The notes under the pieces are model-generated. The model was given only the letters and a program-made list of their open reading frames with translations. It ran no database searches and had not been told where the DNA came from. From Octopus vulgaris (Eukaryota), in contig OX597843.1 in NCBI GenBank assembly GCA_951406725.2, forward strand, positions 17,794,001 to 17,858,000: a stretch of 64,000 nucleotides of DNA. Reading direction: 5' to 3'. Made by a program: the position numbers and the translations under genes. Numbering within the stretch: position 1 is the first letter of the stretch; every line of letters begins with the position of its first letter. This document shows positions 1-64,000 of this stretch, one piece after another.

Positions 1-486
1 GAAGAAATAAGACATTAGGAGTAGTCAGTTGGATATAAGTAAATGTCTATAAAAAGAGGCAGGGTAGGGGTAGACTTTAAATCATAATGTTAACTACCAG
101 TTAAAGGGGCAAGACGCTAAGAAACCTAAGAGGAAATTCTATTCATGTACTTAATTACTTATTAGGTGGTTTCTATAAACACTGCTCAAGGCATTTACAT
201 TTGGAATAACTGGAAAGATATATATGCTATCTATTAGTTTTAAGCCATGAATCAGAAAAGTGTATAAATGCATACAGATACATATACACATATATATGTG
301 CATATATGCATATATACACAAATATTTATACGTTTATATGGATATAGTATAACTATCTCGCATAGACTTAGTAACTGAAAAATATCTATTTACGAACAAG
401 AAAAATAACAATTTATAATGGATAAGAGAGTTTGATAAGTATGGATATCAAAATAAGGAAACAAAATAATAAGAATTTATAGAAAA

Positions 487-882
487 TTAGCAGTATCGCC
501 CGGCGTTGCTCGGGTTTGTAAGGGAAATAACTATATAAGCATTTTTAGAGAGTTATAGCCAAATAATAGCAAAAAATGCATTAAAAATGGAAAAAAATGA
601 TGGTGAATTTTTTTTAAATCGTTGACTCCTCGTAGACATTTTAGAGAGTTACTTCCCTTATATAATAGCGAAAAAATGCATTAAAATGGAAAAAATGATG
701 GTAAATTATTTTTTAAATCGTAGACTCATCGTAGACGCGCGCTAATACCCAGAAGGGCTCGATATGAATCACGACTATAAGATACCCGGTTTTGGTTAAA
801 CTGCACCGCAAAATGTAGGAGTAGTTAGGAATCTAAATCGTAGGAGACAGACACCACACAACCTCACTTTTATATATAAAGA
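487..882 (-). mobile_element. Non-autonomous Helitron, copy 1
   Basis: Minus strand reads A|TCTTTATATATAAAA...CCCGAGCAACGCCGGG hairpin...CTAA|T: 5' TC, subterminal hairpin, 3' CTRR, A/T insertion site. Homologous to 1730-2033. Confidence 0.8.
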
Positions 883-1050
883 TAATAAGAAATACATATA
901 ACTTAGATATAAAGAGACGGGGGTTAAAATTAGAGGTAGGGAAGAGATAAAGGTAACCCGAAAAGAGGGGGTAATAGGTATGGAAGTAGTGAGGGCAGTT
1001 AAAGGTATTCAGACCGGAGAGATTTTATAAGTTGTAATGTTACAGGTGTT

Positions 1051-1275
1051 ATTACTCTTTATTCTTTACTCTTTTACTTGTTTCAGTCATTTGACTGCGG
1101 CCATGTTGGAGCACCGCCTTTTTAGTCGAGCAAATCGACCCCGGGACTTGTTCTTTGTAAGCCCAGTACTTATTCTATCGGTCCCTTTTGCCGAACCGCT
1201 AGGTGATGGGGACGTAAACACACCAGCATCGGTTGTCAAGCAATGCTAGGGGGACAAACACAAACACACAAACAT

Positions 1276-1314
<39 letters not shown>

Positions 1315-1483
1315 CATATACGACAGGCTTCTTTCAGTTTCCGTCTACCAAATCCATTCACAAGGCTTTGGTCGGCCCGGGGCTATAGCAAAAGACACTT
1401 GCCCAAGGAGCCACGCAGTTGGACTGAATCCGGAACCATGTGGTTGGTTAGAAAGCTACTTACCACACAGCCACTCCTGCGCC
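1051..1483 (-). mobile_element. tRNA-derived CORE-type SINE (family 1), full length
   Basis: Minus strand GGCGCAGGAGTGGCTGTGTGG (A box), GGTTCAGTCC-type B box, CORE-like CCTTGGGCAAGT, internal (TA)/(TG) tract, AGTAAAAG tail; many copies in window. Confidence 0.9.
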
Positions 1484-1729
1484 TTTTGTATGAATGATTT
1501 TATAGTTTCTTGGTGGGTATATGATTTAGTCAAAAGGAGACTTACATAAAGTTACTACAAGTATACATGCTATGATCTGTCGGGTAGAACTTCATAGAAA
1601 GGAAAACAGTGTATTCACCAAAATAGGATGAAGTCAGACTAACCAGGCAGGGGTTCTCACGGGATAGTATTATGTATAGTACACCACATACCACAACAAA
1701 TAGCTTGTAAGATATGTAATGCAATATAA

Positions 1730-2033
1730 TCTTTATATATAAAATTGAAGTTGTGTGTGTGTCTGTCTACTCCGATCTAGATTCCTAAGTACTCCCACAT
1801 TTTGTGGTGCAGTTTAACCAAAAGCGGGTATCTTATAGTCGTGATTCATATCGAGCCCTTCTGGGTATTAGCGCACGTCTACGATGAGCCTACGATTTAA
1901 AAAAAAATTACCATCATTTTTCCGCATTTTTAATGCTTTTTTTGCTCGGTTTATATAAGGGAAGTAACTCTCTAAAAATGCTTATATAGTTATTTCCCTT
2001 ACAAACCCAAGCAACGCCGGGTGATACTGCTAG
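1730..2033 (+). mobile_element. Non-autonomous Helitron, copy 2
   Basis: A|TC at 1730, CCCAAGCAACGCCGGG hairpin, CTAG|T at 2030-2034. Confidence 0.85.
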
Positions 2034-2179
2034 TTCACTATATAATATAACATGGTTTTTAAAATACTTAACACTGGAGGGTAAGTTTACAACGGATGCG
2101 ACACCAAAATTAATTTCCACCATCAAAGTTCAAGTATGACACCTATAATCGTTAGTTTGGAAAATACTTAAACGCACGT

Positions 2180-2290
2180 GGAGGCGCAATGGCCCAGCGG
2201 TAAGGATAGCGTACTCACAGTCGTAGGATCGCGGTTTCGATTCCCAGACCGGACGTTGTTTGTGTTTATTGTGCGAAAACACCTAAACTT
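2180..2290 (+). mobile_element. tRNA-derived SINE head (separate family), truncated
   Basis: TGGCCCAGCGGTAAGG A box and GGTTTCGATTCC B box; resembles heads at 58437 and 59679. Confidence 0.6.
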
Positions 2291-2384
2291 TAGTTGTTGT
2301 CTCAATGGTCTTGTGGGTAAAGACATGGACACAGCAACACACATATACCCCTTGGACAAAGGTTCAATCCTTGTAAAAGTATTG

Positions 2385-2508
2385 ACCGATAGAATAAGTA
2401 CTGGGCTTACAAAAGAATAAGTCCCGGGGTCGAGTTGCTCGATTAAAGGCTGTGCTCCAGCATGGCCGAAGTCAAATGACTGAAACAAGTAAAAGAGAGT
2501 AAAAGAGA
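2385..2508 (+). mobile_element. SINE family 1, 3' fragment
   Basis: GACCGATAGAATAAGTACTGGG...GACTGAAACAAGTAAAAGAG matches family 1 tail. Confidence 0.85.
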
Positions 2509-2778
2509 GCACGGGTGAGGCTATGCATTCATGGATACCCTTAGGCCTAATCTATTATTAATCAGGTTGTTCTTGTCCCTTTATATGAAGGGTTACTATC
2601 TCTAATTCTTTATTGACTCGAATGGGAAAATGTGTCGCTCAAGAACGACTTCAGTTTGAACAATGTTCATGGTGTCTCATATTTAGATGGCTTTATTAAA
2701 TTTATTGATGTTAAACATAAATAAATCTTGGAATTAAATGGTTTTGATTCACTGTCAGCTGACTTTTGACTAACCCTG

Positions 2779-2844
<66 letters not shown>

Positions 2845-3055
2845 GATAAAGGATAAAATTTTTTTCGGGAAAAAATATTATCAATGGCCAGCATATCAAA
2901 AAATGCCCTTAAAGGTAAAATTTATACATAATTTACAAGATAAGGGCAGAAGAAAAATTCTAATGCCAGATACGCCGAAAACAAAAAATTGTCGATAACC
3001 ATTAAATTTATGCGTCTCGAAACAAACCGATAGAAATCTCTAAAAAATTCGTTAT

Positions 3056-3114
3056 TACCGTATTGGTCCAATTTCGGGGTTAATTCACAAGAAATTTTCC
3101 CCTCTTCAGCGGCA
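3056..3114 (-). ncRNA. Type I hammerhead ribozyme, canonical core, in (TA)n-flanked insert 2841-3163
   Basis: tgccg CTGAAGA gggg-19nt-cccc GAAA ttgg-a-ccaa TA cggta: all three stems pair and the core is canonical. Confidence 0.85.
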
Positions 3115-3892
3115 CATACGCAAGATATAAATGAAGCAAGCACCAAGTCCCGAGCAGACTAAGTATATATATATATATATATATACATGTACATATACAC
3201 ACATATATACTATTTGTTTTCGTACTTCATGTTATTTACACAGCTTGTGACGTCCTGTACCCATATGCATTAATATATATATTTTAATGGAAAAAGCTAC
3301 TTATTAATTAGGTATCTAACAATTACTAAAAGAAAGCAATTATTAAAGGCTTGACTATCTGGAAATATTTTTTATAAATTCTTGTTCCAAGACATTACTT
3401 ATAGTTTCGATTTCTGAAGGGCAGTGAATATTTGAGCTACAAGTTTTCACAAATTTAAAAATTCGTTGCATTGTCTGTGGAGTGGATCTGATAAACAATA
3501 TTAATTGGTTACAGGCGAAATTTTCCGTTTTCATTTGCAACAGTCCTTCACTCTCTCTCTTGTCTCTATTTTCATTAATGATAATTTAATATATATTCAT
3601 TTCAATGTTTTCATTACAAGATTTAATTCACTATTTGCAAAACCCACAGTTTATTCTATATACCTAATGTAAAAAAATTATTTATTAAATGAATAAAATA
3701 GCTGCATAATTTTGAGGCTTATTTTTGATAAAATGGAAAATTTTTAATATACCGGTACAATTTTCTTTTAAATTAAGAAGTGATTTTGTTGGTATGGTTG
3801 TTTGGAACGCTATAAGTCTTACAATAATAACTATGTGATCGCTGCTATTTCTAGCACGCTAAACCTTGAAGTTTGTTTAAATTACAGATATA

Positions 3893-4291
3893 GTCTTTTC
3901 TACTCAAGGCACAAGGTCCGAAATTTTGGGAGAATGGGCCAGTCGATTAGATCGATCCCAGTACGCAACTGGTACTTAAATTTATCGATCTCGAAAGGAT
4001 GATAGGCAAAGTCAACCTCTGCGGAATTTGAACTCAGAACGTAATGACAGACGAAATACCTATTTCTTTATTACTCACAAGGGGCTAAACACAGAGGGGA
4101 CAAACAAGGACAGACATAGGTATTAAGTCGATTATATCGACCCCAGTGCGTAACTGGTACTTATTTAATCGACCCCGAAAGGATGAAAGGCAAAGTCGAC
4201 CTCGGCGGAATTTGAACTCAGAACGTAACGGCAGACGAAATACGGCTACGCATTTCGTCCGGCGTGCTAACGTCTCTGCCAGCTCGTCGCC
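3893..4291 (-). mobile_element. tRNA-derived SINE family 2 (Meta/MESC-like core), internally duplicated
   Basis: Core GCCTTTCATCCTTTCGGGGTCGAT-AAT-AGTACCAG twice, 184 bp apart; 16-bp TSD TTAAATTACAGATATA at 3877 and 4292. Confidence 0.85.
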
Positions 4292-4611
4292 TTAAATTAC
4301 AGATATATTACAACTATGATAAACTCCCGAAGGAAATATTTACTAAGCAAGTAAGATGTTTTTTTTATAAATTGAAGTTTTCAGGAGAATTTACTTTCTC
4401 AACTTGCTTTTATTATTAAATACACCAAGTTCACAAATTGAAATACTCAGTAGAAGATAGTTTTTAACGAGCTTTTCATTTCATATTTATTTCAGTCATT
4501 GCAATGTTCTCTCCCCCACCCCCGCCCTCTATCTCTTTGTCAGACACCCACGCACCAATATAATCACGCACACACTCCAGATTTGACTCGCAGAAAACTG
4601 CAGTATTTCTG

Positions 4612-4667
<56 letters not shown>

Positions 4668-4670
4668 CAT

Positions 4671-5650
<980 letters not shown>

Positions 5651-5680
5651 CATATATGTATACGTTGGGTGGGGCATTAT

Positions 5681-5868
5681 GCCGGTAATAATAAACACAC
5701 GCCCTGGTTCGGTCCTTTATTGGCTTTTGGTGCGAAATGCATTCTTGTTTATATCGCTAGCGGGAGATAAATCTCCAGCGCCGAGACCACCAGATCTCGG
5801 GATTTCGACATTCTCTGGTCTCGTTAATGATGGGCACTTGACGTTTAGAAGTAGCCACGTCTCATCTC
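5681..5868 (+). mobile_element. Short dispersed repeat, block-permuted relative to 9649-9851
   Basis: Shares both blocks with 9649-9851 (minus) in swapped order; contains GAAA-tgca-TT (possible HHR 3' half). Confidence 0.65.
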
Positions 5869-6754
5869 AGCGCCAGCGATATATAGAAAATCAGTACCAG
5901 AAGAAGCACTAGTACCACAACTTGCAAGTGAGCTTGTTTTTTAGATTTTCTAAAGAATTCAAAGCCGGTCCTCCAAGTAACGACGTTTAGTATACGAATA
6001 GGTAAATGCAAAACATGCGATTGAAGATAGAAAAAATGGGTAATGGATGTATCAGCATATTTCAAGAGTTATTGCTTCTTCGGTAATGGGGGAAATAGTA
6101 AGACGAAGACGTATTCGTATACGAAACGTCGTAATTTGCAGAGCTAGTTCTGAATTCTATAGAAAATCTATAGAAATAAACTTAAGAGTATTGCACTGCT
6201 AACACAAGGTAAAAATATTGCACTGCTAACACAAGGTAAGGCACAATATTGACTTGTAAATGGTTAATATACTTGCTAGTATATCATTTCCATGCTAGCA
6301 ATTAATAAAACTAGGATTGCTCCCCAACAACTGATCCTTCATTTTAGGGGCCAACGGATATTTCAGCCCCAACAATTGTTGATAATCTACAAAGACTAAT
6401 TTTATCAAAATCCACTGCGGACACCACGGGAGTGCAGAGGCAAAGAAAAATAGAACGGACCGGAGAGGGAGCAGAATTTGTTAAGACTGTCGCACTGTGC
6501 TCCGGACAATTCGTCACAGCTCGTTGGAGTGTCCAGTATATTAGAAGGGTGCAGAAAAAAAACTGGACAATGGAGAAAGAGGGAGAGAGATAGAGTGAGA
6601 CATAGACAAACAGGCACACAGACAGACAGACAGATATTGATTGCTTCGAGCCCCTCAAGACGTGGTTAGACTGCTGGATCAACCCTGGTTTGGGGCTACG
6701 CAACAACACCACCAACACAACCACCCCCGCTGACGTCTCAACAACTACCTCACG

Positions 6755-7110
6755 CACCACCACCACCACCACCACCAAAACCACGGCTACCACCACCACC
6801 ACCACCACCACGGCTACCACCACCACCACCACCACCACCACGGCTACCACCACCACCACCACCACCACCACCACCACCACCACCACCACCACTACCACCA
6901 CCACCACCACCACCACCACCACTACCGCCACCATCATCACCAGTGTTACCAGCACCATCTTCATCCCTACTATAGTCAGAGCCACCACCCATCGCCACCA
7001 CCACTACCTCCACATTCGTCAGCGTCGTCAACCCCACCATCATCACCACCATCATCACCATCACCACCACCATCACAGGCGCCACCACCATCACAGGCGC
7101 CACCACCAAC
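6755..7110. repeat. (CAC)n / (CAT)n low-complexity tract
   Basis: Direct reading; source of poly-T, -V, -G and -H ORFs. Confidence 0.95.
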
Positions 7111-7437
7111 AACAACGCCCCTCCAAACCCACCTGTCCCCCCTTCCCACCACCCGCCGTCGAGCAGGTGGCTAGGGTTAAGTGACAATTGACCTCCCCCT
7201 CCCAGAAACAACTGTCACAGAGCAGCAGGGGTCAGGCCCGACCGACCCCTTCCATCGCCGTCTTCGAGTGACGTCACCTTTCTAAAACGTCTCATGCATG
7301 CAGTCAGGCGTGCGCGAGCAGTCGTAGTCGGTGAGGGCGACTGTAAAAAGACATCGGCTGTTAGATAGAACGCATGCTTGCACAAGCATGCGTGCGAATC
7401 CACTCACATATAAGCACACATACATACAAACATATAA

Positions 7438-7466
<29 letters not shown>

Positions 7467-7468
<2 letters not shown>

Positions 7469-7870
7469 CTCTTTACTCTTTTACTTGTTTCAGTCATTTG
7501 ACAGCGGCCATGCTGGAGCACCGCCTTTAGTCGAGCAAATCGACCCCGGGACTTATTCTTTGTAAGCCCAGTACTTATTCTATCAGTCTCTTTTGCCGAA
7601 CCGCTAAGTGACGGGGACGTAAACACACCAGCATCGGTTGTCAAGCAATGCTAGGGGGACAAACACAGACACACAAACATATACATACACACATACATAC
7701 ATATATACGACGGACTTCTTTCAGTTTCCGTCTACCAAATCCACTCACAAGGCTTTGGTCGGCCCGGGGCTATAGCAGAAGACACTTGCCCAAGATGCCA
7801 CGCAGTGAGACTGAACCCGGAACCATGTGGTTGGTTAGCAAGCTACTTACCACACAGCCACTCCTGCGCC
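7467..7870 (-). mobile_element. SINE family 1, full length
   Basis: Same A/B box, CORE and tail as 1051-1483. Confidence 0.9.
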
Positions 7871-7884
7871 TATATATATATATT

Positions 7885-8049
<165 letters not shown>

Positions 8050-8167
8050 GTATATACATATACATATATAATAAGTCCTGGAGTCGATTTGCTCGACTAA
8101 AGGCGGTGCTCCAGCATGGCCACAAACAAACGACTGAAACAAAAGAATATATATATATATATATATA

Positions 8168-8542
8168 TAATATATATTCTTTTGTTTCAGTCGTTTGTTT
8201 GTGGCCATGCTGGAGCACCGAATATATATTCTTTTGTTTGTCATGCTGGAGCACCGTTTGTTTGTGGCCATGCTGGAGCACCGAATATATATTCTTTTGT
8301 TTCAGTCGTTTGTTTGTGGCCATGCTGGAGCACCGAATATATATTCTTTTGTTTCAGTCGTTTGTTTGTGGCCATGCTGGAGCACCGAATATATATTCTT
8401 TTGTTTCAGTCGTTTGTTTGTGGCCATGCTGGAGCACCGAATATATATTCTTTTGTTTCAGTCGTTTGTTTGTGGCCATGCTGGAGCACCGAATATATAT
8501 TCTTTTGTTTCAGTCGTTTGTTTGTGGCCATGCTGGAGCACC
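8168..8542. repeat. 52-bp minisatellite derived from SINE family 1 tail
   Basis: Unit GAATATATATTCTTTTGTTTCAGTCGTTTGTTTGTGGCCATGCTGGAGCACC at 8283, 8335, 8387, 8439, 8491 plus partial copies. Confidence 0.9.
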
Positions 8543-8676
8543 GCCTTTAGTCGAGCAAATCGACTCCAGGACTTATTCTTTGTAAGCCTAGTACTTATTC
8601 TATCGGTCTCTTTTGCCGAATCGCTAAGTTCATTATTGTTCGTGTTGTCATTTCTTTTTTTTGGGGGGAGGGGGGA

Positions 8677-9072
8677 TAATTATTTCATCGCATTGTTGCA
8701 ATCCCTTCAGTGGCACTTCCATTGCTTTTGAACTTACGTTCCAGCGTTGGGATTTCTCCGAGATCTGTCCGAGATGAGTGTGTGAGTGTGTGTATGCATG
8801 TGTGTGTGTGTGTTTATATGACATCCGTATGTGTGTGTGCGTTTCAAATACTGACTTACGTCATTTTTAATAAGTCAGTATTTAAACACACACACACACT
8901 CACACACACACACACATACAGATGCACACACTTACGTATAAACACACACACTCTCACATACTCATCTCGGACAGATCTCGGAGAAATCCCAACGCTGGAA
9001 CAGAAGTTCAAAAGCAATGGAAGCAGAGAGTCGTGATTCTGAAGAGATTGCAACGATGCGATGAAATAATTA
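8677..9072. repeat. Fold-back element with partial HHRs at both outer ends
   Basis: 8677-8790 is the reverse complement of about 8950-9072; right arm CTGAAGA g attgca-acga-tgcgat GAAA taatta. Confidence 0.8.
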
Positions 9073-9282
9073 CTCTTTACTCTTTTACTTGTTTCAGTCA
9101 TTTGACTGCGGCCATGCTGGAGCACAGCCTTTAATCGAGCAACTCGACCCCGGGACTTATTCTTTTGTAAGCCCAGTACTTATTCTATCGGTCTCTTTTT
9201 GCCGAACCGCTAAGTGACGGGGACATAAACACACCAGCATGGGTTGTCAAGCAATGCTAGGGGGACAAACACAGACACACAA

Positions 9283-9313
<31 letters not shown>

Positions 9314-9484
9314 CATATATACGACGGGCTTCTTTCAGTTTCCGTCTACCAAATCCACTCACAAGGCTTTGATCGGCCCGAGGCTATAGTAGAAGACACT
9401 TGCCCAAGGTGCCACGCAGTGGGACTGAACCCGGAACCTTGTGGTTGGAAAACAAGCTACTTACCACACACCCACTCCTGCGCC
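9071..9484 (-). mobile_element. SINE family 1, full length
   Basis: Family consensus match. Confidence 0.9.
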
Positions 9485-9648
9485 TTTCAAAAAAAAAAGA
9501 AATAACAACACGAACAATAATGAACATTTGAAATATCCATTTAACAGTTTGACCAAAGAGTTTAACATATGAGATTGAGAAACTAGTAAAAAAAACGGCT
9601 AATCGATAAATTTGTTAGCGGAGTAACTAACCCATTAACCAACAATAA

Positions 9649-9851
9649 CAATAAAGGACTGAACCAGTGCGTGCGTTTATTATTACCAGCAGGGAGATGA
9701 GAGACGCGGCTGCCTCGAACCGTCGAGTGCCCATCATTAACGAGACCAGAGAATGTCGAAATCACGAGACCTAGTGGTCTCGGCACTGGAAATGGCGGCG
9801 ATTTATCTCCCGCTAGCGATATAAACAAGAATGCATTTCGCACCAAAAGCC
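9649..9851 (-). mobile_element. Short dispersed repeat (partner of 5681-5868)
   Basis: Reverse-complement similarity to 5681-5868. Confidence 0.65.
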
Positions 9852-9944
9852 TATATAAGCGTTCCTCTTATGGTATCTACCTCAGTATAGTTGGTCTAAC
9901 AGAACATCCACATTAAAGTAGGTATATGTATTACCTCTCGGTAA

Positions 9945-10361
9945 GGCGGCTAGCTGGCAGAACCGTTAGCACGCCGGGCGAAATGCTTAGCAATATTTCG
10001 TCTGCCGCTACGTTCTGAGTTCAAATTCCGCCGAGGTCGACTTTGCCTTTCATCCTTTCGGGGTGGATTAAATAAGTACCAGTTACGCACTGGGGTCGAT
10101 ATAATCGACTTAATCCGTTTGTCTGTCCTTGTTTGTCCCCTCTGTGTTTAGCCCCTTGTGGGTAGTAAAGAAATAGGTATTTCGTCTGCCGCTACGTTCT
10201 GAGTTCAAATTCCGCCGAGGTCGACTTTGCCTTTCATTCTTTCGGGGTCGATTAAATAAGTACCAGTTACGCACTGGGGTCGATATAATCGACTGAATCC
10301 GTTTGTCTGTCCTTGTTTGTCCCCTCTGTGTTTAACCCCTTGTGGGTAGTAAAGAAATAGG
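9945..10361 (+). mobile_element. SINE family 2, head plus two 184-bp units
   Basis: CTGAGTTC B box at 10015 and 10199; tail ends AAAGAAATAGG. Confidence 0.9.
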
Positions 10362-11024
10362 TACTAATATTGTTTATGTCGCTCATATATATTTTCTGAA
10401 AATGTAATCCTAGCTATGTTAAGGCCGTGCTTTTACCGCCATAATAGTAAGGTCCAACAATTGAAGGGGTTTTCAGGGATGTGGCTATTTAATGTTAATG
10501 ATTTCGTTGCAGTAGCGTTGGCAAGTTGGCGACAATGATAGCGGAACTTTTCGAGCAACGCTTTTAAACTTTGGGGGTTAGCTTTATAACTCTGTGTAGG
10601 AGATTGAAGTGAGGCAAAAATCAAGGGCTGACCCCGCCAGGCGCACGCTCTAGCCACTCCGTCTTTTATTATTCGGGGCCCTGTTAAACCTGGCATCGTC
10701 TATCTTGGATCTAATGGATTCTTCGTACATCATTTTTTGTTTCTTTTTATTGTTTTTTTTTTTTTAAATTCATTTTCCTTTATAATTTTATTTCACTATC
10801 GTCATTGTTGTCTGTATTTGTACGGTTGCTTCGAGACCCTGCACTGCCACATATCTGTCTGTGTATGTGGTATGTGTGTGTGTGTGTGTGTATGTATGAG
10901 TGTGTGTGTGTGTGTGTGTGTGTGTGCGTATGTATATTTATACGCGAGCGTACAGTTACACACACAATATAGGTTTTGTGATGTAAACATGAGAATAGAA
11001 CTCAAAACATGAGTATATGTGTGT

Positions 11025-11087
<63 letters not shown>

Positions 11088-11302
11088 TATGTATTGACAC
11101 ATATATGCATATATGTTTTTTAATAAATAATCGAAAAAAGTTACTGAGCGGCTCAATGGCCGAGTGTCTTGTGCATTGGTACATCATATACATACATATA
11201 TATACATAAAATGTGTGTGTTTGTCTCCCTAATTATAAATATGCACACACTCACATAAATATATATATGTATTTTACATAGACACCCTCCACACACACAC
11301 AG

Positions 11303-11342
<40 letters not shown>

Positions 11343-11347
<5 letters not shown>

Positions 11348-12484
11348 TACTTGGAGGAGATGAAACGAAACGAAACGAATCGAATCGAATCGTGTTCTGT
11401 CTTCACCTTCGAAACACGCTGGAGTTGAACTAGGGACAGCTGATGAAGGGGAATTTTCCTTGTGTAGTTTGTCTTGTACTCTGTTTTTTCGTTGTTAAAA
11501 AAGGTCCGTTTCCATGTTTGTTTTTACGTTTTCGTTTCTCGTTGAGTTCTACGTCTGTTTGTGGTGTCCTGTACTTACGTATATATATTTATATATGCAT
11601 GTATATATACATGTAGATGTAGGTACGTACATATATGTATGTATGTATGCATATATTTGATTTATTACACTATTGTATGACTGAGCGCCCTCGCGTCGAT
11701 TCGATTCGTTTCGTTTCATCTCCTACAAGTAAGTTTTTATATATAATTATGACGCGAAACTCTATAACCCTTTGCTTGACCTTCACTTCCTTCCCTATCT
11801 CTCTCTCTCACTCCTCCTCATCTCTCTCACAGCCGCTTGTCTTCCTCTATCTCTCTCTCTCTCTCTCACTCACTCCTCCTCATCTCTCTCACAACTGGGC
11901 GACTACTTCCTTTCGCCTGCGGCCTTCTAACAGTGAACACATGTTCTTCCAGCGCTCTTAAGAATCTTTCCTCGTCTAGGCCAAAAAAGGCCCTCATTGT
12001 TTGTTTTCTTGTTTGTTTTTATTTCTTGTACTGTATTTTTTTGTAATTGTATTTTTATTTTGTATTTTATTTTGTAATTTTATTTGTATCGTTTTTACGT
12101 CCTGTTTTTGTTACATTTTTTTCTTTCCTTGTTTTTACCCGTCTGCGAAGTAATTTTATTTAATTCTTTCGCAGGAAGGGCTAGTTCGACGAGTCGTGTT
12201 CTGTCCTCACCTTCGAAACACGCTGGAGTTGAACTAGGGACTGCTGATGAAGGGGAATTTTCCTTGTGTAGTTTGTCTTGTACTCTGTTTTTTCGTTGTT
12301 AAAAAAGGTCCGTTTCCATGTTTGTTTTTACGTTTTCGTTTCTCGTTGAGTTCTACGTCTATTTGTGGTGTACTGTACTCACGTATATATATATATTTAT
12401 ATATGCATGTATATATACATGTAGATGTAGGTACGTACATATATGTATATATGTATGTATGCATATATTTTATTTATTACACTA
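11343..12484. mobile_element. Composite repeat: inverted ends (11343-11392 / 11696-11736) and a direct repeat (11390-11672 / 12194-12484)
   Basis: Direct sequence comparison; TA-flanked; arrangement resembles PLE pseudo-LTRs (inference). Confidence 0.6.
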
Positions 12485-12931
12485 TATATATATATAAATA
12501 TATATATAGATAGATAGATAGATACATACATACATGCATACATATATACATACATACATGCATACATACATACTTACATACATACATTCATACATAGATC
12601 TATTTATGTAACCATTTATATATAGATATATTGTATGTGCGTGTGTGTATATGTGAGTGCGTATTTGCAGATATATTTTTATACGCAGTGCAAAAACACA
12701 AACACAACAACAACAAAAAAAACCCAACTACAACAGCAACAACAAGAGTTGCAAGTTCGTTTAGCTGTCAAACAAAATGGCTACACATATCCGTGGTCCA
12801 GCAGCAACGATACTTCCGGTGATAGATGGCGCCTCTATCGCTATGATTTAGAAACATGGTGCTAAATTAAATGTTGTAATGTTGGAGATTGTGTTTGTTT
12901 CTTGTTTGTGTTGGTTTTGTGACAGCAGGCA

Positions 12932-13054
<123 letters not shown>

Positions 13055-13387
13055 GTATATGTATGAATGTATGTATATATGTATGTATATATATATATAT
13101 AAATATAAAATATATAATATACATAATATACAATATACAATATATAATATATATATATCCGTGGATACATACATACATGGTTTTTGTATGTTTACATATA
13201 CACGTCTGTTAGGATTTACAAAAGGGGAAAATATAAATATATATATGTGTGTGTGTGTATGTGTGTGTGTGTGTGCGTGTGCGCACACGCGCAGACACAC
13301 GGGCATATATACATACACACCCATACAAATGATATATATGTATATTTTATGAACGTTTGTGCGTCTCTGTAGATTTGACAAACGAGA

Positions 13388-13430
<43 letters not shown>

Positions 13431-13479
13431 CGCTGAAAGAGCCGATCAGTGTTGTATGAGTCTATGTGTGTGTGGCGAG

Positions 13480-13520
<41 letters not shown>

Positions 13521-13640
13521 GCACGAATAGACTCTCAAATTATTAGGCAAATATATACAGCGAGAAAGAAGGATGTATATGTTTACACATTTTGTGTGTC
13601 GTATGCTGTCTGCCCAAACACACATATATGCGTGTATATA

Positions 13641-13679
<39 letters not shown>

Positions 13680-13936
13680 TGGTCAACTCATAAACAGCTG
13701 CCGTTGACGATATCATTCATTCACTTTCAAAATTAAAAACCCTAAACCGCCACGTCCAATATCATTGAAGCAGACGACCTGAAATTCTGTCATGCTACCA
13801 ATGGTTATATATCGCCATAACACTCTCTCTCTCACTCAATAACTCATTCACTCTCACCTATCTATCTATCTATCTATCTATCCATCCATCTACCTATCTA
13901 TCTAAATATCTGTCTACCTGTCTGTCTGTCTGTCTG

Positions 13937-13973
<37 letters not shown>

Positions 13974-14024
13974 ATATATACACATATATAAACATATTTT
14001 TCTCTCTTTCCCTCGCTTTCTTAT

Positions 14025-14060
<36 letters not shown>

Positions 14061-14299
14061 TATTTATATCAGTGTGCATCAAGTTATGCTCCTAAGTATG
14101 TGAAATGTCTCTCTCCGCGTTCTCTCTACCTTTCTAATTTCCTCTCCTTCTGTCTGTCTGTTTGTCAGTCCGTCTGTCTATTTGTCTGTCTGTCTGTCTC
14201 TGTTTATGTGTGTGGGCATCTAATTATGATTGTATGTCTGTGTAATGTTTCACTCTGTATCTTTGTTATATCATCATCATCATCATCATTTTCTATTCC

Positions 14300-14395
<96 letters not shown>

Positions 14396-14832
14396 CATCA
14401 TCATCATTATTATTATTAGCCATAATAATTGCTATTAATTTTTATTGTGGCATTTATGATCCTCCATAATATTTGTAGCAAAATGCTTGGCAGTATATTG
14501 TCCGTCCTTACGTTTTGATTTCAAATGCTGCCGAGGTCGACTTTGCCTTTCGTCCGTTCGGGAGTCGATAAAATTAGTACCAGTTGCACACTGGGGTCAA
14601 TGTAATCGACTTAATCCCTTCTAGCTCATGCTTGGTCTTATTCCTGATAGGAATTATGTGGGTAGCGGATTACTACCTGTAACCTTATGTATCCACAAGT
14701 TTCCAGGTGTTTTTTTAAGTGCTTAGAACCCTTCTGATAATCCTTGCTATCACCAAGAGTATCTTTCTGCAGAAACTCTACAACCTCTCTCAGCCATTTA
14801 TCTATATCTTGGCTTGTTGTTGTTGTTGTTGT

Positions 14833-14855
14833 TATTATTATTATTATTATTATTA

Positions 14856-14937
<82 letters not shown>

Positions 14938-15252
14938 TACTATTATTACTATTACTATTACTATTATTACTATTACTATTACTATTATTACTATTACTAT
15001 TACTATTACTATTATTACTATTACTATTATTACTATTACTATTATTACTATTACTATTATTATTATTACTATTACTATTACTATTATTACTATTACTATT
15101 ACTATTATTACTATTACTATTACTATTACTATTATTACTATTACTATTATTACTATTACTATTATTACTATTACTATTATTACTATTACTATTATTATTA
15201 TTACTATTACTATTACTATTATTACTATTACTATTACTATTATTACTATTAC

Positions 15253-15288
<36 letters not shown>

Positions 15289-15591
15289 TACTATTACTAT
15301 TACTATTACTATTATTACTATTACTATTACTATTATTACTATTACTATTACTATTATTACTATTACTATTACTATTATTACTATTACTATTACTATTATT
15401 ACTATTACTATTATTATTATTACTATTACTATTACTATTATTACTATTACTATTATTATTATTACTATTACTATTACTATTATTACTATTACTATTACTA
15501 TTATTACTATTACTATTACTATTATTACTATTACTATTACTATTATTACTATTACTATTACTATTATTACTATTACTATTATTACTATTAC

Positions 15592-15639
<48 letters not shown>

Positions 15640-15640
15640 G

Positions 15641-15705
<65 letters not shown>
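14833..15705. repeat. Compound (TAT)/(TAC) trinucleotide array, about 870 bp
   Basis: Direct reading. Confidence 0.95.
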
Positions 15706-15707
<2 letters not shown>

Positions 15708-16033
15708 TATGTTTGACTTTTGCTTTATATTTGTACAAGTTGGCTCCAAGTCTCACCCAGAGACCTCAAGAGACACCAGGTTGGAAGTTCACGTTGTTGT
15801 TATGCCTAGTGTGCCATATATTTGTTTTTGTTTTTTTTGGTGTTGTACTAGTGAATGTCTAAAAAAAATGTTTGTTTTAAAACTTGTTTTAAAATTACAT
15901 AGAAAGTATTTTGCGTAGGATAAGAGCAGTTCCCATGAGCACTATCTTTTGAATTTCTGCCATTTTGGGGTTTCCTGGTATCTGAGTTAGGTAGCAATAA
16001 GCCCCTTTTGCTATCATTCCCAGAGCACCTACA
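15706..16033 (-). mobile_element. Dong/R4-type LINE 3' end inside (TAA)n
   Basis: VGALGMIAKG...EIQKIVLMGTALILRKIL C-terminus typical of RLE-type LINEs, 3' UTR, (TAA)n on both sides. Confidence 0.8.
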
Positions 16034-16046
16034 TTATTATTATTAC

Positions 16047-16122
<76 letters not shown>

Positions 16123-16622
16123 GACTAAGAGAGCAGTGTATGCCATCAAAGTGACACTGGGGTACAAATATACGAAGCCCAATATACCCATCATGACTAC
16201 CCATCTGATGAGGGTACACCAGGCACATGCATCACAACCATATGTATGCGACACGGTGATCTCATATCAAGATAAACAGCACATGACCTTACAGGTGGGG
16301 CCCAGCTAGAATTTTCTCCAGGTCGAATGGCCTATCCTGTTCAAAAGGTCCCTGAGTAAGGATTGTGTAAGAATGTTGAACGAAACATCCAGGTTTCCAA
16401 AGGTGAATTATTCAAACCCCAAATGAATCCCTCTCAACACATCACTATGATGCTCCCCCACTACTTCTGCTCATGATCAGAGATGCACATATCGTCAGCC
16501 ACTAAGGGACATGCTCAACTGGTTATGGTCAAACAACTGACAAGCAAATCTGTGGTATTGAGCAGAATATTTGCTGTAGCCCATCTTTTATAGCAAGACA
16601 AAACAATGTACATGATAACACA
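16123..16622. mobile_element. Unclassified insert embedded in (TTA)n, probably a LINE fragment
   Basis: Complex sequence bounded on both sides by (TTA)n; no recognisable ORF. Confidence 0.4.
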
Positions 16623-16643
16623 TTATTATCATTATCATTATTA

Positions 16644-16851
<208 letters not shown>

Positions 16852-16856
16852 CATTA

Positions 16857-17277
16857 AGGCGGTAAGCTTGCAGAATCGTTAGCACGCCGGACGAAATACT
16901 TAGCCGTATTTCACCTGACGCTACGTTCTGATACAAATTCCACCGAGGTCAACTTTACCTTTCATCCTTTCAGGATCGATAAAATAAGTACCAGTGTTAC
17001 ACTGGGGTCAATGTACTCAACTCATCCCCTCCCCCAAAATGGCTGCCCTTGTGGCAAAACTTGAAATCATTATCTTTAAGGCAGTGAACTGACAGAATCG
17101 AGCGAAATACTTTGCGGTATTTCGCCCGTTCCGAGTTCAAATTCCGCCGAGGTCGACTTTGCTTTTAACCCTGGTGGGATCGATAGATTAAGTACCAGTG
17201 TTACACTGGAGTCAATACGAGCGACTAGCCCCGTCTCTCCCAAAATTTCAGGCCTTGTGCGTAAGTTGGAAAGGGTT
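16857..17277 (+). mobile_element. Two adjacent diverged SINE family 2 copies
   Basis: Two heads (16857, 17078), each with core and alternative GCCTTGTG tail. Confidence 0.8.
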
Positions 17278-17349
17278 ACTGTTGTTGTTGTTACCGTTTC
17301 CTTGTTATTTATTAATGGTAACATCACTACCACCATCATCATCCTTATG

Positions 17350-17392
<43 letters not shown>

Positions 17393-17394
<2 letters not shown>

Positions 17395-17800
17395 CTCTTT
17401 ACTCTTTTACTTCTTTCAGTCATTTGACTGCGGCCATGCTGGAGCACCACCTTTAACCGAGCAACTCGACCCCGGGACTTATTCTTTTGTAAGCCCAGTA
17501 CTTATTCTATCGATCTCTTTTGCCGAACCGCTAAGTTACGGGGACATAAACACACCAGCATCGGTTGTCAAGCAATGCTAGGGGCACAAACACAGACACA
17601 CAAACATATACACACACACATACATACATATATACGACGGGCTTCTTTCAGTTTCCGTCTACCAAATCCACTCACAAGGCTTTGGTCGGCCCGATGCTAT
17701 AATAGTAGAAGACATTTGCCCAAGGTGTCACGCAGTGGGACTGAACCCGGAACCATGTGGTTGGTAAACTAGCTCCTTACCACACAGCCACTCCTGCGCC
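17393..17800 (-). mobile_element. SINE family 1, full length
   Basis: Family consensus match. Confidence 0.9.
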
Positions 17801-18342
17801 TATATATATATAAAATCTATATATATATAAAATCTATTATTTATTATTATCGTTATTATCCATTTCCGTATTGCAGCGTTGTCCTGGGCTATAACATTAT
17901 TTTATCCACCTGGTTTTCATGGCCACTGCTACAGACGGAGTGTCAAGACCGGCCAACTTCGTCTCGTTTCTCTCTCAATATATTATTTTATCGCCTCTTC
18001 ATCACACGCGCCATTTTTATTTACGAGTTTGGCGGTCCGGATCACGTGATCCACGATCGACGACATGTCATAGTAACGACGATATTGTCCGTAAAACATG
18101 TTGCTTTCACCTAAGGCTAGGGTTGGTCAGTTCCCTTGTTTTCAGAGTCGTTCTGGACTGATGTGCGGCCTTGCTGGAGTTACGCCTTCGGCGGGTGGGG
18201 GTGAGCAGAAGGCGTGGTTTGTAGTTGATTATATCGTCTCCACCTCCATGAAATGGTTTTCCCCATATTCCACACACACGCACACACACACACGTACACA
18301 CACACACACACACGTACACACACACACACGTACACACACATA

Positions 18343-18375
<33 letters not shown>

Positions 18376-18475
18376 GTACACACACACACATGTACACACA
18401 CACATTGTCTGGACTGCAATTATAAATACGAGGGTAATACAACTTTTGTGTTGTGCATATATATATTTATAAATT

Positions 18476-18518
18476 TTATCTAGTTTCAGCTCACGAGCTG
18501 TGGCCATGCTGGGGCACC

Positions 18519-18555
<37 letters not shown>

Positions 18556-18601
18556 GGCGGTGCCCCAGCATGGCTACAGCTCGTGAGCTGAAACTAGATA
18601 A
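18476..18601. repeat. Head-to-head pair of 47-bp CR1-like LINE 3' tails around (TA)n
   Basis: Both arms match 53970-54016. Confidence 0.85.
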
Positions 18602-18701
18602 CATTTTTTTAAAAATAATAAATATATATATATATATATATGCGTACATACATATATGTATATGTATGTGTGTGTGCGTTACGTATATATTCACACGCAC
18701 G

Positions 18702-18735
<34 letters not shown>

Positions 18736-18790
18736 TGAATATTCATAATTATATTCTGTTGTGTCTGGGGAGAGTCATTTTCTTTTTGTG

Positions 18791-18829
18791 CCTATTGAAA
18801 AGGTTTCAAGACGCAACGAAAATTTTAGG
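18791..18829 (+). ncRNA. Minimal hammerhead-like motif with U3-A8 core, in fold-back 18751-18924
   Basis: ccta TTGAAAA g gtttc-aagac-gcaac GAAA at TT tagg; homolog at 50925-50961. Confidence 0.55.
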
Positions 18830-18999
18830 ACAATAAAAATAAGAAAAAATTGGAAATTTTACCGGTGAGTGTGTTACATAATAAGGCACAAAAAGAAAAT
18901 GACTCTCCCCAGACACTAGAATATGCTTCAACACACGAACTCATATAAAGAATCTTGCAAACCAAATCCCAAAACGAAATATTATAGTTATAATTATTA

Positions 19000-19322
19000 T
19001 TTAAGAAGTTGCACGGTATCCAATATCGTGATGTTGATTAAAGATATTGTGTCCACCGGGGGTTTGTACTGTTTGTCAAGTCACAACAAGGACCCCAGAC
19101 AGTCACTACTATGCGTGGAGTTCCAAGTAATGCCGATTTTTGCAAGGCGCCTAGATTGTAGGGTATTTTAAAAGTTTCCAGATGTTTTTTCAGATTGGGT
19201 GGTATGGAACCCAATGCTCCGATGACAACAGGGATAACCTTTATGTTCGTAGCTCTCACATCTTAGCAATCTCAATTCTCAGCTCTCCATATTTATCAAG
19301 CTTTTCTCTTTCTTTCATGATC
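19000..19322 (-). mobile_element. Dong/R4-type LINE 3' end
   Basis: KVIPVVIGALGSIP...LQKSALLGT; homologous to 41114-41461. Confidence 0.8.
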
Positions 19323-19948
19323 ATGGTTCCGGGTTCAGTCCCACTGCGTGGCACCTTGGGCAAGTGTCTTCTACTGGCCGACCAAAGCCTTGTGAGTGGA
19401 TTTGGTAGACGGAAACTGAAAGAAGCCCGTCGTATATATGTATGTATATACATATGTATATATATATACGTAATTTTAGCGGTTCTAAAATTAATAAGTT
19501 TCAAAATAAATTCCTTTCTAGAAGGTACTGGAATATCCTTCAATGATGAATTCCAAATGAATTAATCTTATGTATTGGCTTAAGTTTTTCATTGTATGAT
19601 TTGCCTAATAGTGGTTTTATCTCTAATTTAATATAATATAATATAATATATATATATATATATATTTCAACAATTGAGGGTAAAATTAATTAATTAATCA
19701 ATTTTACCAAGTATTCAGTATACAAAGGGACCATTTAAGGCGAATTCAAATTATTACATTATATAAAAGGGCTTAGTAAAATAAATTACTTTGCCGCATA
19801 CTGAACTCATTAGAAATAGCAGCTAAAAAAACTTTTTCAAAAACTATTTCCAATACTTAAAGAAAAACTCTCTCATATAGTGTTTGCTCAATTCAACTCA
19901 CAAAAGTATGGGGGTAGAGACATTAAAAAATCAAATGCAAAGGTTATT

Positions 19949-20001
19949 TGAGAACGTACGTTTCAAGATTAGTCAAAATCGACACTTCTATCATCAGCTC
20001 A
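19949..20001 (-). ncRNA. Type I hammerhead ribozyme, canonical core
   Basis: tgag CTGATGA t-aga...tct-t GAAA cgtacg TT ctca. Confidence 0.8.
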
Positions 20002-20542
20002 GAACTCCCTGGTTTGGATTTGAAAACACTGAAAGTGGGAGCATACCCTTTCGGCTTGTTATCACTTCAGAAGATCTGCTCAAAACTAACAGTGCCAGCA
20101 AATTCAAATATGCAAGCGAAGAATTTCTGCTCTCCCCTTTCCACCAGCGTGGGTTAAAATCAGCAAACACTATGCTTTTTTCGGTAAAATCCGAGGCATT
20201 ATATAGAGAGATATGAATTATAAGTTCAACAATTGAGGGTAAAATTAATTAATTAATCAATTTTACCAAGTATTCAGTATACAAAGGGACCATTTAAGGC
20301 GAATTCAAATTATTACATTATATAAAAGGGCTTAGTAAAATAAATTACTTTGCCGCATACTGAACTCATTAGAAATAGCAGCTAAAAAAACTTTTTCAAA
20401 AACTATTTCCAATACTTAAAGAAAAACTCTCTCATATAGTGTTTGCTCAATTCAACTCACAAAAGTATGGGGGTAGAGACATTAAAAAATCAAATGCAAA
20501 GGTTATTTATTAGGTTGTTTTCAAATCCAAACCAGGGAGTTC

Positions 20543-20595
20543 TGAGCTGATGATAGAAGTGTCGATTTTGACTAATCTTGAAACGTACGTTCTCA
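20543..20595 (+). ncRNA. Type I hammerhead ribozyme, canonical core
   Basis: Identical to 19949-20001 in the opposite orientation. Confidence 0.8.
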
Positions 20596-21102
20596 AATAA
20601 CCTTTGCATTTGATTTTTTAATGTCTCTACCCCCATACTTTTGTGAGTTGAATTGAGCAAACACTATATGAGAGAGTTTTTCTTTAAGTATTGGAAATAG
20701 TTTTTGAAAAAGTTTTTTTTAGCTGCTATTTCTAATGAGTTCAGTATGCGGCAAAGTAATTTATTTTACTAAGCCCTTTTATATAATGTAATAATTTGAA
20801 TTCGCCTTAAATGGTCCCTTTGTATACTGAATACTTGGTAAAATTGATTAATTAATTAATTTTACCCTCAATTGTTGAAATTATAATTCATCTCTCTCTA
20901 TATAATGCCTCGGATTTTACCGAAAAAAGCATAGTGTTTGCTGATTTTAACCCACGCTGGTGGAAAGGGGAGAGCAGAAATTCTTCGCTTGCATATTTGA
21001 ATTTGCTGGCACTGTTAGTTTTGAGCAGATCTTCTGAAGTGATAACAAGCCGAAAGGGTATGCTCCCACTTTCAGTGTTTTCAAATCCAAACCAGGGAGT
21101 TC

Positions 21103-21155
21103 TGAGCTGATGATAGAAGTGTCGATTTTGACTAATCTTGAAACGTACGTTCTCA
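21103..21155 (+). ncRNA. Type I hammerhead ribozyme, canonical core
   Basis: Identical copy exactly 560 bp after 20543. Confidence 0.8.
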
Positions 21156-21338
21156 AATAACCTTTGCATTTGATTTTTTAATGTCTCTACCCCCATACTT
21201 TTGTGAGTTGAATTGAGCAAACACTATATGAGAGAGTTTTTCTTTAAGTATTGGAAATAGTTTTTGAAAAAGTTTTTTTAGCTGCTATTTCTAATGAGTT
21301 CAGTATGCGGCAAAGTAATTTATTTTACTAAGCCCTTT

Positions 21339-21375
<37 letters not shown>

Positions 21376-21735
21376 AATAAGGTTCCCCTAGTAAACACAC
21401 TCATAGAAAAATCATACAAATATGAACACTGGCAGAAACACTTTCTACTCATATAAATGATAACGATAGTCACTGTGGTTTGAACAATTAGCTTTACGTC
21501 CACCCCACTGCTATAGAGAAATTCTTTCCTAAGCCTTCGAACATTCTTTCAATCAACGTACCCTTCCCCCTCCACTTGTTCCCTACCTATTATTCCTTTG
21601 ACCCTTCTCTTCCTACTATCTATCTTTGACGTCAATTCTTCTAACGTTTTTTTTAAAAAAAACATTCATTATCGCTTTGTTTACCATGTAGGCAGTCATC
21701 GAAATTTTTGTTTGTCTTGTTGTCGAAAGAGGCTC

Positions 21736-21828
21736 CCTTTCTTCCCTGATGAGAAGATTGCATAATGCACCCTTTATTCCTTTGAAATGAAAAAATGCTG
21801 TCTTCGAAACATATGTCGAGAGTAAAGG
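21736..21828 (+). ncRNA. Type I hammerhead ribozyme, canonical core, long stem II
   Basis: ccttt-cttcc CTGATGA gaaga...tcttc GAAA catatg TC gagag-t-aaagg; one stem I mismatch. Confidence 0.75.
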
Positions 21829-21869
21829 AATTTTGTTAACATCTTCGTTCGACTCCATTCTTTCATTTA

Positions 21870-21919
<50 letters not shown>

Positions 21920-22109
21920 CGTGTGTGTGTGTGTTTGTGTGTCTGTGTTTGTCCCCCTAGCATCTACTGAAAGTGAATTTAAGGAATGAAGTGTGGTGCG
22001 TTTTGACGTTTGGTCAGGAATTTCAAATAGTTTATAAATGCATACATACATACATAGATTCATGCATACATTTACATATTTAGCCATCAATCCATTCATC
22101 TTCCTATCC

Positions 22110-22169
<60 letters not shown>

Positions 22170-22236
22170 ACACACACAGAAACACACACACACTTACATA
22201 CATATATGCATGCATAAGGTTAGGCTGACATATATG

Positions 22237-22297
<61 letters not shown>

Positions 22298-22303
22298 ATA
22301 TAA

Positions 22304-22509
22304 GCAGGCGTGGCTGTGAAGTAAGGACCTTGCTTCTCAACCACATGGGTTCAGTCCCACTGCGTGGTACCTTGGGTAAGAGTCTCCTACTATAGCCTCG
22401 GGCCGACCCACGCCTTGTGAGTAGATTTGGTAGACGGAAACTGAAAGAAGCCTGTCGTATATATATATATATATATATATACGACAGTCTTCTTTATATA
22501 TATATATAC

Positions 22510-22546
<37 letters not shown>

Positions 22547-22665
22547 GATGTATGCTAGTGTATCTCTGTTTCACCCCTTACCAATGCTTGACAACCAATG
22601 TTGGTGTGTTTACGTCCCCGTAACTTAGTTGTTCGGCATATGAAACCGATGGAACAAGCATTAGG
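22304..22665 (+). mobile_element. SINE family 1, diverged
   Basis: Head and CORE 22304-22458; 3' part about 22545-22665. Confidence 0.75.
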
Positions 22666-22669
22666 TTTT

Positions 22670-23590
22670 GAACTATGAAGAATTTGTACCGGATTTTTGC
22701 AGAGTTTTTTATGTTTTTAAACCAAATTTTTGTAATTGTCTAATAATACAGACATAGACTTGCCCAAATGCATCAATAAATTAAAATTGATATTTTTTCA
22801 CCGTTGTTGCAATCGTCTTAAATGGAAATGTCAAAGCGCGATATTCGATATAAAAAAGGATGTAAACAGCTGAAACTGCTCACAATAGCAACGAAACATT
22901 TCATGAGGAAATAACCAGTGAGTGGTCGGCTTGAAAATGGTTTAAACTATTTCACAGTGGAGACACGAGCCTTGAAGATCGTGAGTGTAGTAGACGCCCG
23001 TCTGTCATCGACGACGGTCAATTGAAGACCGTCATTGAGAAAGACCCACGTAAAACCACTTGAGAACTTCAAGTCAGCCAGAAAACTGTCTGCAATCATT
23101 TGTATGCGATCGGAAAATCAGAAAAGCTCGACAAATGAGTACCACACGATTTGAATGAAAATCAGAAAATGTGAACTTATGAAATGTGCTCGTCGCTTCT
23201 TCGCCGAAACCAGACCGATCCATTTCTTGACCGTATTTGCGATGAAAAGTAGATTCTGTATAATAATAGAAAATGTTTTTTCGCAGTGGATGAACCCAAA
23301 TGAAGCACCGAAAAGCTTCCCTAAACCCGATCTCTTCAAAAAAGAGATTATGGTGAGTATTTAGTGATGTGCCGTTGGACTCATCCACTATAACTTATTA
23401 AAACCCAGAAAATCCATTACTGCAGAAACATATTACCAAGAAATTGCCAATATGAACGAAAAACTGCTACTCCTCTGTCTCAGACTGGTCAACAGAAGAG
23501 GGCCAATCATTCTTCATGACAATACTCGACCACACGTTTCACTAATGACGCTCCAGAAGTTGAGAGAACTTGGCTACGAACTTCTTACTT
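22670..23590 (+). pseudogene. Mariner (Tc1/mariner) transposase pseudogene, 3'-truncated
   Basis: Frameshifted motifs from ATG 22822: GDTSLED..RRPS, K*VPHDLNENQK (WVPH-like), FLDRI..DEK, IILHDNTRPH. Confidence 0.9.
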
Positions 23591-23619
23591 TCTACTCAGT
23601 CTGATACCAGGCTTCCAAA

Positions 23620-23877
23620 GAATAGTCCTGGGGTCGATTTGTTCGATTAAAGGCAGTGCTCCAGCATGGCCGCAGTCAAATGACTGAAACAAGTAAAAGA
23701 ATATAGAAATGTATATTTAGGCGCAGGCGTGGCTGTGTGGTAAGAAGCTTGCTTCTCAACTACATGGGTTCAGTCCCACTGCGTGGCACCTTGTGTAAGT
23801 GTCTTCTACTATAGCCATCGGCTGACCAAAGCCTTGTGAGTGAATTTGGTAGACGGAAACTGAAAGAAGCCTGTCGT
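23620..23877 (+). mobile_element. SINE family 1 tail followed by another SINE family 1 head
   Basis: Family match. Confidence 0.8.
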
Positions 23878-23879
23878 AT

Positions 23880-23935
<56 letters not shown>

Positions 23936-24098
23936 AATATTAGGGAATAAATCCAAATTTACAGGGAAAAATCAGATTTAGGATTGAATCCAATTTTATA
24001 GTAAAATATTATATTATATTAAATTAGAGACAAAACCACTATTATGCAAATCAAACAAAGAAAGACTTAAGCCAATACATAAATTAATTTATATAAAT

Positions 24099-24425
24099 TT
24101 AGTTCCTTATGGTGCTCAAGTTAAAACGAACATTATTAAAGAGATTTTAGATAATATCGAACTATTTATTCGAGATAATCGTAAATATAAAAACATTTTT
24201 TCTAGTAATAATTTTTGAGTAGGTTATTCCACCACTAATAGTGAAGGTAACATTATTTCTTCTTTTAACAAATTTAAACTGAATAATTTTTATAAAAATA
24301 AATTATTTAATAATACTAATAATAAAGATAAGACACTAATTAACTGTACATGTAGAGATAAATCTAAATGTAAATTAAATAATAAATGTGATATTAATGA
24401 TGTAGTGTATGAATGTATAGTTACA
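24099..24425 (+). pseudogene. Penelope-like element ORF fragment (post-RT region, Cys linker, start of GIY-YIG)
   Basis: LVPYGAQVKTNIIKEIL...KNIFSSNNF*VGYST...NIISSFN...NCTCRDKSKCKLNNKCDINDVVYECIV; one stop; flanked by inverted terminal pieces also seen near 19565 and 27140. Confidence 0.75.
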
Positions 24426-24499
24426 TTACATAAGAATTTTAAGAATATGTTTTATGTTTTTCATTGTTTGATTTGCCTAATAGTGGTTTTATCTCTAAT

Positions 24500-24569
<70 letters not shown>

Positions 24570-24768
24570 TTGTGTCTGTCTTTGACCCTCTGCCATCGCT
24601 TGGCAACCGATGTTGGTGTGTTAACATCTCCATAACTAGCGGGTCGGCAAAAGAGACTCATAGAATAAGCACTAAGCTTACAAAAAAATAAGTGCTAGGA
24701 TCGAACTGTCCAACAAAAGGCGGTGCTCCAGCATGGCTGCAGTCAGATGACTGAAGCAAAGAAAAGAA
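24570..24768 (+). mobile_element. SINE family 1, 3' half
   Basis: Family match. Confidence 0.75.
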
Positions 24769-24896
24769 CATACACACGCACGCACACACACACACACACA
24801 CACACATATACCCGAGTAAGCGCATAAATGCGAAACAAAGTGGAAAAATAGTACTCGAATACCAGGGGTAGAGTAATATGCTTTTTTAATAATGCT

Positions 24897-24996
24897 GCAA
24901 AAATATCACAAAAACTGTTACTCAGAGTTTCACGTTCCCGTTCGTTGACGAATGGGAACGTGAAACTCTGAGTAACAGTTTTTGTGATATTTTTGC
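24897..24996. repeat. 100-bp hairpin centred on a broken HHR core
   Basis: Arms of about 49 bp; right arm TTGACGA atgggaacgt GAAA ctc-t-gag TA acag. Confidence 0.8.
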
Positions 24997-25008
24997 TGCT
25001 TTTTAAAA

Positions 25009-25109
<101 letters not shown>

Positions 25110-25170
25110 CGTGTCTTTGACCTCGTGTTAATATATATCGTGCAGTTCGACAAATTATATTTTATGACGT

Positions 25171-25247
25171 ACTCCACCGATGATCTGAGGATTAATTATG
25201 TAAGTAAAATTGCATAATTTACTAACAGTGAAACAATTGTATGGGGT
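25171..25247 (+). ncRNA. Type I hammerhead ribozyme, U4C core variant
   Basis: actcca CCGATGA t-ctg...aattatgtaa/ttgcataatt...cag-t GAAA caattg TA tggggt. Confidence 0.75.
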
Positions 25248-25398
25248 TAATCTATATTTTTGTTATTTTTCATTTGTCCTGCTCGCTTACGTTCTTAGTG
25301 TGCTAAATTTTTCTTGAGAACAATTCTTAGTGGTTGAGTCCATTTGCGGATCTATATCTAGCGTAAGAGCGTCCACATAGTGGATTCTCTCTCATATT

Positions 25399-25456
<58 letters not shown>

Positions 25457-25551
25457 AATATGAGAGTGAATGTGACAAAATATGACCTCGTGTGTACCGT
25501 TGGCGATTTTTTTCCTCTGTCTTCCCTTCTCTGGATCTTTCCTTCTCCTAT

Positions 25552-25586
25552 GTTTCCGACGAAGAGCTCCGCTCGAAACGTTAAAC
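25552..25586 (+). ncRNA. Minimal hammerhead ribozyme, U4C core variant
   Basis: gttt CCGACGA a gagc-tcc-gctc GAAA cg TT aaac; distant relative of the 5148/60801 family. Confidence 0.7.
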
Positions 25587-25683
25587 CCTCCTTCTTTCCT
25601 TCTTTCCTGAGCGTCCCAAAATACTATATTTGTTCCACGTCTTCGCGTTGTTGTGTATTTTTGTGCTTTCTTGTTTGGATTAA

Positions 25684-25771
<88 letters not shown>

Positions 25772-25789
25772 ATGTATGTATATATGTAC

Positions 25790-25837
<48 letters not shown>

Positions 25838-25839
25838 GA

Positions 25840-26250
25840 AGAGATGGGCAGACTTCAAAAGCCTCTGGAAGGTCTTGCACGAATCTTTGGCATTTAAAAT
25901 TACGCAAACTGCAAAACGAGGCGTCACTTCATAGTGCCAAAAATCCCAGCATCACCATCAAAATAATACACAACCAGAAACTGCAACAGCCTGGGTTTCA
26001 AGGGCACCCAGCTCTTCAATATCCTTCGAAAATGCTTGAGAGACGGGCATGGTGTGGATATATGTGTCTTCAAAACAAAACTGGGACTCCTCCGGTCAAG
26101 GATTCCCGATGACCCAACGGCACGGCTAGAAGCAAAAATGTTCACCAAATGCCACATATCAGAGGCGATTTCAAATAATGGTGTAGCACAGCCAAAGGTG
26201 GTGCCCCAGCATGGCCAGAGTTTTAAATCTGAAACAATTTAAAGAATTTA
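25840..26250 (+). mobile_element. Diverged 3' fragment of the CR1-like LINE
   Basis: CNSLGFKGTQLFNIL...IPDDPT similar to the end of 53137-53943; GGTGCCCCAGCATGGCC tail. Confidence 0.8.
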
Positions 26251-26281
26251 AAGTACACCCACCACATACACACATATATAT

Positions 26282-26367
<86 letters not shown>

Positions 26368-26550
26368 ATATGTGTATATATATATATATTTATATATATG
26401 TATATATATGTGTGTGTATATATATTTATATATAAAATTATAAATTAGGGTACTACGTGCATGTATATGTATGTATACGTTCGTATATGTAAGTATTCGT
26501 ATGTTGTATTTATATATATATATATGTATTTATGTTTCTTTTCTGTGTGT

Positions 26551-26609
26551 ATTCTACTGACGAAGCAAAGCATTCCTAAATGCAAAGTCAGAAATCCAGG
26601 ATCTAGAAT
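26551..26609 (+). ncRNA. Type I hammerhead ribozyme, canonical core
   Basis: attcta CTGACGA ...gcatt/aatgc... GAAA tcc-a-gga TC tagaat; stem II base weak. Confidence 0.7.
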
Positions 26610-27060
26610 TATCCAGTAATTTTTTACTAGTTTCATCTTGTCTCTTTGTTTTCTCTCCGTGTTGATATATGGACAATTAAGGTGGTTTTAGAGTCAGATC
26701 TTGGCTGCTATTTTCAGCATGGCGGTACCTCGTAGAAACCCTAATTTATAATTTGAATAATTACTACCACTTGATAAAATCGTTATTTCATTTTAAATTA
26801 ATGATCTTATCCTTATATATATATATATATATATATAAACAAATCAAATTGCGATAAAATAAAAATAATTATAATCGCTGGTATTACTAACACAAGCCAT
26901 ATATTTTTCATATATCAGTACATTAAGGCGAAATATGTGCTAGGAATACAGAAGCTTGATAAATTAAGTGAAATGAAGATAAAAACATTTACTAAACCGG
27001 TAATTCTCAGACTGCAGTTTCTTTCTTTTCAGCAATAAAGATAATTTATTTGCTCAGGGA

Positions 27061-27118
<58 letters not shown>

Positions 27119-27304
27119 GCGGTTTTTTTAATTTTTATTAAAATTTTATGTATTGATTAAGTCTTTCCTTGTTTGTTTTACAAAATAGTGGTTTTGTCTC
27201 TAATTAATGATATATAATATGTTATTATAAAATTGGATTTTATCCTAAATCTGATTTTTTCCCTGTAAATTTGGATTTATTCCCTAATATTTATTATTAT
27301 TATA

Positions 27305-27336
<32 letters not shown>

Positions 27337-27365
27337 CTTATATATATATATACTATATATATATA

Positions 27366-27447
<82 letters not shown>

Positions 27448-27530
27448 AGGTCCCGGGTTGATTCGGGGTTAACCACAGTAAATAAGGTACTCAATACATA
27501 GCAGAGTAAAATTAATTTATTATATAGAAG

Positions 27531-27583
27531 GAGCTTCTACAGGACTAGAACTGTTTCATTCAAGAGAAATCTTCAGGAAGCCC
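27531..27583 (-). ncRNA. Type I hammerhead ribozyme, canonical core
   Basis: gggcttc CTGAAGA t-ttc-tctt-gaa-t GAAA cag-ttctagtc-ctg TA gaagctc. Confidence 0.8.
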
Positions 27584-27599
27584 CTGAAGAGCCCCTGAA

Positions 27600-27652
27600 G
27601 AGCTTCCTGAAGATTTCTCTTGAATGAAACAGTTCTAGTCCTGTAGAAGCTC
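27600..27652 (+). ncRNA. Type I hammerhead ribozyme, canonical core
   Basis: gagcttc CTGAAGA t-ttc-tctt-gaa-t GAAA cag-ttctagtc-ctg TA gaagctc; perfect 7-bp stem I. Confidence 0.85.
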
Positions 27653-27656
27653 CTTC

Positions 27657-27715
<59 letters not shown>

Positions 27716-27808
27716 TATACATATATATAGAGAGAGAGATAGAGAGAGGGAGAGGGAGAGGGAGAGAGAGAAGAAGAAGACGAAGACAGATGGATAGAAA
27801 TGCACATA

Positions 27809-27973
27809 GGCGCAGGAGTGGCTGTGTGGTAAGTAGCTTGTTTACCAACCACATGATTCTGGGTTCAGTCCCACTGCGTGGCACCTTGAGCAAGTGTCTT
27901 CTACTATAGCCTCGGGTCGACCAAAGCCTTATGAGTGGATTTGGTAAACGGAAACTGAAAGAAGTCCGTCGTA

Positions 27974-28047
<74 letters not shown>

Positions 28048-28268
28048 TGTGTGTATATGTTTGTGTGTCTGTGTTTGTCCCACCGACATCGCTTGACAAC
28101 CGATGGTGGTGTGTTTGCGTTCCCGTAATTTAGCGGTTCGGCAAAAAAAGAGACCGATAGAATAAGTACAAGGCTTACAAAAATGAAGTCCTGGGGTCAA
28201 ACTGCTCGATTAAACGAGGTGCTCCAGCATGGCCGCTGTCATAGACTAAAACAAGTAAAAGAATAAAT
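27809..28268 (+). mobile_element. SINE family 1, full length
   Basis: Family match. Confidence 0.9.
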
Positions 28269-28619
28269 AAGATCTAAGGCTCTGTATATAAATAAGCGAG
28301 CGTGTGTGTGTATATGCGCGCGTGTGTGCATGAGAGAGAGAGAGAGAGAGAGAGTGTGTGTGTGTGTGTGTGCATGAGAATGTGTGTGTGTGTGCATGAG
28401 AATGTGTGTGCGTGTGTCTCAAAATATATTTATGCGTTTCTATACACTATGTAGATTCCAATATACATGTTCATGCATGTGAATATATATCCATCCATGA
28501 GTATAAGTGTATATATATGTGTTTATATAGCTACAGACATATATATGTATATATAGAAGTATATATGTATGCATATATACATGTGTGTATGTATGTATAT
28601 CTTCATACATATATGTATG

Positions 28620-28695
<76 letters not shown>

Positions 28696-28930
28696 AGTGT
28701 ATATATGTATATATATACTGATACACATATATATATAAATATACACAGATACATACATATAAATAAATAGATATATACAAATAAAAATATATTTGTATAT
28801 ATTTTAATTTTTATATATGTATATATATGTGTGTATATATATGTATACGTATATATATATATATATATGTGTGTGTATATTTATATGTAAGTATATATAT
28901 ATGTGAATATATACATATGTATATATATAA

Positions 28931-29002
<72 letters not shown>

Positions 29003-29089
29003 GTGTGTATATATATATATTTGTAAATATATATATATATGTGTATGTATATTTATATATATATATATATATATCTATTTATATATACA

Positions 29090-29128
<39 letters not shown>

Positions 29129-29207
29129 GATATATACGTCACAGACATCCGTTTTCCAAACAAACAATATTGTACACCTGAAAACTAGAATTACTTCCAC
29201 AGAACAG

Positions 29208-29241
<34 letters not shown>

Positions 29242-29392
29242 AATAAATAAAAAATATAAAGAGAACAAAAATGTAAAACTATTTTAATATAAAAGTAAAG
29301 AATTTCTCTCTCGTAATTTCTTGGCACTGTCATTTGATATTTTGGAAATGGAGGGAAAAACCGTGTGCTTTTTTTCTCTTGGTTTCTGTGCT

Positions 29393-29453
<61 letters not shown>

Positions 29454-29512
29454 TTTATATACATATTTATATGTATATATATATATATATATACATATAT
29501 TTATATACATAT

Positions 29513-29553
<41 letters not shown>

Positions 29554-29566
29554 TTTATATACATAT

Positions 29567-29613
<47 letters not shown>

Positions 29614-29663
29614 CATATTTATATGTATATGTATCTATATATCTATATCTATCTATCTATCTA

Positions 29664-29708
<45 letters not shown>

Positions 29709-29836
29709 ATATATATATATATACACACTATACAGTGGGATACATACATATTTTATACATGTATTCATATGTATATGTATATATATATATATGTATGTAT
29801 ATGCATATAATATATATATATTTATATGTACACACT

Positions 29837-29872
<36 letters not shown>

Positions 29873-30093
29873 CATACACACACACATATATATATATATG
29901 CACACACATACATAAATATATGTATATATATGTACACACACACACACATATATACTCTCAGAAGAAATATAAACATAGCCGAGAAGCAGTGAGTGCTTTC
30001 ATTCTTTGATTAGAGCGGAAGTAATGTCGGACTGGTTTATTTAATGTTCAGTGTCTGACTTATATACACCCACACTCACATGTCACTGATATA

Positions 30094-30130
<37 letters not shown>

Positions 30131-30234
30131 AAACACACACACACACGCACACTTATATAATAAGTATGATCTTTTCCTACGTGATTTTATGCATGTAAAC
30201 ATTCATATATATACATATATATATATATATTATG

Positions 30235-30266
<32 letters not shown>

Positions 30267-30342
30267 CATTATTTTCTTTATTGTGTATATCTAACTTGAT
30301 ACAAAAGCATATCCATATGCCCCTCTATTTATATGTATGTTC

Positions 30343-30424
<82 letters not shown>

Positions 30425-30451
30425 TGATAGATAGATAGATAGATGTGCGTG

Positions 30452-30505
<54 letters not shown>

Positions 30506-30553
30506 GGTATATGTATATGGTATACCTATCTATCTATCTATCTATCTATCTAT

Positions 30554-30739
30554 TTTCCTCTCCCCCTTTTTTTTTAACCCCCTTTTTTTTGTCCTCTTTC
30601 TCTCCTTTTACGATCCCTTTTGATCGAAACTCCCCCTTCCTTTTTTTTTTTTTTTTTTTTTTTAAACCTTCAAAAGAAAAGCTCTACCTTGTAATTTGTT
30701 CTATCTGTGTGCAGCCCTGTGTGGCTAATAAAGAAACAT
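30554..30739 (+). mobile_element. 3' UTR fragment of the Tx1-like LINE in (CTAT)n
   Basis: Matches about 33880-34052; ends AATAAAGAAACATATCTAT. Confidence 0.85.
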
Positions 30740-30777
30740 ATCTATCTATCTACATATATATATATATATATATATAT

Positions 30778-30869
30778 GTAGGTCCCGGGTTGATTCGGGG
30801 TTAACCACAGTAAGTAAGGTACTCAATACATAGCAGAGTAAAATTAATTTATTATATAGAAGGAGCTTC
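30778..30869 (-). mobile_element. Copy of the 27446-27537 element beginning at its HHR cleavage site
   Basis: Near-identical to 27446-27537; stops at GAGCTTC then (TA)n. Confidence 0.85.
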
Positions 30870-30875
30870 TATATA

Positions 30876-30922
<47 letters not shown>

Positions 30923-30926
30923 TAGA

Positions 30927-31095
<169 letters not shown>

Positions 31096-31167
31096 GTGCG
31101 TGAAATAAATATATATATATATATATACGGTATATGTATATGGTATATCTATCTATCTATCTATGTA

Positions 31168-31216
<49 letters not shown>

Positions 31217-31407
31217 TGTATAGAAGCACCAAGCTGTGATATACATGAGTACAAACCCATTACCGGGTGAAATATGTTTGAGGAAAATTTGAACCCATAA
31301 CACATCCATTCACAGTATTTTGTGAAGAAGGAAGATATCTCACTGCAGACTGGTGGGTGTTGAGTCACCAAGTCAGCTCCAAGCGCCCTCTAGGTAGACT
31401 TATTTAT

Positions 31408-31678
31408 ACATGTTTTTCGAAGAAGGAGGAAGCAAGTTAAGGAATGGGGTCGACACTTTTGAGCCTGAAGAAGTTAAGCAAGTTGATGGAGAGCGCACTG
31501 CTGGTGTAGTGAATGGGGAAAGCTGGGTTTGCAATGTTTGCAGTCGTGTATGCTTGTCAAGACCAGGACTCTTTAGCCACCAACGGAGCCGCAAAGGCAA
31601 AATATAAGTTAGTCCTAGAGCGCACAATGTTCCTGAAGGTCAACAATGGTCTTCCTCGGTCACGAGTGGACGGCCACG

Positions 31679-31680
<2 letters not shown>
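31408..31680 (+). mobile_element. RTE-type LINE 3' end
   Basis: C-terminal Cys/His motif WVCNVCSRVCLSRPGLFSHQRS, stop, short 3' UTR, (TA)n. Confidence 0.7.
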
Positions 31681-31746
<66 letters not shown>

Positions 31747-31840
31747 TAGATACAGCCATACATACATAGATACATATGTAGATACATAGATAGGTAGATA
31801 GGTAGATAGATAGATACAGACATGCACACACACATACAGT

Positions 31841-31881
<41 letters not shown>

Positions 31882-31998
31882 TGGAGATCTACTTGCGTAA
31901 CAAGTGACCTGATCTGAGATCGTGTGCTGGAACGAAGGTGTTTATAAGCCATTTAAGAAAAAAAAAACTGTTAGATTCGCTTCAACATTTATATTTAA

Positions 31999-32049
31999 TT
32001 TGTCAAAATATTTTCGTCGCTCTGAGACCGCGACTTGTTCACTGACAAA
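31999..32049 (-). ncRNA. Hammerhead-like motif with compensatory G3-C8 core
   Basis: tttgtca GTGAACA a gtcgc-ggtctcaga-gcgac GAAA atat TT tgacaaa; 7-bp stem I, 5-bp stem II. Confidence 0.7.
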
Positions 32050-32207
32050 AGAGTCAAGAGATTATGACTTTATTTCTTAGAGCGTAGGCGGGAAAGAGGG
32101 ACCTGTCATCGAGGGCTACTTTAATGCCAAAACAGGGCGCTAATGCATAGTACAAATTTGTCATCAAGATATAGGTCAAGATATTGCAATAGTTGCAATA
32201 TATGTAT

Positions 32208-32285
32208 ACCGGCAGTTTAGCTTAAAGGTAAAGCATTTGACGCGTAATCAAAGGGACGTGAGTTCGAGTTTCCTGGCTAGCCGGT
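32208..32285 (+). pseudogene. tRNA-like sequence (pseudogene or SINE head)
   Basis: TAGCTTAAAGGTAAAGC D-arm-like, TTTGA-7nt-TCAAA anticodon-like arm, GAGTTCGAGT T-loop-like; T stem imperfect. Confidence 0.5.
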
Positions 32286-32552
32286 ATAAGATTATTACGC
32301 GTTTAAGAATAAATTATTTTATTAAATCTTTCAATATATCTCAAACCTTCTAAATGCAAACTTTGTTTACTTTCATCGTAAGTTGAATTTATTGTTATAT
32401 ATACTAATTTATGACAATAACTATTTTTATAAATGTATATATTTTTACATTGTTTATTAATTTTAATGGTACATTATATTTTTCCTGTTTGATTAATTAA
32501 TGTTTTCATTATGTTTTCAATATGATATATGCAAATTTCTTTGTACGTTCTT

Positions 32553-32653
32553 CCCTGATGATATTCTGGCTTATAATAATTAACCAAATTGATTTACTTC
32601 CATCAAATTTGTTCCATTTTATACTAAAAGCGATGAATTGAAACAATTCTAGG
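32553..32653 (+). ncRNA. Type I hammerhead ribozyme, long stem II, partly decayed
   Basis: cc CTGATGA t-attc..gctt...aagc..gaat-t GAAA caattc TA gg; stem I short, stem III one mismatch from CAATTG. Confidence 0.55.
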
Positions 32654-32713
32654 TTTTGACAACGTTTTAATAATATATTGTGAATCTTATCTATCTTCTC
32701 TAATAGTTTTATC

Positions 32714-32774
<61 letters not shown>

Positions 32775-32860
32775 TATACGTACTTGTATTATAGGGAATT
32801 CATGGATATTTCTATCCCTCTCAAGTTATATATATCCTCACTAGTTCTTTAATCTGGTTG

Positions 32861-34052
<1,192 letters not shown>

Positions 34053-34058
34053 TCTATA

Positions 34059-34108
<50 letters not shown>

Positions 34109-34286
34109 TATTATTATTTTTATGTCTATTATATGTGTATGTGCATATGAGTGTGTGTCCGTGTGTGTGAGTGTGTGGGGGGTGTAAATAAGAAGGTAAG
34201 TATGAATTTTGAATTTAGGATATGTATGTATTGATATCTATCTATGTATCTATCTATCTATCTATCTATTTATTTATCAGTCTTTA

Positions 34287-34349
<63 letters not shown>

Positions 34350-34464
34350 ATATATATATATATATAAGGATACATATACATATATATTTACATATAAACA
34401 TAGACAGACAGATAATAGATAGATAGATAGACAGCGATAGGGAAATGAATCAATTCTTACACAC

Positions 34465-34536
<72 letters not shown>

Positions 34537-34839
34537 GTACTTTGTATGTATTACGAGTGTATATATATATCTTGTATTCTCATTGAATATACCTGATTAA
34601 CGATATATATATACGCCGCTAAAATACAGAAACACATTAGTTTAAGTACATTTTGTTTATACATGCAATACACACATATATTTATACATACATACATACA
34701 CTTAAATTACTTACTTACTTATATATATATATATATATATAAATATATGTATATATACATATATATATATTTATATATAAATATATATGTATATATATAT
34801 ATATATGTATATATGTATACATTTATATAATTTATATAT

Positions 34840-34897
<58 letters not shown>

Positions 34898-35193
34898 TAT
34901 GTATATTTTACTGTATAGTATATATAATATATATATACATATGTATATATATACATATATGCAGTCATTTATACATCATTATTGTTCACAATATAAGTTA
35001 ATATCTATGTAGACTGAAATGTGTATGTGTATATATATGTATATACCTGTTTATAAATACATATCTGTTGTACACAAATGTATGCACGCGCGTGTACACA
35101 CACATATGTTTACGCACGTACCCACATATATATATTATATATATATATATACACACATTACATCCATTGATACATATATAAACTCTCACACAT

Positions 35194-35292
<99 letters not shown>

Positions 35293-35600
35293 CATATATA
35301 CAGACGTATGTTTAGGTGTGTATGTAATTTTTATATTTCATTCTGCAACACTCAAGTGTTATATAACAGAAAACAGACCGGATGGACGGATGTTTGGATA
35401 TTCGGTGTGGCAACGGGGTAGATGGAAGGATAGAGAGTAGTCTGGTACCGCGGGTTGCCGTGGGGTGCGGGTGTTGTGGCCGGATGTATAGTTTGAAGGG
35501 TGATTCTGCGGCACTGGAGGAGGAGGCGAACTCGTGCCTCTGTCATGTCTACCCCAGTAGGGGTGGCGAGCAGCGCATCGCGTTTACTAGTTGCTTACCG

Positions 35601-35688
<88 letters not shown>

Positions 35689-35732
35689 AATGATTAATCT
35701 ACAACAAGATTATCATCTTTCTATTTCACATA

Positions 35733-35765
<33 letters not shown>

Positions 35766-36053
35766 TATATATATACATATATACATACATGCATATATAT
35801 ATGTACATATATATATATATACATATATACACACATATATATATATACATATATATAGAGAGAGACAGATATATATATATATATATATATATATACGTGT
35901 GTGTGTGTATATATCTATGTATATGTACTTGTGTATTTATGTATATATATATATATATATAGCTAGATATACATATAATATATGCACGTGTACATATATA
36001 AGCATATGTATATATACATATAAGTATATTGATAGACAGACAGACAGACAGAC

Positions 36054-36120
<67 letters not shown>

Positions 36121-36303
36121 CAACACGTACATAGATAGACGAACAGAATCATAGATGAATAGAAAGATAGAGGTATATATATTCATATGTATTTCTATAT
36201 ATATGTGTGTGTGTATATATGTGTCTGTTTATCTATCTATATATCTATCTATCTATCTATCTATCTAACTATCAATCTATCTAGCTATCTCTCTCTCTCT
36301 CTA

Positions 36304-36378
<75 letters not shown>

Positions 36379-36600
36379 ATAAATAAGGATAATATCGATA
36401 TTATCAAGTGGCCAGTATGGGAAAGAATACCATACAAAGGTAATAATTATTTACAACTAAAAATAAGGGTGTCTGAGAGACACCACCATGCCGAAATAGC
36501 AGTCAAATCCCTGACTCTAAAAACCACCTTAAATGTTCATATCGCACCATGAGATAAGACAGAGGGACAAAATAAACTAGCAAAAAGATATTACTGAATA

Positions 36601-36659
36601 ATTCAAGATCCTGGATTTCTAGCTTTGCTTCAAATAAGCTCTGCCGTCATCAGTTGAAT
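36601..36659 (-). ncRNA. Type I hammerhead ribozyme, canonical core
   Basis: attcaa CTGATGA c-ggc..gctt/aagc..gct-a GAAA tcc-a-gga TC ttgaat; diverged homolog of 26551. Confidence 0.75.
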
Positions 36660-36991
36660 ATATCAGACGAGCACATAAATACAAATATATATATACAGAA
36701 CAAACGTTATACTTACATATACGAACGTCCATACATATATATATATATATGCACGTATGTATAAGGCAAGTTCAAATTGCCCGCCAACCACCTCATAAGC
36801 ACGATATGGTCAAAATTGTACATATTAGGCATTTTGCATTCATCTCTCTCTCCCTCCCACTAGATAGAGGGAAATTAAGTTTACCGCTAGTATAAAATAT
36901 TTAGTTCCTACGTACGTTTCACCGTTGCAATTATTTGGAACTCAGTTTTGTATGTTCCAAGTGATTCTGGATGCCAAACGGTAATGGTAAA

Positions 36992-37224
36992 GGCGGCGAG
37001 CTAGCAGAATCGTTAGCACGTCGGGCGAAATGCTTAGCGGTATTTCGTCTGCCGTTACGTTGTGAGTTCAAATTCCGCCGAGGTCGACTTTGCCTTTCAT
37101 CCTTTCGAGGTCGATAAATTAAGTACCAGTTAAGCACTGGGGTCGATATAATCGACTTAATACCTATGTCTGTCCATGTTTGTCCCCTCTATGTTCAGCC
37201 CCTTGTGGGTAATAAAGAAATAGG
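36992..37224 (+). mobile_element. SINE family 2, monomer
   Basis: Head plus one unit; GGTAATGGTA duplicated on both flanks. Confidence 0.9.
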
Positions 37225-37966
37225 TAATGGTACATCAGGGAAATAAGTTCAAATATTTGATCACAGGAACAGGATGCAATAAAGCATTTCTCAGATGATC
37301 CACAAGAGTTAGACATCGAATTTCTTTATTAGCCACAAGGGCCCAAACATAGAGGGGGACAATACAGCCTGATTGGGGTCAGACACACAATGATTATATG
37401 ACTTTTAAAATTTTACAAAATATAATGAAATCGAATGAAATCGAATGAGATACAACAAAGACGAAATACAAACATGAGATGAAGCAGAGAGATGGCTTAC
37501 GCTCTGACCCCACGAGCCCCATTCCCCTACTGAAACTTTTGTATGCAGACTTATGACATGTTCACGAGGAATCTTTCATTCCCAGCACCCTCGTAACATG
37601 CAACCATCTTCCTTTGAACATTTTCTTTCCAGCCTCACCTTCCTTTTAAGGTGGAAGATAAATCACTAAAATGGTGAGACGTTCGTAGGAACTAAATATT
37701 TAGACTGGGGTTTAGCTTTAGTTTCTACTACGTATGTTCTGATTATCATAACTAACAACACAGCTGAATACGGTGGAAGACTTAACTAATCATTATACTG
37801 GATGCCGACCGACTGGATGAGGATTATAACACAAGTGGAGCTCTGGCTCGTACAACAGTAGTACAGCAGTAGTCGTACTTCTAACTATACACACAATACA
37901 TATATGCATACATACACACACACACAAACATAAACACCCAGATGGTTAGATAGATAGATAGGTAGG

Positions 37967-38064
<98 letters not shown>

Positions 38065-38387
38065 TGGATATATGATTTTAATTGAGGTAAACATTTTCAG
38101 TGAAAGAAGCCATTTATTTCATGTTACATTTAAAGATAGGTAAAATTTTTGGCAATAAATTCAGTGTTCATTCGCTTCCCCAGACACATTTTGATTGACA
38201 ATCGACGTGTGTCTTTGATAGACATGCGTTGGATAGTTGGAGTGCTTCTTTAATTATTCTTTGTTTCATTTAAAAGGTACAGTCATTAGATTACTATTCG
38301 AGCACTTTGCTAGTCAGGTCCCTGCATTACGTGCTGCTGAGGTTAGCACCTGGATTTTACCTGTCATTCTAATTGCACATATGCGCG

Positions 38388-41574
<3,187 letters not shown>

Positions 41575-41584
41575 GATGATGGGA

Positions 41585-42720
41585 AATAAACTCGCGCGCA
41601 GCCGCTGTAGTTCGGATTGGCGCTGAAATCCAGAAGTGGACAGAGAAGGAGCTAAAGGAGATGGACAGGAAGTCAAAGGAGCTCCTAACGATGCATGGAT
41701 CATCCACGTGCAGACACTGATCGCCAATACATGAAGAGAGCAAATGGAGGAAGGAGACTGATGAGTGTGGAAGACTGCAAGTGTATCGAACTCGGGAGAT
41801 ACCGATCCCAAAATAAGGAACGGGGAAGGATTGAGAGCAGAGAAAAAAGGGAAAACAAAGGAAAAAAGTACAAAAAAGGACATGAAGAAGAATTACGCAA
41901 GAAGGGACTACATAATCAATTCCATACAGCCACAACGGAAGTTGCTGGTGAAAATAGGTGGGATTGGCTGATGAAAGGAACCCCAGGAAAAGAGATCGAG
42001 CTTTGGCCACGAGCTGGATGGTCAACCTTAGGAATGAGCAAGTGTCTCTGCTGTGCCGCATCTGCAATAGAGTGGATGAAACCATAACCCATATCGCGAG
42101 CAAATACCCTGGACTTTCCCAAAACCACTACAAGTTGTGGCCACACGACCAGATAGCGAAAGTTCTACATTGGAAACTGTGCGAAAAGTTGGGACTAGAG
42201 AGAGGCGAGACGTGGTATAAACACAAACCACAGAGAAAGGCAGAGTCAGAGATTAGCAAAATCCTCTGGGATTTCCTAATCCAAACTGATCAGGTGCTAG
42301 AGCATAACAGACCGGACCTAGTGGTGGTAGACAAGGTGCCCCATATGTGCTATATAATTGAGGTTGCGTGCCCCTTTGACCCATGAATGGTCAAGAGGGA
42401 AGGCGAAAAGATACACAAGTACAGCCCTCTTAAATACGAAATAGCCCGGCTATGGGAAATGAAGAAGATGAAGATAGTGCCAGTTATTGTTGGGTCCTTG
42501 GGAACAGTATCAGAAGGCATCAAGAGGAATTATAAAGGAAATTGCAATAGGGAGCCCAGTAGAACTGCTACAAAAGGTTTGCCTCCTTGGCACGGCCGGA
42601 ATAATTAGGAAAGTATTATCGAGCTGAAAAGAACGAATAGCATGGTACCGTAAGCTGCATGTAGCAAGACCGCTACGCATGTAAGACTCCAGGAGCTTCA
42701 ACAAAACCTGTGATAAAGAG
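41585..42720 (+). mobile_element. Dong/R4-type LINE 3' portion
   Basis: CRICNRVDETITHIAS, WDFLIQTD..HNRPDLVVVDK..IIEVACP, VPVIVGSLG. Confidence 0.9.
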
Positions 42721-42741
42721 AAAAAAAATGATAATAATCGT

Positions 42742-43013
42742 TTATACTATAGGCACAAAGCCTGGATTTTTGTAGGGAGGTGGACAATCGATCACATCGA
42801 CCCCAGTACTTGACTGGTACTTAATTTATCGACTCCAAAAGATGAAAGCTAAAAAATGGACCTCGGTGGAATTTGAACTCAGAGCGTAGCGACAGACGAG
42901 ATACCTATTTCATTATTACCCACAAGGGGCTAAACACAGAGAGGACAAACAAGGAGACGAAATACCGCTAAGCATTTCGCCCGGCGTACTAACGATTCTG
43001 CCAACTCACCGCC
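42742..43013 (-). mobile_element. SINE family 2, internally deleted dimer
   Basis: Family match. Confidence 0.8.
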
Positions 43014-43526
43014 ATGATGATGAGGATGATGATGATTTCTTCTTAATAAAGTAGTTCTACCAAGAAATTAAAGTAGGATTTGCAGGGAAAATTTTGGTCT
43101 CAAATGAAGAAGAATGTAAAACATTTTGGAGAAATGCTTGGATAAAAAAGGGGAAAGAACAACAAAAGGTTTGAATGGTTAAAATAATTGAAGACATCCG
43201 AAGCAAACAAGAATTATAATTACAGGGACGAATATTCGGGAAAGAAGTGAACGATTGAGCAACTGAAAGACACCAGGCCCAGACAGAGCGTAGGACTATT
43301 GGGTAAAAATGTTTAAGGGGTGCCATACAAGGGCTGTAGAACGGTTTAACGTTCTGATAGGGAATGAGGTAGAAATTCCAGAGTGATTGACCAAAGACAG
43401 GACAGTTCTAGTTATGGAGAACTTGGCGAAAGGACAGGCTGTCTACAGACTAATATTTTGTTCAGCTCTTATGTGGAGGTTATTGACAGGAATAATTATA
43501 TAACACTCGGATCGGGACAATATTTA

Positions 43527-44123
43527 ATTCTTTATTGCCCACAAGGGGCTAAACATAGAGGGGCCAAACAAGGACAGACAAAGGGATTAAGTCGATTACA
43601 TCGATCCCAGTGCGTAACTGGTACTTAATTTATCGACCCCGAAAGGATGAAAGGCAAAGTCGACCTCGGCTGAATTTGAACTCAGAACGTAGCGGCAGAC
43701 GAAATACCTATTTCTTTACTACCCACAAGGGGCTAAACACAGAGAGGACAAACAAGGACAGACAAACGGATTAAGTCGATTATATCGACCCCAGTGCGTA
43801 ACTGGTACTTAATTTATCGACCCCGAAAGGATGAAAGGCAAAGTCGACCTCGGCGGAATTTGAACTCAGAACGTAGCGGCAGACGAAATACCTATTTCTT
43901 TACTACCCACAAGGGGCTAAACACAGAGGGGACAAACAAGGACAGACAAACGGATTCAGTCGATTATATCGACCCCAGTGCGTAACTGGTACTTAATTTA
44001 TCGACCCCGAAAGGATGAAAGGCAAAGTCGACCTCGGCGGAATTTGAACTCAGAACGTAGCGGCAGACGAAATATCGCTAAACATTTCGCCCGGCGCGCT
44101 AACGTTTCTGCCAGCTTGCCGCC
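43527..44123 (-). mobile_element. SINE family 2, head plus three 184-bp units
   Basis: CTCAG at 43681, 43865, 44049. Confidence 0.9.
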
Positions 44124-45555
44124 AATATTCTTCCGGAAGAGCAGAAGAAAGATAAACAAAAGTGCAGATGCACAAAAGATCATTGGTTAATTGATAAGAC
44201 AGGACTAAGAGACTGGAAAAGAAGGAGGACTAATCTGGCAATGTCATGGATTGAGTACCGTAAGGAATATGATTTGATTCCTCACTCATGGACTAGAGAA
44301 AGCCTAAATATATTTGGAATTGCAATGACTAAAGAAGATTTTCTGAGGAAAAGCATGGAAAAGTGGAAGACTGAGGCCACTCGATGGACAAAGTTTGGGT
44401 CTAATTGAAACGACGAGGGGCATGTTTCAAGCAGATTGTTCGTCTCTGTTGTTGTTTGTATTGTGCTTGATGCTTTGGCAACGATCTTGAGAATGACTAG
44501 AGCAGAATATGAGTTTAGGGACAACAAAAAAGAAAAGGGGTCAATCATCTGGAAAAGACGAATCCCAAGTTAGTTCACTTTTGGACACAATGGATGACTT
44601 TAGTTTTGATATCCGAATGAAATTTGGCCGACAAAACAATGATGAACTCATTTTGAAACGAAGCAAGTAAAAACACGGGATGGAATTGAAATAACTTGGG
44701 GAGAGAGATCATGGAGCAAATAAGGGATAAAAGCTAGAAATACTTTGGAATTTTAGAAATGGATAAATTGGGTGGAACAAGAAATGAAAATCGAGTTAAC
44801 AGAAAAATACTGTAGGAGAGTGAGATTAATTCTAAAATCGAAGTTGAATGGCAGGAATAAATTTGAGACGCTTAATACTTGGACAGAATCGCTGCTAAGA
44901 TATGGTGCTAGCGTGATTAAGTAGATCGCTTACGAGTTGCAATGTCTGGATAGGAAAACAAGGAAGTTTCTCGCAATGAACGGAAGCTTTCATCCGAGAA
45001 GTGGTGTTGACAGATTGATAAGTCAATAAGGAAATGTGGGGGATGACTCGTTAGTTGTGAAAGATGTGCGAGAGCGGAAGAGAACGGTGTGGTTTGGTAC
45101 ATAAAGAATGGTACTGAACCATTGCTGGTGGAATTGAGAAAGTAGAATTGAATGAAAATTGAAGATTGGAAGGAAAATTGTGAGTAGAAGAAGGAAAAGA
45201 AAACTGAAACCAAAGGAAGATGGAAAGAAAATAGGATGTACGGGAAACAGAAGCCGGAAAAGATTTGAAGAAGAGGGGCCAAGGATGTGGAAAAGTGATC
45301 TTGAAAGAGAAAAGAAGCTTTATTGTGTGCAGTCAAAAAGCAAACCCTGGGGACAAATTATGTTAAGCAGAAGATGGGCAGCTCAGGTGCAACAGGAAAG
45401 AATGTGTGAAGGAAAGTGAAAAACCGTTTGGCAAATCACCAACCAATGCACGGAGCTGACGCTGAAAGAATGCAAGCGATGCCATGATGACGTAGCGAAA
45501 ATCCTTCATTGGAAATTAGGCGGAAAATACGGCCTTGAAAGAGCAAGCCAACGAT

Positions 45556-45919
45556 ATTTTATTTATTTATTTTATTTTATCTTATCTAGTTTCAGCTCAC
45601 GAGCTGTGGCCATGCTGGGGCACCGCCATTTGGTGTTGCTACATGATTTTACTTCACGAATGCTTTTTAGCAATTGCCATTTGGTGCATGAGAGAGTTCG
45701 ATGCAGCTGCCCTCATCTGCACCTCCTGCCGTGAAGTTGGTTCATCTGGGACACCTGACAGGAAGAGATCCAGTTTTATTTTAAAGACATCTGCATCCAC
45801 CCCATGCAGGTCTCTCAGGTTCTTCGGGAGGATATTGAAGAGCTGTGGGCCTCTGAAGCCCAGGCTATCACAGTATCTTGTCCTACATCTTGATGGCAAA
45901 TTTGGAGTCCTTGGCACTA
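45556..45919 (-). mobile_element. 3' fragment of the CR1-like LINE
   Basis: Nearly identical to about 53680-54020. Confidence 0.9.
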
Positions 45920-46309
45920 TGAGAAAAAAATAAAACCGAAGACCGTGTAGAGAAAGTGACCATACCAAGATTTTATGGGTACAATGTGACCATGAAACTG
46001 AAAATGGTGAACCAGATATTATGGTGATTAACAGAGTGAACAGTGTTTGATTTTTGATGTGGGTTGTCCAGCTGACACTAAGGTGACAAAGAATTGAGGA
46101 AGATTGATCGATTTGAGATGGGAGACAAAAGATTTGTGGGGCATGAAAATGGTTGAAGAGACTCCGATTGCAATCAGGGCCCTTGGCATTTTGAACATCA
46201 GAATTGAAAGCTATTTAAAAATATTTCTGCCTCGGAATCCGGGGAAATCGGATTTAGGATTCCTGTAACTCAGGAAAGAAATTCCAACCCTTTTTTTATA
46301 TCTCTTTTA

Positions 46310-46955
46310 TATTTCTTCTTTTACTTCAGTCATCAGACTGCGGCCATGCTGGGGCACTACCTTGAAGAATATTTAGTCGAATGAATCGTCCCTAGTACTT
46401 ATTTTTTTTAAGCCTGGTACAACTTACTCTATCGATTTCTATTGCCGAGCCGCTATATTACGGGGACGTAAATAGACTAGCACCGGTTGTCAAGCTGTGA
46501 TGTGGGACAAACACGCGCACACACAAAGACACACATACGAGTTTCTTCCAGTTTCCGTTTGCCAATTTCACTCACAACGCTTTGGTTGGCCCGAAGCTTT
46601 AGGGGAAGGAACTTGCTTGAGGTGCCACTCAGTGGGACTGAACCCAGAACCATGTGATTTGGAAGCAAGCTACTTACTACACAGCCACGCCTGCGCCTAT
46701 ATATATACATATATGAGTGCGTGTGTGTGTGTGTGTGGTTGTGACTGTTTATATATATATATATGTGAGTGTGTATATATATATATATATATAGGCGCAG
46801 GAGTGGCTGTCTGGTAAGTAGCTTGTTTACCAACCACATGGTTCCGGGTTCGGTCCCACTGCGTGGCACCTTGGGCGGGTGTCTTCTTCTATAGCCTCGG
46901 GCCGACCACAGCCTTGTGAGTGGATTTGGTAGACGGAAACTGAAAGAAGCCCGTC

Positions 46956-47005
<50 letters not shown>

Positions 47006-47239
47006 GTGTGTGTGTGTGTGTTTGTGTGTCTGTGTTTGTTCCCCTAGCATTGCTTGACAACCGATGCTGGTGTGTTTATGTCCCCGTTACTTAGCGGTTC
47101 GGCAAAAGAGACCGATAGAATAAGTACTGGGCTTACAAAAGAATAAGTTCCGGGGTCGAGTTGCTCGATTAAAGGCGGTGCTCCAGCATGGCCGCAGTCA
47201 AATGACTGAAACAAGTAAAAGAGTAAAAGAGTAAAAGAG

Positions 47240-47240
<1 letters not shown>
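46310..47240. mobile_element. Head-to-head pair of SINE family 1 copies (46310-46697 minus, 46794-47240 plus)
   Basis: Family match. Confidence 0.85.
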
Positions 47241-47272
<32 letters not shown>

Positions 47273-47316
47273 GTATGTATATAAATATGTATATATATGC
47301 ATGTATTTATGTATAT

Positions 47317-47381
<65 letters not shown>

Positions 47382-47463
47382 CTATAATATATATATAATA
47401 TATCATATATATTTATATATGCATCTTTTGATTATGTGTGTGTTATATATATATATATATGTC

Positions 47464-47532
<69 letters not shown>

Positions 47533-47641
47533 GTATGTATATATAGAAACAGACAGATAGATAGATATATGTGTGTGTATATATATATATATATTTATTT
47601 ATATATATGTATATATATGCTTGTGTATGCCCATGTCCATG

Positions 47642-47715
<74 letters not shown>

Positions 47716-48656
47716 TGTATATATGTATGTATGTATATATAGAAACAGACAGATAGATATATATATATATTTATATATTCGTAAGTGAGTGTGTTTATAA
47801 ATATACGCAAAAACACTTTTTATTTCTCATGCATTATTAAGATATATATGTACATAAATGCATTCATATATCCCCATATATACGCATATGTTCATATGCA
47901 TACACACGTACATCTGTGTGTGTGTGCGCGCGCACGTGCGTGTGTGTGTGTGTGTGTGTGTGTTTGGGTGTGTGTTACGATTGCAGTCGAAGTCTAAATC
48001 AGCTTTTCCACATTTGCCGACATAAATCTAATCGATCATTTCCGGTAACACGTGATCAACCTATCCACCACCATACACAGCGCAGGAGACTTGCTGCCAC
48101 CGCCGCCATCAACACCCTGCTCACCTTTACTTCCTTCAACCGGAAGTGGGTCAGCTAATGGCGGCCACTCCACGCTCTCATCTGATTCAAACGCAACTGG
48201 AGCAGACGTATTGGATATGAAACTAGGAAATCTCACTTTCTTCGTAGCCTTTTTTCATACATACATATATATATATTTAAACACGCATACATACATACAT
48301 ATATATATAATATATATACATATATATATATACAAAATAATATCGTGTGTAAACATTTATTTATGTACGTATATGTATGTTTGCGCCTATATGTATGTAT
48401 TTGCATGTATGTATATATATATACATATATATATCCATACTTAATTGCACACAACCATATATATGTCTAATAATTATGAATATGTGAACATATAAACGTT
48501 TCTTATATAAATATAATATATATGTTTGAGTGTATATATCACACACACACACACACACACAAACACTCCCCCCACACACATATATATATTCTCTTTTTGT
48601 TTTTCTACATTCCCTCTTTTTGCCTACCACACCACACTGCCTCCTTCTCTTCCCCT

Positions 48657-48687
<31 letters not shown>

Positions 48688-49717
48688 GCTTCGTTTCGTG
48701 ATAACTAAATGTGTTTGTCGACAGGTGTGGGGGTCGACGTTAAAGTCGGCCAGAGACGTGGGAGCATCGGGAACTGAAATATCATTTGTACGAAGCCTTG
48801 TTTTGGATCCGAACTCTACATACTTCAAATGCGCATGTCATCATCGGTGTTGTCGATTAAACCTGACCTGGGACTAAACATCCACAACAAGAACAACAAC
48901 AGTAACAAGAGCAACGCTACCAACGCCGAGTTTCTATGCTTTCTCTTCAAATGCTACAAATAACGAAAAAATATCTTCGTGAGTCACATAAAACTATCTT
49001 AAAAACGGACGATTCGTTCAATATCAAGCGAATTGGACTCAAGTAAAAGAATGCAACGGAAAGACAATCAAAGATCTTTTGCTTGTTGATGGACTGAAAT
49101 TGCACGGTAAGAAGAAACACTGCGGCGTAAGGTTCACGGATTTATTTGAGGAAATAATATGGAACTGGGGTTAGAAAAGATCACATGCAAACCTGATGAA
49201 GAGAAAATTAATAAAAACTATAGTATTAAATGTTAGACGGAGAAATTGAGACAATAGAAATGGAAAATATTTGTGAATCAGTGAGACGAATAGAGTTGCA
49301 CAGCACACGTAAATAAAAGAATCGGTTAGCAAGGAAGACTGTAGAAGCATTAGGCTATAAGTCTTTTAAGGCGGTGAGATGGCATTTCGTCCGTCATTAC
49401 ATTCTGAGTTCAAATTCTGTCGAGGTTGACTTTGCCTTCCATCCTTTCGGGTTCGATAAAAAAAAAGACCTTGTTAATTGCTGGGGTCGATGTAATCAAC
49501 TTCACTTCTCCCTCGAAGTTGCTGGCCTCGTGCCAAAATTTTAAAGCATTATTTTCAGTTAATTAATTAAATCTAATTACGGAGATGTATTTGCATAGCA
49601 AGTGATTTGATCTGAGATCGTGTGCTGGAACGAAAACAATTGCAGCGTGGAAGGTGTTTGTAAGCCATTTAAGAAACACACAAAATCCGTTCGATTCACT
49701 TCAACATTTAAGTTTAA

Positions 49718-49768
49718 TTTGTCAAAATATTTTCGTCGCTTTAAGACCGCGACCTTTTCACTGACAAA
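49718..49768 (-). ncRNA. Second copy of the G3-C8 HHR family (core GUGAAAA, 3-8 pair broken), in fold-back 49575-49850
   Basis: tttgtca GTGAAAA g gtcgc-ggtcttaaa-gcgac GAAA atat TT tgacaaa. Confidence 0.6.
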
Positions 49769-50457
49769 AATCCGTGCTGCATCCGAATGTTGAAGTGAAT
49801 CGAACGGATTTTGTGTGTTTCTTAAATGTCTTACCTTCCACGCTGCAATTAAATCTAAGTTATTTAGAAAAAAGTTTTCTTTCATAAACACAAATATTTG
49901 GGGAGACGGGGGTCAATATATCGAATCGACTCCAACACTTAACTGGTTCTGATATTTATCGACCCCCCGAAAAAAACGAAAGACAAAACTGACTTCGGTG
50001 AGTTTCGAACTTAGACTGTAAAGAACCAGAAGTAACTTTTTCTAACGTTAACGGAATTCTATCAATCCCCGCCCTAAACACACGAAAAATGTCAACATTT
50101 TCAGACTTCCCCCTCCCCTCATTCATCTTTTTCAAATTTCTTCATAAAATTCTTTTTGCAGTTTTTAATTCTCCAGAATATATTTTATTTATTTTTCTTC
50201 CGACAATTTATTATTTTACTTGTTTCAGGTATTGGACTGCGGCCATGCTGGGGCACCGGCTTGAACAGCTTTGGTGGAGCGAATCGACCACAGTACTTAT
50301 GGATTTGTTTTAAGTCTAGTACTTGTTCTATCGGACCGCTAAGTTTCAGGGACGTAAACAAACAGATACAAAGAAATACACACACACACGTACGGAGGCA
50401 GGGACGCATACACACACGCACATCTCTATATCTATCTGTATATATATATATATATAT

Positions 50458-51040
50458 ACTCTTTTACTTTTTTACTCTTTTACTCTTTTACTTGTTTCAC
50501 TTTTACTCTTTTACTTGGAGCACAGCCTTTAGTCGAGAAAATCGACCCCGGGACTTATTCTTTGTAAGCCTAGTACTTATTCTATCGGTGTCTTTTGCCG
50601 AACCGCTAAGTTACGGGGACGTAAACACAACAGCGATGTTGGGGGGACAAACACAGATACACAAACACACATATATATATATACATATATACGACAGGCT
50701 TCTTTCAGTTTCCGTCTACCAAATCCACTCACAAGCTTTGGTCGGCCCGAGGCTATAGTAGAAGACACTTGCCCAAGGTGCCACGCAGTGGGACTGAACC
50801 CGGAACCATGTGGTTGGTAAGCAAGCTACTTACCACACAGCCACTCCTGCGCCTATAATATATATATATACTATTTTGTTACACACTCACCGTTAAAATT
50901 TCCACTTATTTCTTTTTTAATTTTCTAAAATTTTTGTTGCGTCTTGCAACTTTTTCAATAGTTTTGAGTCAACCAAAACCGACCAAAGCCTTGTGAGTGG
51001 ATTTGGTAGACGGAAACTGAAAGAAGCCGTAGTATATATG

Positions 51041-51098
<58 letters not shown>

Positions 51099-51297
51099 TA
51101 TATCTGTGTTTCTCCCCACAACATCACTTGACAACCGATGCTGGTGTGTTTACATCCCCGTCACTTAGCGGTTCGGTAAAAGAGACCGATAGAATAAGTA
51201 CTAGACTTACAAAGAATAAGTCGTGTGGTCGATTTCCTCGACTAAAGGCGGTGCTCCAGTATGGCCACAGTCAAATGACTGAAACAAGTAAAAGAGT
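50458..51297. mobile_element. SINE family 1 copies (50458-50853 minus, 50979-51297 plus)
   Basis: Family match. Confidence 0.85.
50925..50961 (-). ncRNA. Decayed copy of the U3-A8 HHR family (G12 to A)
   Basis: cta TTGAAAA a gttgc-aagac-gcaac AAAA at TT tag. Confidence 0.45.
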
Positions 51298-51313
51298 ATA
51301 TATATATATGTTG

Positions 51314-54024
51314 CTATGTACATCCGTGAGGACCTCACACCCCAGGTCCTTTTGTCATACTCAAATTCGGTCTGTGACACACTAATTGTACATATAAGGC
51401 AACTTGGTGTAGTTATATGTGCTACATATCGCCCTCCAGATGCCCCAAGCCATGCAGACAAGTTTGAAGACTGCCTTATAAAAATAGAAGTTCTAGTCAC
51501 ATTTGAACAACACATAAGTGTACTTCTTATGGGAAACTTCAATCTACCCAATGTCAGATGGTCCGAGGGCCTTTCTCTCTCAGGAATGACACGATGCGAA
51601 CGAGGACAGGCGAGGTCCCGCCTGAACCTCATCAATACTCTGTACATGGAGCAAGTAATACTCCAACCAACCAGGGCAGGTAACATACGGGATCTCTGCT
51701 TCACAAATAATATGGATCTCATCCATAATGTGAAAGTGACACCGACACTACTCTCGGATCACAACATGGTAGAGCTGACCATGTACGGGCAAAAGGAAAG
51801 CATGGACATGCAACCTACAAGAAACTCTCAGAATCTTTCTAGCTTTAACTTCCATAACGCAAACCGGAAACAAATTGAGAAAGAGATCCTCAAACAAAAC
51901 TGGCCTGAATGTCTCTCCTCGCCAGACAACGACATGAAACTTCAACAATTCATGTCTGTAATGCAAGCCATATGCTACAAATGTGTCCCAGAGAGAAAGG
52001 CCACTGTACACATGAACAAAATCCCCAGAGAGAGGAAAATTCTAATGAGACGGCGTACAAAAGTTTCAAATCGCCTAAACAAACAAACTGAAAGCAGTGA
52101 AAATTCCCGCCTGAAAATAAAGCTGTTGGAAATTGAAAAATGTCTGCAACTCTCACATGAAAAAGAAAGAGCAGACAAAGAAGCCTGGGCCGTAGACAAC
52201 ATAAAATCTAACCCCAGAGCTTTCTACAGGTATGCCAAAGAAACAGCTACGGTGCACTGTAGGATAGGTCCACTCCTTGAAAAGGATGGCACACTCACAG
52301 GAAATCCAATGAGGGTAAGTGAAATACTAAATGAGCAATTCAAGAGCATTTTCAAGTCAGCAATCCAACTGACTTCTTTACCACTGCAGATATAAAATCA
52401 GAGGCAGCGATGATTGATTACATCAATATAAAGGAAGACGATGTAATAAAGGCTATAGATGAAATGAAAACAAACTCAGCCCCGATGGATTCCCGGCAAT
52501 CCTTCTAAAAGTATGTAAGAGAGTCCTAGCAAGACCACTGCAGTTCCTCTTTCAGAGCTTCTTTGCAACTGGCAAACTTCCAAGTAAACTGAAGGAAGGT
52601 AAACTATGCCCTATTCATAAAGGAGGTAGCAGAACGGAGGCCAAGAACTACAGACCTATCTCTCTGACCTCACACATCAGCGAGGTCATGGAACGAATAG
52701 TCAGAAGGAAACTAATCACCTTCCTTGAAGAAAATGACTTACTGCCTGACACCCAGGAAGAAGCTGCTTAACTCAACTCCTACAACACCATGACTGGGTG
52801 CTGAAACGACTGCTCAACCACTCAAATGTGGAAGTCATATATTTCGACTTTGCAAAGGCCTTTGATAAAGTCGATCATGGAATGATATGTCACAAACTGT
52901 GTGATCTTGGCATAGTTGGAAAATTGGGAGAATGGCTTCATGACTTTCTGAAGGATAGAAGTCAGGTGGTAGTAGCCAATGGGGCCACTTCCATTAACAC
53001 GCAAATAGTGAGCGGTGTTCCGCAAGGCACTGTTTTAGGACCACTACTGTTCATAATGGCAATACAGAACCCTGAAGACACTAAGCACCTGCAATGTGAG
53101 CTGGACAAAATATACAAGTAGGCTGAAAAGAATAGCATGCAGTTCAATGCTGAAAAGTTTCAAGCTTTATGCTATCAGCATGCAAAACTAAATGCAATAC
53201 CCAATAAATACACTGGACCTGGAGGGATTGCAATCCCAGAGGCACAATCAGTGCGAGACCTGGGTATTTACATGAGTGATGATGCAACCTTTCATGTGCA
53301 TGTTGCTAAATTGGCAATGAAATGTAGGCGGCTGACCGGATGGATTCTTAGAACCTTTAGAACAAGAGACCAAGAAACCATGATGGTCCTCTGGAGGACA
53401 CTTATCCTAAGCCACTTTGATTATTGCTCTCAGCTATGGTCACCATCCAGTGTCAAGTTAATCACAGAACTTGAGGCGATCCAACGAAGCTACACGAAGA
53501 AGATAGCCTCTGTGCAGCATATAAGCTACTGGGAAAGACTCAAGAGATTAAAACTCTATTCCTTGGAGCGTAGGCGAGAAAGATATGCCATAATATACAT
53601 CTGGAAGATCCTGGAAGGACTTGTCCCAAACTTTGGCATCGAGAGTTACACAAATGCCAGAACTGGGCGCCACTGCGTGGTGCCAAGGACTCCAAATTTG
53701 CCATCAAGATGTAGGACAAGATACTGTGATAGCCTGGGCTTCAGAGGCCCACAGCTCTTCAATATCCTCCCGAAGAACCTGAGGGACCTGCATGGGGTGG
53801 ATGCGGATGTCTTTAAAGTAGGACTGGATCTCTTCCTGTCAGGTGTCCCAGATGAACCAACTTCACGGCAGGAGGTGCAGATGAGGGCAGCTACATCGAA
53901 CTCTCTCATGCACCAAATGGCATTTGCTAAAACGCATTCGTGAAGTAAAATCATGTAGCAACACCAAATTGCGGTGCCCCAGCATGGTCACAGCTCGTGA
54001 GCTGAAACTAGATAAAATAAAAAA
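51314..54024 (+). mobile_element. CR1/L2-group LINE ORF2 (APE endonuclease + RT), frameshifted, 5'-truncated
   Basis: YRPP, MGNFNLP, PTRAGNIRDL, SDH; NYRPISL; YFDFAKAFDKVDH, SGVPQGTVLGPLLF (YADD region deleted); RDLGI, DYCSQLWSP, LE.IQR; conserved 3' tail. Confidence 0.92.
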
Positions 54025-54090
<66 letters not shown>

Positions 54091-54104
54091 GGATGGATGT
54101 ATCA

Positions 54105-54139
<35 letters not shown>

Positions 54140-54576
54140 ATCCAAATATGAAAACACAAAGAGAAAGCACAACAACGATGCTTCAATATATATATATATA
54201 TATAGGTTATAAAATGAGATAGGGGTTGAAAATTCAACCCACCATGGGATAATATATATCCAATATACTGCTAGATAGGTACCCAACAAAAATAATACAT
54301 AGATGTTAAAAATTGTCAAGCAATCAGTTCATCTATTGTATTAAATGGGTAAAGGTAATAATATTACCGTAAATTAATACTACAAAATTAGAGAATGGAG
54401 AAACATACTTAAATCAGTAAAACATCAACTATCCGATGATACTCAATCCATACTTTAATACACCATTACATATGAGTAAAGGCAATATATAAAATGAAAT
54501 GAGATATACAGTAATAGTAAAAGTAAAAAGATAAAGAGATATAAGTAAAAAATTTCAAATATAATATGCAAATAAA

Positions 54577-54696
54577 TCAAAACTGACAGCTGTTTCGGCA
54601 GTGAGGACAGTCATACCTCATATAACCTATAAGCCATAAAGGCAGGTATAAATGAGGCATTAACAAGGATGCCCCACGGCCTCTTCAGAGAATTAA
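54577..54696 (-). ncRNA. Type I hammerhead ribozyme, canonical core, long stem II
   Basis: Mirror copy of 58063-58182. Confidence 0.75.
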
Positions 54697-55030
54697 ATTA
54701 AATTTGTTATAATAGTGAAAAATATTATATAATCATATACATATAAATATAAAAATATAAAAATGTAAAATATAAAAACTTATACATCATAATGCTACAC
54801 TTATATAATATAATACACATTTGTACAAAAAGGAAGGTAAACAGAACAATATAAAACAAAATATATAACAGTGTATATATTAATATTAATAAGTACCGAT
54901 ATTATACATATTTGGCTAATAGTTTTTTATAAAAAAAAAAGGGCTAACACATATGGAGATGAAAAGTAATAATTAAATCCGTGGTACAGTTCATAAAATT
55001 CTAAAGATATAAAAGTTAATAAAAATTACT

Positions 55031-55074
<44 letters not shown>

Positions 55075-57685
55075 TAATAATAATAAAAAAATACTAAAAA
55101 TAGATACAGTTAAGTTAGCACCAAGTCCATCCTTTCAAGATCGAAATAACTATGAGTTAAGAAATGCTGACCACTAGGTAAAGAAAATTTAGATTAATTC
55201 GATTGGCTATTGGTTTGAAATTTAAATCACAAAAGAAAATTATACGGTTGGTTAGTCAAGGAACGCCAATATTCACACACGCATCTACAGATCAATCGCA
55301 CATACACACATAGTTATATGTATATACATACACTTATACACATACATAAGCAACAACTAGCACTTAGATAAACAAAAAAGGGAAGCAACTATGTTATCAT
55401 TTAGTCCTTCAAAATTATAACTGAGCCTTAATAACAAAAAAAGAACCATCCATGCATTCTATAAAATATTTAATTTAGATATAAATATATTTTTAAATAT
55501 CAGTATGTTACTAATTCAGATAATTATTTCATGGGTAACTTAAAATTTATAACACCGGTTTGTTACAGAGTAAACATACGGTTGTTAGGTTTATCGTAAG
55601 TTTGTTATGATTTTAAGTACGCTAAATTATAAAATATAAAATATAAAATATATATTAATTTAAATATTATAAATAAGTCACTTATTAACTTAATAAATAT
55701 AGTACCATAATATACCAGTTTAGGCATTAAAGAATAGAAGGGGAAGTATTAATGTAAACGCTTATGAGAACATCACAGAAATTTTAAATAAATTTTATAT
55801 TATAAAGACTTAAGATGAAAAGAGATAAAATAAATAAAAAGGAATAAATACGAAGGAATAAATACGGTTATACACATAATTATAAGTACAAACTAGTATA
55901 TATGTATTCATATATTATTAAAATTAAATACAAATAAATGATAGATATGTATGTATAAAACTACACCAGTATAAGTAAATAAGTAAAAAATAAATAGGTA
56001 ACAAATTAGATGACTTGATATGTATGTAAACATCTACACTTAAATAGGCAAATAAATAAATGAATAGAAGACTAGATGCAAAGATTGATAATATTACAAT
56101 AAAATGGGAAATAAATAAAAATAAATAAAGTGAATATATATATTTTATATATATTTTATATTGTTGAAAGTAAAAATGTATGGAAGGATAGTTTAAAGTA
56201 CAGATCCAGAGGACTATAGATATAAACTAAATATATGAGGCTGGTAATAATTATAAAGCAAAATGCATGTAAATGAGAAAATGAAAAAAAAGAAAAATGA
56301 AAAAGGTTTATCAGTGAATAGCATAAGATACAAATTAAGGTGAGTACAAAAAGACCAAATATATAATAAAAACCTTCCAAATGGAAGGTTTTTATTATAT
56401 ATTTGGTCTTTTTGTACTCACCTTAATTTGTATCTTATGCTATTCACTGATAAACCTTTTTCATTTTTCTTTTTTTCATTTTCTCATTTACATGCATTTT
56501 GCTTTATAATTATTACCAGCCTCATATATTTAGTTTATATCTATAGTCCTCTGGATCTGTACTTTAAACTATCCTTCCATACATTTTTACTTTCAACAAT
56601 ATAAAATATATATAAAATATATATATTCACTTTATTTATTTTTATTTATTTCCCATTTTATTGTAATATTATCAATCTTTGCATCTAGTCTTCTATTCAT
56701 TTATTTATTTGCCTATTTAAGTGTAGATGTTTACATACATATCAAGTCATCTAATTTGTTACCTATTTATTTTTTACTTATTTACTTATACTGGTGTAGT
56801 TTTATACATACATATCTATCATTTATTTGTATTTAATTTTAATAATATATGAATACATATATACTAGTTTGTACTTATAATTATGTGTATAACCGTATTT
56901 ATTCCTTCGTATTTATTCCTTTTTATTTATTTTATCTCTTTTCATCTTAAGTCTTTATAATATAAAATTTATTTAAAATTTCTGTGATGTTCTCATAAGC
57001 GTTTACATTAATACTTCCCCTTCTATTCTTTAATGCCTAAACTGGTATATTATGGCACTATATTTATTAAGTTAATAAGTGACTTATTTATAATATTTAA
57101 ATTAATATATATTTTATATTTTATATTTTATAATTTAGCGTACTTAAAATCATAACAAACTTACGATAAACCTAACAACCGTATGTTTACTCTGTAACAA
57201 ACCGGTGTTATAAATTTTAAGTTACCCATGAAATAATTATCTGAATTAGTAACATACTGATATTTAAAAATATATTTATATCTAAATTAAATATTTTATA
57301 GAATGCATGGATGGTTCTTTTTTTGTTATTAAGGCTCAGTTATAATTTTGAAGGACTAAATGATAACATAGTTGCTTCCCTTTTTTGTTTATCTAAGTGC
57401 TAGTTGTTGCTTATGTATGTGTATAAGTGTATGTATATACATATAACTATGTGTGTATGTGCGATTGATCTGTAGATGCGTGTGTGAATATTGGCGTTCC
57501 TTGACTAACCAACCGTATAATTTTCTTTTGTGATTTAAATTTCAAACCAATAGCCAATCGAATTAATCTAAATTTTCTTTACCTAGTGGTCAGCATTTCT
57601 TAACTCATAGTTATTTCGATCTTGAAAGGATGGACTTGGTGCTAACTTAACTGTATCTATTTTTAGTATTTTTTTATTATTATTA

Positions 57686-57729
<44 letters not shown>

Positions 57730-58062
57730 AGTAATTTTTATTAACTTTTATAGCTTTAGAATTTTATGAACTGTACCACGGATTTAATTATTACTTTTCA
57801 TCTCCATATGTGTTAGCCCTTTTTTTTTATAAAAAACTATTAGCCAAATATGTATAATATCGGTACTTATTAATATTAATATATACACTGTTATATATTT
57901 TGTTTTATATTGTTCTGTTTACCTTCCTTTTTGTACAAATGTGTATTATATTATATAAGTGTAGCATTATGATGTATAAGTTTTTATATTTTACATTTTT
58001 ATATTTTTATATTTATATGTATATGATTATATAATATTTTTCACTATTATAACAAATTTAAT

Positions 58063-58182
58063 TTAATTCTCTGAAGAGGCCGTGGGGCATCCTTGTTAAT
58101 GCCTCATTTATACCTGCCTTTATGGCTTATAGGTTATATGAGGTATGACTGTCCTCACTGCCGAAACAGCTGTCAGTTTTGA
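58063..58182 (+). ncRNA. Type I hammerhead ribozyme, canonical core, long stem II
   Basis: ttaattct CTGAAGA ggc-cgtggggca...tgtcctcact-gcc GAAA cagctg TC agttttga. Confidence 0.75.
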
Positions 58183-58368
58183 TTTATTTGCATATTATAT
58201 TTGAAATTTTTTACTTATATCTCTTTATCTTTTTACTTTTACTATTACTGTATATCTCATTTCATTTTATATATTGCCTTTACTCATATGTAATGGTGTA
58301 TTAAAGTATGGATTGAGTATCATCGGATAGTTGATGTTTTACTGATTTAAGTATGTTTCTCCATTCTC

Positions 58369-58411
<43 letters not shown>

Positions 58412-58436
58412 GTATATCATGTAAATGCATATATAT

Positions 58437-58730
58437 GTGCATGGCTTAGTGGTTAGGGTGTTGCACTCACGATTGCAAGATCGTGGATTCGATTGCCAGA
58501 CCGGGTATTCCTTTGATCTCTTGAGCAAAGCACTTCATTTGACGTTGCTCTGCGATCATTTTAACATCTGACATGTGGCACCCAGTTGCACCTGTACAGG
58601 TAATTTCGATTTAATGAAGGGAGTGAGCTTATATCTACACAAACGTTTGATGATTAATATAAACAAATCATCTGTGTGCTTGTTCGGTAAGAAATTGCCA
58701 AGCCTTATACATTGTCTAACAACAGGAGAG

Positions 58731-58732
<2 letters not shown>
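58437..58732 (+). mobile_element. tRNA-derived CORE-like SINE (diverged, separate family)
   Basis: TGGCTTAGTGG A box, GGATTCGATT B box, CTTGAGCAAAGCACTT core. Confidence 0.75.
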
Positions 58733-58767
<35 letters not shown>

Positions 58768-58785
58768 ATAGATAGATAGATAGAT

Positions 58786-58846
<61 letters not shown>

Positions 58847-58882
58847 GAGATAGATATATACGTCATTGAACGATGGGAGGGT

Positions 58883-58947
<65 letters not shown>

Positions 58948-59060
58948 GCGTAAATATATATATATATGTCATTTAACGATAGGAGAGTCAATCATATATA
59001 TATATATAAGAAATATTGAATTTCTAAATCTCTCGTAGAGACATGTACGGTGGTGGGGCG

Positions 59061-59523
59061 ATAGAATGGTTGTATACTGTCAATCTAACAAGAACGTGAC
59101 ACCACCGCTGTATAGCCCTAGGAAGCATCGAACGCCTCCTGATAGCTTTGACACATTTTTTCCTGTGTCCTTATATACATATACGAAGGGGAGACAAACA
59201 CCCCGGCCGCCGGAACTGCATCTAGGGACACCGTGTTTCAGGATCATTGTCCTTCATCGGCCTAGAGTAGCAGACACCGGTCGGCTGGTGATATTTGCCT
59301 CGACTTCGTATCTGTATATATGTAAACTCAGTGAAGTTTATTCACTGATGCAGTTCCGGCGGCCGGGGGTGTTTGTCTCCCCTTCGTATATGTATATAAG
59401 GACACAGGAAAAAAATGTGTCAAAGCCCATCAGGAGGCGTTCGATGCTTCCTAGGGCTATACAGCGGTGGTGTACCCCCTACTGTCACATTCTTGTTAGA
59501 TTGACAGTATACAACCATTCTAT
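59061..59523. mobile_element. Fold-back element, 160-175-bp arms, HHR in spacer
   Basis: 59061-59222 reverse-complementary to 59347-59523. Confidence 0.85.
59221..59266 (-). ncRNA. Type I hammerhead ribozyme, U4C core variant
   Basis: tctagg CCGATGA agga-caatga-tcct GAAA cac-g-gtg TC cctaga; all stems perfect. Confidence 0.8.
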
Positions 59524-59678
59524 ATATATATAAATATATATATTTATGTATATATATATATGTATATGTATATATAAATATACTATGTATATATATACAT
59601 ATATATATATGTATATATATGTATATAGATATATATATGTATGTATATATATATGTGAAGGCGCATGGCTATATATGT

Positions 59679-60019
59679 GAAGGCGCATGGCTCAGTGGTT
59701 AGAGCGTCGAGCTTACGATCGTGAGGTTGTGAGCTCGAATCCCGGACCGGGCTGCGTGTTGTGTTCTTGAGCAAGGCACTTTATTTCACGTTGCTCCAGT
59801 TCACTCAGCTGTAGAAATGAGTTGCATCGTCACTGGTGCCAAGCTGTATCGACCTTTGTCTTTCCCTTGGATAACACTGGTGGCGTGGAGATGGGAGGCT
59901 GGTATGCATGGGCGACTGCTGGCCTTCCATAAACAACCTTGCCCGGACTTGTGTCTAGGAGGGTAACTTTCTAGGTGCAATCCCATAGTCATTCATGACC
60001 GAAGGGGGTCTTTACCCTT
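59679..60019 (+). mobile_element. tRNA-derived CORE-like SINE (family 3), full length
   Basis: TGGCTCAGTGG A box, GCTCGAATCC B box, CTTGAGCAAGGCACTT core, CTTTACCCTTT tail. Confidence 0.85.
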
Positions 60020-60041
60020 TATATAAATATATATATATATA

Positions 60042-60074
<33 letters not shown>

Positions 60075-60099
60075 GCATAGATACATGCACATATTCATA

Positions 60100-60146
<47 letters not shown>

Positions 60147-60209
60147 GTTGATTCGTTAGTTACTGCACGCATTTTTTTCTCTCCTTTCTGTGTTTTTTTT
60201 CTCTGTGTA

Positions 60210-60247
60210 TCTTTCTGTTGAAGAGCGTAGGCTCGAAACGTTAAAGA
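60210..60247 (+). ncRNA. Minimal hammerhead-like motif, core variant CUGUUGA
   Basis: Identical to 5148-5185. Confidence 0.65.
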
Positions 60248-60345
60248 CTTGTTTTATTTATATTTCCTGAGCGCCACTACTAATACAATTGTTTGTTTGT
60301 TTTCCACCTGCCTTCGTCTTTTGTCTATTTTCATAAAGCTTCCCG

Positions 60346-60522
<177 letters not shown>

Positions 60523-60584
60523 GATACATGCACATATTATACTTATATATATATATACATTTATATATATATATATATATAGAT

Positions 60585-60626
<42 letters not shown>

Positions 60627-60646
60627 ATATATATATGTATATATAT

Positions 60647-60744
<98 letters not shown>

Positions 60745-60800
60745 ATGTATATCGTTCGTTCCTACACGCATTTTTTTCTCTCCTTGTTTTTTTCTATGTA

Positions 60801-60838
60801 TCTTTCTGACGAGGAGCGTAAGCTCGAAACGTAAAAGA
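60801..60838 (+). ncRNA. Minimal type I hammerhead ribozyme, canonical core
   Basis: tcttt CTGACGA g gagc-gtaa-gctc GAAA cg TA aaaga. Confidence 0.8.
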
Positions 60839-61100
60839 CTTTTTCTATTCCTGAGCGCCATACTAATACATTTGTTTGTTTGAACTCCACCTTCTTTCGT
60901 CTTTTGTTATACCTCTCCCATCGGAAATGCTGGCCTTGAACCCTTGTTCTGAGTTCAAAATCCGTTTAGGTCGACTTTGCCTTTCATCCTTCCGGTGTCG
61001 ATAAATTAAGTACCAGTTGTAGAAAGGATTATTAATATTATTATCATCATTATCATTATTATCATTATTATCATCATCATCATTATTATCATCATCATCG

Positions 61101-61137
<37 letters not shown>

Positions 61138-61177
61138 TATCATTATTATTATTATTATTATAATTATTATTATTATT

Positions 61178-61276
<99 letters not shown>

Positions 61277-61526
61277 TAAATAATGACAAAAAATGAAAAA
61301 TATGGAAGATCAAGCCATATACACATCCCACATGTGTGTGAATGTATGTGTATATATATACATATGTGTCTATTTAACATATGGTATATATATATATGTA
61401 TGTGTGTGTGTGTGTATAATATACTATGTGTAGTTTTTATGTTTATGTATATTACATCTCTATATGTGAGTTTTGGTAGGTGTGTGTATGAGTATATATT
61501 TATACACACACACACACATACATGTA

Positions 61527-61562
<36 letters not shown>

Positions 61563-61660
61563 TGTTTGTATGTATGTATGTATGTATGTATGTATGTATG
61601 TATGTATGTATGTTTGTATGTATGTATGTATGTATGTATGTATGTATATATATATATATC

Positions 61661-61696
<36 letters not shown>

Positions 61697-62518
61697 CGTA
61701 GAGAGCGAGAGAGAAATTCTAAAATCAACAACATGTTTAACAAAATGAAGTTGTTTGGTTTTATTTTTTTCATCAAATTGAGGAAATGTCATCGTTGCTG
61801 AAGAAGGAAAAAAAAACGAGGACAGAGTGAGGTGGGGCGGATGGTGCAGGGAAATATAAAAAGGATATGAAAAAAAAATAAACAACCCACATCAATGTCT
61901 GCTGCTAGGAAAAAATTGAAAGGAAAAACAAAATGGAAGCAAGCAGACGACAGAGTGAGAGAGAAGGAGTGAGAGAGGGAGGGAGGGAGAGGGAGAGAAG
62001 AAAACAGAGAGCGACAGGAGAAGGAGAGGGAGAGAGAGAGAGGGAGAAGTTCAATGTCAGATTGGGTTAGTTTTTGAGAGCAGCTGAATATAGTTGTGCA
62101 GTTAAATCGGTCCTGAGTGGTTGTGATGGTGATGGTGGTGGTGGTGGTAGTGGCTATGATGGTGGCTGTCATGGTGGTGTTGTCGTCATCGTTGTCGTAG
62201 TCTACCTGGTGATGGTGGTAGTGGCGGTATAGGCGGTGAGTGGTTGGTGGTGGTGGTGGTGGCGGTGGTGGTGGTAGTGGTGGTGTTGGTGTTGGTGGTG
62301 GTGGTGGTGGTGGTGGTGGCAGTGGGGTAGTAAAGGGTTAATAACAATAGATGGTAGAGTTGAGGAGCGGAAGAGTAATTAAGACGGAAAGTAGATTAAA
62401 ATAGTAATTACAGGTAGAGAATTTAAATTAATTTTTTAAAAATAAATTCGTTTTTTAGAATTTAAAAATATTAAACTATAATTTCATGTTTTTTAAAATC
62501 ATAATGACAATAATAATG

Positions 62519-62564
<46 letters not shown>

Positions 62565-62661
62565 AAAGAAGATAAGAATTATGAGGAGGAGGTGGAGGTG
62601 GCGAAGGGTGAGGATGATACAAAAGAAAATATTAGGAAAGCAAATGAAAATAAAGAAAATA

Positions 62662-62799
<138 letters not shown>

Positions 62800-62857
62800 T
62801 CATCATCATCATCATCATTTAACGTATTTCCATGCTAGCATGGGTATGTATATATAC

Positions 62858-62936
<79 letters not shown>

Positions 62937-62939
<3 letters not shown>

Positions 62940-63084
62940 CAGGAGTGGCTGTGTGGTAAGTAGCTTGCTAACCAACCACATGGTTCCGGGTTCATCTTGG
63001 GCAAGTTTCTTCTGCTATAGCCCCGGGCCGACCAATGCCTTGTGAGTGGATTTGGTAGACGGAAACTGAAAGAAGCCTGTCGTA

Positions 63085-63156
<72 letters not shown>

Positions 63157-63348
63157 TCCCCCTAGCATTGTTTGACAACCGATGCTGGAGTGTTTATGTC
63201 TCCGTCACTTAGCGGTTCGGCAAAAAAGACCGATAGAATAAGTACTGGGCTTACAAAGAATAAGTCCCGGGATCGAGTTGCTCGACTAAAGGCGGTGCTC
63301 CAGCATGGCCGCAGTCAACTGACTGAAACAAGTAAAAGAGTAAAGAGT
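62937..63348 (+). mobile_element. SINE family 1 with small internal deletion
   Basis: Family match. Confidence 0.9.
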
Positions 63349-63456
63349 AATATATATACATATATATATATATATACATACATTCATACATACATTCATA
63401 CATACATGCATGCATACACACACACACACACACACACATACATATATGTATATTCA

Positions 63457-63590
63457 GGGTGCGATGGGTAAATTGTCGTCCTTTAATATTTTTAATTTTG
63501 CGCATGCACGTTGTTTGCATTTGATTTTGCCGACTACATAGTAAAGTAGGGTCAGATGGGCACCGTCTGTGAGAAAACAGCACCATTGCC
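63457..63590 (+). mobile_element. Possible Tc1/mariner-type terminal fragment
   Basis: Begins CAGGGTG next to a TA-rich tract; no second end found. Confidence 0.35.
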
Positions 63591-63704
63591 GCCGCCGTCA
63601 CCACCACCACCACCACCACAAACTGCTGTCAATCTGTTTAGGTTCACATCACCGCTGCACACTACCACTACCACCAATATTAATAATAATAATAATAATA
63701 ATAA

Positions 63705-64000
63705 ACCTTTCTACTATAGGCACAAGGCCTGAAATTTTGGGGGAGAGGGCCAGTCGATTTGATCGACCCCAGTACGCAACTGGTACTTACTTTATCGACC
63801 CCTAAAGGATGAAAGGCAAAGTCGACCTCGGCGGAATTTGAACTCAGAACGTAGCGACAAGCGAAATACCTATTTCTTTACTACCCACAAGGGGCTAAAC
63901 ACAGAGGGTACAAACAAGGACAGACAAACGGGTTAAGTCGATTATATCGACCCCAATGCGTAACTGGTACTTAATTTATCGACCCCGAAAGGATGAAAGG
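63705..64000 (-). mobile_element. SINE family 2 multimer, cut by window end
   Basis: Two cores; ends in (ATT)n. Confidence 0.85.

Follow-up and report, generated by a model that had tools for sequence, protein, structure and literature searches.

The inverted repeat lying at positions 19666-21345 of the window (the whole stretch of 64,000 nt of Octopus vulgaris DNA that was analysed) is a young insertion of a dispersed, non-coding, non-LTR retrozyme with a predicted ribozyme, probably written into a (TA)n tract by the enzyme of a Penelope-like element (PLE) from a putative circular monomer. The designation "PLE-mobilised retrozyme" can be given with good confidence, and a circular RNA template is favoured at somewhat better than an even chance. 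Assignment of the 560-nt unit to the non-LTR retrozymes is based on tandem type I hammerhead units, the lack of protein and LTR, low GC, dispersed copies and a highly self-paired monomer; mobilisation by a PLE is based on the 5'-truncated copy in inverted orientation and the one-sided tail, present in 30 of 30 two-armed loci, and on the (TA)n targets (70 of 70 outer arm ends).

Organisation of the locus and its hammerhead motifs

The reference unit (window 20592-21151, plus strand) has a GC content of 0.34 and no LTR. It occurs in two arms of ca. 1.5 units each that abut 5' to 5' over a 7-nt spacer, with (TA)n on both sides. When compared to this unit, the right arm displays one 1-nt gap and the left arm two substitutions and two 1-nt gaps, with a unit spacing of 559. 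The near-identical tandem copies that the earlier note saw on both arms of a head-to-head inversion are borne out by these few differences, with one correction regarding the tandem: the unit is indeed repeated but only ca. 1.5 times per arm, and both hammerheads of the tandem pair belong to the right arm, the left arm carrying just one. The features of the locus are as follows.

19624-19664, no strand: AT-rich/(TA)n tract at the B end, coming after the end of another dispersed repeat (19557-19645)
19666-20508, minus strand: left arm, unit 4-560 and then 1-290; its outer end is site B
19949-20001, minus strand: type I hammerhead motif of the left arm, same letters as the plus copies; predicted cut after 19953 on the minus strand
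20509-20515, no strand: 7-nt spacer joining the 5' ends of the arms
20516-21345, plus strand: right arm, unit 485-560, a full unit and unit 1-196; its outer end is site A
20543-20595, plus strand: hammerhead motif 1, with a 4-bp helix I, U.U at the base of helix II, palindromic helix III and GUU; predicted cut after 20591
20592-21151, plus strand: 560-nt monomer as predicted between the two cuts; z of -5.5 for its circular fold versus 25 shuffles
20716-20876, plus strand: conserved three-helix element, ca. 70% identity among sister families
20785-20799, plus strand: site A (unit 194-208), AU-rich and unpaired in the consensus fold; exact mapping of 32 of 35 A-type ends
20879-20885, plus strand: site B (unit 288-294), directly 3' of the last hairpin; exact mapping of 32 of 35 B-type ends
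21103-21155, plus strand: hammerhead motif 2; predicted cut after 21151
21346-21373, no strand: (TA)n tract at the A end

The dispersed repeat ending at window 19557-19645 supplied the (TA)n tract targeted by the insertion; the end of this repeat, abutting (TA)n, is also found at 24006-24092, 24452-24518 and 27142-27220. The three longest stop-to-stop frames of the unit (111, 84 and 76 aa) have no Pfam match at E<=0.1, in agreement with the absence of a recognisable protein noted before.

The three 105-nt stretches surrounding the hammerhead motifs of the window are the same letter for letter, which upholds the claim of three identical ribozymes, and the predicted cleavage after 20591 and 21151, at plus-strand sites 560 nt apart as had been proposed, agrees with hammerhead anatomy. 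The motif is of type I and is composed of helix I UGAG/CUCA, the core CUGAUGA, GAAA, A-CGUACG-U and the triplet GUU; helix II starts with a U.U and helix III consists of two pairs around a palindrome. The hammerhead descriptor has one match in the real unit versus 1 in 2,000 dinucleotide shuffles. Rfam yielded no hammerhead in the unit, either at the gathering score or at E<=10 (8 weak unrelated matches at the latter), so that the assignment rests on the descriptor and on covariation. Indeed, helix I reads UGAG/CUCA, CAUG/CAUG, UACG/CGUA and UGAG/CUCG in the four families described below, the sequence varying while the pairing stays.

The local minimum-energy fold of the isolated hammerhead stretch is no better than that of shuffles (z 0.9), and the GUU triplet, the U.U and the 4-bp helix I suggest, as judged from sequence, a weak ribozyme. 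A cis dimer of hammerheads through the CGUACG palindrome is plausible on energetic modelling, with a calculated -9.8 kcal/mol for the duplex of ACGUACGU versus +2.4 for the hairpin. The palindrome is retained as CGCGCG in one sister family and helix III is non-palindromic in another. A palindromic helix III has been described as a route to dimer action (PMC4209133). The axolotl retrozyme ribozyme HHR_Amex2, which that of the unit resembles in its 2-bp helix III and U.U at helix II, is reported to cleave to 22% as a monomer and more as a dimer, and to form circles (PMC7229834); for dimers of Xenopus retrozymes, in vitro cleavage is reported in just 1 of 9 (bioRxiv 2026.07.22.740005).

No sequencing run on record as RNA contains the stretch of the unit. 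Assembled contigs of three runs guessed to be RNA (X1, X5 and X9) and of a fourth run whose kind is not stated (X15) account for every one of the 29 bins of 20790-21340 and include unit-to-(TA)n junctions at site B. These contigs are silent on strand, ends and circles, and none of their listed pieces spans the cut site by 31 letters per side.

Insertion footprint across the family

A search of the genome (2.8 Gb, 227 contigs) with the unit gave 1,740 candidates, of which the best 40 were scored and all examined, the window included. These 40 loci are located on many contigs; since they are the best-scoring ones and mutually related, all p-values given below are optimistic. They contain from 1.3 to 16 units each with a mean divergence from the majority of 1.0%, and a dispersed family of such arrays without protein fits the young retrozyme-like element that had been proposed.

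Among the best 40 loci, 30 are two-armed and 10 one-armed. Every two-armed locus (30 of 30) combines an arm that terminates at site A with an arm that terminates at site B. (TA)n borders each of the 70 outer arm ends, of which 35 lie at A and 35 at B, and with such even usage an independent choice of ends would give A+B throughout with a probability of ca. 1e-9. The A ends map to unit 194-208 in 32 cases, one further mapping having halted early at a substitution and two ends lying at 166 and 177; the B ends map to unit 288-294, also in 32 cases, with two halted at substitutions and one (L037) assigned by eye. The interval between A and B corresponds to a tail of ca. 95 nt. Inner arm junctions mostly display 0-4 nt of overlap or a few inserted bases, and the positions of the inner stops along the unit show no significant departure from uniformity (70 arms, KS p=0.39). 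Blast had placed 6 of 70 arm stops at the cut site, an apparent surplus that was discarded, exact mapping leaving 3 of 70 within 15 nt, among them the window's left arm (unit 4), with ca. 1.9 expected by chance. Throughout the 40 loci, the unit continues into another copy of itself and never into the sequence of a different element. Because this footprint recurs, the inversion is the normal product of the family and no accident of the locus or of its assembly: what had been viewed as a peculiarity of one locus is a regular feature, and general misassembly of the array, which the earlier note had raised, is excluded, since 29 other loci are organised in this way too.

Target duplications are clear in two of the 40 loci (L053 and L055), the other long matches being simple or shared repeats; as a control, 10 of 200 control pairs reach 12 nt. 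The duplication is of 24 nt in L053, and in L055 (G000:C13:30271000-30277000) it is found in both flanks with ca. 43 non-repeat bases. In the latter, ca. 24 nt of (TA)n occur between the duplicated target and the A end and none after the right-hand copy; judging from this one locus of the 40, some (TA)n may arise during insertion.

Sister families were detected via the tail region and correspond to F2 (592-594 nt), F3 (602 nt) and F4 (562 nt), all non-coding and 55-63% identical to the unit with homology over the entire length, together with a 92% variant. Each of F2, F3 and F4 has a type I hammerhead. When 30 F2 loci were examined, A+B was found in 11 of 13 distinct two-armed loci; the two others have one arm ending elsewhere, and A+A or B+B occurs in none of the 13. 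The most conserved part of the four families is the three-helix element: site A falls in an unpaired segment of it and site B immediately after its last hairpin. In 14 related sequences, 97% of the cells of this element are paired versus 36-48% when it is slid. Covariation in the tail is modest, with 4 of 27 pairs altered on both sides, a count reached by 118 of 500 shuffles. The element is likely to be the recognition site of the reverse transcriptase. Circular folds of five monomers have z values of -5.4 to -8.1 (25 shuffles each), that of the linear unit being -4.9. Searches following the tail led solely to further non-coding sisters, and no match to a PLE protein was found beside the F2-F4 tails except for two unrelated neighbours.

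Copying template and competing explanations

Segments of one locus diverge by 0.69%, opposite arms by 0.45% and different loci by 1.65%. At positions with a coverage of at least 3, 94 variants are fixed in a locus, 27 are partial and 136 single; 22 fixed variants (coverage 3 or more) are private or rare and often occur on both arms. There are 37 haplotype strings in the 40 loci, a count partly due to coverage, and no indel occurs at any of the 140 cut-site junctions, of which 131 are exact and 9 differ by one substitution. With one haplotype per locus and indel-free junctions, each insertion seems to have been copied from one unit that was read repeatedly without scars, which is the expected product of a ligated circle.

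Inherited variants avoid the ribozyme (0 of 41, versus 15 of 130 singletons; p=0.023) and, more broadly, the ribozyme together with the tail element (5 of 41 versus 55 of 130; p=0.0003), and pair-breaking changes are likewise rarer among them (9 of 41 versus 57 of 130; p=0.016), the singletons in these comparisons possibly including assembly errors. Partly shared variants are found e.g. in L032, L042 and L052, some of them in neighbouring units, and the 27 partial variants are evidence of some homogenisation at a later stage or of mixed templates. In L032, L034 and L065, the inner units of an arm have partial variants in common with the arm opposite, as though sequence had passed between the inverted arms after insertion.

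By analogy with described PLE insertions, the two-arm inversion with A+B ends points to PLE machinery, and the following course of events may be proposed. Tandem transcripts would cut themselves, probably as a double hammerhead via the CGUACG palindrome, and a host ligase would close the monomer. A PLE reverse transcriptase/GIY-YIG protein would then bind the three-helix element and nick both strands of AT-rich DNA, one DNA end priming at A and the other at B, each aided by a few AU bases matching (TA)n. Each cDNA would circle the template for 0.1 to 15 turns and stop at random, after which the two cDNAs would be joined into arms that abut 5' to 5' and differ in length; where only one end was extended, a one-armed copy would result (10 of 40). 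In its fullest form, which we put forward tentatively and hold somewhat short of an even chance, the insertions would record the action of one dimer of a PLE enzyme that primed both cut strands on one and the same RNA circle, using two obligatory, different sites on either side of a conserved RNA structure. The circles would form an old lineage with at least four members, whose ribozyme and fold are under selection in each copying round, and would be the minimal substrate explaining both PLE inversion and the tail at exactly one end.

Other templates have to be considered. Two-site priming by a PLE might take place on an uncut linear multimer issued from existing arrays, which would later grow or be homogenised at the DNA level, the ribozyme acting rarely or only in trimming ends. 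Uncut RNA is reported as the main substrate of a purified PLE, cleavage being dispensable (PMC11167929), and Li et al. favour local amplification of pLTR-derived repeats (bioRxiv 2026.07.22.740005). The indel-free junctions and uniform inner stops fit an uncut multimer equally well, and the 27 partly shared variants, some in neighbouring units, are in its favour. However, rare or private variants that are fixed in all units of a locus (22, often on both arms) need a one-unit bottleneck, singletons outnumber partial variants (136:27) and the ribozyme is avoided by inherited variants, and we regard this alternative as unlikely, although it is the likeliest of those to the circle. Ribozyme selection and one haplotype per locus would also be accounted for if the template were a cut linear monomer and the enzyme, on reaching its 5' end, repeatedly jumped to a 3' end, either that of this monomer or that of a different one. 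The arms stopping within 15 nt of the cut site, including the window's left arm, could be read in this way, but their number (3 of 70) is near the chance expectation of 1.9 and none of the 140 junctions has an added or lost base, which makes jumping on a cut monomer improbable.

Two further explanations dispense with the retrozyme itself. The unit could be merely the terminal repeat (pLTR) of a coding PLE and the loci its truncated insertions, a view favoured by the partial tandems, inverted 5' copy and tail that characterise PLEs (PMC8557442, PMC3846280). This is largely refuted, and very improbable, since the unit wraps onto itself in all 40 loci with arrays of up to 16 units, the four families are homologous over the whole unit, and the F2-F4 tails have no PLE protein beside them save for the two unrelated neighbours mentioned above. 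A DNA-level satellite, a fold-back element or an assembly artefact carrying a chance ribozyme-like motif would suit the palindromic build and the lack of an Rfam match. This is hardly credible in view of the unequal arms with two fixed, different end sites at 30 loci, of a descriptor that matches 1 in 2,000 shuffles and of the covarying helix I. The circular monomer copied by a PLE enzyme is thus retained as the preferred reading. Finally, a plant LTR retrozyme, with type III hammerheads in two LTRs and a 4-bp target duplication, is excluded by the type I topology and the tandem units.

Penelope-like elements of the genome and described systems

The unit has no reading frame for RT and GIY-YIG, as an autonomous PLE would, and a helper was searched for in the genome. 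PF01541 (GIY-YIG) gave 6,136 candidates, the best 150 of which were scored, and 52 loci from the PLE searches were compared with the unit. An autonomous RT/GIY-YIG family of 781 aa (L100-L109) has two end sites, 40 nt from each other and both bordered by (TA)n, and displays A+B in two of two two-armed loci. This active family has a second, upstream frame of up to 479 aa with no significant Pfam match, and a pattern search found no canonical hammerhead in its terminal repeat; comparison with viral contigs gave no relative of the 781-aa protein and is uninformative. A second family (L240, L241) has expanded very recently: it accounts for 9,522 candidates, all 150 of those scored being identical over 107 aa, and has an open frame of ca. 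1,200 aa and (TA)n ends in both copies examined. A minimal hammerhead-like motif occurs in it ca. 130 nt ahead of the (TA)n end.

No sequence common to the unit and either family was detected by blastn or nhmmer, nor was any for the PLE groups L110/L112/L116, L111/L115, L114 and L119, and among the 52 loci (150 of 6,136 GIY-YIG candidates scored) there is no coding partner with the tail element. Matches to the unit in L077, L096 and L113 were rejected as a link to a helper since they are separate sister insertions. In the group L110, L112 and L116, the hammerhead likewise has a U.U at the base of helix II; the core of L110 reads CCGAAGA and L112 runs ca. 30 nt past the end of L110.

As in the accounts of metazoan non-LTR retrozymes (PMC7229834; bioRxiv 10.64898/2026.07.22.740005), the unit is non-coding, tandem and of low GC with one type I hammerhead each, occurs as dispersed monomers to multimers, has a strongly self-paired monomer and resides in a genome containing PLEs. 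Monomers are of 560-602 nt here, versus 170-400 in the 2020 invertebrate set (PMC7229834) and 51-972 in the 2026 set. The regular two-arm inversion, the fixed A+B ends and the conserved structured element set the present family, known from DNA, apart from retrozymes as described there. With GIY-YIG PLEs (PMC11167929, PMC8557442, PMC3846280, PMC4209133) it shares the inverted 5'-truncated copy, the tail at one end, AT-rich or microsatellite targets, a hammerhead upstream of the ends and two internal start sites; unlike them, it has no reading frame, a tail of ca. 95 nt instead of 30-40, and arms that are multimers of one short unit. The element works like a PLE passenger and not like an autonomous PLE. 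Chlamys non-autonomous elements such as MRC1 (PMC8557442) are also described as non-coding PLE passengers with multicopy head-to-tail insertions, but the MRC1 group is said to lack canonical hammerheads and to have a 3' end resembling its helper, whereas no similar-ended helper was found for the unit among the 52 loci compared.

Insertions of PLEs are described as partial tandems adjoined by a 5'-truncated copy in inverse orientation, one of the ends bearing a tail of 30-40 bp (PMC8557442, PMC3846280), and the purified Poseidon protein is reported to nick AT-rich DNA, for which it has a preference, and to extend both strands, two internal RNA start sites delimiting the tail (PMC11167929); the origin of the inverted arms and one-sided tail is called open in both PMC8557442 and PMC11167929. 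Mobilisation of retrozymes by PLEs was proposed in 2020 (PMC7229834) and argued from phylogeny in 2026 (bioRxiv 10.64898/2026.07.22.740005), and according to the review PMC7761336 animal retrozyme repeats have no conserved motif that would hint at their helper. The prior case for the mobility of animal retrozymes was their co-occurrence with PLEs and likeness to PLE terminal repeats; here, the insertions themselves bear the PLE footprint and a conserved structure marks the start of copying. A 560-nt non-coding RNA with two mapped start sites and an A+B rule offers a direct in vitro test, including that of the circle as template.

Retrozymes are a class already known. What we have not found described is the PLE insertion footprint on retrozymes, the strict A+B pairing, the ca. 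95-nt tail, the conserved priming element and selection on the ribozyme between rounds of copying. Literature listings yielded no paper on retrozymes and twin priming, none on inverted retrozyme insertions and no retrozyme description for octopus or cephalopod hammerheads. The term "inverted" has no relevant use in the available main text, as distinct from the supplements, of PMC7229834, of the 2026 preprint and of the review PMC7761336.

Other repeats were observed in the window. Two copies (77% alike) of another short element are located at 26549-26810 (plus strand) and ca. 36370-36657 (minus strand). This element ends in (TA)n and contains a motif similar to a hammerhead as well as a segment like the first part of the tail element; the copies are probably more distant relatives. 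A weak tRNA match at 32211-32283 is probably SINE-derived, and frames at 51292-53940 presumably resemble LINE fragments.
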